The translations under genes and the position numbers were made by a program. The notes beneath the pieces are model-generated. The model was not told the origin of the DNA and made no database searches. It saw only the letters and a list, made by a program, of their open reading frames with translations. Positions 1 through 64,000 of a stretch of 64,000 bases of DNA are shown here, piece after piece. The DNA is from Lama glama (lineage: Eukaryota): contig CM052850.1 of assembly GCA_028534125.1 (NCBI GenBank), positions 25,978,001-26,042,000 on the forward strand. The letters run 5' to 3'. Positions within the stretch are counted from its first letter, which is position 1; every line of letters begins with the position of its first letter.

Positions 1-660
1 ATTTCTGGTTGAATGTATTTTGCTGAGTATTTTTTTTCTCTCTACTGGAAGTGAGGTTTTCTCTACCATCCATCTCCTAACCGGTTATCGTCTGTGTGTA
101 CGAGGGTGTTGGTTGCTGTGTGTTCATTTTTCTCTTTCTGCCGTACTGGGCTCTTCTCACCATTTGACTCGCTTTACCGCGGTGTCTCGGTTTTCCATGT
201 GTAGCATCATTTAACCTGCAAAATGAGACAATCTCGCGGGTTCCTCTGTCTGGTCACGGCAGTGCCGCAGCACTCTGGTGGGCTGTCTTGGAAGGAGGCA
301 CCGGGCGACCTGAATGGAGACGCTTCCCCTGTCCGTAGTAAGTGAGGTGCCAGCTTGAGTCCTAAAGTGCATACATGTTCTTTGTCATGTGAAGAAAGTG
401 CCATTCCTGTTCTCATTGTGAAGGGGTATTGAGCTTTCATCACATCACCCTTAGATGTGGTCCTGTGACTGGCCTCTGTAGGTCTGTGTTGCCATGTAGT
501 GTGTTCATGAATTTTCTGCTCTTGACTCAGCCTGGCAGTCCTGGGATAAATCCCAATGAGCCATGCTGTGTTATTTTTTAAGGCGTAGTACTTACTCACG
601 TAGTACTTTTGCATCCATGTTCCTAAGTGACGAGTCTGGCTTCTGCTTGCTCTCTTTCAG

Positions 661-778
661 GCTGGAGCCGTACGCAGACCCCTACTACGACTACGAGATA
701 GAGCGGCTCTGGCGCAGCGGCCAGTACGAGAACTTCCGGGTGCAGTACTCGGACGCCGAGCCGCACCACAGCTACCGG
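661..778 (+). CDS. ZC3H18: ZC3H18 coding exon (LEPYADPYYDYEIERLWRSGQYENFRVQY...)
   Basis: ctctttcag acceptor, gtacgc donor, 118 nt. Confidence 0.93.
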
Positions 779-3700
779 GTACGCGGCCGCGCGGCCGGCG
801 AGACCACCCTCTCTTGTCTGTGGCCTGTGTGGGCACGTGGACCCATCTCAAGCCCAGACGGACCGGTGTAGGGGGGCTGGTTCTGATCCACGGCTTGCCT
901 TTGTCGTGACGGGAGCGGAGCCGTCCTTAGAGTGGTCGGTGCTCTAGCTGTCTTTGCACTGGAGCTGCCGATTGGCTTGTTTGACACCATTTGCGGGGCC
1001 TGTGCCCCTCCTTGAGCGCGTGGCTCTTCCAGGCCCCTCGGGAGCACCTTTACGGGGCGGAGCTGCCCTCATGCGCTGCCATAACCTGGCCACTGCCAGC
1101 CAGGCCTGGTGGTCTAATGGAGGACTGTCCTGCGACTGGCAGGTCTGTGCCTCAGCCTGTGAGTCCCTGAGGGTACGCTTTTAGTGTGATGGGGAGGAGC
1201 TGCCCCCGGGGAGAGATGAGTCAGCAGCAGGCTAGTGGGTTTTGTGCTAAGCATAAAGTGACAGTCGTGAGTTTTCAGGACCCAAGGGAGGTGACTGGCT
1301 GGGGCACCCATCAAATCACATGGTGAGCTTATGGCCAGAGGTGGCCCCTGGCTGACCCTCCCATGCCCCCCTCCCCAGCGGAGCAGCCTTCTTGCCGGGG
1401 CAGGGCTGCGGGGCTGGGCTGCGGGGCTCTGGGTGCCTGGTCCCAGTCAGGGCAGCCTTGAAGGTAGCAGGACCTGTGGGGGTGTCCCTACCGCCATGTG
1501 CCCCCTCACCCCCGTGTGCCCAGGTCCCCACCGGCCTTTGTGGAGGCTCGGTCCTGTGCATCCCGCGACAAGAGCCAGGCCAGGGAGGCCTGCCTGGGCA
1601 CGCGGCCTGGGCGTGGTCAGCCTGGAGTCCCTCTGGGTTGGCGTCAGGTCCGTCCCGGTCTCCTCCGCTGGCGCCTCTGCGTTTTCTCCACGCTTCCGGT
1701 CCTAAGTGTGCCCATGTTTGGCTTTTCAACTAGGAAAGGGAACGGGAGCGCGAGCGAGAGAACCGGCAGCGCGAGCGGGAGCGCGAGCGGGAGCGAGACC
1801 GGGAGCGGGAGCGGCGGCAGCGGGAGCGCGAGCGCGAGCGCGAGCGCGAGCGGGACAAGGAGCGGCAGCGGAGGAAGGAGGAGTGGGAGCGGGAGCGCGC
1901 CAAGCGGGACGAGAAGGACCGACAGCACCGCGACCGCGACCGGGAGAAGGAGCGCGAGAAGGAGAAGGAGAAGCCCAAGGCCCGCTCCCCGCAGCCGCCC
2001 AGGTAGGGGCTCGCTTCCCGTCCGCCCCGGGCTGCGCGGCGCTGCGGCAGCCGGAGGAGGCTCCTGGCACCGCGCTGTTCTGCCGGCGGTCCCCGGGCGA
2101 GCTGCCGGCGCGGACGCGGGCTGGCGCGCGGTCAGGACGGCCCCAAACATATTTGAGTACTAGGCCGGGACAGGGGGTCCTCGTTCGAAAATTGTAGAAC
2201 TGGAGGAAGTTGCGTGTGTGTTGCAACTTTGTTGAGACACAGTTTACAGGCCGCGCGCCCGTTTGCAGGCCAGATTGTTGCTGCGGGGTCTCTCGTGGTT
2301 CTGCACAGGCTTCAAGGTTGCGCTCTCTGTGTCTGTGAGAGGCGCCTCTGGGATCAGGGTAGGGACTGCGTCATTGCGGTGGCTCTGCCGGCTGGCCTGC
2401 GTAGTGCGGACGATACTCCCATAGCAGTATTAGTTCTTCCAGGTCATGAGCGTGGAATATCTTTCCTTTTCCTGTGTCTTCAGTTTCATCAGCGTCTTAC
2501 AATTTTCAGTGTACTGGTCTTTCACCACTTTGGAAATTTATTCCTAAGCCATTGATTATTTTTGTTATAAATAGGATTGTTTTATTTCTTTTTCAGATAA
2601 CTTGTTGTTAGTGTCTAAAAACACAGCTGGTCTCTATGCTGACTTTGTATCCTGCAGTTGTGCTGGGCACGTTTGTTAGTTCTGACGAAACCAGGCTCTC
2701 ATCCCTAATTGTCCTTTTCGTCTGACAGGCTCCTGTCCCGTGTGCCGTTGTGTTTCTGAGAGTGAAAGTCAGGACTGCAGGCTTCCGTTTTAGTTTGTGG
2801 TCAGCACCAGTGTTGACTCTCTGTCCTCTGGATGGCAGTGAAATGACCTCGCTGAAGTTGCTATATTTTTTCCTAGCACTGGGCAAAGTGAAACTCTTAG
2901 TTCAGTTTTTAAAAGATTATTTCGATGAGTCTTTTTATTTTATAGTAGTCACTCTTTAAGTTATCTTGAAATTATACATTCATTTGAGTGGATTTTGATC
3001 TGGTCTGGTCCCTTTGAAGACCCTTTTTGATAGAAGCCCTTTCCCCTAAGATACACCTTCTCTCCAGTTAGGCTCAGTCCTGGGGGCGCACTGCCAGGGG
3101 GAAGAGACTCAGTGCCTTTCTGTTCACACCCGCCAGCCACACTGCCTCCTCACTGCTCACGGGCTGTGTGTCCCTGTGTGGGCCCCAGCCTTTGCTCTGC
3201 CATTCCCTCTGCCTCCAGGGCTGTCTCGCTGCTCAGAGAGGTTCCCACACTCCTTCGTCACAGCTCTCATCATCCCCAGCCCCCTGGTGTTCACTTGTCC
3301 GTCCTCATCTTTTTCCCTTGTAGAATCGAATCCCCCGCCCTGAGGGCGTTCATGAGCATTTGACAGATGCCGTCAGTGAGTTTTGGCTTTAGTGGCAGCC
3401 TGCATTTTTACCTCAGGTGACATAAATGGGTGCTCTGCTTTCCAGAGTCATGAACTGGCTCTGTTTCCATGTGTATCCAGATGCCTAGTCGGACAGGTGA
3501 CAGCTTAAATGTCCCTGCGGGTAAACGCGTGGATTTCTGAGTCACATCAGCACGTCCACTTCGGTGGTTTTGGGATTTATAAGCATGCTTACTCTGGCTG
3601 CAGACCCCCTTCTGTCCACAAGTGTGTTTTTAGAGACTGATGGAGGATAGGCTAGCTGTGTCTCTGTGTGTCACCGCAAATCCTCCCCAACTTTCGAGGG

Positions 3701-6700
3701 ATCACATCCCAATAAACCTATCGTACATGGAAAATGCATCTAATACACTTAAGGTACTGGGCATCATCAGGTGTGGAGCCTCTCGTGCAATTTGCTGAAT
3801 ACTGTACTGAAGGTGCAAGACAGTGGTTGTCTGGGTCCAGAAGGATTGTTAAGCGTACTGGTTGTTTGCCCTCCTGGTCACATGGCTGGCAGGCGCTATA
3901 GCTCACTGCCCAGGAAAGGACAAAATTCGAAAAACGGCTTCTGCTTAATGCATGTGACTTTTCCACCATCATAAAGTCAAAAACTCAGACTTGCGCCAGC
4001 GTAAGCCAGGCACCAGTCTGTCTCATGGGACGGAGGCCTGTGTTCACAGTTCCAGGGCTGCCTGGCCTCTCTAGAGGGAAGTACATACAAATTCCAATGG
4101 AGGGTTTTCTTCAAGGCCGTGGCATGTCTTGGCTCGGCCCCCTAAGCTGCAGATCACTGTGTCTGCACAACCACAGATCTTCAAGTGAAGGAGAGTCACT
4201 GAGAACGTGGCTGCACTTGCAGGCCAGGGCTCCGGAAGCTCAACTTCCTGCGTTCTTCCTAAAATCGGGTGCAGCTTTGCTCACCACACCGGGCCGTCTG
4301 CTCCGCCGGCCACTGGCCTGGTTTGTCTCCTATGCGCCTCTATCCCCGGCACCTCATGCCGTCAGCAGAGAGGAGCTCTCGTCCCTCAGTCTGGGTTCAG
4401 CCTGTCTTGCTGGTCTCGAGAGTCTTGCAGTCCATGTGCTGTCCTGGCTGGAACCCCACCACCCGCCCCACCCCACCCCACCCCACCCCACCCCCCAGCC
4501 CCAGCGCCAGCCTGTAGGGTCAGGTCTTGCCAGGGCAGAGCTTCCAGCAGGGCCTCCTGCCTCCTTCCCTCTGACCAGCAGAGCTGGTGTGACCATTTCT
4601 GCAGGAGGCGGCTCACTCCCCGCAGTGCTCCCTTTATACCGTCGCCCTTTTATAGTGGAGTTTGTTTACTTAGCCTTTGACGGGTTGGGATTTTTTCATC
4701 AGCAGCCTGACGGAGAGAACGCTCACCTGAAGTAAGAGATGGGCTTAACTGCGTCCGGAAGGAGCCACCGGGGAGACCTCTGTCTGCCATCGGTCTATGA
4801 GCGCCCTGCCGGAAACAGCACTTGCAGGGTCCAGCGGACGTGCTGGGAGTGGGCGTGCAGGTGGTCCCCCGCGTCATCCGCAGTTAGCAAGAGCTCCTGA
4901 AACACGCCTTTTCCCCGGGAGAGGGTGAGGGAGGCGCAGCGGGCAGCATGGTGGCGCTGGCTGCGCGGTGCAGGTGGGACAGCAGGTGCCCCCCACCTCG
5001 CGCTCTCACCTGCCGCGCTGGGCGCGCTCGGGCCGGTAGTAGGTGGAATGTCAGCTCCTCCCTACACCTCAGGGCTAGGTGCCGTGCTTCTGTAGGAACT
5101 ACATCACTCCCTGGTCCAGGTTTTCCTTTCGTAATTACGCCTTTTGAGACATTTTGCCTGCTCCTAGATCTGGGCTATTTTTAGGCTAGAGTCGAACCTT
5201 TCAGCCAGTTCTGTAGAGGAATGCTTCTGCGTCATAGGGGGAATTCCCTCTTGTCTTTACAGCCAGGCCAGTGGGTGTGCGTTCCCGGGTGGAGCTGGGG
5301 CAGTGATCAGGCTGTTCCTCAGCGCAGGCAAATGAACCTCATTCCAGATATAAATAGTAAGTGGGGCCTTTCTGCAGGAATTGTCCAGACTGCCTGTTAT
5401 CTTTAAAGCTGCTTACTAAGCGTTCAGAGGTAGTGTGAGGTTCGGTGCCTCTTGGGGTTGGTCCAGCAGACTTCTCACCTCCTTGGAGATTAGCTGACCC
5501 TCCTAAGGGAGCACTTGCTTCCCATTTCCTCACCCTCGTCCAAGCCTGGCCTTTGCCCGGCGTCTCAGGGTGCCTGTTGGTGTGGAGCCTGGGGAACTGT
5601 CACTTCCAGGGCCATGGAAGTTGCCCTGCTCAAGTGTGCTAACCTGGGGGTCTCCTTTTGGAGACATGCTGGGATCTTGGCAGGTTGGGGGCCCTCTTCA
5701 GAGGGCCATGTGCCCCTCAGCAGGGAGGAGCCACTGTTCCCAATGGTCCGCGGAGGGCTGGTTGCTGTGTGGCCTTCTGCTGCCCTGGAGAGGAGAGTGA
5801 TGGTCACTCAGGCCTGCTTTGGCGGGTCTGTGGGACTCTGCTGTCTCTTTGCCAAAAAATATGTGTTAGGTTTCCCTCTGCTTTTGGAGACTTTTTTCCT
5901 CCACATTTCCTTGAGTGCAGCTGCCCCTCCCTCGGCCTCACCTCCAGCCGCAGTGGCTCACCACCACCTTCAGTGCCATCTGGTGATGTGCACACCTTCT
6001 GTGTGGAATTCAGGGATTTCATGAATTTAACCACCACGAGCTGGGCTCCATCTCGACCCCATGGTGGCGTTGCCGCCTCCGCTGACCCCAAGTGTGTCGG
6101 ACAGTCACACCTGGGCAGCTGCGGAGCCTGGCCCCTCCTCTCCCAGCAGCAGAGCTCTGCCCCCATACTTAGTGCTCCTGGCAGTGGTCACCGAGGTCGG
6201 AGCCCCAGCAGTGAGGTGCCGCTTTAAAACACTCACTCATGTGTTAGCGAAGAACTCACTCCCTAGGAACTTAATAAACCTCATCTTATCTTTTTCATCT
6301 TCGTTCTGATCTGTCCTGGCCATGGCTTGCCCAGCTCTGTGAAAGTCACTGTGCACAGGGCGTTTTCAAGGAAAGGTGTATCCTGTTTTTGAGCTTCTTG
6401 ACTCTTTACCCACTGAATTGTCCAGAAGTTGCCTGTTTGACAAAGATGAGAGGATAACACTGGTCTCCCTCCTGCTCAGCTCTAAGTAGTGCCGTGCGGT
6501 AGGCCTCACAGAAGCCGTCCTGGATCAGGGAGCTCTGCTGAGCCGGTGGGAGCTCAGTCTCGGCTGTGGGGTGCAGAAGGCTGAGGCCGCGGTGGTTCTC
6601 GGGGTGTCGGGCCCTCCCAGGGGAACAGCGCCTGGATGGCCCCGCCCACCACTTGAGGCTTTTTCTTCTCTTCACCCGGAAGTTAAAGTCTTAGTAGGTG

Positions 6701-9700
6701 GCACTTACATGTCAGCTTTGTTGGCAGTGACATTTCTTTAAGCTGTAGCCACTTGTGATAAAGTACAAATGTGTTTTCAAATCCAAGGAATAAACGGACA
6801 GGTCTGTCACACCGGTGCCCCTCGCCCAGGTCTTCGTGGCCTCCTGGGGAGAAGCCCTGGTGTGCAGGGGACTGGAAGGGACTGCTCACAGCTGACAGGT
6901 CATGAAGGCTGCCCAGGGCCACTGGGCGTGGGGACCTGTGGGCAACCTGATGCAGCAGTGGGAAGGAGAAGCAAGTCCGCTCCCAGCGAAGTCATGAGAG
7001 GGCCTGGCGGAGGGAAGCCCCATGCTGCCAGGTCTGCTCCCTGTCCCCCTGTGGGACGTGTCACCCTTCCGTTTCAGGAGAGAACCTTCCTCCTTTTTAT
7101 CTCTTCTTATCTTTAACCCCAAACTGGGCAGCTGCTCAGGGTGGAGTTTGCAGACGCCCTCCCCGTGGCTGCCTCACGCCGCTGCCCTGGTGCTGTGCGG
7201 GGACCAGGGCCCTTTCTCGTGTTTGCTCTGACTGCGCCTGCCTGGCCAGCACAGCTGACCTTTGCTCCGTGGAGTCTGCCTCCTGTGGCCTTGAACAAAG
7301 GAACAGGGGTCAGGAAGATAAGGCTCTGTACTGGTGTGCTGCAAGGCTCTGCTCGGAGATGATCGGGGTTTTCCCCTTTCTGTTCACAAGGGCTTATGCA
7401 AATTCCAAATCTGTCTGCCAGCTTTGATGCCAGCGTTCCTGGCCGACCGAGGCCCTCCCTCCCAGCTGTCCCACTCACGCAGGTTTCCTCCGCCCTTCTC
7501 CAGCCTCCCATTGTGAGGTGGCGGCCTGCGCACCAGGCTTCAGTGGGAGGCCTGTGGGGACAGCGTGGCGCCCCTGCGGCTTTACGTCGCAGTGTGGTTG
7601 CTGGCTTGTCTGTCTCCCAGGTACTCCAAGTCCCTTTAGGCTCTCCTGAGTCGGGTGAGACAGCAGAGGGACAGTTTTGGTCCTCTGCGGCCGCCAGGCG
7701 CCAGCCCACAGACCCAGGCCGTGGGCGCCGAGGCCAGAGGTGTTCTCTGTCACTGATCCCCTCCTGCTGGGTCGTGTTCAACTTACCGGTTGGTGCAGGA
7801 CACCTTCTGCCGCCCCCAAGGGTGCTGAGCTGGGGGCGGTGAGGACAGTGGCAGCGAGTGAGCCCTTCGTGGGGTCAGTGGGCAGCATGGGGCTCCTGCC
7901 TGGTCCTTTGAGTGACCTGGGAGTGCCCCGACCTTGCCTCTTCCCACCTCCCCGGGAGTGTAGGAGCAGGGTTCCCAAGTGGTGTTCAGTGACCTCTGTT
8001 GCCTGTTCACTCAGCCATCCTTCCCAAATAGCCGCCGTCTAAAACTGATGGGTCGCACTCTGCCTCCAAGTTTGAAACCTTTTCTTCCTGGTTTGGGCCC
8101 CACGTCTGGGGGAGCCCTTCCGGGCTCAGCGAACTCATTAACACCAAGCTCTGGGCGTCTGCAGGAGCGTCTTGTTTCACACAGTGACCCCCCCAACCCC
8201 ACTTTTTTCCTGTACCGCCCGTGTGGTCTTCTACATCAGGACCACTTGTACCATTCGTTTATATACTTTAAAAATGTTTCCACCTTTTAACCTTAAATCC
8301 ATCTTAAAAGGAAGTTTTACATCCTTACTGCACAGCAAGCACGGGTGCTTTGTCCTAGTAAATCACAGCAGAAACAGAGTCAGAAACAGAACTGGTTTTC
8401 TTTGTACTCATTAAAATCAGGAGCCCAACTGGCTGCGTTTTGGGGAACACAGACTTGCTGAATGGGGTCCCTTGTTGACCAGGGTCACCGCCAGGCTGGT
8501 GCCAGCCCTCCCGAGGGGTGATGGGAGCTCTGGGTCCGCCCGCGGCCCCAGCCCAGAGGAGTCGTCTCCTGGCCTCGTCCTGGTGCTCTTAAGACCACCA
8601 GTTCATTGTGAGACCCAGAGTGAGTGAGGAAACCTTGGCTGTCAAAGGTGGTGGAGGCCTGCTGTGGCCGCCTCTCTGTGGCCACGAGTGATGCTTGTTC
8701 CCTGGCTGTCATGGGGCCAGGGGCCAGGGCTCTGTCCTGCCCACCACCGCGGCAGCGGGGTCTCAGTGCTGTGCTGGAAGGACAGCAGGTCGACAGAACT
8801 GGGCCGTTCTGATGACTCATGAAGAGGCTAGTGACCCAGGTGTTCCATTTCCTGTTGCATGTTTAGAACGAGAACAGCTCAGGAAGTGCAAAGGTGAAAG
8901 CAGCGTGGCTGGCTGGGACACCTGGAGTCATCAGGAGGGTTCCTTCCTACCTGGACAGCGCCTCCAGCAGGACACGCTTATGCGCGGAGGGGCCGTGACT
9001 CTCGGGGCTGAGGGCTGAAGTGTCAGGGACTTTGTGCCTCACTTAGTGTGTCCTTAGGGTGACTTTGAATGTTGAGTGTTGCTCCTGGTGTGGGGCCCTT
9101 AACAGATGGTAGGCATGGAGCCTGCTAGTTGGTGGATTGATTGAATAGGTCTGAAAATGTCAGTAGGCGTTGATTTTTATGAGTTGTGATGTAACATAAC
9201 TAGATGGTGGTGGTGGAGAACTTAGAGTAACTAAAAACCTACCCCCAAGCAACAGGATTTTTTACAAAGAAAACCGTGATCTTTTGCCGACACCCGTCAG
9301 AGAAGAGGTGAGTAAACACAGGACACTGTTCCTCCCAAGCCGGGCGGCCGAGCAGCTGGAGCTGCCCTGCGGTCGGGCGGCCAGGCTGCGCCCAGATGCC
9401 TCTGAGGGGGAGGGGCGCTGGCAATTGTGACTCTCTGGGGTCTTGCCTACAGACGGGACTCTTGCGTGAGATAAGACAGGAACGGGAGAGCCCGGCCCCT
9501 CAGAACATACCTACCCCAGAGTGGCATCGCCCACAAGCCTTTCAGGAAACGGAGGCGGGGCGGGAGCGCGGCTTCCCCTCAGACCCTGCGCGACACCCAG
9601 AGTTGTTAGAGGGACGGAAACCAGCCCCGTGCTGTGCTGAGTGTCAGTCGGCTTCACTCTCAGGGAAAAAATTCGACAGTAGCAAGAACCTGTAAAATGC

Positions 9701-12700
9701 TCACTTCCTTCCACACACTGATTCCACATCTTAAAAGTTGGCCCTTAAAAATAAGTCCATAAAGACATATATAAGGGGTCGCTTTAATCTCTGTGTTTTC
9801 TAAACACAGAGTTAGAAACAGCTAGCAGTAGAGCAATGTCTGGACGGTGTAGCCCCTGACAGTGGGGCGCTGCACCGTCGGGAGGCCCACGAGTCCTGGA
9901 GGGCGCCCAGCTGTGCTCAATGTGTTCATCGAGGAACGTGAGAAAAGGCGGGAAGGAGACGCGGAGGTGCTAAACGGCGGCTGTCCCCGGAGAGCAAGAT
10001 GACAAGCTTTTACTTCCTTTTTACTTTGTGTGTGATTTTTAATTGATAACAATATGGCACAAGGCCAGCAGGTACCTTGGTGCTGAGCTGTGTGGTTGTT
10101 GTGGGGCCCTGTGCTCTGGCTTGTAAAGCAGGGGTGTTGCGGGGTGGGTGCCACCGTGGCTCGGAGCAGAGCCTCGTCCCCAGAGCTGTGCTGCGAGCTG
10201 CTGCCGGGCCCAGTCCCCGCTCGCACCCTCGGGCCTGGGGGCTCCCCCTCCGCAGCGCGCGGGGGCGGGCACCACAGAGGCTTTCCTGCGCAGGCCTTGG
10301 TGGGTGCAGCCCCACTGGTGACCACCACGGAGGCAGCCACTGTGGGGGCAGATTGGTTGGGAGGCCCAGCAGGGTCTGACCCGCTGGCCCTCAGCCTGCA
10401 CACACCTTTCATGCGGTGACTGACGCCCTGGGCCGCGCCAGTCTCTCCGGCCCGGGGTCTAATCGGAATGTTCTTGGGGTGAGTTTGAGAACTTCAGAGA
10501 ACAAAAGAGATGTCAGAGGCTTGGACTGTGTATTTAACTCTTTTGAAAACAAGTAGTTGTTCAGCACCTTGAACTTGCTGAACGCTGATTGTGCACCTAC
10601 TGGGTGCCACCCCAGAGAGAAGGCCGCCCTGTCCTGTCCCTCCCAGAGCATGTGCCGCGGGGAAGGTTGGGACTCGGGCACCGGCAGGACTGGTGCCAGC
10701 ATGGTCAGGGGCCGTGTTCCCATGGAAAGACGCCTCTCGTGGAGCAGGCCTGCCCATCTTGTTCGTGGTGGGCTCTGCCGTCCATCGGTGCCCCTGGGCA
10801 GGCCACTGAGCTCCAGGTCTCCTCAGTTTTTCTAACCAAACAGCAGTGCTGTCTGGCAGGAGGTGGCCTGAGGCCACTCACCTTTCTGTGATTTCAGCCG
10901 TCAAGCTGAGCTGCCAAAGAAGGAGGCAGCCTCCACGGGGCCCCAGGTGAAGAGAGCTGACGAGTGGAAGGACCCCTGGCGCCGGTCCAAGTCCCCCAAG
11001 AAGAAACTCGGAGTGTCGGTCTCCCCTAGCCGGGCACGACGGCGCCGGAAAACGTCAGCCTCGTCGGCCTCTGCCTCCAATTCCTCCAGGTGAGGAGCGC
11101 TGGCGGCCGCTGCCCGAAGATGGTGTCAGCGGGACAGAGCGGGCGTCTGTCTGCTCAGCGGGGGTGTGGGGTAGCTGAGTGGCAGTGTTGGTGCAAACTG
11201 GTCTGATGCTGAGCACGTTGGTGAGGCTCACATACCCCCAGAATAAACGGCAAGGTCAGCCAGGGTGCGGGCCACCCAGAACGGACCCCAGATTTGGGCA
11301 GGGGAGAGACGCTGCAAGGTAGGAGGCCAGAACCAGCATGACCCTGGCATCTCGTCAGTCCGCCTTCTTCTCCTGCGGGTTTGGGTCAGCAGCTCTGAAA
11401 TCTGGGAGTACACAGGGTCTGCACAAATGAGCGGGAATGCCGTGAGTGATGAGGGCTGGGTCTCGCCCAGAAGAGGGCCGAGAGGAGCCTGCCGAGTTGG
11501 ACGGGAACTGCAGGTGTCTGTGGACTCAAAGTGTTCACTCCCTGCCCGCGTCAGACACACCCGCCTACACGTGTGGGCACAGGTGTCCTGGCGCTACCCA
11601 CTGAGGGCTGAGGAACCATCACCAGCAAGAGTGAGCACACCTGCCACCCAGATCTTGGTTTCTAAACACCATTCCCACAACCAGGGGACTGGCCTGCAGT
11701 GTGTCCACAAGCTGCCCGAGGGTGGGTGTGTGTCTGTGTGTGTGGCTGTGCCTTCCAGGCCTGTGCCTGGGCAAAGGACAGCAGGACTGGCGCCGGGGGT
11801 GGGATGGGCAGCGGACGACCGGCCTCTGTCCTCTCTCGTCCCCTCGGGGCTGCAGGTCGTCCTCGCGGTCCTCATCCTACTCTGGCTCTGGCTCGTCCCG
11901 GTCCCGATCCCGGTCCTCGTCCTACAGCTCCTACTCCAGCCGCTCTTCCAGACACAGCTCGTTCTCAGGCAGCCGGTCCAGGTACGTCCCTGAGGTGCTG
12001 CGGGTGCAGGGAGCGTGGGCTCATCCATAGTTGCCTGCGTGATGGGAGGTCTGCCTTGACAGGGCCCTTCTGGGTCCTCAGTCGTTTGCAGAACAGTCGC
12101 TGGGTTACAGGGTTGAGTGGTGAATTCTGGAGGATACACAACAAGAGGCCGAGTCACCAGCAGCAGATGCTGGGGTTGTTGACACAGGGCCACACATCAG
12201 GGGGCCCAGGAGCCACTCTGCCCTCGCCTGGTTCAGGAGGTGTGTGCGCTAAAATGAAGGAGGCAGCTATGGGGTCAGCGCCAGCCCTTGTGACCCCCGC
12301 GGCCCTGCACTGTCCACTGGGGGCCACCGACCACATGTGGCAGTTCACATCCCAGCACAGGGGAGGTGTGGGAGGGTGCACCAGCCCTGGTTGGCGTGCT
12401 CAGGTACGGAACATCTCCATCTTTGCAGAAAGTGCTGCTGCTCCATTCTAGAAAGATCACAGAACGTGTACATTTTCTCCCCTGAAAATAGGCAAACTGC
12501 TGGGAATTTTAGAGAATTTCTGGTTGTTATTTGGGAGGGAGGACGAGCCCTGGTCAGTGTGAGGAGGGGAGAAGTCCTGACGCGCTAGTGGCTGCTTTGG
12601 CCCTTCCCACCACACCCCTGCCTCCGCACGCACTCCACCGGCACAGACCTAGAGCCACACGCCTTCCCCACTCCCACCCACATCCCTATCCTGCTCACCC

Positions 12701-15700
12701 TTTCTGCCTCCTGCCAGCCTGAGACGCCGTGTGGGGACCCCACCCAGGGGAGGCCCAAGGCCAGAGGGGGGCTGCTTGTGTGGCTGTTTCCCCTACGACA
12801 GCCCGGAGACACTCCAGAGCTTCTGCCCGGGCTGCGCCCCTCCAGCTCCGTTGTTGCCTCGGCCCTGGCCCCAAGTCCCGGATCGGGTGCTACTGCCCCA
12901 GAGGGCTGCGGTGGGGTGTGGACAGGAGGCGTTCGCATCCTGTCACAGGACAGAACTGCACACAGAACACACGCGCCTGCTTCCCTGGGGAGCACCTCGC
13001 CAGCACTCTTGGGGTAAAGCGATGGGTCCTCCTGCGAGGCTGTGGCCCACAGTGGCACCCCTCTAGGACAGCGTAGAGGGCGTTGGGACAGCAGGATGGT
13101 ACCATTGAAGCGGTTGAGTCTGGTGGCCATGTCTCTGTCTTGCAGGATCAGATGGCAGGTGGGCCACTTTCTAGGGAAGTCTCGAGGGCCAGCTGGGGCC
13201 CAGGGCCTCACAGCCTTCCTGCCTGGTGTTTACACAGTGCCCAGGGGTTCAGGGGCAATCCAGGAAGGCTGCCAGTAGGAGGCAGGGTGGAAGACAGGAA
13301 AGATGTTGATCAGAGCATCAAGGTCAGGAGAAACCGTGTCTGGTCTCACGTGAGAAACAAGGCTGGTGAGCTATGGGGAAGAAGCCTGGAGCCAAGCTGA
13401 GAAATCTGGGGATTCTGGAAATTCCAGGGTGTGACAGGGCTTACCTGCGGTCGTCCTTCTGAGTGAGCGGTTGATGAGACCGGGAAAGACCAGGAAGCGG
13501 GCCCTGTGTGTATCAGCCTCTGGGGTCAGGGCCCGGGTTGCAGCCCCGGGGGGTCTGCGTCCCAGCGTGGTCGGGCCGTCCCTGCCGAGGGAAGCAGCTG
13601 GCAAGTCCCCGGGGACCCAGCCCTGCGTTCGAGAACCGCATCCGTCTGCGCGTAGGCGTCCCCAGTGCTCTCAGAGTCGGGTGCACTTGAGTCCTGCCTA
13701 ACCTCCCTGCTAATGCCCGGGACCAGCCCCACCCCACGCTCTCCGAGGGCAGCCCCGCCTGAGCCTGCGGGGAGGGCCTCGGGTCTGCCTTCCCGCCTCC
13801 CCGTGGGCAGCGCGGCCGCGTGAGGCGACGTGAGGGCAGGAGGGGGAACGGGCGTCTCTCCCGTGCGGCTCCGTCCGTGGCAGTCGCAGCGGCGCCCTGA
13901 TTTCAGCTGCTGCTGCAGACCCTGCAGGCGGCTCGAAGCGGGGAAAGCCCAGCGAGCCCTGGAGCCCTGGGAAGCAGCCCCCTGTGCGACGTGGCGGCGC
14001 ATCCCGGGGCTGCGGAGGCCACCGCTGGCCCCGTTCTCCTCATCCCCGCGGCCGGGCCAGGTTGCTGGCGCGCCTGCTGGAGCCTCGCAGGCGCGTGGTT
14101 CCCGTTTGTCCCTCAGCACCTCCTCTCCCCTCTGGGGGTGTGTTTTAGAAGATGACTAGACACTGGCTGAGGCACACGAGAGGCCGCCCGCAATGGCCTT
14201 CTCTGGGAGCCACACTCGGGCCCCTCACGCCTCCGTCCATTCTGCAGGTCCCGGTCTTTCTCCTCATCCCCATCCCCGTCCCCGACGCCCTCCCCGCACA
14301 GACCTGTGAGAGCCAAGGGGGAACCAGCTCCGCCTCCCACCAAGGCAGGGTAAGTGCTCGCCAGTGCCACCGCCAGTTGGGCCCCAGAAGGTAGGCAGGG
14401 CGCCGGGGTTGGGCTCTGGAGGCTGTGGGCCACGTGCCGTGTCTGTGCTTCAGCAGCCCTGCGTGGCTGTGGGGACAGCCTGCTCCCGGAGGTAGGAGCC
14501 CCTTGGATCATGGGCCAGCGGTGCTCTGCCTGGTCGGGGAGGGCACGGCAGCAGCGGCCCTGCCAGCCTCCTCGTCTTTCACCTTCTTTGCTGCCCCTGG
14601 AGTTGGTCACCTTGATCCTTTTCAACAGATGTGACGACACGAGGAATCAGAATCGCCTAGAACTTAGCACACAAACTTTACGACACCTGTGAGCAGTGTC
14701 GAGGTGCAGCCTCCCCCCCAATCCCCCGGGGTGACAGTGGGCCCCACTCCTGCAGCTCTGCCGAGCACGAGGGCCAGCCTGATGGTGGCCGTCCCTGCAC
14801 GGGTCTCGCGCAGCCCCGCTGCAGGTCTCTGTCCTGAGGGGGTCGGCCTCCGGGCTTCAGGCCTAGAGAACCCTGAGCGGGTCACTGATAGAGTGACCAG
14901 TGCTGACGTTTGACATCCCAGGCGCCGCAGCCGTCTGAATTGAACTTCCGGGTGGGCTGCCAGCATCCCGGACGCTCAAGCCCTCGGGGCTGCGCCCTAC
15001 GCAGGCTTTATGCGGGTGGCGTCACGTGGGTGCCCGTGCGTCTGTGTCTTGGTCAGCACAGACTTCGACTCAGCCCTGAGGCTGTGCTGAGCAGCTTACT
15101 TCCGCCCAAGACGCTGTTTCCTGCTGGTGTCAGCCCTGCTGTGACCCACCTACACCAAGTGGTCAGGGGACCCGAACACTGCAGGCGGCTTAGGTGGCCG
15201 TTTTCCTGACTGTGCCGTGTGAGAGTGTGCCTGGCCCCCCCGAGGACCCCGCTGCACGCGGGCTGGCCAGGAGTGCGCATCTGCCGTGGGGTGCGGCCCT
15301 TGCTGAGGGAGCTTGCCCGGCTCTCCGTGACCCTCCAGGGCTCTTCAGATGCCCATCTTCCTCCCAGCCCTGCCTTTGGTGAGGAAGTAGCATGACGCCG
15401 TGAGCTCCGTGAGGTGTGGGGTCTCACAGGGAGCGTGTACGTGCACTGCACGTCCTAAGATGTGCCCGGCTGGTCTGACCTCCCCCTCACGTCACAGGGA
15501 GAAATCGGTGAAGAAGCCAGCCCCAGCTCCAGCCCCACCACAGGCCCCCAAAACCACTGCCGCTCCTGTCCCTGAGCCCACCAAGCCCGGAGACCCTCGG
15601 GAAGCCAGGAGGAGGGAGCGTCAGGCCAGGACCCCCCCCAGGAGGTAAGCACACTGATGTCAGGCCCTTCCAGAGCTGGGGAGAGGCTCCCGGGCAGCCG

Positions 15701-18700
15701 AGGCTTGACCCTTCAATCACCAAGCCTCGGTTTCCCTGGGAGCTCAATGGGAGGGTGGTGGTGGGGTGGGGAGCCGACTGGAGGTGCCCGTCTTGGGGGG
15801 AAAGTACTTAGAAGAGAGCAGCCCTGCTCGTGGCCCAGCTGGTGGCCAGTCGCCGGTGGAGCACTCGTCCCGAGCCAGCGAGTGTGCTGGCTCTGAGGAA
15901 CGCCGTGTGCCAAGGCCGTGGAAGCAGAGCGGGGCTCTGGTTGTGTTGCAGGCGGACTGTCAGTGGCAGCGGCAGCGGCAGCAGCTACAGCGGCTCCAGT
16001 TCCAGATCCAGGTCATTATCAGCTCTGCCCCCCGTCGGGCCAGGAGGGGCCTCCTTGGGTGTGAGTGGCCTCCACCCTCGGGCGCCTGTGGCCCACCGCG
16101 GCTGCCTCACTGGTCCCAGGCGCTGGTCCGGAGCAGCCCCGACAAGAAGAGGCCAGGCCGATGCTCACAGCCCGGCCAGAGGGCTGGGTCCTGTCCCAGC
16201 CTGTCCAGCACAGGCGCGTGGGGAACAGCCGATGGGAAAAGTCTGTGAAAGATAGAAGAAAGCTCTGCTGTTTAGTTGTTTAGAGAGAAGACTGTCTGGG
16301 CTCAGGCTTTAGGTCCCTCGAATCCAGCTTCCTCTCATTTTCGTGCAGCAGGTAGTTCATACATTTGCCCGTGTCCTTGTAAGTAGGTCTGGGATGTGTT
16401 ACAGACTGAACATTAAAAAAACTGGACTGTTACCTCCCCGTTCCAGCGTCTGCCCACCTCGGGACCCGGTGACGGGTGTCTTCTCGGAGGGCGGGTCACT
16501 GGATTCGGCAGAGGCTGGCGCGGCGGTTTGTCTCAAGTCCTTGTGTAGCGTGGGCTGTGACGGCCTGGGGCCCGGCCGCTGTGTCTGTGCCACCCTGAGC
16601 TGTGTGGATGCAGGCAGTCATCTTCCCCTGGGCCAGGACTCTGTTCTGTGTCCAGCCCTGGGTCACACTCCATCACGTGTCCCTGCCCGGCACACAGCAC
16701 AGACATCAAGAGTGTGAGGGGCCTCATCTCGGCTGTATGGATGTCCCCTCACCATACGGCACCCGGGAACCACCCAAAGCTCCCCAAATTTCAGGCTTGG
16801 TGGGTGCACACCCCTCAGGAACAGGACCTAGGGAGTCTGGGGTCGGGGCCATGGGGCGCAGACGTGCGTGTGTGTCCAGGTCCCTGAGCGTGAGCAGCGT
16901 CTCCTCGGTGTCCAGTGCCACGTCGAGCAGCAGCTCAGCGCACAGCGTGGACTCGGATGACATGTATGCGGACCTGGCCAGCCCCGTGTCCTCAGCCAGC
17001 TCGCGGTCCCCAACCCCAGCCCAGACCAAGAAGGAGAAAGGTACGTGTCTGTGTCTTGGGCATCATGGATCCAGAGGAGGGTGCGTGGCAGTGCGGCTGG
17101 TGTCCATGTGCAGTGACCACACGCTACCCACCGCCCCCCCCAAATGGCACATGGAGGCCGCCTCACCGGAACAGAGGCTGTGATGGGGTGTTTCTCTTTG
17201 GCAGGAAAATCTAAAAAGGAAGATGGTGTGAAAGCAGATAAGCGGAAACGGGATCCGTCCACACAGCCACCCAAACCCTCGAGGCCCAGCGCAGGCAGCA
17301 GATCCTCCCAGCAGCCCACGGCCCCCCAGCAGGCACCTCCCGGGCAGCCCCAGCAGGGCACGTTCATTGCCCACAAAGAGATCAAGCTGACCCTGCTCAA
17401 CAAGGTGAGGCCGCGGGTGGCAGTGCTGGGCCCCAGGGACCCCTTGGCTGGTCCTGCCCTGGCGGGCAGCCTCATGGGCAGTAGCGCATGGGCACAAGTA
17501 GACAGTGCCAGGGGTGGTGGGAGCGCTCCCTGCCCTGGGTCTGGCCACAGCAGCCCTGGGCCGGGGCGCCACAGGCTTGGTCTCTCTGAGTTGGTGTCCA
17601 CAATGCCCTGAGGGACGGGGAAGCAGGAGGCAGAGTCTGCTGGGGTCCCGTCCCATGGGCCCCACTTCCCTCGGCCATCCTCACCGCCACCCTCCCCGCC
17701 GCTGCAGGCTGCTGACAAAGCGAGCAGGAAGCGCTACGAGCCCTCAGACAAGGACCGGCAGAGCCCCCCTCCCGCCAAGCGGGCTAACCTGTCCCCGGAC
17801 CGAGGTGAGCCGCCCCGAGCCGGGCGACAGGGCACAGGCGCCAGGACCCCGTCCACCCCTGAGGAGTGCTGAGGCCCTGGGGGGCTTCCGATAAGGTGGG
17901 GCGTGTCCATCCACGCCTGCCGCCGTCTGTGAGAGGCTCAAACTAAGGAAGGAGACAGTGATGAACTGTTGGGTTTTGACACAAATAACATCTTTTATGG
18001 GAAATAACTGTTTTCCAAAATAGAAGTTAGCAGAAGCGGCATTGGTTTTTTTTTTTTTTTCCATAGCCCGGTGCGGCTGGGATCCCATTTCTCAAAGCAC
18101 ATGCCCTCTGGGAAACTCCAGGCCAGCCCGTGAGCCTGTGCCGCGGAGGCAGTGCCGACCCCTGCAGAAGCACTGGCCCAGCCCCAGCCAGCATCTTTCT
18201 GGCTGGCTCTCACGAGTCCAGCAAAAATCTGACTCAGCCAAGCTGTCTTTACTTTCTAAGACAGAGGGCGAGGGCCCAGCAGAGCAGGGGCAGGTGGGGT
18301 GCAGGTCCCGGGCCGTCAGGAGCAGGAGGGCGCCACTGCCCCCAAGCACAGCGCCTGGGCCCACCAGCTGTGGTCCCAAGCCCCATCTGCCCTCACGCAG
18401 GACCCCACGCTCGCAGGGTGGTGCTGCAGCAGACACTCCTGTTTCTTTGCTTTGCTTGTATTTTTCAAGCCCTCACACCTTTTTGTTCCTTGTTTGAGGA
18501 TCACAGCGAGTTCCTTCGAGGCAGGGAAGGAGGGTTTAGTCTGCCTGCTGTTGGCTGGTGAGAGCCCCACAGCCTGTTCGGACTGTTGCTCCAGAAACCA
18601 GCACCCACACTGGGCCTCAGCTTCAGTGTTTCCTGACGTAGTTAGTTCTCCCCTTCCCCTCCTTCTTACTGGCTCTGCCGTTTTCCTCTTTCTGTGACAA

Positions 18701-19829
18701 CAAGGGCACTGAACTGAGCTGGCACAATCCTCTGGGGTGGGGTCGCTGGTCCCGGTGAGGCCGCCCCATCCCTGCCGGCCCACACCAGCCCCTGTGCTGC
18801 TGGCGTCACATGTAACTGGGACCCTGGTCTTCCTTCGCCCTGTGTCACCCAGGTTCTCGGGACCGGAAGTCAGGTGGGAGGCTTAGCTCCCCGAAGCCAG
18901 AGCGGCAGAGGGGCCAGAATTCCAAGGCACCCATGGCCCCGCCAGACAGGTGAGTGCCCCCCACCTTGTGCCCCGCACAAACCACATTGGCTTCTTTGCC
19001 ACCAGATGGGCAGGCCTAGAGGCCGCTGGGTTGTTGCTCTTGGCTCTGATCCAGAGGCAAGAGTATGGCCCGGCTCATGTCTTATTCTGCCCCCATGTGG
19101 GTCTTGGAACACACGGCTCAGGGCCGGGAGAGGGGCAGGGCAGGGCATGGGAAGTAGAGCCTAGATCTCCTTTTCCCAGGAAGTGGGCTTGGAGTCCCTG
19201 CCACCTGCGGCTCTGGGTTGAGGGCCGAGTGGAAGGGGACACCAGGCGGACAGGCACAACGCCCCCCCACACCCCTGGCCCTTGGCCCACAGCAGTGTGG
19301 GGTTTCGGCTCGCCACAGTGTAGGGCGCAGATGAGGACTGCAGCCGGGGATGAGTTAGCGGGGCCCCAGCTGAGCCTGGACACTGCGCCCCCTCACCCTC
19401 CCGGTCTGTGCACCACAGACAGGGGAGTGGGAGGGAGTGTGGGGAGGCCACAACCCCACGGCCAGAACCAGGGCTGCAGTCAGGAGGCAGTGCTCTCCCA
19501 CCTTGGGGGCCTCCATTCACTGGGGAGGGGTGCCCTCCACCTGGGCGCAGCTTCTGGGGTCCGGGCCCCTGGGCTGGCCGCCCTCCGCACCCTCTTGACG
19601 GCCTCCCGGCCCCTGCAGGAAGCGCCCATTGTCACCCCAGTCCAAGAGCTCTGGCAAGGTCACCAGTGTGCCTGGCAAAGCCTCGGACTCCAGCGCGGCC
19701 TCCGCCTCCGCCGGCACCAAGTCAGGGAAGGCCAGCACGCTGTCCCGGCGGGAGGAGCTGCTCAAGCAGCTGAAGGCCGTGGAGGACGCCATCGCCCGCA
19801 AGCGGGCCAAGATCCCCGGGAAGGTGTAG
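661..19829 (+). CDS. ZC3H18: Zinc finger CCCH domain-containing protein 18, 3' part (12 coding exons; the 5' exons lie upstream of the window)
   Basis: Exons 661-778, 1734-2002, 10898-11089, 11856-11981, 14248-14349, 15498-15644, 15952-16011, 16880-17040, 17205-17404, 17708-17804, 18853-18949 and 19619-19829 join in phase with GT-AG sites. The product runs LEPYADPYYDYEIER...(RE)n...KDPWRRSKSPKKK...RS-rich...SRREELLKQLKAVEDAIARKRAKIPGKV*, which I recognise as ZC3H18. Synteny with IL17C/CYBA/MVD agrees. Confidence 0.96.
1500..2200. promoter_or_regulatory. Intragenic CpG-rich island over the RE-repeat exon
   Basis: Very high CpG density seen by eye; boundaries approximate. Confidence 0.55.
1734..2002 (+). 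CDS. ZC3H18: ZC3H18 coding exon, Arg/Glu dipeptide-repeat region
   Basis: ttcaactag acceptor, AG|gtaggg donor; GAGCGC/GAGCGG repeats encode ERERER...KEKPKARSPQPP. Confidence 0.93.
2410..2950 (-). mobile_element. Old L1 (L1M-type) ORF2 fragment
   Basis: T-rich; resembles antisense L1 motifs (ttcttccaggtcatgagcgtggaatatctttcc; atgctgactttgtatcctgca). Confidence 0.55.
3677..4020. mobile_element. TcMar-Tigger non-autonomous DNA transposon (Tigger4/MER46-like)
   Basis: cccaataaacctatcgta...gaaaatgcatctaatacac...gaatactgtactgaa...accatcataaagtcaaaaa...gtaagccaggcaccagtctg resembles the Tigger4 consensus as I recall it. Confidence 0.6.
4455..4500 (+). repeat. (CCCCA)n simple repeat
   Basis: cccaccccaccccaccccacccca visible directly; G-quadruplex-capable on the minus strand. 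Confidence 0.85.
10898..11089 (+). CDS. ZC3H18: ZC3H18 coding exon (RQAELPKKEA...KDPWRRSKSPKKKLGVSVSPSR...)
   Basis: atttcag acceptor, AG|gtgagg donor, 192 nt. Confidence 0.93.
11856..11981 (+). CDS. ZC3H18: ZC3H18 coding exon, Ser/Arg-rich
   Basis: ctgcag acceptor, AG|gtacgt donor; SSSRSSSYSGSGSSRSRSRSSSYSSY. Confidence 0.92.
13600..14120. promoter_or_regulatory. Intronic CpG island in ZC3H18
   Basis: Dense CpG and GC boxes in non-coding intron sequence; boundaries approximate. Confidence 0.5.
14248..14349 (+). CDS. ZC3H18: ZC3H18 coding exon (SRSFSSSPSPSPTPSPHRP...)
   Basis: ttctgcag acceptor, GG|gtaagt donor. Confidence 0.92.
15498..15644 (+). CDS. ZC3H18: ZC3H18 coding exon (EKSVKKPAPAPAPPQ...RTPPR)
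   Basis: gtcacag acceptor, AG|gtaagc donor. Confidence 0.92.
15952..16011 (+). CDS. ZC3H18: ZC3H18 coding exon (RTVSGSGSGSSYSGSSSRS)
   Basis: gttgcag acceptor; weak AG|gtcatt donor, inferred from phase and homology. Confidence 0.85.
16880..17040 (+). CDS. ZC3H18: ZC3H18 coding exon (SLSVSSVSS...DDMYADLASP...KKEK)
   Basis: gtccag acceptor, AG|gtacgt donor. Confidence 0.92.
17205..17404 (+). CDS. ZC3H18: ZC3H18 coding exon (KSKKEDG...HKEIKLTLLNK)
   Basis: tttggcag acceptor, AAG|gtgagg donor. Confidence 0.92.
17708..17804 (+). CDS. ZC3H18: ZC3H18 coding exon (AADKASRKRYEPSDKDRQSPPP...)
   Basis: ctgcag acceptor, GAG|gtgagc donor. Confidence 0.92.
18853..18949 (+). CDS. ZC3H18: ZC3H18 coding exon (SRDRKSGGRLSSPKPERQRGQNSK...)
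   Basis: cacccag acceptor, CAG|gtgagt donor. Confidence 0.92.
19619..19829 (+). CDS. ZC3H18: ZC3H18 last coding exon (...SRREELLKQLKAVEDAIARKRAKIPGKV*)
   Basis: ccctgcag acceptor, TAG at 19827-19829. Confidence 0.94.
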
Positions 19830-20415
19830 GCCCGTGCTCTGCTCCCGGGGCACAGACGCTCCTGTTTTTATAAATAGGGTAAGCACAGCCATTTTGGATT
19901 TTGCAGTTTATGTCTTATTTTGGCTGTGATTCTTTTTAAAAATTGAAAAAGAAAAAAAAAAGTTCCTCAGCTGGAAGAGAAGCCACACACACGGAATGAA
20001 GAGGACGCTGAGCCCCAGACTGAACCGGCCCCTCCCGGAGTGGAGTCCTGCCAGACCGGCGCCGACTTTACGTCAATTACGAGTCCAGGGCGCCCACGTG
20101 AGCCCCACCCTCTTTTCCTCCCTCTGCTCGTCAGGGTGCCCGCTGCCATGTGGGGCCCCGACGTGCCACCCCCACCATCACCGGGAACATCAGTGCTGCT
20201 GAGCGTCCTGCCTGTCCCCGCCGCCCCAGGATCAAAAAATATATATATTCTTGACTGAAGTCTGATTGGGAAATACTTCCTGTCTTTTATTTTAAGCATC
20301 AAATTGTTTCAGTTGATTTAAAAAGGAAAAAAAATACAGAAAAGGAAAAAAAAGGCCAAGAGTATTGTTGGGCGTCTGTCAGATGTGGAAGGTCTTTTTT
20401 TGAGGGGTCTCCTAA

Positions 20416-20421
20416 AATAAA
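20416..20421 (+). terminator. ZC3H18 polyadenylation signal AATAAA
   Basis: AATAAA ~590 nt after the stop in an AU-rich 3'UTR, followed by a GU-rich downstream element (ttgtggtgatgtttg). Confidence 0.75.
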
Positions 20422-23339
20422 ATATTTTGATAAGCAGCGGTTTTGCCCTTGTGGTGATGTTTGCCTGGGCCTGGGCCCCCCACCTCCACCCTCCCCTTGG
20501 CGAGGGCCAGGCCACCCCACGACGGTCCCTGGGCCCTGGCTGACGGAGCCTGAGGACGGGGCTCCTCTTGGGAGACCCCTGTGAGGTTCCCTGGAGCCGT
20601 CAGCCCGGCGCACCTCCCCTGACCTGGTGTGGGGCCTCTGCCCCCAGCCCTGGTCTGATGGGGCTTCATGAATGCCGGGTGCCTGCGCTTGAGCAGGGAC
20701 CCCCCCCCAACGCAGCCCTAAAGCCCAGTTCAACACTCAGCGAGCGCCTCAGCGGACGGTTCGACCACATGCGGACGTGAGACGCCCTGGCCAGGCCACT
20801 CTGCTGTCTCGCTGCAGGGCAGGAGCAGGTCTGAGAGCCCCTGCCTGTGCAGTGCCCACCACAGCCCCTTCTCTCCACCCCGGAGAGCTCCAGCAGGACA
20901 GGACCACCAGAAAGAGATTCCTTCCTTGGGGACTGAACTTGCAGGGTGGGGCCTGGGGCCTCGGAGCTCCACTGCCCTTGGGTGACTTGACATGCAGACG
21001 ACCGGTCACCCCAGAGCCTAGCCAGGCCGTGTCAGGAGGCAGCAGCCCGGGGCCTGGCCTGGTGCTGTGGCCCGAGGAGCTGTGTGCAGTTACAGGATGC
21101 ATTCTGAGGCGCTCTGCCCCAAGGCTGCGTGGCCAGTAAAATGTGGGGCAGGAGGAGGGAGCGGGACGGAGTGCCGCTGAGGTGGCCGTGCCAAGGGGCC
21201 TCCTGTAGGGGCGGTCTCCAGGGCCCCATCCTCGCCGGTCCCTTGGCCTGGCACGCAATGCCTCTTGCCTCACCCACCTCACGCGTGTGCTGAGCAATTT
21301 TTCAAGACTTATCTGATTTGCCATCGGGTCAAAGTCAGGTGCTAAGGAAATGCCCATTCTCTGAATGGGTGGCCTTTATGGACATGGAGTCAGAATCCAG
21401 GACACCTCGGGTGACAGCCTGTCCCTGCCTTCTGCACCCCTGGCCACTGGGCCCCATCTGCCAGCCAGGCAGTGACGGCCTCTGAAGCCGGGAACCCACA
21501 GGTGAGCCCACCTCGCAGGTCTCTGCACTCAGCCCCTTCCCTGCTGGCCTGACTGGGCCTCCGACGCCTGGGTGGGAGCTCCAGTCCTGAGTCCCTGGAC
21601 CCAGGCTGAGTTTAAACTAGCAGCTCTCCATCCAGGGGCAGGCGCCTGACCTGGGAGGGCTGAGGTCCTGGCAAGGGGGTCACATGCAAAGGTTGGGAAT
21701 GATCAGAGTTCCTTAAGTCCCACCTCTGCTTACAGACTGTCCCAGACCTCCTGCTCCTCCAGTCCTCCTCCTCCTCCTCCTCCCCCCCCCCTCCAGGGCG
21801 CAGGCCTGCTTGCCTTCCTCCCACCCCAGGGCCTTTGCACTTGCCCTTTCCTGTTCCTGGAACTCTGACCCAGCTGAGCCCTTTATTTATTCTCCAAGCT
21901 CAGGCCAGGGCTGCCCCGTCGGCTCCGGCCCTCAGCTGTGAGCTGCCCCAGTGCTCCTGGAGTGGCCCCAGCAGTGCAGACCTCCAGTGGGCCTTCCTCA
22001 GGTGAGAACCAGTGGCGCCTGACCCAGCACCCAGCACCTGGCCCCACCCCTTCTGTTTCCTTCTCATGAGGGGAGGGGCCAGGTCTTCCACAGTCCGGCC
22101 CGTGGTCATGGTGTCGGCAGACGCTGCTGGCCGAGAGCAGGACCCGGGCACTTGGGCCATCACGGTGTCCTCCGCAAGCCCGGCCTCTCTCCAACCGTGT
22201 GTGCTCAGGTCTGCAGCCATCTCGGCCTCTTCTCCTCTCGCTCTTGAATGGATAAAAAAAGACTATTGTTTCAACTTACAATTTTTCTCACTGAGTGTCA
22301 TTAGTGAACGCCTTGCACCAACGAGACAGCTCAGTTTCGTATGAAGATTAAGTTCCTGTGGGTTTCTTGTGGCGGGGGTCACACCCGCCCCCTGGTGATT
22401 TACAGCAGCCGCAGTCCCCTCACCCTGCCTCTACACCAGCCCTGTGCCCCATTCCCTGAGGTCTGGCCTCCACCCATCCCTCCTACCCCGCCTCCACCCA
22501 CCTCCATCCCCCTTCAGCATCTCCCCAGGCGGGGATTTGGGAGTGAGGCCAAATGGGTGTGGTCTGTATGGGCAGGGATGCAGTGGGTGTGGCTTGAGGG
22601 GTGGAGTCTTCCATGACACCTCCTCCAGGACACCCTCCAGCCTTCCTCCTGCAGCCACCTTTCCAGTCTTGCTCAACCCTGGGCTGGTACTTGCCTCGGC
22701 TGCCAGAAGGAATGAGGCACTACTGGGCCCCACCCTGTGTCCTTCCTGTCAGTGCGGGACCCTCTACCTCAGCTAGGGCGCCAGTGCCCTCCAGAAATTT
22801 GTCCTCCAGAGTGGCTGCCACAACTTCGCCTAGCAGCTCAGGGCAGCGGTGAGGAAGGGGCGCAAGACTAGCCCCTGGAATCGTCCCCAGTGTGCCCACT
22901 TGCTTTGGGCTGTTCAGAACAGACACAGGACACCTGAGGCCCTGCCCCTTGGGTGGGGACCCCCTGCAAGGGAGCTCTGCAGTCTTTCAATCATGAAGAT
23001 TGTGCTGGGACCCCAGCCCCAAGGGAGGCAAATGTGTGGCTGAGGGCCTCCTCCCCGGCCTGCAGGTTCTTCCTTCTCGTTGGCTTCTGTCCCAGGCATG
23101 GGTGCCAGGCATGGAATGGGTGTCCAGGTGGCCCTCTTCCTCCACTGTGAGGCAGCTCCGCACCTGGGACGGGCCAGGCGGGCACACACTCCCTCCCTCC
23201 TCCCTGGGGGCTCATGGCCTTCTGGGCCAAGGCAGGAGGGGCTGAGAATTCTTAGAGCCAGGGGTGCTCCTGCAGGAGGGCAGGCCTCTGCTCAGCCTGA
23301 GGAGGGTGCTCCTCGACCCAAGCATCTGTCCTGGTAGGG

Positions 23340-23773
23340 GGTGAGGGGCTAGGCTGTGTCCCCCAAAACATGTTGCTGTCCTAGCCCTGGTGCCTGTGAA
23401 GAGTGTGCCTTCACCTGGGAAAAGGGCCTCTGCAGGTGTGATCAGGGCCAGGGCCTTGATGTCATCCTGGCTTTCGGTGTGTGTCTTTAGAAGATACAGA
23501 AAAGGAGACACGCGGGGGAAGAGGCCACGTGAAGATGGAGGCAGAGGTTGGACTGATGCGTTTACAAGCCAGGGATCCAAGAGTCACCAGGAGCCACCGC
23601 GAGCTGGGAGAGAGGCGGAAGGACCCTCTCTCAGTGGCCCCAGGAGAAGCCAACCCAACTGACCCTTTGATTTGGGGCCTCTGGCCTCCAGAGCTGGGGG
23701 ACATCGAACTTGTGTTGTTTTAAGCCCCCTAGTCTGTGGTACTGTGCTATGGCCGCCCCAGGAAGCGAATACA
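23340..23773 (+). mobile_element. MaLR solo LTR (MLT1-type)
   Basis: gtgaagatggaggcagaggttgga...ctggcctccagagctg...tgttgttttaagccccctagtctgtggtac...atggccgccccaggaagcgaataca. Confidence 0.75.
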
Positions 23774-24879
23774 GGTGGTGAGCTCCCTGTTGCAGGAGGT
23801 GTGCGAGCAGAGGGCGGATGGCGGTGGGCAGGCACCTGTGGGCAGGAGCAGCCCTGGGGACTCATCCATCCGTCTGTTCATCCATCCGTCAGGACACAGC
23901 ACCTGCTGCGGGAACATTTCCTCCAGACCGAGGCCGGGAACCATCTTCTGCCTCACCTGGGCCCCGGGAGGGCAGGGCAGCCCCCCATACAGGTGCAGGC
24001 TTGAGGCCAGAGTCACACTGCTGAGCCGAGGCACTGGGAGGGCCCAGGCGTCCCACCGCCTTCCCCAGCCCCATCTCAGGTCTCCCTGTCCATGGAGACT
24101 GGGGCCTTAATGGTGTGTGCTCTGGCTCCTGCCAGCCGGTGAGGAGAGACCAGTAGGCGGGTTGACTCCACCTTCCCCACCCCAGACCCTCCTCAGCCAG
24201 ACACGTATTTGATTATTTGATCTGAGAGGACCAGGGCAGACAGGGCCTTCAGCCTTGGAGGGTGGCTGGGACCCAGTGGACCCTCCCCAGGATGGTGTCC
24301 AAACCTGAGGCATTCAAAACTTTGCAAGATCTGACCCAAACTCTCTCCTTCTCAGATTAACGAAGGCACCTCCCGCATCCCCAGCTGGCAGCGCTGAGTT
24401 GGCACAGGTGGGCTCCTGGGGTCTCCTTATAACGCGTCTTAGGGGGCACGGCACTTCAAAGTTTCCAAGGCATTGCCAAGCCTTCCGTCTCAGACTTGCG
24501 CTTCTGTTGACTAAAACCACAGAAGCCCAAAGTAGAATCCTGAAGACACTCTCTGGCCCTCAGCCCCCAAGTCTTCTGGAACCACCCACTGCTGGAGGGC
24601 GAGAGGAGGCAGGCACCAAGGTGCACCGGATGAAAACTGGACCCAGCCTCATGTCCACCAACAGGGACAGAGAATCAACCCTGGTGGAGGACTAGTCAGC
24701 CACCTAACGAGGGCGAGCCCCTTGCCCCAGGTCACCAGGTCTGAGCAGCAAAAACATACACGCTGACTCAGAAGCAAGAATCAAAGAAGCAGGCTGCAGA
24801 AGGATACTCAGCCTGAAACCCTTCTATAGAATGGGCAGGACCCCTTCTCAGCTCCACTTGCCTCGGGTAGGGTCCCTCT

Positions 24880-25080
24880 AGGTGGGGATGGGGTAAGGAG
24901 GGAGGGGAGGGGGCTGAGGGTGAGGGAGGGGGTGAGGAGGGAGGGGAGGGTGGGGGTGAAGAGGGAGGGGAGGGGTGGGGGTGACGAGGGGGCGAGGGGA
25001 GGTGAGGATGAGGACTGGGGAGGGAGGTGGGGGTGGGGAGGGGCAGGGAGGGGGGGTGAGGAGAAGGCAAGGGATGTGGG
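24880..25080 (+). repeat. G-rich polypurine low-complexity / degenerate minisatellite upstream of IL17C
   Basis: Repeated gagggaggggagggtgggggtga-like units; almost no C. Confidence 0.85.
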
Positions 25081-25142
25081 TATGGCCCACCCTGGGCTGG
25101 GCAGAGGAGACAGTGGCAGGAGGGAAGGAGGAAGCCGGCCCA

Positions 25143-25203
25143 GGCGCTTCCCCCAGGAGGAAGCGGCGCCCGGATTTTCCCCAGGTGTGGTCTGAGGTAT
25201 AAA
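25143..25203 (+). promoter_or_regulatory. IL17C core promoter: kB-like site (CGGATTTTCCC 25171-25181) and TATA box (TATAAA 25198-25203)
   Basis: Motifs seen directly ~115-145 nt upstream of the IL17C ATG; IL17C is an established NF-kB target. Confidence 0.7.
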
Positions 25204-25314
25204 GGTGTCGTGTGAGCACCCAGAGCCGCCACACCAGGTCAGCCTGCAGCTACGCCTGGAACCCTAGGCAGGTGCACTGCCGCTTGAAGCCCGGAGCCCA
25301 GTCGACGCTGTTCG

Positions 25315-26650
25315 ATGGTGAGCCTGAGCCACTGCCTCCCCCACGTGCCCACTGCGCTGGAGCCTCCTGGCCCTGGATGGTTGGTGGCTCACTGACCCCA
25401 GGCTGAAGATGTTGGGATAGGGTCCCGGGAACCCCCAAATCTGGGGGCAAAAGGGGGTCAAGGAGCCTGGGTGGGCTGGGGAGGGTGGGCTGGGGAGGGT
25501 GGGCTGAGGGGCTAGTCCCTCTGGGCCTCAGTTCTCCCACTGTAGCGGGGGGCTGTCCCCTGCCTTTCCACAGGGAGCAGAGCCCCCTTCCCTGGGCACC
25601 CCCTGACCACCCACCACCTACTCCACCAGCTCATCCCTGGCCTCCTGCTTCTGGTCTGGCTGCCCGCCAGCCTGACTCGCCACAGCCCCCCACTCTGGGC
25701 AGGGGCCCACGCCCACACCCACAGGACTCCCCGCTGCTACTTGCCAGAGGAGCTGCCCCTGGGCCATGCCCCGCCCCACCTGCTGGCTCGAGCTGCCAGG
25801 TGGGAGCAGGCTTTGCCAGTAGCCCTCGTGTCCAGCCTGGAGGCGGCAGGCCGCAGGAGACGGCATTCGGGGCCCCCGGCTGGTGCCCAGTGCCCAGTGC
25901 TGCAGCCAGAGGAGGTGCTGGAAGCTGACCTCCACCAGCGCTCCATCTCTCCCTGGAGATACCGGTGAGAGCTGGGGGCTCCCTGGGCGTGGGGTCCCCA
26001 CTGTGTGGCGTTGGGCCCCTCCCTCCCCTCTCTGGGCCTCCCTGGGCCTCAGTGATTTCACCTGCTGAATAGGCTCAGCAATGGACCTCAGACCTGGGTC
26101 CGGCCAGCCCCCCACCCAGGGGGCGGGGCTCCTCCGGCCAGCTCCTCCCCAGCCCTCGGCCACTAGGGTCCCCTGGGGAAATTTGGGAGCCCCTACTGAG
26201 CCCCTGCAGGGGCTGGGCTGGGCCTGGTGGGGAGAGGGGGGGTCTCCTGTGCCCTGGGAGGGCCGCAGGCGACACAGGCAGTTACCCACTGAGCACTGGC
26301 TGCGTGCCCAGCCCCCTGGGGACCCCACACCACCCACCCCACAGCCCAGGGCGCCCCAGGCTCCCTGACACCCCGTCCGCCCTGACAGCGTGGACACGGA
26401 TGAGAGCCGCTACCCGCAGAAGCTGGCCTTTGCCGAGTGCCTGTGCAGGGGCTGCATCAACGCCAAGACGGGCCACGAGACAGCGTCGCTCAACTCTGTG
26501 CTGCTGCACCAGAGCCTGCTCGTGCTGCGCCGCCGGCCCTGCCCACCGGCCGCCGCGGGGCCGCCCACGCCCGGGGCCTTCGCCTTCCACGCGGAGTTCA
26601 TCCGCGTGCCCGTGGGCTGCACCTGCGTCCTGCCCAGGTCGGCGAGGTGA
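25315..26650 (+). CDS. IL17C: Interleukin-17C (coding exons 25315-25317, 25630-25964, 26389-26650; 199 aa)
   Basis: ATG|gtgagc, then signal peptide LIPGLLLLVWLPASLT, ...QRSISPWRYR|VDTDESRYPQKLAFAECLCRGC...VPVGCTCVLPR. These are the IL-17 cystine-knot motifs; 600 nt in frame. Confidence 0.95.
25630..25964 (+). CDS. IL17C: IL17C exon 2
   Basis: ccaccag acceptor, CG|gtgaga donor; signal peptide through RSISPWRY. Confidence 0.93.
26389..26650 (+). CDS. IL17C: IL17C exon 3 (coding part)
   Basis: ctgacag acceptor; CLCRGC and GCTC motifs; TGA 26648-26650. Confidence 0.95.
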
Positions 26651-26725
26651 CCGCCAGGTCAGCAAGGTGACCGCCGGCTCGGCTCCCGGACTGGCCAGCG
26701 GGACCACTCCCCAAGAGGCCCCTCC

Positions 26726-26753
26726 TATTTATGTGTATTTATTGGTTATTTAT
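26726..26753 (+). promoter_or_regulatory. AU-rich element cluster in the IL17C 3'UTR (3x TATTTAT)
   Basis: ATTTA at 26727, 26737 and 26748 in an otherwise GC-rich UTR; typical of cytokine mRNAs. Confidence 0.8.
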
Positions 26754-27094
26754 GTGCCCCTGGGGCTCCTGGGCGGGTCCCCAGGCTCCAGGCCTCTGCC
26801 CTGAGGTGACAGTGGAGATGGGGCCCGGGAAGGACCATGTCGTCGGGCCCAGAGGGGACTCTGCACTGGCCAGCTCCACCTGGAGACACGGTTTACCCTG
26901 GAATATTTTTGCTCTTCTAGAACTTCTGAAAACAACAACAGAAAAGGTGTCCTGATGGCTGCTTCCACCTTGGTAGCCCCCGGGCTCTCCTCGCCCCCAC
27001 CCCTCCCTGGTCTCAGCCTCCCTCTCCCCAGCCCCGAGGAGACACAAGTACCCCGTGTTTCTGAAAGTGATTATTTTATGTATGAGTCCGTGTT

Positions 27095-27100
27095 ATTAAA
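27095..27100 (+). terminator. IL17C polyadenylation signal ATTAAA
   Basis: First strong hexamer after the IL17C stop, in an AT-rich patch with upstream TGTA. Confidence 0.7.
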
Positions 27101-28798
27101 CTGAGCACAGTGCTGGATGGCAGGGGCCAGTGGGTGAGGACACACCCCTCGCCCTCACCCCTTCCTGGCCCTCCACACCCAGCTGGTCCCCCAGCGGCAG
27201 CTACTGACCCAGAGTCTGGTGTGGGCCACACCAGAAGGTTCTGTGCATGAACCCAGACGCGCCCTTGGCCATGCAGCGGCTCCGGGGCCAGGGGGTGGGC
27301 CCTGCTCTCAAAGCCCAGCCCTCTCCTCATGGGCATGGGTGTGGCCCCGGGGATGCACCCCCCTGCCCCGTGGACGGGCACCCTGAGGGTGACTTCCCAG
27401 GTGGTCGGCTGGCTCAGGGGGCCCGTCTGCATCCTGGCTGAGTCACACTCCCCCAGCCCCAGCAGAGAGGCCCAGGCAGCTCTGGATGCCCCCTCGGGTT
27501 TCCGTCCCCCACTGTGACCTGCAGAGCAGGGGCAGTGGGGGCCCAGCCTGCACTCACCAGAGTGTCCTGAGTCCGAATGCATTTTGGGGCATCTGGTTCA
27601 GGGGCCCAAGCGTGTGGCCTCAGCAGCTCCAGCTTTGCTACCACCCTCCGTGGAGCCCCCATGTCCCCAATGCGCACAGGCCCGGCGAGACTCAGGGCTG
27701 ATGTGGGGCTGGGGCGCTGCAGGACAGTGGTCTGCACCCCTCGCCAGCCTCACCCACTGACTGACACCCACTGTGTGGAAGTGCCTGGGAAGAGGGGAAG
27801 GGTCTCAGAGAAGGCTTCCCGGAGGAGGTGGTTGGCCTTTGTCATGAGCCTGGAGGGGCTCTTCACTCAGCACTTACTGGCTGAGTGTGTGCCGTGTGTC
27901 CAGCACTGGGAGGAGAGCTGTGAACAAAACAGACAGCCCCGCCCGCCCTGAGGGTGACCGGCAGCCCAAGGCAGGCAGCAAAGCACTTGGCCTGCTGGTG
28001 AAGGAACCAGGGGCAGTGATGCAGGGAGGGAAGAGGTGGCCCCTGAGAACGGCCAGGGTGGCCATCCGGGGCCTGGTGTTCCAGGCAGAGGGGAGCCTGT
28101 GCTCAGGGGTGGAGGGAGGTCCGTGTGGCTGGAGCCCTGGGAGAGGGGTGAAGGGGGCCAGCCCAGTAGGAGCCGGGGTGGAGATGGTGTCTGTCCCGGG
28201 CTGTGGGAGCTTGTGGGCCCTAAGCCGGGCACTGGACGGGACAGGGCAGTTCTGGGCCTGGGGGTGGGGGAGAAACAGTGGGGCGACTGGATTTATGCTG
28301 ATGGTGGAGCCAGGATTGGGCGTGAGGTGCGTGAGGGGCAGTCAGGGGGGCCTGAAGTTTAGCTGACCTTCTGGAAGGCCAGAGTGGCCATTCCTGGGGT
28401 GGGGCCAGACAGAGATGCTGGTGCAGTGTTGAGTGCTGGCTGCCTGGGCGGGGTGTACGCCAGGCCAGAGGCTGAAGGGCTAGGACCCCTGGCTCTGGAA
28501 GCACCAGAGCGGTGCAAGCAGCAGGCGAGCTGCTTCAGGACTTCTCCAGACTTGGGGGAAGTGGGTGCCTGGGGAGGAGGGGGCTTCCCAGGCTGCGGTG
28601 GGACAGGCAGGAGCCAGGAGGCCCACGCCCGGGCCTGCCGCGGCTGGTGAGTGTCTGTGGTGTGTGTTGGGGGGTGTGAGGGGCGGTGTGTATGCTGTAT
28701 AGGTGTGTGTGTGTTATGGAACCACATTTGGTCTGTTGGCCTGCTGATCACACACCCCACAGCCCCCCTCCCTCACTGTCTAAAAACCCCTCCAGGTA

Positions 28799-28933
28799 GG
28801 GGGGAGGGTGTAGCTCAGTGGTAGAGTGTGTGCTTAGTGTGTTCGAGGTCCTGGGGATGGAACCCAGGAACCATTAAAATAAATTAATAAATCTAATCAC
28901 CCCCAAAAAAAACAACAAAAAATTAAATAAAAA
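28799..28933 (+). mobile_element. tRNA-derived SINE (camelid-type) with A-rich tail
   Basis: ggggagggtgtagctcagtggtagag (A box)...tail aataaatctaatcacccccaaaa; degenerate target-site duplication taaaaacc on both sides. Confidence 0.8.
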
Positions 28934-29420
28934 CCAGTCCCTGAAACCCACTGGGGAGTTGGGGTCTGCTGAGCGTGAGCCGTTGGCTCCTCACTTGGCG
29001 CCTGCAGTGAGCACTGCACTCGCCTGGACCGCAGCCCAGTGCCAATAGGCTGGCTTTCTGCGCACAGGCGGGCAGACCCAGGTTTGGTTTGGTAACAATT
29101 CTGGTGCCCGGGTGGGATCGGGACCTGAGTGGGCACATGCCTGTGGCACACTGGCCCCCGGGAGTCCTCCAGCAGGAAAGCCCTAGCAGGTCAGGTTGAG
29201 GGGCTCGTGGGACGCACACTCCCTTCCCCCAGGCCTGGACGTTCATTTCCAGAGGAGAAACTCAGGCACGAGGGGTTCCAGATACGTGTTTCATGGAACA
29301 AGTGAGGCACTGAGGCTCCAGTGCAGCTCAGGAGATGACCGCGCAGCTGGGGGTGAACAGGGAAGGGGCTGCAGCCACAGGCTTGCCCGGGCGTGGGGGC
29401 TGCCGGAGCTCCGGCCCTGG

Positions 29421-29636
29421 TCACACCACCTCGTCTGTCACCGGCACAGGGTTTTCCTGGGGGCCACCTGTGGGGACCCCCGCAGCTGCCGCCGCCTCCT
29501 CTCCCGGCTTCTTGCGGGCCTCGGCCGGGGGTCGGGGCGGGGGGTTGCTGGGCGGCTGCTTGATGGTGCCCCCCACCTGTGGCCGCTCCCTGGGCTTGGG
29601 CTCGATCGGGGTCCACTGCTCGCCACGGATGGCCGC
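29421..29636 (-). CDS. CYBA: CYBA exon 6 (coding part, proline-rich SH3-binding region)
   Basis: [15 protein letters not shown]...[10 protein letters not shown]...TDEVV*. Confidence 0.95.
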
Positions 29637-32600
29637 CTGCAGGACACGGAGGGGCTGGGCCGCAGGCTCCTCTCGGGCAGCCTCCGCCCCGTCTCACCAT
29701 CCCCGTACTCCCCACAGCCGAGAGGGGCAGGACAGGCCTGAAGGGACTGCAGCTCAGAGAGGGTATGTGACTGAGGCCTCTCAAGGGCCGTCTGCTGCAG
29801 CTCTGCTCCAGGCAAACCCAGCCCCAGGTCTTGGAGAGCATTCTCGAGGCATCTGCCTGGCTAACAGGCTCCGGGAAGTGCCCCTGACAGCACCTTGGAC
29901 TGGAAGAGGGAAGTCTGACCAACGACTCCCAGGCCAGGCCAGGCCCCTCTGAGCCCCCGCTTCCTTGTGTAAGGTTGGGACCCTGCCACCCCCCATTACA
30001 GGGCCACAGTGTGGATTACAGGAGGCGTGTAGGGGACCAGCCAGCACATTGCATGGGCCATTAACGGAGGCCACAACATCCCTGTCCCCACCACAACCTG
30101 AGCAGGGACACGGCCGGCCTCGAGGCTGAGGCTGCTGAGGACCAATGGGGCTGACCACAGGGACACTACTCACCAGCAGGTAGATGCCACTGGCGATGAC
30201 CAAGCAGGCTGTCCCCAGGATGGTGGCAAGCAGGAAGCCGGCAGGTACCGACAGCCTGGCGGGGGGCGAGGGTGGGTGCAGGGGACAGAAGGGCGGTCAG
30301 AAGAGAGTCCACAGCCCCAGGCCTTGGTCAGAGACCACAGAATTGCAGGACGAAGCAGACTGTAAGTGTGTTCAGGGGGGGCCCTGACCTGCCAAAGACT
30401 GGTCTTCTCACTTTGGGGCCCCCGAGCTGTTCTCAGCCAGGTCTGTTGACAAGCCTGGGGACACTGGCTCTTGGCCCCCAGCCGGCACGCTGGGAAGACA
30501 CCCAGGCAGCTGCCAATGGCTGGGTGCCACGGCCTCCCCAGCAGTGACCCAGCTGCATACATGCGACGCAGCTGAGCAGAGCTGCCCGGCTGAGCCCAGT
30601 GAACCCAGGACCCTGAGGTTCCGGGTCTAAGCTACTGAGGTTGGGGTGAATGGTGACCCCGCAAGTTATAGTGGATACGGGGCTGGGGAACCTCTGGCAG
30701 AACCCGGGCCCTGGGTTCTTGTTTGAAACAGCATCTGGACCGGGAGGGGGCTCAGTCCACCCAAGCAGTGCGGCGCAGGCGGCCCGCAGGTGGGGCCTCC
30801 TGACCCTGAGAGGGCACGGGGACTCACCCAAGGTGCAGGAAGGCCCGGATGTAGTAATTCCTGGTGAGGGGCCCGAACAGCTTCACCACTCTGGTCATGT
30901 ACTTCTGTCCACTAAGCCAAGAGAGGGGAAGCAGACAGACCGTGTCCTACTCAGCACACAGCACCACCCGCCCAGCCCAGAGCACCCCCGCTGAGTGGGC
31001 ACCAGAGGGACGGGACCAGGCTCCTCCATGGTGGCTGGCCAGGCGCCCAGCCCTGTGAGCTCTGCCCAGCTCCCGGAAGGACCCCAGAGCAGGCCGGGGA
31101 GACTTACCACCTCTCCATGGTGGAGCCCTTGCTCCGCTTCCCCCGGGGGTACTCCAGCAGGCAGATGAGAACTCCTGCCGCACTGAAGCTGCAGTTAAGG
31201 AAGAGCCCGCTGACTAACGGGCCACAGGGAGCCCCCTTTGCTGATAGAAAAACAGAGAGGTGCAGCTGCTGCCTGAAGTCACACAGCCAGGAAGCAGCCA
31301 GGAGGGATTCGAGCAGGTCTGGCCACTTTGCTGCCTCCTTCCCTGTCCCAGCCCCTCCCTCCCCTACACCTGCCTTGGCTTCCCTAGGACCTGGAACCGC
31401 TAGGCCGGTAGAGGACAGTGAGGCCCGCCCACTCATGGACAGGCCTGGGCAGGCTGGGGAGGATGGCTGATAGAAGAGGGTGCAGGGGGATCTGAGCATC
31501 CCCGAGGCCTCACTGTCAGCCCTTGGGGGCCACTGACACCTCACATCCTTGCCAGAACCCAGCCCGGGCAAATCTGTCATTTCCTGCTCTGAGACCCTCC
31601 TGCCTTCCCCATCGCCGCTGGGAGTGCAGAGGAGCAGAGGTGTGAGCAGCCCTCTGCAAACTGTGAGGTGTGTCTGCCCCCAACCCCGCCTGGGGTCTGC
31701 AGCAGGAGGATACATGGAGTACGTGCCCAGGTACCACTGGGTGAACTGGCCTGCTGTGGCCACGATGCCCCCCGTGATGAGGACTGTGGGCAGAGGAGAA
31801 GCAGGTCAGTAGGTGCCCCCCATCCCTGCAGGGGCCCTGGCCACCTCCCCCGGGCTTCCCTCCCACAGTGGGGCTGCAAGCCCACCGCGGAGCTGCGCTT
31901 GAGTCTGTCACCATGTTTGCTGGGCAGGGGGCCCAGGCGGATGCAGACCCTGGCAGGTGATGGGGAGGCCGTAGGCATGGGGTCAGGATGCCTTCCCCTG
32001 GGAGCAGCGTGTGGGCGGAAGGAGCTGCCAAGGCAGGGTGGGGGTCGGGGCCTGGGACTGCTCCGTGGGCGCCCCTCCCCCCGTGCCAGTATCCCGTGCT
32101 CTGTCTGGTGCTGACATCCTGCTCCGGATGGAGTCTGTCTCTCCCAGCCGTCGGCTCAGATCTGTGCTCCTGGTCGCTGCAGGGACACGAGGGTCTCGGT
32201 CTTTCCTCCCCAGTAATGCTGTGTGGGCGGTAACACGAGCACCACACACAATGCCGCGTTTTTAGCCGTTTCACAGAGGGGGGCTCAGGAAGGGCATTCA
32301 CATCGCTGCGCCACTGTCCCCGCGTCTCACATCCCCAGCCGTTCACTGAGGTTTAATTACTACGTGACGGGCGCACATGTACGCTTGAGAACTTTACTTT
32401 CGTGTGACTCCCCCGATGTGACCTTGCCCAGTCAAGGTCCCCGTCACCCCGGAAGTCTCTCTCGGCTCTTCTGGGGTCAGCGGTCATCCTGGCCCTTCGT
32501 GTGGGTCACTCTTGCTGACTAGTTTTTGACTGAATCATCCACAGGTGACCTGTTCTGTGGCCTCGGGGACATGTCAGTTGCTTCCGGTTTGGGGCTACCA

Positions 32601-34963
32601 TGAATGGTAGTGAATTTAACGTATTTGTTGACTGTGGCTGCAGAGAGAAACTTACCTGATTTTATGTTTTCCCTTTAATGAGCACTTTTGTTGCTTCGCC
32701 TGCCTTTTGCTGACTTGATGGAACTTTAAAATCCCTCTTCCTGAACCACGTATGGACTTGAGAATGTTTCACTTCAATCTCACCCCAGGTTACCAGTGAT
32801 ACTCATTCTTTATAGTCAACACGGACTCGCTGCGTCCTCCCTCTGGTGCTGCTGCCCCTCCCCCTGGACCCAGCTTCGCTCTGGCTGAAGCTCACCCCTC
32901 TGTGGTCCTTTCCCGGGACCGGAACTTCCTGGTCGGTGGTCCTTGCAACACAGGGTCGGGGAGGGCAGCCCCTATTCCCTGCACAGCCCAGGCCTGGGTT
33001 TCCAGAGGTTTCCTCTTGCCCGTGGCATTCTTCATCTGGGCTCTGGCACAGACAGCGCACTTCTCGGAGGGGGCGCTCTTGTGGTGTTTCCTGTGCGGGC
33101 AGCCCTTTACAGCACCAGCCTCAGGCATGCAGCTTGGTTTCAGCCCTTTTCCAGAGAGGCCCCCGAGCCCCTCCAGCCCCCAGAGCCCCGCTGCCATTGG
33201 CTGGTTTCGGGCTGCGCTGCGCACTCAGGCTCATTGTGCTGCCAGGACCCTGTGCGCTGCGGGCAGGCCCTTGCAGCACCGTGTCCACTCGTCCTGGGGA
33301 CACCACTTCCTCAGCCTGGGTCTCGGTCATCAGCAAGAGAGAAGCTCGCAGGTGGCGTGTGCAGGGCCGCTGGGTCCCGCTGGGACCCAGGCCTCAGCTG
33401 GCACGGGGCTGTGGCCTCGGGTGAGGACATAAACTTCAGCTAGTGGAGAACTGGGACGGGGGACGTGACAGGAAGCCCAGGTGGGTGGCCCCGGAGAGGG
33501 GTGGGGGGCAGGGGGAGAACAGGCCTGGGGGCTGCGATCTCACTCGTGGGGCCTGGTCTGAGGAGGCCAGGCTATAGTCAATACTGAGTCAGGAGGAAAA
33601 GGCAGACCAAGGAGGTCAGAAGGGTGACCTTCCCACAAGCCGCCCCATCTGATGGTGGATGTCGGGGCATCACTGTAAAGAGGACACAGAACAGCCCTGC
33701 CCCCCGGGTGTTGGCTGAGAACAGGGAAGCCACCACGGGGGTACCATCTGCACCCTTGGGACAGGAATCCAGGCCTCTCAGCTCCACGCTCAGAGCCTGC
33801 AGTCACCCTCTCCTTCTGGGGGCTGGGGGTCTGCTAAGGACAGCTCTGGGCAGAAATGAGATGAGGAGAGCCATCTACTGACCTGCTGGGTTCTTAGCCA
33901 CTCCAGACCCAGGAGAGACCACCCTCCAAAATATGACCTTGCCCTGTGGGCAGGCCGGATACCTCACCCGTCTCTGCTCCCCTACCCGTCCCAGCTTGGC
34001 CAGCTCCTCTGCCCCCAGCTGGCACTGGTGGGTGAGGGGGGCGTGTCTGGGTCTCTCTTCTAAGTGTATAGTGCAGACCCCACTGCTCCTTGACCAGAGC
34101 AAGGCTGGGTGATGGGGCCCTGCCGTCCCTCCCAGGAGCACCTGGGGAGCTGGGAGGGAGGGGCAGTGGGGGCCGTTTACAGCACTGTGCACAGGGCCCT
34201 CCTCAGCAGACCCAGGGCTGGGCCCCAGAGGGAGGGTCACCCCTCCGTGGGCCAAGCGCCTGGCCAGGAGGCAGGAGGAGCCCACCTCTGCACCCCAGGG
34301 CCCCTGGGAAGGAGCCCCCACACCAGCACAGGAGGGGCCACAGGGGCGGGTCAGGCCGGGTTTTTCCAACCCGATGGGTGGTGACTCTCCGGAAACCACC
34401 AGGGGCGAAAACGCCTCTTCCCCCAGCTTCAACTTCCTCTTTTCAGGGGGTGAGTGGAGGAGTGAAGCAGGAACAGCTGTGGCAGCGGGACAGAGGATGG
34501 GAGGTGGGGTGCATGGGTCTGCAGGGCAGGAGGGCACTGAATCCTTCTCCTCAACCTGAGGGCTGCAGCCTGTCCTGACACTGGCCCCAGGCCCTTTCCC
34601 ACGGGGCTGCAGGTCCCTGGCAGAAGGCTCCAGACTCAGCCCCCACCCCCAGGCTTCAGTTCCCACTTCCTGACCTGCAGTCTGGGGTCTCTGGCTGGTC
34701 CGGACCCTGCTCCCCACCCCTGCCTCCAGCCTGCTCCTTTCCCACTTCCCCGGCCCACAGCCTAGGGTAGCTGACTCCTGGCCCTCAGCTTTGCTCTGCT
34801 GGGCCCTGGCCAATCCTGAGGGTTTAAGTTTCGGCGCCCCTCACCCCAGGTTCAGCCGTCCCTGCGGCCCCCACCCCAAGTGCCAGAGCCCTGATGCCCA
34901 CTCACTCAGGCCAGATGCCAGCGCCTGCTCGTTGGCCCACATGGCCCACTCGATCTGCCCCAT
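29421..34963 (-). CDS. CYBA: Cytochrome b-245 light chain p22phox (6 exons; 194 aa)
   Basis: Exons 34906-34963, 31714-31783, 31108-31182, 30828-30911, 30174-30255 and 29421-29636 give [37 protein letters not shown]...LLEYPRGKR...[18 protein letters not shown]...VTDEVV*. Confidence 0.97.
30174..30255 (-). CDS. CYBA: CYBA exon 5
   Basis: 82 nt, [27 protein letters not shown]. Confidence 0.94.
30828..30911 (-). CDS. CYBA: CYBA exon 4
   Basis: 84 nt, [27 protein letters not shown]. Confidence 0.94.
31108..31182 (-). CDS. CYBA: CYBA exon 3
   Basis: 75 nt, [24 protein letters not shown]. Confidence 0.94.
31714..31783 (-). CDS. CYBA: CYBA exon 2
   Basis: 70 nt, [22 protein letters not shown]. 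Confidence 0.94.
34906..34963 (-). CDS. CYBA: CYBA exon 1 (coding part)
   Basis: gccgccATG Kozak context; [19 protein letters not shown]; gtgagt donor. Confidence 0.95.
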
Positions 34964-35110
34964 GGCGGCCGCACGGCTCCCCAAGGCTCCTCCGACTGGC
35001 TCAGACCCTTCGGACCCCGCGGCCTGAGCTCCGCCTGCCTCCTGCCAGCCCCGCCCAGAGTTTCCCAAGTTCCGGGGCCGCCTTGCTGCTCGCTCCGCCC
35101 CACCCTGGCT
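34964..35110 (-). promoter_or_regulatory. CYBA GC-box, TATA-less proximal promoter / 5'UTR
   Basis: CCCCGCCC and CTCCGCCCC GC boxes and CpGs immediately upstream of exon 1. Confidence 0.55.
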
Positions 35111-35924
35111 CCAGGTGACTGGCCTGGCCAGCAGGCAGGCGGGCCCATGCTCCCAGGAGCCTTGCCCCTACCCCTTCCATGAGAGCCTGGGCCGCCGGGA
35201 GCTCAGGGAGAGACCCAGCCACCCTGGCTTCAGTGGTGCCCCCCTGCAGAGGGAGCAGGGCCTCAGGCCAGGAACCCCTAGGCCTCATGGGGATCCCTCC
35301 CTGGCGGTCAGAGCAGGCCCAGCTCCGCCTCATCTGGCCTTGGGCTAGTGCAGGTGTGGGCAGCTGCAGCCCCTCTGCTCACCAGGACTGTCTTGGGGGG
35401 CTCCCAGGGTGCAGCTTCTGGGAAAACCCAGAGTGTAGGAGGGCAGGGTCCTGTCCTATCACCTCCCTCCTCTGCCCCACCTTTGGGTCAAGGTCAGGAC
35501 TCTCCAGCAGCAGGAAGCTGACCCTTTCTGGACAATGAGGGGAGCCAGGAGGTAGGTCAGAGGGCGCAGGTGCCCACCTCCTCTCCTCCCAGCCTGGCTG
35601 GGACAGTGCGGAGGGACTAGGAACACGGATGGAGTAGGTCACGCAAAGGAGGGAGTGACCCAGTGCTTCAGACCCACAGGCCCACAGCTTCTGCTCAATC
35701 GGCACTGCCCGCCTACCTTCCTGCCCCCAAACCACATCCCAGGCCATGAGCCTCAGTGACCAGGTCTGTCACAGTGTGGCCGGGGCTGTGGGGGGTGGCG
35801 AGCTGGGGGGAAGGTGAGTCCTCAGCCCCTCCTGCCAAGCCCACGGCAGCCCCTTCCCAGTCCTCACTGCAGAATGACCGCAAGGGCTCAGAGAAAGCAC
35901 GCCAGGCAGAGCCAGCTCACTGCC

Positions 35925-35930
35925 TTTACT
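35925..35930 (-). terminator. Probable MVD polyadenylation signal (variant AGTAAA)
   Basis: TTTACT on the plus strand ~560 nt past the MVD stop; no AATAAA/ATTAAA seen before CYBA. Confidence 0.55.
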
Positions 35931-36487
35931 CTGGGGCCAGACAGAGTCCCGTCCACCTCTCGGTGCTGCTCCCCGCCCCGCTCCAGACACACCACTGGTC
36001 TGTGAAGAAACTGCAGGCACATGGGCCTAAGCTCAGGGTCTGGAGGAACACTTCACGGAGGTGTCCTGAGGCTGCTCCCTGCACGGTGACTGGTCCTCCA
36101 GCCCCAAGGGGGACACTGATTGGCCGTCTTCTCCCTGGGGCAGTGGGGGTGGCCCAAGTTCAGGGCCAGAGAGCACTTCACTGGTGGGGGCACTGGCAGC
36201 TCCACCTGGATGGCTGGTCCTCCACGTCTGTCTCCTGATCTAGGCTCCCGTCTCAGCAAAGTGTGGGTGCAGGTGGGGAAGATGAGGTACTGGGGGGCTC
36301 CTGACCGCCTGTGTGGCTGCAGGTGTTTCTCCACTGCCCCAGCTCTGCCATGGCACATTGCCGGGCCCAGAGTGAGGCAGCCACCCACAATCCCAACAAG
36401 CAGGGTGGGCCGACCGCCACACCCGGCTCCCCAGTCCCAGTGAAGTGGCCCCTTCACCCAGTGGCAGCTGGGGCTCCACTAGGGTGC

Positions 36488-36568
36488 TCAGGCGGCTGGC
36501 TTCGGCAGACCATCAGGGCCCAGCAGGTGAGCACCAGGGTCGTCCAGGACTTGAGGCCCAGGTCCTAC
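36488..36568 (-). CDS. MVD: MVD exon 10 (coding part)
   Basis: [26 protein letters not shown]. Confidence 0.94.
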   Translation of the reverse strand, partial: VGPGPQVLDDPGAHLLGPDGLPKPAA

Positions 36569-39500
36569 CTGGCGGGTACAGAAATTAATGTCAGGGCAGG
36601 TGACAGGGAGGGGCAGAGTGCACCTGCCCTCCCAGGTAAGTGCAGATCAGAAGATGACAGCCCCCATGGTGACGCTGGCCCTGGGCCCAAGCCTCAGGCA
36701 GAGATGGGGTCCCCTGGGCACTTGCCTCCACAGCCCAGGCTTGGGGTGGAGAGCAGGTCCTGGGATGGAAGATAGGGGCTGTGGCCTGGGGGCACAAGGT
36801 CACGGTCTTGGAATCAGGCAGATCTAAGGGAAATCCCGGCCCCACCACTGAGCAGGACCCTGACCTGGTCTGGTGGGGTGACCTGGAGGCCCCCACATTC
36901 CCCAGCACAGGAACGCTGCCCCACGCACCACAGGGCCCTCACACGTCCACTGAGAGTGAGCGAGGGAAACACTGGGTGCTTTGAAACCCGAGGAGCAGGG
37001 TTCCTGCTACCTGACCGTCAGCAAAGTGGCCCCCAGCCTGGCCGAGCCCACAGGCCTGTGACGGGTGCGGCCGGGGCTCACCTGGGTGGCAATGATGTAC
37101 TTGATGCCGCCAGGAGCGGGGTCCTCGCCCAGCACAGCTTTAAGCTCGTCCGAGAGCAGGGCAGGCTCCACAGGCAGCCCCTGCAGAAACCTGGGAGAGA
37201 ACGGCAGGCTGGCCCGGGGTCCGCAGACGCGGTGTGCAGACAGGCGGCTCCAGGACGGAAGCCCCAGAGTGGCTGCGCGGCTCGGGCTGTGACTGCCACC
37301 AGGACGGGCTCTTGCGGGCTGATGCACAAGTGCTGCTTGCCCCGCCCTGAATATTCTTAATGCCACCAGGCTGTCCACCCCAAGTGCTTGGTGGTGCGTT
37401 TCATGTTACCTGTGTCTCACCACGTGCGCTAAGCACTGTGCAGGAACGCCAGGGGCCTGGTGGGGTCCCTGAGGGGAGGTTTCGGTGCTGCCCCCTTGCC
37501 CTGGCCTGTGGCTACTGCCACGCACGTTGGGTAGCAGAACTTAAGAAAACACCTCAGTTCAAGCACAAACCTACAAACCACCCACAGGGTGACCAAGGCA
37601 ATGAGCCCCCAGAGGGCACACCAGCCGGTCTGTCCTCGGTCCTGTGGTCTGTCCCATCTGGTGGGGATGTAGTATCCAGCACCTCCCACTAGAAGGGGCA
37701 CTGCCCCCTCACAGTGATGGACAGAAGGACTCCACATGCCCCCCACACCCCCAGGGGGCAGGTGTCCCCACGCTGAGAACAGGGCCCCTTAGAACAGCTG
37801 GAGAGAAGAAATGCACTCTGCACAGAAGCCACTGGCGGCATGCGTGCGCGTGGGTGTGGGTGTGCGTGCGTGCGTGTGTTTGTGTGTGCCTGCGTGTGGG
37901 TTGGCTGGGCTGGGCGGAGGAGCGTCCAGGTCACACGGACGCGTCCTTGAGGATACACCGCCTGTGGTCTCCACGGGTCAACCCCCACCACAGCCTGAAG
38001 AGGAGAACCCACGCCTCCCACCCCTGCCTCCTGGACAGCGGCCCACAACTCACTTGTCTCCATTCGACTCAGGTGGGAAGCTGTGCCTCACGGCAGCCAC
38101 AAACTCAGCCACGGTCTCATCCAGAGTGAAGATTACAGCATTGGGACCCGCGTCAAATGTGTAGGCCACCTGGAACCATGCGTTCAGCGTGACCAGGTGC
38201 CGCAGCTCAGACCCACTCCCAGGTGCCAGGCGAACTCCCACCCACTCGGGACAAGGGGCTTGGACATGGGGCCACACAGCCGAATGAACCACAGTGAGAC
38301 AGAGCCCACCCGTGCCAGCCAGCCTGCCTTGGTGTGCCCGTGGAGGGCATTGAAGCGGTGCACCAGGTGGATGATGCGCCGAGACGTGTCGCTGAGGTAG
38401 GATATGGGCGGGAAGGTGTCCAGGCAGGTGGCGTGGAACTGGTTGCTGTCCTGCATGGTCAGCCGGCCGAAGGCCTGGAAGTCCCGCTCCCGGACACAGC
38501 GGGCCATCTCCACCATGCGGGCCGGCACCACCTCCTTGGCGCGGAACTGCAAGGCAGACAGTCTCCTAATGGTGTGGGCCCACTGGGGCTACGGGGCTGA
38601 GGGGCTGGGCTCCCAGGGCCCCCAGGGACCGGCCCGCCCGCCGAGTGAGGCCTCACCCTGAGCAGGGGGCTAGTCTCCACGCTGGTCTGCATGCCCACGG
38701 TGCTGCCCGTCAGCTTCTTCCCGGCGCTCACCTGCCCCAAGGGAGAGACGGCCTGGACTGTGCCCTGAAGCCCCGCCCTCCCCACTCCTGCACCCCCAGC
38801 TCAGCCGGGCCAGCCAGGGGGGCCCCTCGCTCCACAGCCGTCTCACTCACCACGAGGATGAGGACTCGGAGTTCGGGCCAGTGTGACTCAGGGGCCACCT
38901 GCCGGGCAATGCTGTCCTTCCCGTCAGCCCGTTCTCCCATTTGCCACTCCACGAAGCCACCGTACAGGCTGCGGCAGGCGCTGCCCGAGCCCCTGCGGGC
39001 CACTTCCGAGAGGTCACTCTCCACCCCATAGACGCGGGCCAGGGTGTAGGCTGCAGGCACAGGAGCAGGCAGGGCAGAGAGGCTCAGACAGGCTGGGGTC
39101 CGTCCTGGGCTCAGAGCCATGGGAGAGAAGGAATCCCAGCTCCCAAGGTGGGCATCCCCCACGGTGGGCTCAGGCACTCAGGACTTACAAGGAGCAGCTG
39201 CCCTGGAAGCCTGCTAGGGGCCTGGGGGCCCGTGCCCGGGGGCCTGGGCAGGCAGAGCTCTCTGAGGAGCTCTGAGGGGTGGTGGTGTAGGGGGTTTGCT
39301 GGGTCACTGGTCTCAGGACTCTGAGGACGTGTCCCTACCGCCCATCGCTGTGGTGACCAGCTTTGCCCCCAGGCAGGGGTCGGGGGCCCTGCTGGAGAGT
39401 GAACCAGCACAGGGAGGGCAGAGCTGGGGTGTAGAGCAAGAGAGATGGACTCCCAGTGGGAGGACCAGAACCTGGAGCCAGCTGTACCCCCTTGGAATTC

Positions 39501-40866
39501 CACTATGTAAGCCACAGAATCCCCCTACTCAGTTTAAGCAGGTTTGGGGGGTTTCTGCCATGTGCAGGGTCCCATCCACGGGTCCCCGGGAGATCTCGGC
39601 ACTCAAGACATGCGAGATCACCCAGGCCACGGCCGGTGTGAGGGGCACCTACCTAGGCAGGCATAGCCGGCCGCTGAGGAGGCCAGGCCCGCAGCCGTGG
39701 GGAAGTTGTTCTCCGAGGCGATGTGAACCTTGCAGCTGTGGCTGAGGGGCAGTGGGTCTTCCGGGCTGCCGCTCCTGCGCTTGCAGGCCAGACGGCGGAC
39801 TACAGGGAGAAGGAGTCGGCGCTGGGCAGAGCCGCCCACCTGCCGTCGGCCAGCACCCTTGGGGCTGGCCTCCACCCGAACCTCTCCCCGTGACTTCCTT
39901 CTTGGGAGGACCCAGGCCCGGACTTGGCCATGCTGACAGGCGACCACGGTCCCTGGGGCATGGGACGTGGCGGGCAAAGTGGCAGCAGCACCATCTGTGC
40001 CCTGGACCCCTGCGGCCTGAAGACCCAGCAGCTCCGGGCCCCCACTCACTCTCCTTCAGGCAGGCCTGGAGGCGCGGCTGCCTAATGTCCTCCTCGCAGC
40101 CGTTCAGCCAAATCCGGTCCTCCGTGAAGTCTCTGCTGATGGCGGCCGTCGTGGTGGTTTTTAACTGGGAAGGGAAACGCAGGGCCACCTCAGGAGCGGA
40201 TGCCCGCCAAGCACTCCTCTCTGAGGGTCCCTCCTGGTCACCCACCCAGGACAGTGGCCTTGCTGGAAAGCAGAGAGGTGGAGGCCCAGGCGGGCCAGGC
40301 TCGGTCAGTGGGGATGTCACACAGGCGTCCACTACACAGGGCACGACCTGTTTCCACGTTCCACGTCAGGGCCACTGGGCCGGGCACAGGGAATGAAGGA
40401 CAGGGACCCCCAGAGGAGGACCAGGCGTGTGCGCACGATGAGCATTCCTAACAGCGGCGGGTGGAACGGACACCGTTCATTGGCGGCGGGTTTGTCGCTA
40501 CCATTCGTAAACAAAAGTTCTGTAAATATTTTTGGTGTTTGCTGGCAGTCCACGCTAACCTGATCCTGGTGCAAAGTGACGCTCAGAGAGGAGTTGATGG
40601 GCAGGATCAGTTTCTCATCCCGCTTTCCCCCTGCAACAGACAACCCGAGGCAAAGCCAGTCAGTCCACTCGAGGGGCCAGCGGGGCCCAGCCCACCCGCC
40701 CCGCGGGCGGGTCCACCGCCCAAACCGGCGCCTCTGAATCCCAGTTTCCCCGTCCGCAGGCCCCCCAACACCGCGCCCCCAGGCCCGCATACTCACAGTA
40801 CTTGATGACCGCGATGTTGACCGGCGCGGTGCAGGTCACCGCCACGACCGGCTTCCCCGAGGCCAT
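36488..40866 (-). CDS. MVD: Diphosphomevalonate decarboxylase (10 exons; 400 aa)
   Basis: Exons 40797-40866, 40560-40630, 40050-40164, 39653-39799, 38851-39050, 38657-38731, 38328-38546, 38054-38169, 37082-37190 and 36488-36568 total 1203 nt. GHMP-kinase-family motifs are present: [51 protein letters not shown]. Confidence 0.97.
37082..37190 (-). CDS. MVD: MVD exon 9
   Basis: [18 protein letters not shown]...[10 protein letters not shown]. Confidence 0.93.
38054..38169 (-). CDS. MVD: MVD exon 8
   Basis: [27 protein letters not shown]... Confidence 0.94.
38328..38546 (-). CDS. MVD: MVD exon 7 (GC donor)
   Basis: [11 protein letters not shown]...[19 protein letters not shown]...HGHTK|gcaggc. 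Confidence 0.88.
38657..38731 (-). CDS. MVD: MVD exon 6
   Basis: [25 protein letters not shown]. Confidence 0.93.
38851..39050 (-). CDS. MVD: MVD exon 5
   Basis: YTLARVYG...[18 protein letters not shown]...LRVLILV. Confidence 0.94.
39653..39799 (-). CDS. MVD: MVD exon 4
   Basis: ...[26 protein letters not shown]. Confidence 0.94.
40050..40164 (-). CDS. MVD: MVD exon 3
   Basis: [22 protein letters not shown]...LQACLKE. Confidence 0.94.
40560..40630 (-). CDS. MVD: MVD exon 2
   Basis: [23 protein letters not shown]. Confidence 0.94.
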
Positions 40867-41500
40867 GGCCGAGGAACCGCGCGACCCCAGCCCACGACCG
40901 CGGGCCTTTCCAACCCGCGCCGCAGCCGGCCGGGCAGTTGGTCGGCGCCGCCCCACCTGTCCGCGCGCCGCCCAATCAGCGGCGGGCCTGGCCCACACTC
41001 CACTTTACAGCCAATGAACTGGATCGGACGACGGGCTGCTGACGCTGAGCCCGCCCCCGCTAGCCCGCGGCGGCGCTCCGGTTCTGCGCAGGCGCGGGGA
41101 TCCGGCCGTACACGGAGTCCGCGCGGGCGTCGCTCTGCGCAGGCGCGGGGTGGGCGCAGGCGCGTGGGGGCTTTTTGGGGACCGCGCCGCTCGTGCAGCT
41201 GAGGGGAGCTTCGGCCGGGCGGACGCGGTCAGCGCAGTAAGCGCCGTGGGCTCCGAGGTCCGTCCTGGGCCGAGATGGGGGGTGGCCGACCGCCCGGGCG
41301 GACTGGACGGGGCCGGCAGCTCCGGAGACGTCGTGACCTGCCCGGCCGAAGGGCAGGCGCTCCCAGCGCGGCAGGACGCGGGCCCCGCGGCCCGAAGTCC
41401 CCCCCTTCCTCTCCCCGCGAGGTCCCCCCGCAGCCTGAGGTCTCCCCTCGTCCCTCCGCCCAGGGTCCCCACGGGGTCCCCAGTCCTGGAGCCGAACGGT
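40650..41500. promoter_or_regulatory. MVD CpG-island promoter with two CCAAT boxes (40972, 41011), an SRE-like element (40994-41003), GC boxes and three NRF1-like sites
   Basis: Motifs seen directly; SREBP/NF-Y co-regulation is established for mevalonate-pathway genes. Confidence 0.75.
40797..40866 (-). CDS. MVD: MVD exon 1 (coding part)
   Basis: [23 protein letters not shown]; gtgagt donor. Confidence 0.95.
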
Positions 41501-41639
41501 GCCTGGGTGGGGGGGCTGCTAAGGGATGAACTGCTTCCGAGATTGGTGCTTTAAAACCCCACTCTCGTTTTTGAAGCTCCTGTAAGCAAGAGTTCTTTTT
41601 TTCACGGTTGAAATGCGGGTTGCCACATTTATATTGACT

Positions 41640-41800
41640 CTTACTGTCATAAAATGTGCCATTTTAACCACTTTTAAGCAAACAATTATGTGGCATTAAG
41701 TACTGACAATGTTGTGCAGCCACCACCACCCTCGGTCTCCAGAACTCATCCAGTATCCTAAACCGCATCTACCCGTTGAACCGTAACGCCCAATTTTCTC
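41640..41800 (-). mobile_element. L1M 3'-end fragment
   Basis: cataaaatgtgccattttaaccacttttaag...gtggcattaagtac...atgttgtgcagccaccaccacc. Confidence 0.6.
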
Positions 41801-41865
41801 TTCCTTTTGTAAAAATTTATTTTCAGCTTAATTTTTTTTTCACAAGCGCACTTTTTTTTTGCCGT

Positions 41866-41955
41866 CTTTTTTTTTTTCTAGTGGAGATACTGGGGATTGA
41901 ACCCATGACCTTATGCATGCTAAGCATACGCTCTACTCCTGAGCTATAACCTCTC
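41866..41955 (-). mobile_element. tRNA-derived SINE (camelid-type)
   Basis: poly-T, then gtggagatactggggattgaacccatgaccttatgcatgctaagcatacgctctactcctgagctata = antisense copy of the 28.8 kb element. Confidence 0.8.
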
Positions 41956-42099
41956 TTCCTATTTTTAGCTTTAAAATGGTTCAGATTTCAGTCAAGGTAA
42001 AAGTATGCAACATAAGGTCTCCCACTTTGGGCCTAGCCCCCCAGTTCTGTTCCTGGAAGGACCAGTGTTACGAATTCTGTGTATTTTCATCAATGTTTT

Positions 42100-42600
42100 A
42101 TACGTCATAGGAGCAAATAGCTTTTTTCCCACTTACTGGTTTCTTGGAAATCATTTCTGATGATCTAGACTTGCTGTAACTTGTCCAACACATCCCCTGT
42201 TGGTGGACACCTGGGTTGTTACCAATTTTTTTGACACAAGCTGCTGTTTTGTGCAAGTATGAGTCCTTCTGCAGGTGAAACTCCTGGAGTTGTGGGCCCC
42301 GCAGGATGTGCCCGAGGTAATTTTGATAGCTGAGCAAGTCCCATCTGCGGAAGTTCGTCAGATGCTTGAAGTCTAGCCACCAAAGCACAGGCGTGCGAAC
42401 CTTCCTCGCACAGCAGACCTCGTCTGTCTGATGCCTGAAAGATGGCATCTCACTGTTTACAGTTGCATTTCTGATGGTTATTGTTTTTAAGTTTTTCTTG
42501 GAATCACTTTTCTGTTTCATGCAAAGACACTGAAACTTCTTTTGAAGAGCTGCTGGTAGATTGCTCTGGACGGCGTCACCGTGTATTTTCTGAGCTACAG
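42100..42600 (-). mobile_element. Old L1 (L1ME-like) fragment
   Basis: tcccctgttggtggacacctgggttgttacc...tggcatctcactgtttacagttgcatttctgatgg. Confidence 0.5.
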
Positions 42601-42754
42601 AGGCTGGGTCACCCGTGAACCTCGGTGATCTGTGTCCTGCCATGGTGATGATGGCAGGGCCAGCACGCACGTTCATTTTGCACCTATTTGGTGCCAGATG
42701 GTGCGCTAGGTGCTTCACCCTGCAGCCCCTTGGTAACTTCAGCTTTACTATTTA

Positions 42755-43070
42755 TAAGTAATGTGTCCCCCCTGAAATTCATACGTTGAAACTTAACGCC
42801 CCAGTGTGATGGGGTCATGAGGGTGGAGCGTCGTGAATGGGACTGGAGCCCTCCTAGAGAGACCCCACGGCTCCCTCGCCCCTTCCCCACGTGAGGACAC
42901 AGCGAGAAGACACCGTCCGTGAATCAGGAAGGGGCGCTCACCAGACACCGCACCTGTCGCCGCCTTGATCCTGGGCGTCCAGCCCCAGAACTGAGAGAAC
43001 TCGCTGGTGGTTGTTGAAGCCCCCTCGTCTGGGGTATTGTTCATTATAGCGACCGGAACAGGCGAGGACC
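42755..43070 (+). mobile_element. MaLR solo LTR (MLT1A-like)
   Basis: tgtgtcccccctgaaattcatacgttgaaac...gtgaggacacagcgagaagac...ctcaccagacacc...ccagaactgagaga. Confidence 0.75.
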
Positions 43071-43085
43071 GAGTTGCATGCACAC

Positions 43086-43190
43086 GATTTATTTATTAGT
43101 TTTGTTTTGGGGGGAGGTAATTAGGTTTGTTTATTTTTTAACAGCAGTCCTGGGGATTGAACCCAGGGCTACTCAGCTAGACCGTCCCCC
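43086..43190 (-). mobile_element. Internally deleted tRNA-derived SINE
   Basis: Tail ggggggaggtaattaggtttgtttatt and ctggggattgaacccagg match the same SINE family. Confidence 0.65.
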
Positions 43191-43884
43191 TTGCATGTGA
43201 TTGAAGGGGGCAATTACCAGGACCCCCACACACACCCATCCAGGTTCTCAAAGGCAGCCACTTCCAAATCTCTTACTTCCCTCCATGTTTCTAAGTAAAC
43301 AGCTTGTTTTTTCTCTTCCTTTCTCTCCTTCCTTTTTTCCTGTTAAGACGGTATCTGTTCATACCACCAAGTAGACATGAGGAATTCTCTTCTATCAGGA
43401 CCACAGTCCTCCCTCCCCCATGCAGTGAAATGTTTTCATTGTTATGATCGTGTAAACCACGCACTCAGGTGAGCCACGTGGGTGTAAACGCCTGACCGTG
43501 TGCATGTGGGCAAGGGCTCTCTCGTTTGGTAGGGAACCTTGAATTGAAGAAGGTGGACACCATCACCCCAGTTCTCCGGAATGGTCAGCCTATACACATG
43601 TGCAAGACTCATCACAGGGTGTCTGGGGTGTATAACTGTGAAGTCAGTGTTTTTTTCTATTTCCTGTTTTTTTGTCAAATAGATGTGAGTAATAACTGTG
43701 GGCGTGATAAACCAAGGACAGAAACTTTAAGACATGCACTCACACTTTCGGATTTGTCCCAGTGTTTTGGGGGGCGGTGGGAGGTGTGGGATGCCCAGGG
43801 GTCAGGATCCAGGTGTCCAGGCTGAGATGCAGGCTGAAAACCAGGGGCCGCTCCTGCCTCCGCCTGGAGCCCGTGGTTTCAAAG

Positions 43885-44500
43885 CATTTTTTTTTTTTAC
43901 TGTGGCAAAATACACATAACATGAAGTTTACCATCCTAACCATTTTAAGTGTGTTGCTCAGTGCCATTAAGCACATTCACACTGTGAGACTCTGTCCCTG
44001 TCAAATGCTGACTCCCCCAGCCCCTGGCAGCCACCTTTCTGCTGTCTGTCTCTGAGTTATTCGGGGGGCCTCATGGAAGTGGAGTCCTGCAGGATTTGTC
44101 CTTTTGTGTCTGCCTTATTTCACTGAGCGTGTTTTTGAGGTTAGTCCACACTGGCACCTTTCAGAGTCTCCTTTTTGAGGCTGAGTATTATTCCACCGTG
44201 TGGGTCCATCGTCTGGCCGCTGGGAGCAGTGCTGCTGTGAGCACGGGTGTCAGGCCTCCACGTTCCTGTTTTCTGTCCTTTTGGGTGAATGTGTGGCGGC
44301 GGAGTTGCTGGGCCGTACAGTGACTCTGGTTAACTTTTTGAGGAACCTCCAGACTGTTCTCTGCAGCAGCTGCACCGTCTTACATCCCCAACAGCACGTG
44401 GTTATCTTCTTCCAGTTTCTCCACATCTTTTTTTTTAATGGTTGCCACCCTAAAGGGTGTGAAGTGCCAGTTCATTGTGACTTTGATGTGCGTTCCCAGA
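43885..44500 (-). mobile_element. L1MB-like 3'-end fragment
   Basis: tttttactgtggcaaaatacacataacatgaagtttaccatcctaaccattttaagtgt...tttttgaggaacctccagactgtt. Confidence 0.7.
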
Positions 44501-45424
44501 TTTCCTTTTATTTGTGGTGGTTTCCCAGTGTTGAGAGAGTACATGGGATGGTGTTTCTCAAATGCTGGCTGCTAGGAGCAGGTCTGAGTCAGGTCGGGGG
44601 TCCTGAGACCCCGCCTGTGCAGCTGGCGCCCCGGGCGCTGCCAACAGGAGTTGCTGGGCCAGGGCCGCTGAGCTGCAAAGACAGATGCTGGGAAGCCCAG
44701 GGGCTCTGGGGTCAGGCGGACCTGGTGGTGCAGTGACTTTCTTCCCCGCAGCAGAGCAGTTGTCCCTGCAGCAGACTGCCAAGGGCAGGGAATAAATGAC
44801 CCCTCCCTTGGTGGTGGCAGCTTGGCCCCTCATGTGGGGGTGGAGATGAGAATGAGCTGCCCAGGGCGGAAAGAAGGAAGCCCAGTGCACAGTGTATGAG
44901 CCGGGTGTGGGGCCGACGGTCACCTCCAGGCAAGGGGTCCCTTCCCCACTGGTACCGCCATTTGTGCCCCGCAGCAGCGGGCAGGCGAACGTGGGGGAGC
45001 CTCCTGCTTGCCCAGCCAGGTCCGGGTGCACGAGCATTGGGGGGCACCGAGGGCGGTGAAGCAGGATCAGAGCCGCCTGCCCCTCCCACCCACAGAGGGG
45101 ACCAGGGACCCTGGGTGGTGGTCCTCGGTGCCTTCAGCTGCCTGGCCTGCGTGTGCGACCTACCGGGCGTCAGGACAGGAGATCCTTGAAAAGATGGCGT
45201 GTGCTCGTTTGGAGATGTTCTTTTTTCCCCCTTCTTTCCCTTCTGTTTCAGCTCACTCCCCCCGGACACCCTCAGCAGTGAGGCTTTTCTGGAACCTGGC
45301 GGGCGTGGACCGCCACCTGGAGAGGCAGTGGGAAGGCTCGCCTGTGTGGTGGTGCATGGAGAGCAGCCGCAGGTGAGGGAGAGGCTCAGAGATGTGAGGC
45401 CGTGGAGTTTGCAGGACTTCGATT

Positions 45425-45815
45425 TTTTGGTGTTTTTTCACAGAGGGGAAGCATCTGTAACAGCGTTCCGGGTGTCGTGCCGCCTTCACCACCAAGCCTC
45501 TGGAACCTTCTCATCTTCTTACACTGAGACTCTGTCCCCACTGAGCACAGACGCCCCCAGCCCCGCCCCCGCCGTCTGCTCCCTGTGTCTGTGAACCTGA
45601 CTCCTCCAGGTCCCCATATAAGTGGAATCGCAGGATTTGTCTGTCTGTGTCTGGCATCTCCCCGAGCATCACGTCCTCGTGGTTCGTCCACTCAGTGCGT
45701 CAGGACTTCTGCGGCTGAGTGATGTTCCGTTCCATGGATGGACCACGTTTCATCCATCAGTGGACACTGGGTTGCTTCTGCCTTTTGACCACTGTGGATA
45801 ACACTGCCATGCAGT
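45425..45815 (-). mobile_element. L1MB-like fragment
   Basis: cactgagactctgtcccc...cccatataagtggaatcgcaggatttgtc...tggacactgggttgcttctgccttttgacc. Confidence 0.55.
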
Positions 45816-48739
45816 TTGGTTTTCTTACCAGACAATCACTCTCAGCTCTTGAGCTGCCCAAACACAGGGGTGCAGGGCTAGGTCTGGGCCCTGGCTTGTA
45901 GACCCTGCTCTGAAACATAATGGTCCCAAGTCACATCCTGAGCCCAGCTTTGCATCACCTTGCTTGGCCTCTCAGGACCCAGGAACTGCCCAGGCTGCCC
46001 AGTCATCCCCATCTAGAGAGACTGGATCTGGGTGGAGTGGCCCCAAGCTGAGGGCTGGCTGTGTCCGCAGGGAGGACAGTCCAGTCCCCACTTGGGCTGG
46101 ACCACGTCCCAGGCGTAGCTGCAAGGGGCGCCCCCCTCCCAATTTCTTCTTGACCTCTTCTTCTCCAGGGCGATAGTTTTTTTTGCAAAAGTCTTCCTTT
46201 TAATTAAGAAATGCTTAATGAACGTAAAAGAATACAGGTTCATGTGGTCACTTGGAGCACCAGAAAATGAAGCCCCAGCCCCTGACCCTCATTTGGAGAA
46301 CTCGGACCAGCCACCCCCCGTCCCCAGGGCATCCTCCCCTGGCATCCACTCGCGGGGCACGGAGATGGATGGGCCTGTTGCCTGTGGCCTTGTCCCTGCC
46401 CAGCCCTGCACGCATCCGAGCGTCGCCCTTCTCACGCCGACTTCCTCACAGGATGGATTTGGCATCGAGGCGACACAGCTGCAGAGGACCTGCGAGCGTC
46501 TGGGAGAGTGAGGAGGGGAGGGTAGCGGGGTTGGTAGCAGGAGTGGAGAGATAGATGTGTGGGGAAACGGGGCTCTGGGGGAGGTCAACTTGGTCTGCGT
46601 CCTTTCAGCCTTCAGGGTCCCTTCCCCTGGCTCCCTCTTCAGGGAGGAGCCAAGTCACTCTCTGTAATCACCCAGTGGAAGGTTCTGGAGCCTTCTGAGT
46701 CCTAAATTGTGCTGAAGTTGTGTGTGCCGCTCTGCCCATTCCCAGACCTTTTTTGGGAACCCCTCCAGCAGGCACTGTGTCGGGGCAAACTCCTTGTGGA
46801 GCTGGAACTGCAGCACAGCAGGGAGCGCGCAGAATGCACAGCTGACAGTAGCAAGTTGTCTGAAGATGCTGACAAGGGCTGAGGTCCCCCCAGCATGGGG
46901 GCTGTTTGGAGAATGACACGATGTCACTGTGTCTGGAGAGCAGAGGTCATCAGTGACGAGGACGAGTTGGAACAAGGACTGTCTGCACGTGGGGGGACCT
47001 CCGACAGGCCACCGTGGTGGTCTGTGACCTTGCCCTCTGCTGTGGCGTGGGCTGGGGTGGACGGCGGCACTGTCGGCGGTCGTGTGTAGTCTCACCAGTT
47101 GTCGGTTAGGGAAGCTCGTGGTGTCGGCCATGTGCAGACTCAGTCTGCGTCAGTGATCATCTGCAGAGCTGACGGTCTGGAGCGCTGGTCATCTGTTGTG
47201 ACATGCTGTCTGTGGACTGTGGTGGTCTGTGCGGAAGATGGGGACCCACAGCAGAAGGCAGTGAGCAGAGTCTGAGGCCCGGAGGAGTGAGATGGGAACA
47301 GAGCGTGGGGCACGTTGAGGGCCCAGGGCAAGAGACGGAGGGAAAGAGGTCCTGGCGGATTCCACTCGTAAGAATTCTGGGAGATGCCGCCTGATGCATA
47401 GTGGCAGAAGGCAGGTCAGCGGTTCCTAGGGAGGGGTCATTGGACTAGGAAGGGGCAGAAGCGTCTGGCCCGTTGCTCGGGGCGACAGTGTCACTGGTGC
47501 TCGTCCAGCACGGACGCTGATGGACGTGCAGGGGCTGTGGCCGGACGATGCGGACCTTGTGTCTGAGGCCCAGGTGGGTGGCTGGTTTGAACTGAGGGCC
47601 CAGGGAGGGCGGGAGCCGGGTCCTCGCTGTTGTCTGAGGGTGGCTGGCTCTGGGCGTCAGAGGCGCCGTCTTTGCCGACCGCTTCTGCGAAAGTATCTGC
47701 CTTCATTTTTGGAACTGAGGTGAGCTGCGTCCAGCGCAGCTCGGGATCGTGTCTGAGGACGGGCGATGCAAGACCTAAGAAACAAAGAGACAAAGAGCGA
47801 AGGTGGGACCAGGGGACTCGATCTTGTGGACCCAGAGCCCCAAAGCCGGGTCGATGTCATATTTATCAGGGGTACACAGCTCAGAAAAAAATGCGATCAA
47901 AGAGGGGGGCTTTAGACATTCCTTGCGGTAAGCGCTAAGTTCTGCTTGTGGGTTCACTGATGAATTTCAGGCCATCCCTTCCAGGAACAGTCACTCTCCT
48001 GGGGGTGTGCAGAATTTCTGAGTCTATCCTGTCGCTGCCTCCGGGACATCTCGAGATAGCGAGCACGTCCCCTGGGTTCAGCAGCAGCTTTCATGCCAGA
48101 ACAAAGTTCTGTTAATGGACGATCTGGCTTTCCAGGACCATCTGTTTCACCCTAAGGAAATATCTGCCCTCCTTCGTGCCCTTATGGTCAACGTCAGGAT
48201 CACTCGCCACACATTTTCTTTAGCGTGACATGTGCTATAGATCATCTATTGCGCCAGACATTAAAACAAAGCAAGCATGTGCATTTTAAGCAAGCAAGTG
48301 TGAATATAATATATTAAGCTCGTGGAAATTTAGGAGTGGCTTCTTTTCTAGCCGCTTGTTGTCCAGCAGGTTGTTTCCCAGAAGAGGTGGGAGCACGGCG
48401 GTGACACGGGGCAGGAGGGTGAAGACGGTCTGGGGGCTGCTGAGGCCCCTCCCGGCCTGCTCGTATTTGATGCGTGAGTCACGTTCACTGGTGCGCGGGC
48501 CTGACATTCTCCTGTGGTGGCTCACCCCACCCTCGTCCACTCCCAGCTGCCAGGTCCCACCGCGTTTGGGTCTGCTCTCTGCTGTGGGCTGGTGGGCCTC
48601 TCTCGGGTCCGGGCCTCTCTTGGGTCCTGGCCTCCAAGCACCCTTCCATTTGCCCCAGAACCCTTTCTGTCAGAGCCTGTTGGAGGTGGCATGGCTGGCC
48701 GGGAGCCAGGGTCACCTGGGGGCACTGCTGACGCACAGG

Positions 48740-49050
48740 AGGGGCCAGTAGAGAGACGACCTCAGAACGGACTGCGTTTGGAGGCGGGGTCTTTACTGAG
48801 GAGATGAAGCTGAAGCCAGCAGGGTGGCCCCGATGACGGGACAGCTAAGAAAAGGGGACCCAGGCGCACAGAGGGATGACCACTGGAGGACCAGGCAGGA
48901 GTCGGCAGTCTGTCCACCGCCAGGGAGGCCTCAGGAGGAGCTGGCCTCTGACACCTGAACCTGGACGGCCCGTCTCCAGGACTGTGAGACAGGAATGTCT
49001 GTGACTCCGACCGCTGGGTCGTGGCGCTGGGTCGTGGGCGGTAGCACACC
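48740..49050 (+). mobile_element. MaLR LTR fragment (MLT1B-like)
   Basis: ctcagaacggactgcgtttggaggcggggtcttt...gaggcctcaggaggagctggcctctgacacctg...tccaggactgtgagacag. Confidence 0.55.
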
Positions 49051-52000
49051 GTCTCCCGGTCTTGGGAGCAGAGCGGGCGTGATCGTGTGTGTGGGCACAG
49101 TGGGCACAGAGCCCCTGTGTGGGAACTGTGGGTGGTGGGCATCCCCAAGGGGCCTTCCAGCCACATCTACCAGTGCCCCACTCCCTAACTTCCCTTGGAG
49201 GCTTGTGGTTCCAGAGACCAGAGCTGCGAGGCCGAGCGCTGACAGCACCTGCCGTGTGTCAGGCGTGAGGCTGGTGACCTGCCACCCCGTTTAGTCCCTG
49301 AGCCTGGCTGGCTCCCAGGAAGCCTGTCCAAACCCTCCCCTGTATCTGTGGCTCTGATCTCCCTTTTCCTCTCTTTGCTGTGCCTTTCTGTCTGGCTTCC
49401 CAGACCCAGGTCACCGCTGAGGCGCTGGGCGGGTCCTGCTGCCCTTCCTCCAGCCCATCTCCTCGGCTTCCCCTTCCTGCCCATCCTCTGACCACCTCAC
49501 CTCACCCCCGGCCCCCGGGGCAGTGGCAGTACCTGCCATCCAGATCTGGTGCCCTGTTTCTGATTTCCAAGAGAAAGGAAAGCTCAGAATCGCTTTCTCA
49601 CCAGGGACGTGGTTTAGAGACCAAGGCTACAGGCTGGGGCCTGAGTGCCAGGGCTTGGATCCCTGCTCTACCCCGGGCCTGCTGTGTGGCTGTGGATGAG
49701 CTGCTGCAGCTCTCTTCCCCCACGGAGGGTGGAGCCGCAGGAGGGGTCGTGCTGGTGCCACGCCCACGTCCGCCCGCAGTGGCTGCTGCTTGTTACCGTC
49801 CCCAGGGAATCGCTCAGGTGAGAGCAGCTCCCTTTCAGAGGCATGTGTACATCTGGCGAAATCGGGAGTTCAGAACACAGCCCCTGTGCTTCCAGCTTTC
49901 TCAAACAAGGGCTCCGGACACGCTGGCGCTTACTGCCTACACGTGGCTGGGAGGCCCCGCCACCCCCTTCTCCCTGGAGTCCCTGCTGGAGCCGCTCAGT
50001 GCAGGGAGCATCTCCCTCGCCAGTGGATGCCTGCAGCCAGCTCACCTGCTTTCAGACACCGCACACGCCGTGCCAGCGAATAGGTCTGGGGCTTGGTTCA
50101 CGTGGCCTGGATAGACCCCAGAGGCTGCCTGCGGGCCTCTGGGGGCTGGTGATGGGCTCAAGAGAGCGGACCCCTCTCGAGCGGTGGGAGGAGCCACGAC
50201 TGTAAGATGAGCCTAGGCACGGGGGGGGGGGGCTGTTTAGACTGAGCCACGTCTAACGTGTTCCCTGTCTGTTCCCTCCTTCCTTCGATGCTGGTGGGGG
50301 GCCTGTCCCAGGTCAGACAGAGGTTGGCACGTGGGAGACAGAGGCGGCCACCACACAGCAGGGCCTCGTGGGAGGAAGTGGCCTCGTGTGGGTGCCAAGG
50401 TTTATGGGCTTGAACTTGGGTCTGCGGGGCAGACTGCCTGTCTGAGGCTGGGACGGGGCGGGGGAGTGGGTTGTGCGGCTGCTTGGGGTGCAGAGTGGAG
50501 GCTGAACTGCAGACGGAGATGGGGCTGGGAGGGGTCTTCCGTTGTCCGGCTGGGGAATTGTGAGGACGTGGGCTCTGGCAGTGGCCGTGAGGGTTGAGGT
50601 GAAGACGCTGGTCTGAGAGCGACCCCGGAGGTGGAGCTGACTGGACACGGGGTTGGGAACGTGGGGCTCCGAGTCGTGTGCTCCAGGCCATCCTCTCACT
50701 GACGCGCCTGTGAGGAACTCGTTTCCAGAGTCAGTGGGGAAAGCAGAAAACAGGCGGCAGAGCTGCCCCGGATAACTGACCGATGGCACCAGAGGAGCAC
50801 AGCCCCTCCTCCCGCCGCCCAACCCGCTGCTTTGGCCCCGGGGCTCCCGTCCACACGTGCGGGTCAGGCGTGAGGCTCGGGGGCCGGCGCTGTGCGTCTC
50901 AGGACCCCTGACGCACGGCCGAGGACCTCGTGCGGGGGCTTCCACCGTCGTGCCCATTTCAGAAGTTAAACTTGGTGTTTCTTAAGGATTTTTATTAAAC
51001 TCACTTAAAGGCTGTAACGAGCCCATCCCACGTTAGCGTCTTGTGACAATGGCTGTTTCCTGGAACCGTTTTGGTGAGGACTGTGCTGCGTCTTCGCGAG
51101 CCTCCTCAGCGTGGCCCTGCGGTGCCGGTGCCCGGCCCTGCTGCCACTGCTCCACGTGGGGCTTTGGTGGGTGCGTGGGAAGGGGACCGCTGTGTGGGAG
51201 GGACATGCTGTGACCGCTTTTGGATCAAGTGGCTCTTTGGAAACGTGCCGAGTCTTGGCTGCGCCGTCCCTGCGAGCTCAGCTGTGCCGTAGGTGAGCAT
51301 GCCCAGCTCTGCTCCGCCCCTTCTGCCCTCCCCAGCGCTCTGCCGGCCATGCCAGCTCTCGGGCAGCTCAGCGGGTTGGGCGGGGGCAGCTGGGAGGAGA
51401 GGTGCACTTGGCGGTCGGACATAGCGTCCAGGGGGTTAAAGGTTACAGGTCTCCCTAGAGTTGGCAGTTACATCTTATTTCTGCTGCTGTTCAGCCTCCC
51501 AGGTCCCTCCTGAATCCTAGAACAGAGGCCAGAGCAGAAATCAGGGCTTTGTGGTGGATCCTGCCCAGCAGAGCTGCGGGCTGGGGCCAGAGGCCTCCGT
51601 CCAGATCGGGCAAGGTCTCTGCGTTTGCCTGCAGGACCCCGGGCAGACCCCTGTCAGCTCCAGCCTCTCCCACGTGCCCCTGAGCCTCAGCAGCCGGGCG
51701 CCCTCCCCACAGGGCTCCTCGTGCACAAGGTGATGGAGATTGGAAACTTTTGTTCCACTGAACTTTGCCAGGGAGCTATACTTAGCCACCCAGTGGAGGC
51801 CAGGAGTGGGCCCTCCGAGTATAGATAGTAACCAGTGGGCTATTTTCAAACTCCCAGAGAACCCCCAGAATATTCTGGGCCAAAATGGTATTTATAGAAG
51901 ACTCTGGGTCTCGGAAGGGAAGCCATACCCTTAGCGCGCCTGCAGCTTCAGTGGGGAGGTCTCTCTCCCTGGGGAGCGGGGCAGAGAGCCAGGCCTCTGA

Positions 52001-53325
52001 GACCCTGGGCGTCCCCTGTTCCTGGACCTGCACCCGGGGCCAGGCGCTCGCGCCCCGGGCACAAGCGGCACCCGGCGGGTTTCTGTCCACTGCCCATCAC
52101 ACGCCTCCTGGGAGCACTGTTCACATGGTGGAGACGCCGTCCCCACCCTCAGCTCGTTACGTGGTTCTCCTCTTGTCCAGAATCCTGCAGGTTTCTTAGG
52201 CTCCTGCTGTCACCCGGATGTAGCTGGACTGTCACCAAAACGCCTGCTTCCAACTCCTGGTCCTGAGGCTCCTGTCTCTGCCCTGCTCCCGCCTCGGAGA
52301 GGTGCCAGCAGCGTGCCTGGGGTATCGCAGTCAGAAGGCCTTCTTTTGGGAGGAAAGTGGAAATGTAATGTGTAAAAATGGGTTGAGAAAAGCAAGCCTG
52401 TATGTGGGGGATCCAGACAGTGGTCCCTGAGAAAAGAGCTGGCCGTGCCCACCTCACCTGGGACGAATGTGAGCAGGGGTTAGGTCCCCTCCCAATTCCC
52501 ATCTGTGGGTGTTGAGAGGGGGTTCAGAAACCTGAATTTTAAGTGAGCCTTCTGGGTCAGTGCTGGTGATCAGACAAAACCACGAGGACAGTGAAGCGGG
52601 AAGCCACAAGGCCTGAGTGGCCAGTGGGGAAGTGGCCCTGTGGAGGGACATGGCATGCTGAGTGCAGCCGCCCTGCTCGGAGGGAAGCGTCTCCGCCGTC
52701 ACTCCATGTCGGCACCCTGGCAGGTGCCTGGACCTCCCTTCACCCCATCTGCCAACCCATCCTCCGCCACCCTGTCCTCCACCAGCCCAGATATAAATAT
52801 AAGAGCATTTTCCATGGGCCGGCACAGAAGGGCAGACGTGGACTTTATTTTAAGCCTGTGAAATTCCTTTCCTCCGTCCCCAACAGGTGCATTGCCTCAT
52901 TTAGATATTGGGGCTCAGAAATAGAACACAATTTACAATATAGCTTCCTTCAGGCATCTGGATGCCATTTAAAAAAAAAAAGTCCAGTGAGATGCTCGGG
53001 CACAACACAGACGTGGTTGGAGTCTCGCCTTCTACAGAGGCTGGAGAGGCCGCCCCCACACAGCAGAGGGCCGGGCACCTCAGGAGACGGTGCAGGGCAG
53101 AGGCCCGTTCTCTCCTGGGCTCCTGACCAGGACGGCGTGCTCAGGAGGGAGTGGGGCTCGCGGTGCTTGCAGAGGAGGCACTCTAGCAAATGCATCATGA
53201 AGCCGACTGCCCCCCTTCTCCCCTCCCCACCCTTTGAAGCCTGGGGGCAAAGGATTCATTCTTCTCCTTCAGTCCAAGTACAGGGACCCGCCAGGCATCT
53301 CTTGGCAAACTGTGTTCTTATCAGC

Positions 53326-53737
53326 TGTTACAGGGTGAACGGTGCCCTTCATTCTCATATCGAAACCCTAACCCCCAAGTGCCTCAGAAGCCGGCCTTAT
53401 TTGGAGACGGTCTTTGTGGCTGTAGTTAGGCAGATGAGATTATGCAGGTGGGTCTCACCCAGCACGACCAGTGTCCTTACAGAAAGGGGAAATTTGCCCA
53501 CATGACGGGGCAGAGATGGGGGTGATGCTTCTACGAGACACAGACCATCAGAGCTGCCAGCGAACCAGCAGGAGCTGGGAGAGGCCGGGACAAGACCCCC
53601 TCGGTCTCAGAAGGAGCCAGCCCGGCCGGCACCTCGGCCTCGGGCTTCTGGCCTTCAGGACTGCGGGAGAGTGAATTTTTGTGGTTTAAGGCACTCGGTC
53701 GGTGGGATTTGTTATGGCCGCCCCAGCAGACTGACAC
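53326..53737 (+). mobile_element. MaLR solo LTR (MLT1C-like)
   Basis: tgttacagggtgaacggtg...ccttatttggagacggtc...ggcagagatgggggtgatg...ttctggccttcaggactg...gttatggccgcccc. Confidence 0.7.
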
Positions 53738-55372
53738 GTTAGCTACACGGCACATTTCCAGCCTCTGGTCCCGGCCCTCTGTCCCTCGAGGGAGGCTGAC
53801 CCCTGTAGGGGGAAGGCAGCAGGTCTGGGAATGTGAGGGAGACTTCCTCACAGAGGATCTTTGTTTCACCGGCAGATACAGTCTGATGCAGGCTGGAGCA
53901 GGGGCTCTCCGGGGTGGACAGTTTCATCAAGGTCACCCTTGGTCCAGAGAAGCCCAATGACGAGGCCAAGTTTGCTCTGGGATTTGTCCACGCCCCTTCA
54001 GTGGCTGTCATCACACCAGCCACCAGGGCTTCAGCCCCGACACGTCCGGTGGGGGGCCCAGGGCTGGGGCTGCAGAGCAGTGGATGCCATGGCCCGGCGT
54101 GGTTCTGGTGGGCTCGGCAGGTCTGGAGGCCCAGAGTGGAGAGACGGGGCCTCTGCTGCTTGCCGTGTGGCTCCATCCTGGGACCAGGACCTAGGTGCTT
54201 AACTCTGTCACTTGGCCGGGGCCAGCGTGGAACTGCTGACTGTAGGCCAGCACTCCTGCAGAGAGGAGCAGGTGTCCCCTGTCGGCGTCAAGGACTCGGT
54301 CATCTCTGTTAGACTCAGGCCTCCTTCCTCATTCCTGAATGCCACCCTCCAGGCGGCTCAGACCTGCTGGCAAGGGGCAAGGGCAGCCCACTGGGTGACC
54401 GCCTGGGGGCTGGGGGTGAGGGAAGGCCACCTGCGAGAAAGAAATGGGGTCTCGTGTTGGTCTGTGAGTCAGCTTGGGAAGGCGTGGATCTCAGGCAGGG
54501 TCAAAGGCCAGCTGCTCGCGTGATTGGGGGACGACACGGCCTCGGCCAGGCAGGCGGGAGGCTGGGTCACTGTGGGCAGGCGGTGTGGGCTTGGCACCTC
54601 GCGGAGGAGGCTGCAGTGAAGACGTGTGTGTGTGTTTAGCAGAGGGGCTGCAGGTGCGGGACGGACTCTGCATTAGACTTTGGGGAGGTGACTCCCTCTG
54701 CAGACACTCGCGCCCTCACGCCCGGTGCCGGTTCATGCCCCGTTCTCATCCTCACCTCTTCTTCCAGAGGAAGGCACCTGGCTCGCCTAGGCCCCGTCCC
54801 ATAACCACTGCACAGCGCAGTGCTCCCTGACTGGCCGGAAGAGCCTTGATCACCCGCAAGTCCTGCCGGGGGTGGGCCTCTGTCGGCGCTCAGGCGCCTC
54901 CGCGGGGCAGCACAGCAGGCCATGGGGACTCCCTTTATAGCCCAAGCCCCCCGCTGTGAGTCCTCTTGCTGCTCCATCTTTGGGACAGCCTAGTGAGGTG
55001 GGGGGTGCGTCTGTGCACGCGTGACATGAGGCAGATGGAGGTGAGCCTCGAGGCGGCTCTGCCCATGAAGGTGGACCGGACGGCTAGACTGTTCATCTGC
55101 AGTAGAGGGATCCAGGGCAGCCCTGCCCGTCAGCCTGAGGGCAGCCATCCTGGTGCCAGAGACCTGTCTCCCAGCAGCCGTAAGTGGGAGGAGCAGAATG
55201 GAGGCTCCCATCTCAGTGGAAGTCTCCCCAGGAGAGAGCCCCTCCTGCGTGCAGGGAAGGAGACGCCGCTGGGCGCGCGCTGGGCCCCGCCCCCCCAGAA
55301 CGCGTGGCTCCTCCAGGGGCAGTGGGCTCTGGGGGCGAGGCCCTGCCCCCGCCTGCACAAACCCTCACGTCT

Positions 55373-55554
55373 CTAGGGGCCGGGGCAGCCGCCAGACTCC
55401 TCGTGCCGCGCCAGGAGTGCCATGCGGGAGAAGGTCTTGGCACAGCGCTTGCACTGGTACTTCTTCGTGTCCGAGTGCGTCTGCAGGTGGGCCCGCAGGT
55501 TGGAGCGGTCGGCGAAGGCCCTGCTGCAGTGAGGGCAGGCGTAGGGCTTCTCAC
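55373..55554 (-). CDS. SNAI3: SNAI3 exon 3 (coding part; ZF4, ZF5)
   Basis: cccacag acceptor; EKPYACPHC...[30 protein letters not shown]. Confidence 0.94.
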
Positions 55555-58500
55555 CTGTGGGAGGGGAGGGGACAGGTGACCTTCGGAGTGGCCTGTTGCA
55601 GCGGCCAGGACAACACTGCAGAAGGCCACCCAGACTCACGGGTGAGTAACCCGTGCCCCACCGCAGAGGCTCGCTCAGTCCCTCGTGGAGGTTGTAATGC
55701 CTTCATCTCCTTGCCCCTCCCTCGGAGATAAGGGGCGGGGGCCTTGGCACTTGCCGCAGGGGGAGATGCTGGGGCCGAGGGGTCGTGCAAGAGTGAAGGG
55801 CTTGCACAGACCTTGGCTGGGGCACCCGGCTTCTGCTGGAGCCCTCCTGGGGCCTCTGCCACCAGCCCTGGGCGGCAGGTGCTCTGGGAGCCTCCTGGCA
55901 GCTGCCCTGCCCCCTGAAGGCCAGTGGAGGGGACCCATGGGGCTTGCACAGAATCTGCCACACAGGTAGTTGGAAGGAGTGACCCCGGGTCCGAGTGCAT
56001 CTCCAAGTGGGCCCTGCACAAGAGCCAGGCACTCGGGGCCGGGGGGAGTCCCGTGTCCTCCAGGCCGCCTCCATGAGGGTGACCAGGGATTTGCACACGG
56101 TCCTTCTGTTGGGACCTTGGCCCCAGGCTGACCCTGGCAAGTCTAAAAGGAAGGGTTGTTGACCGTCATCTGTCCAGCTCTGCCGGCGTGGAGTGGCCTC
56201 TGGTTCTGCAGCCCTAGAGGCTCCCGGGAGGCACCAGCCTGCAGTCTCTGCGTCCTTGCTGCCTGACGCCTGCATCCCAGCCCAGGGCATGGATCCCTGA
56301 CAGTGTGGCAGGGTGCCTGGGGACACCCTCTGCGAGGGGTCAAGGAAAGCCGGATGGATTTCCAACCTGGAAAAAGACTCCTGCAAAACCCCACTTTCCG
56401 TCATCTGCCGGGCTGTGACTCATGGACCCATGACCTGAGGGTCGGGGAGGCTCCAGTGACAAGACGTGTGTGTCGTCAGCGCCAGGCCCAGAGCTGAGTC
56501 TCTGTTCCTGTCTCTCACTCTTTCGCTGTGTGCTTGACAAAGTCCTGGACTCAAGATGGTGGCCTGGGTTGAGGTCCAGCTCAGCCACTGGCTGCCCTTG
56601 GGCACCGCCGGGCCCTCTGCTCTTCCTGGACAGTGCTGGTAATCTGCAGGGTGAAGGATGTGCCCTCCACCCCCTGCTTGACTCTTCCACAACCACCCCG
56701 CTCTCCTCGTCTGCTGTGTGGGGTCCTCACCCCCAAGCCAGGCCTTTCTGCCTCCTCGCCTCTCCGGCTGCTCCAGAATTCTGGAAGGCCGTGGCCTGTG
56801 AGCAGTGTCCATCCTGCGCTTAGCCAGGTGTTGTGAGCCGAGTCGTGTCTCCAGAAAAATACGTCCACGTCCTCAACCTGGGTACCTGTGAGTGTGGCCT
56901 TATTTGGAAGCTGGGGTTTTGCAGATGTTGTCAGGTTGAGATGAGGTCACACTGGAGTACATGGGCCCTGAATGCCATGTGCCTGGTGTTGTTATGACAA
57001 GAGATCAGTGTGGACACAGGCCGTGTGGGGACAGAGGCAGAGACTGGAGTGACTTGGCCACAAGGAATACCTGGGGCCACAGGGGCCGGGAGAGACAGGA
57101 AGAACCTCCCCACCAGACCTGGAGGGACTGTGGCCCTGCGACACCTCGATCGTGGACTCCTGGCTGCGGACTGCGAGGGAGACCCGGGTGTGTGGGCCTC
57201 TGTGCCGCAGCCTTAGGACGCTGGGAAGCAGAAGCCCTGTGTGGCTGGCTGCCTGGCCCTCCCTCCTTTCTAGGCCCAGCCCCGGCCCCACCAGCCCCTC
57301 GCCTGCCCTGGCGCCTACCCGTGTGGGTCCGGAGGTGGCCTTGCAGCAGCCAGGGCCTGGAGAAGGCCTTGCCACAGACGGCACAGAGGCAGGGCAGCGT
57401 GTGTGTCCGGATGTGCATCTTGAGAGCGCCCAGGCTGCCATACTCCTTGTCGCAGAACTGGCAGGTGAAACAGCGCTGGGCCTGCAGGGGGCACCGCAGC
57501 TGCCGGCGCCTGGCCAGCCTGGCCGGCGCGTGGGCAGGTCTGTGGCCGTGGAGGGCCTGCTCAGCCCCCAGCAGGCGGCCTGGGGTCTGGGCCCCGTCTG
57601 TGCCCAGGAGCGGGGGCCAGCGCATGGGCAGGGCCAGCAGCGGGGGCAGGTTGAGGTGGTTCAGGCTGTCTCTGAGGGGTGCGCTGAGGGCCCGGCCGGC
57701 CCGGGGGTCCGCCCGGCTGACGTCCAGGGCTTCTGGCCCTGAAGCCCCCAGAGCTTCCTCGTTGCACAGCAGGGGCAGGGAGGTGTGAGCGATGACGGAG
57801 GCGTGGTCCCAGGGCTGGGGAGGGTCACCAGGCGAGGACGGGGCCACCTTGTCTGGGAAGATGAGGGGCACCACTGGCCCCCCGCAGGCAGAACAGGCAC
57901 CACTGATGTCTGGGAGGGGAGAGGACAACACAGGTGAGCCCTGAGTCCCCGTGTTGCGTGTTCCCGACTGGCATTCCCAGCGACCCCCACACCCGCCGTT
58001 TAAGCCCTGGGCAGCCCCGTGTGAGGGTGTGGGCTGCAGCCCAGAGCAGGAATCTCAGTTCCCCTTTAAAAATAGGGAAAGAGAAGCACCTCGCAGCAGC
58101 CCTCAGGGGCCAAGGAAGGAAGCCTCCGCCCACCTCAGGACCAGCTCGGGGCGAGTCCTCTGGGCACCCACGCAGCGTTAACTCAAGGGGCTTGGCAACG
58201 TGTGCAATAACTAACTAGCCTCCAGTCATCTCCTGGTCACCCCTCGCCCGTCGTGATGTGGGTGGACACAGCTCCTGCGGATATTCCAGTCAAGATGGTC
58301 TGTCCCGGACCCCTGTCTCCCGGCCTCGCTCCCATAATTGTGGTCCAGCACGCCTCATGCTGGACCCAGGTGGCAGGAGCCCCCAGAGCAAAAAGGCCAG
58401 CAGGCAGAGCTGAGTTCTGTGTTTCCCCAAAGCCCAGCTCTCCAAACAGCCCTCAGCTCGTTTCTTGTCCTTCATGCGTTGCCATCAATTCCTGGCCATT

Positions 58501-60728
58501 TCTAGAAGCGTGCCAAGGCTGTGCGTGGAGAAAGACAACCCACAAAATGGAGAAGAGACTTGCAAATCAGACATCTGGGGAGGGTTAGTGTCCAGAAACG
58601 GACAAAGAACCCCCACAACCGAGCGATAAAAAGACACATGACGACGTGAACCGACGTTTCTCCAAAGAAGATACACACGCGGCCAACAAGCGCGGGAAGA
58701 AGCCGACGCTCGACACCCCTAGCCGTCAGGGCCGCAGCGTACAGCTGCGCGGAGGTTCCACGTCACAGCCCCAGCACCGGTAGGGTTGAAAACAGGCGGT
58801 TACAAGCGCTGATGAGGACGCAGAGAAGCGGGAAAGTTAAGGAAGGTCCTCACACTCCACCGTCCTGACTCGTCGTCCTCCACCCCAGTCTTCCCAACTA
58901 CAAAGTCAACACGCCAGGTTTCTGTCCTCCCAGAAGTGGGGGCTGGACAGTGACTGGCTGAGAGATGATGTCCAGGGAGGTTCTGGAGAGACGGCACTGG
59001 GGTTTCCGGAGAGTCCAGGACCCCCCACTCCACAGAGAAGCTTCACAACAGGCCCCTCTATGGAGAAAAAAAGTCACCTTCCTCAAGTCTCGGAGGTTCT
59101 GCCTGGCCCCAGGCATCACCGTGGAGAAAGCCCCTGTCGGGGGGCCTGTGCCGACTGCAGCGGGAGGCTGGGGCAGGGGCAGCAGTGCCAGGTGCTACTG
59201 ACCGTGTGCTCCTGCCGGTACTTTAAATGCTTCCCCAGGGGATACCCGGGTTAGCTAGACTTTTAATTCATTCTGCAGCTCAGATCCATGGGGGAAGAGA
59301 CTTCAAAGTTCCCCTCTGGCTTCAGGGGTTCCCTGGGGAGGCCTAAAAAGGCCCTTATTTAAGAGTGAAGAGTAGGGAAGCCCAAATCCAGCATCTCAGG
59401 TCTACCTGCGGTAACTGCTGGGCAGAAAGAGAGCTGGTGCGACCGGTGGGGGGCAAGGGAGGGGAGCGGGGCAGGAGGACTGGCAGCTCTGAGGCTGCTC
59501 TCCTCCAGCCACTGGTGCACAGCCGCCTAGACTAGCACGTTCAGGGGTAAGGCAGGGTACACTGTGGGACCAGTTTCCAGACAATGGTTTCTGAACTTTT
59601 GAAACTATGACTTGTGTAAATTTAATTTTCATTACACATATATATCTGAAACAAAATTTTCCTTTACCATGAGCACTGTGCTCTGACGGCTTCTGTTCTT
59701 TTTCATTTTATAAGATTGCTGGTGGTGACTCTAACTGGATCTCAAAGTGTGACTGAGGATCCTGGCCCTAGAATGTGCCCCCTGGTGGCAGCCCAGACTC
59801 AGGGACCCACCAGCCAGGACTCCCCCACCACCCGCACCCCCCCAGTCCTGAGAGGGCTGAAGGGCTCTGAGAGGGCATCAACTGGGGGCCCTGGCCTCCC
59901 TAATGTTCCTCCCCTCCGAGTCCCCCAGAGGGGCTTCACCCCAAGGAGCTGCAGAGCTGGGGGACGGCTCGACCACTCTAGAGAGGCCTTTGCCCTGGGA
60001 CCTTCCCATGTCCCTGTGCCTAGCAGGGAATGGGAATGAGCGGACTGTCCTGGTTCCTGGACGCCCGTCTCCCCACCTGGGTGAAAGCTGCAGCCCCGTA
60101 GCCCAGCCTGCCTTGAGCAACCTCCACTGGGGTGAGGGGAGGCGGGAGAGAAGGTGTGAAGAGGCGTTGGAGGAGCCCAGTGGAACGCAGGCTGGGCCTG
60201 GGTACCACAGGGCCCCAGGGTCACTCTTCCTGTCCCCTCTGCTCACTGCTCAAGCCAGGATGCTCTGGTGGGCCCTTGGAGGACAGCCTGGTGGTCACCC
60301 TTTGTGTCTCTCCCCAACATCCATGGGACCCTATCAAACTTCTTGCACCAGGAATGACTCTGATGTCCCCTTTGCTGGGATGGGAGCACGAGGCCATAGG
60401 GAGAGAGCCCCCAGGGTGACTGGGGGCCTGGAAATTTCTCTAAGCGGAGAGAGAAACCTTACCCAGTCTGCCCCGATTCGAGGTCCAGATCCCCAAAGTG
60501 GACAAGGTGCCCGCGGGTCACATTCCTGCTTCTAGCTCCAGGATCTCTGGACCCTCCTCCCACCTGGGACAGGTGTCCTCGCTTCCGAGGAACTCGCCCC
60601 TCCTGCCGCTCAGGAGTGGAGCCCTGGGTGGCGGGGAGCCCGCAGCACCTACCTCTTTGCGTCTCCAGCTGCCCGTAATTGGGGACCCTGTGACTGGAGT
60701 GCGTCTTCACCAGGAAGGAGCGCGGCAT
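55373..60728 (-). CDS. SNAI3: Snail family zinc finger 3 (exons 60653-60728, 57319-57909, 55373-55554; 282 aa)
   Basis: SNAG domain MPRSFLVK; C2H2 fingers [67 protein letters not shown]; 849 nt in frame; synteny with MVD. Confidence 0.95.
56829..57230 (+). mobile_element. MaLR solo LTR (MLT1C-like) in SNAI3 intron 2
   Basis: gtacctgtgagtgtggccttatttggaa...tttgcagatg...gatgaggtcacactgga...gaggcagagactggagtga...gtggccctgcgacacct. Confidence 0.7.
57319..57909 (-). CDS. SNAI3: SNAI3 exon 2
   Basis: ctcccag acceptor; [10 protein letters not shown]...[12 protein letters not shown]...ZF2, ZF3; G|gtaggc donor. Confidence 0.93.
58525..58830 (+). mobile_element. Old L1 ORF2 3' fragment in SNAI3 intron 1
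   Basis: aagacaacccacaaaatggagaagagacttgcaaatc...tctccaaagaagatacacacgcggccaacaagc. Confidence 0.6.
59582..59760. mobile_element. hAT-Charlie-type DNA transposon remnant
   Basis: AT-rich island caatggtttctgaacttt...acacatatatatctgaaacaaaa...ttctgttct...gctggtggtgac; resembles the Charlie4-like consensus from memory. Confidence 0.45.
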
Positions 60729-61100
60729 GGTGCCCTCGCGCGGGTCCCGCGGCGAGTCCGCCGGCGCCCGCGGGCAGAGCCGCCCGCAGGTGCCTGGAGG
60801 ATCGGGTAATTAGCATAGCGCGCCGCCTCGGCCAACCAGCACCCGGCGGGGCCGGGGAGGGGCGGGGCCGCGGGGCGGGGTTTCGGGCCACGCCCAGGAC
60901 AGGTGCGCGGGCCGCGGGGGAGGGAGCGCGTGGCCGCGTGTCCAACCCACGGGACTTCCTTGGCTCGCGCCGCGAGTCACACCGACCCCAGGGCCTGGCG
61001 CACCCACTCGCCGTGGACTGAAGGGCAGAGGTCAGGGCTGGGCAGAAGCCCAGCCCGGCGCAGTCCGTCCAGCGGTGGGAGCGTGCGCGGAGCCCAGCCA
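60650..61100 (-). promoter_or_regulatory. SNAI3 CpG-island promoter with GC boxes, a TATA-like TAATTA (60807-60812) and E-boxes
   Basis: CpG-dense; GGGGCGGGG boxes; CAGGTG at 60787 and 60900. Confidence 0.7.
60653..60728 (-). CDS. SNAI3: SNAI3 exon 1 (SNAG domain)
   Basis: [25 protein letters not shown]; G|gtaggt donor. Confidence 0.94.
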
Positions 61101-64000
61101 CGGAGAACCCTGCTCCAGCCCAGACCCGCAAAGGTAGGATTGCTGAGCACAAGCCCTGAACTCCAGAGCTGACCCAGTTGACGAGCCAGAGTGGCCCTGG
61201 ATGCGGGGGGGCCGGGGGCGGTCCCCCGGCCTGGAGGAGAGTGGCCTCTCCTGGTGGGATGAAGGCCAGGAGGAGAAGGCGCTTTGGGAGTTGGCCCCAG
61301 GTCTCCAGAAAGCTCGTTTGGCAGGAGAAAGGGCACGGCCTGGAATTCTGGAATTTGGAGGGGTTCAGACACTTGAGTCACAGAGGGCAGCGTGTGTACT
61401 GGCTGCAGCAGCCTGGTCTGTGACCTGGAGCAGCCTTGTCCCTCTTTCGATGTTCCTTGGAGTCCTCAGTGCCGTAAAGGCTGAGCCCAGCCTGGGGGTC
61501 TGTTCCCTCTGATGTGGCCATTTTGTGAGGTCAGCCTCCGGGCCAGGGGACGCAGTGCCACCCCCGAGAGCCGCCAGACGCGCCCATGGCTGTGCAGCAG
61601 ACCTGCCTTTCGCGGCCCAGACGCCACGTGGAAGCCTGGTGCCCTTATGCCACCGTGGGCCTGGGGGCAGAAGAGCTGTGGAGAGATGGAGGGGGGCCTG
61701 TGTCGCAGTGTCTTACGTTCCCTTGGTTTTGCCAAAGAGAAACAGGCTTGGAGAAGTTGGGAAGTGGTGGGAGTGGGAGCCGGGCCGGCACTTCCAGCCT
61801 CACACGAGGCATCGGCTGCTGCCGCTTGGTCAGGGCGCGTGGAGGGACAGACAGGCGGTACACAGACGAGAAGGCACGTGTCCCTTTCGTGGGCGAGGCC
61901 TGGCACCACGCTGCCATGCGTGTGGATGTCAGAGGCCATGTGGCTGGCTTCTGCTTGTTCACCTGTTCCGTGGCCTCACAAACTTTCCATTTATACCCTC
62001 TCTCCCTTCTCCCCCCGAGATGTAGATAACGCTTGCAGATAGCTGGCCGGGCCTCCGGCCAAGGTGCCCTCCTTAATCCCCAGAGAGACACCCATGGTGT
62101 AGCGGGGTGCCCGAGCACTGCTGAGGAGAGCCTGCTCTGTCACCCTGGAAGCACCCCCGTGGCCTCCAGGGGCCTTGAGGCACCTTTGGGGTGGAGCGCT
62201 CCTTGCGGAGGGCTGCCTCAGGCAGCCACCGGAGGGAAGTCTGAGGTCCCTGCCGACTTCTCAGAACTGCCCTCCTGTGGTCTCACAGGCTCACTGTTGG
62301 ATGTGCCTCACAGGGCTGTGTCCAGGCCAGACCAGAGCAGGACCAGTGGAGGACATGGGGATCCCCCCCACAGCACGGCCCCAGGCACACCCTTCCCTGG
62401 GGTGTCTCAGGTGCAGACGAGCAGGTGAGAGAACAAGACCCCGGGTGGGCCTGACCTGGGACTCTTGGAACAGCGCTTAGTGCCACGCCTTGCCAGTGGG
62501 GCTCAGCTGTCCCGGGGCTCCGGCACCAGTTACCATGGCCCCCGTGTCAGGGTGTGGAGTGGTCGCCGAGGGAGGGTGAGCGTGGCTGGACAGCCTGACC
62601 TGGGCATCCCCGTGGCTGTCCAAGGTCATGGACTTCTGGAAGCTCGGACCCAGTGCTGCAGCCCCCAGCATGTGGCCAGACTGGTGGCCAGTGTGTGCTT
62701 GGTCGCTCCCAGAAGGGGGTTCATTACTGCTCACAGCTGCCTGGTCCCCTTGGGGGCCCGGTTGTTAGAGGCAACACTTGTTCTCAAACTGGGATTCAGT
62801 GGGCACACCCTGTGCGATGTGGGGCCTCTGACACTGGCACTTCACCTGCAGCCGTGACGCACAGCAGAGTCCCAGACGCTGAGCTGCGGAAGGTGACCTG
62901 GGGGCCGAGGAGGGACACACTGTGTGTGCATGTGCGTCAGCGTGTGTGCAGGTCTGCACCCTGGTGTGGACACACACGTCTGTGTCCACACACGTCTGTG
63001 TGTGTGAGGTCACAGGAGCTATTCCTGAGTGACACAGAAGTGAGGCTTCAGCGGGTGAGCCCAGGGCCTGGAGGAGAGGATGTGCTCCGAACCCCGTGGC
63101 GCCCTCTCCAAGCCTCTTACCCGGCCTCACGTGGAGCCGGGCCCTCCCTCGTTCCCAGCAGGTGGCTGGAGAGACCGCAGGACCATGGCCGCAAGGCTGG
63201 CTGCCCTGTCACCGTGGGATACCTGACGGTCCCACGTCGCCGCCTGCCCTCCCTGGAGCTTGGGCTCCTCGGGGGGTCAGGTCCGTGCTTCTCCCTGCCG
63301 GCCAAGGCCCCCGAGGCTGCAGGGGCCGGGGCAGACCTTCAGAGTCGTCCTGGGTTGCGGTGAGGGTCCACGGCTTTCCTCCCTCGTGTCAGTTGTCGCT
63401 GGGTGCAGGATGCCCTGAGGAGAGGGTGTGATTTGGGGTGAGGCTGTCAGTTCAAGACTGACCACAGCCCTTTAAATCCACACACCAAACGTGCTAAGAG
63501 TTTCTAGCAAAACCCCGCGTGGGTGCTGATTGCTCTCCAGCCGCCTGCTCCTGTGCTCGCCCCCGCCCCAGTGCCTCTCGAGGTCCCAGGGGGCAGACGC
63601 CACCCGAGAGATGTGTGTCCACGTGGGTCTCCAGGCTCCTGCCTCCTCTGCCCTTCGCTCAGGAGAAGCCTAGCCTCAGCGCCCCGCTGCCCGCACCTTA
63701 GCCGTGAGGGCCTCCTTCCCACCCCAGTCGCTGGCCCTTTGCCTCACGCTTGGGGTGGGGGAGGCTGGACGCAGTCTTTCTTTTCACCCCGCGAAGCCCA
63801 TCCCGCCCTGCGGGCTTCCTCTTCTCCTTCGGGCTTGTCAGCTCCCGGTGCCTCGAGGTGAGTGAATGAAGGCTCCTTCCCCTGAGCGGGCAGGGCTGGG
63901 GGCACCCTGGTGTCTCATGGAAGGAGGTGCCAGGCCCGGTGTCTGCACAGTGGGAGGGGTGCCCAGGGCCCTGACCCCAGCTGTGTCAGCGAGTAGGAAG

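Follow-up and report, generated by a model that had tools for sequence, protein, structure and literature searches.

Recurrent, finger-specific loss of zinc finger 1 within the SNAI3 orthologue group, including an otherwise intact SNAI3 gene in camelids

The SNAI3 gene of the llama (Lama glama) encodes a Snail protein in which the first zinc finger (ZF1) has been dismantled and the remainder of the coding sequence is clean. The feature is one instance of a recurrent, finger-specific loss inside the SNAI3 orthologue group. Most probably, relaxed selection let an accessory ZF1 decay in an intact SNAI3, of which the SNAG repressor motif and fingers 2–5 (ZF2–ZF5) were kept. Judged from its sequence, camelid SNAI3 is likely still an E-box repressor acting via SNAG and these four fingers.

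Within the 64,000-nucleotide stretch of llama DNA analysed here (the window), SNAI3 occupies the minus strand and consists of three exons. Its features are (positions of the window):

60653..60728, minus strand: SNAI3 exon 1, coding part, with the start codon and an intact SNAG repressor motif
60702-60728, minus strand: SNAG motif, SNAI3 residues 1-9 (extent after PMC5401887), N-terminus like that of other mammals
57319..57909, minus strand: SNAI3 exon 2, 591 nt, with AG acceptor, GT donor and open frame; variable N-terminal region, ZF1 remnant, ZF2 and ZF3
57491..57553, minus strand: ZF1 remnant, L145-C165; a 9-codon deletion takes Cys1, Cys2 is replaced by Gly and two His by Arg, terminal Cys165 is kept
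57401..57463, minus strand: ZF2, C175-H195, intact C2H2
57323..57385, minus strand: ZF3, C201-H221, intact C2H2
55373..55554, minus strand: SNAI3 exon 3, coding to stop, with ZF4 and ZF5
55475..55537, minus strand: ZF4, C229-H249, intact C2H2
55385..55453, minus strand: ZF5, C257-C279, C2HC type, with A268 at helix position +2 and G278; predicted folded

That frame, splice sites, SNAG domain and ZF2–4 are clean, as the original prediction had it, is borne out by GT-AG borders of both introns, a frame open over 282 amino acids and the intact C2H2 motifs. Frameshifts, premature stops, broken splice sites and gene-wide relaxation were sought in camelid SNAI3 as marks of a pseudogene, and none was found. 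The product is 100% identical to SNAI3 of the alpaca (Vicugna pacos; NCBI, P0002), and its best homologue match is an annotated SNAI3, again at 100%; identity to equid, bat and primate records ranges between 73 and 82%. Genes of the SNAI1, SNAI2 and Scratch types, which we take to be these paralogues from their characteristic features, lie on other contigs of the same genome. Together with an exon-2 N-terminal region that resembles annotated SNAI3 most closely, this places the window gene in the SNAI3 orthologue group. By definition, a Snail protein carries four or more C-terminal zinc fingers, of the C2H2 type or its C2HC variant (PMC4507178); the window protein has three C2H2 fingers (ZF2–4) and a C2HC finger (ZF5), besides the N-terminal SNAG motif typical of the family. 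A ZF1 of the pattern C-x2-C-x12-H-x3-H or -x4-C, as in five-finger members, is absent from it.

The remnant of ZF1 is held by residues 140–168 (57568-57482), and the letters of this segment are as first reported; the human SNAI3 sequence that had been given for comparison is that of database record P0296. Compared with horse, rhino, bat, dog and human, camelid SNAI3 lacks nine codons in frame, including the one for Cys1, and the deletion is best placed between 57554 and 57553. Cys2 has become Gly (GGC at 57547), and both the His (CGC at 57508) and the His three residues further (CGG at 57496) have become Arg, all of which agrees with the lesion originally described. The accompanying statement that all four zinc ligands are lost goes one ligand too far. 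An intact ZF1 ends in His-x3-His-Cys. Both terminal candidates are present in 126 of the 144 intact mammalian ZF1, only the Cys in 16 and only the His in two; the 28 intact non-mammalian ZF1 comprise 11 with both and 17 with Cys only. Over all 172 intact vertebrate ZF1, 170 have a Cys four residues past the first His, and 139 have a His three residues past it. The fourth ligand is therefore more likely to be the terminal Cys than the second His, which would probably make ZF1 a finger of the C2HC type, as ZF5 is. Because this better-kept last ligand (C165) is retained in camelids, three of the four would be lost.

Among nine SNAI3 proteins searched with the Pfam zf-C2H2 model, three stretches were recognised in alpaca, camel, cow, minke whale, sperm whale and cat, and four in gibbon, bat and fox. 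AlphaFold2 predicted four folded fingers for the alpaca protein and an unfolded ZF1 remnant, residues 1–169 having a pLDDT <50; an equid control built from the same alignment rows had five folded fingers, including a β-β-α finger at about residues 151–172 with a pLDDT near 69. Overall confidence of both models was low (pTM 0.22 and 0.24), and only the local folds count.

To survey the orthologue group, 364 protein records were collected from homologue searches and cluster listings, and 200 named mammalian records, approximately one per species, were chosen (unnamed assemblies, extra isoforms, duplicates, most partial models and the odd whale models P0003, P0051 and P0112 were left out). ZF1 was intact in 144 records and broken in 56. 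It was broken in all 33 Cetartiodactyla (Tylopoda 2/2, Suina 3/3, Ruminantia 13/13, hippo 1/1, Cetacea 14/14), in all 15 Feliformia and both Xenarthra, and in one record each of giant pangolin, hedgehog, treeshrew, tenrec, elephant shrew and aardvark. It was intact in Perissodactyla (3/3), Caniformia (25/25), Chiroptera (28/28), Primates (27/27), Rodentia (44/44), Lagomorpha (3/3), Paenungulata (3/3), marsupials (4/4) and platypus. A camelid-specific event is thereby ruled out, as is a degenerate ZF1 general to mammalian SNAI3. What stands of the original proposal is a SNAI1-like four-finger architecture with relaxed selection on ZF1; what does not is its being peculiar to this lineage. ZF2 and ZF3 were intact in 200 of 200 mammalian records and ZF4 in 198, the remaining two having truncated or alternative ends; all 33 cetartiodactyl and all 15 feliform records have fingers 2–4. 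Outside mammals, ZF1 was broken in 13 of 41 records, including four crocodilian records, two ratites, two agamids, two snakes, a girdled lizard, a turtle and a caecilian. As the records are related, loss counts do not equal independent events; the losses in crocodilians and ratites (P0178, P0257–P0259, P0183, P0196) could be a single archosaur-wide loss or several.

The kind of lesion differs between clades. Suines, ruminants and hippo have in common a 3-residue deletion that takes Cys1; most whales lack nine residues in total and sperm whales 15, and the camelid 9-residue gap lies further upstream than that of whales. Hyenas and meerkat have Gly for Cys1, and in felids 14 helix residues are missing, the remnant being deleted outright in 12 of 12. 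Ruminants and hippo retain Cys2, both His and the terminal Cys, and residual zinc binding may persist at their ZF1. Camelids, ruminants, hippo and whales still have the terminal Cys, along with the C-terminal half of the finger helix. Because lesions differ between clades, at least nine losses in mammals are implied on the accepted species tree; several species support each of three among the nine, a single predicted protein stands behind each of the other six, and such singletons could be gene-model errors. The camelid gap may be either one event of nine codons or the shared three plus six more, as the proteins fit both. At ZF1 helix position −1, Thr is replaced by Ala in camelids, suines and 12 of 13 ruminants, though not in whales, which hints that erosion began in the common cetartiodactyl stem.

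Selection on the individual domains was compared through Fitch steps, counted per region on trees built within each of nine clades; these clades comprise 181 of the 198 records that remained once two with broken ends had been set aside. The test is crude, as it relies on amino-acid parsimony and on trees from the same data and is alignment-sensitive beside indels. ZF1 and the N-terminal region accumulated 51 and 240 steps, respectively, in the two loss clades, versus 80 and 987 in the seven clades that keep the finger (odds ratio 2.6, p = 1.6e-6), and the excess was discernible in each loss clade alone (Cetartiodactyla, p = 1.7e-5; Feliformia, p = 0.006). For ZF2–5, the corresponding figures were 59 and 240 versus 198 and 987 (odds ratio 1.2, p = 0.23), and exon 1 also did not differ in rate (p = 0.59). 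With faster change in ZF1 and none in ZF2–5 or exon 1, relaxation is thus confined to ZF1. Relative to the N-terminal region, the remnant evolves at a rate of 1.42 in Cetartiodactyla and 2.05 in Feliformia. Where kept, ZF1 is conserved, with a rate between 0.13 and 0.78 of that of the N-terminal region and with the helix residues T-A-G-R in 27/27 primates, 25/25 caniforms, 27/28 bats and 42/43 rodents, and therefore has some role in these clades and is not universally dispensable. Helix positions −1, 2, 3 and 6 are invariant in 198 of 198 records for ZF3 and ZF4, and in 195 of 198 for ZF2.

Two changes in ZF5, A268 and G278, lay outside the original prediction. A268 (55418-55420) occupies helix position +2, which often touches DNA in C2H2 fingers. 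All 33 cetartiodactyls, but none of the 165 other mammals, have Ala in place of Ser here, and the sole other case seen was one of 41 non-mammals, the axolotl. Four further residues were clade-diagnostic in the same scan. G278 (55388-55390) takes the place, at His+5, of the terminal Cys found in most Snail proteins, and is adjoined by C279 (the pair spanning 55385-55390). When this adjacent pair was scored in 195 mammalian records (5 of the 200 were left out), both Cys were present in 155, only the first in 33, only the second in seven (two camelids, tarsier and four marsupials) and neither in none. The two adjacent Cys seem interchangeable, and Cys279 likely serves as the ZF5 ligand in camelids, leaving the finger intact. 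That camelid ZF5 is dead was considered and is unlikely, since one of the two Cys is always kept and the finger is predicted to fold.

In a plausible course of events, selection on ZF1 would first have slackened in the cetartiodactyl stem or close to it. In-frame deletion would then have taken out Cys1 (9 codons in camelids; 3 in suines, ruminants and hippo; 9 altogether in most whales, but 15 in sperm whales), and the remnant would have drifted thereafter. Frameshifts would have been purged because fingers 2–5 lie downstream in the same frame, and in-frame lesions alone would have been tolerated. According to the literature, DNA binding and nuclear import reside in the last four Snail fingers. 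Loss of Snai3 in mice has little effect and is partly mitigated by Snai2 (PMC3713067). In the llama genome, SNAI2 has ZF1 and SNAI1 lacks it. These roles of the last four fingers, together with the overlap with SNAI2, would make loss of ZF1 nearly neutral.

A more far-reaching alternative is adaptive, namely, that loss of ZF1 and the Ser-to-Ala exchange in ZF5 together moved cetartiodactyl SNAI3 to a SNAI1-like mode of DNA binding. Stem cetartiodactyls would then have rebuilt the finger array, and in cattle, pigs, camels and whales the target specificity of SNAI3 would be SNAI1-like or new; we regard both the shift and this consequence as improbable, albeit the least so among the competing accounts. 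The exchange is fixed in exactly this clade, and four-finger Snail1 relies on its ZF1–2 whereas five-finger Snail2 relies on ZF3–4 (review, PMC12284022), so that finger number may alter which fingers dominate. However, Ser is retained in the feliforms (15/15) and xenarthrans (2/2) that have also lost ZF1, the four further diagnostic residues are what any long stem branch is expected to yield, the contact residues of ZF2–4 are unaltered and the same as in other mammals, and the remnant erodes differently after its loss, as drift would give. A link between the ZF5 exchange and the loss of ZF1 thus remains unproven. Of the convergence on SNAI1 that had originally been envisaged, the finger number holds, but a SNAI1-like function finds no support.

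The remnant could also have acquired a function that needs no zinc, such as that of a basic helix or an import signal, considering that it is Arg-rich in camelids; persistence of the C-terminal helix half and terminal Cys in camelids, ruminants, hippo and whales, and the speculation in PMC4507178 that ZF1 makes a protein-protein contact, would be in line with this. Against it speaks that the remnant outpaces even the variable N-terminal region, is gone altogether in felids and is predicted to be disordered in alpaca, and that the predominance of A/T-to-G/C changes (7/8) in a locus of 61% GC can yield Arg, Gly, Ala and Pro without selection, which leaves such a role quite unlikely. Decay of the whole gene toward a pseudogene in the loss lineages, with ZF1 as first casualty, is less credible still. 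Snai3-null mice are near normal (PMC3713067) and camelids have lost the usual terminal Cys of ZF5, but ZF2–5 and exon 1 change no faster in the loss clades, fingers 2–4 are kept in every cetartiodactyl and feliform record, and ZF5 always has one of its two adjacent Cys; database proteins are biased to intact genes, however, and this count would overlook any species in which SNAI3 is dead. An error of assembly or annotation, finally, which might account for some of the singleton losses in other mammals, deserves next to no credence for camelids. The lesion is common to the records of Vicugna and Camelus (P0033, which differs from the alpaca protein by five residues overall), and this match across genera refutes it there. 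The 31 other cetartiodactyl records have related but different in-frame lesions. Moreover, 14 DNA runs from four organisms contained 0.95–1.00 of the sampled words of 57200-58000, 7 of the 14 being possible sources of this very DNA. Four RNA runs contained 0.35–0.40 of the words of the stretch, which is a word match only and was not counted toward expression. Relaxed selection on an accessory finger, with the rest of SNAI3 maintained, is the explanation preferred here.

The five-finger SNAI3 proteins of human (P0296), horse (P0253), bats (P0260), dog (P0245) and mouse (P0310) have the same SNAG motif, exon-2 N-terminal region and ZF2–5 as the camelid protein. The latter differs from them in a ZF1 without Cys1, Cys2 and His, in being 9–10 amino acids shorter, and in a ZF5 that has Ala at +2 and its terminal Cys shifted. 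Mammalian SNAI1 (PDB 3w5k chain B; L003 in this genome) consists, like camelid SNAI3, of SNAG and four fingers, the first having been lost, but it is a paralogue and differs in the N-terminal region; where ZF1 would lie, it shows no zinc ligands in pairwise alignment, whereas the SNAI3 remnant is still recognisable. SNAI2 (L002), a paralogue whose function overlaps that of SNAI3 in mice (PMC3713067), has kept five fingers. Two of the three Snail paralogues in this genome are thus without ZF1, and as SNAI2 alone keeps all five fingers, camelids are left with one five-finger Snail only. In the wider set of loci L002–L005 (contigs C28, C22 and C27 of genome G000), the SNAI2-type and two Scratch-type genes are five-fingered and the SNAI1-type gene lacks the first finger. 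A penguin protein annotated as SNAI1 (P0170) has an intact first finger, which fits a lineage-limited loss in SNAI1.

Loss of the first finger is an already recognised theme in the Snail family. Repeated loss and plasticity of this finger have been described (Kerner 2009, PMC2688512), Nematostella SNAILB has lost it (PMC4507178), and the three Snail proteins (Snail1–3) of gecko have five fingers each (PMC5401887). The losses named there concern human SNAIL1 and non-bilaterian cases (PMC2688512, PMC4507178); here, loss recurs in a single orthologue group. The available excerpts of these two articles make no mention of ZF1 loss in SNAI3 of artiodactyls, cats or other mammals. A literature search covering main texts, with most subscription journals outside its coverage, found no published report of ZF1 loss in mammalian SNAI3, which is weak evidence that it is absent from print.

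As a rule, SNAI3 is regarded as having five fingers. This view fails for cattle, sheep, pigs, camels, whales and cats, and results obtained with mouse and human SNAI3 may not transfer to livestock or cats. On the role of the first Snail finger, PMC4507178 only speculates; that role becomes directly testable in sister clades whose versions of this one orthologue differ in ZF1, for example, horse and cow or dog and cat. The CDH1 reporter proposed originally would be a poor readout for SNAI3, because human SNAIL3 does not repress it even with five fingers; EMT, too, is only poorly induced by this protein (PMC3956896). If SNAI3 had been retuned in cetartiodactyls after all, the other independent losses of ZF1 would serve as replicate natural experiments on finger number versus function among Snail paralogues. 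The impact is limited in that mice can largely do without SNAI3, the family is already known for losing its first finger and the proteins are already in public databases.

Seven of the eight unambiguous base changes in camelid ZF1 run from A/T to G/C. Over all inferred changes, 22 run in this direction and eight in reverse (p = 0.016), with ratios of 7:1 in ZF1, 7:0 in ZF2–5 and linker, and 8:7 in the N-terminus; ancestral codons were guessed from outgroup amino acids for this count, and codons for Cys, His, Tyr and Lys favour the A/T-to-G/C direction. GC-biased gene conversion as a driver of the camelid changes is hinted at, at most. Intron 1 contains an unusually CpG-rich stretch (58520-58830), maybe the result of GC-biased drift in this 61% GC region; by eye it resembles a decayed 3′ fragment of LINE-1 ORF2. 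A further record, P0034, combines a camel-type ZF1 remnant with a SNAI1-like C-terminus and has no intron-derived sequence at the exon 2–3 junction; it is probably a chimeric transcript assembly across shared fingers.
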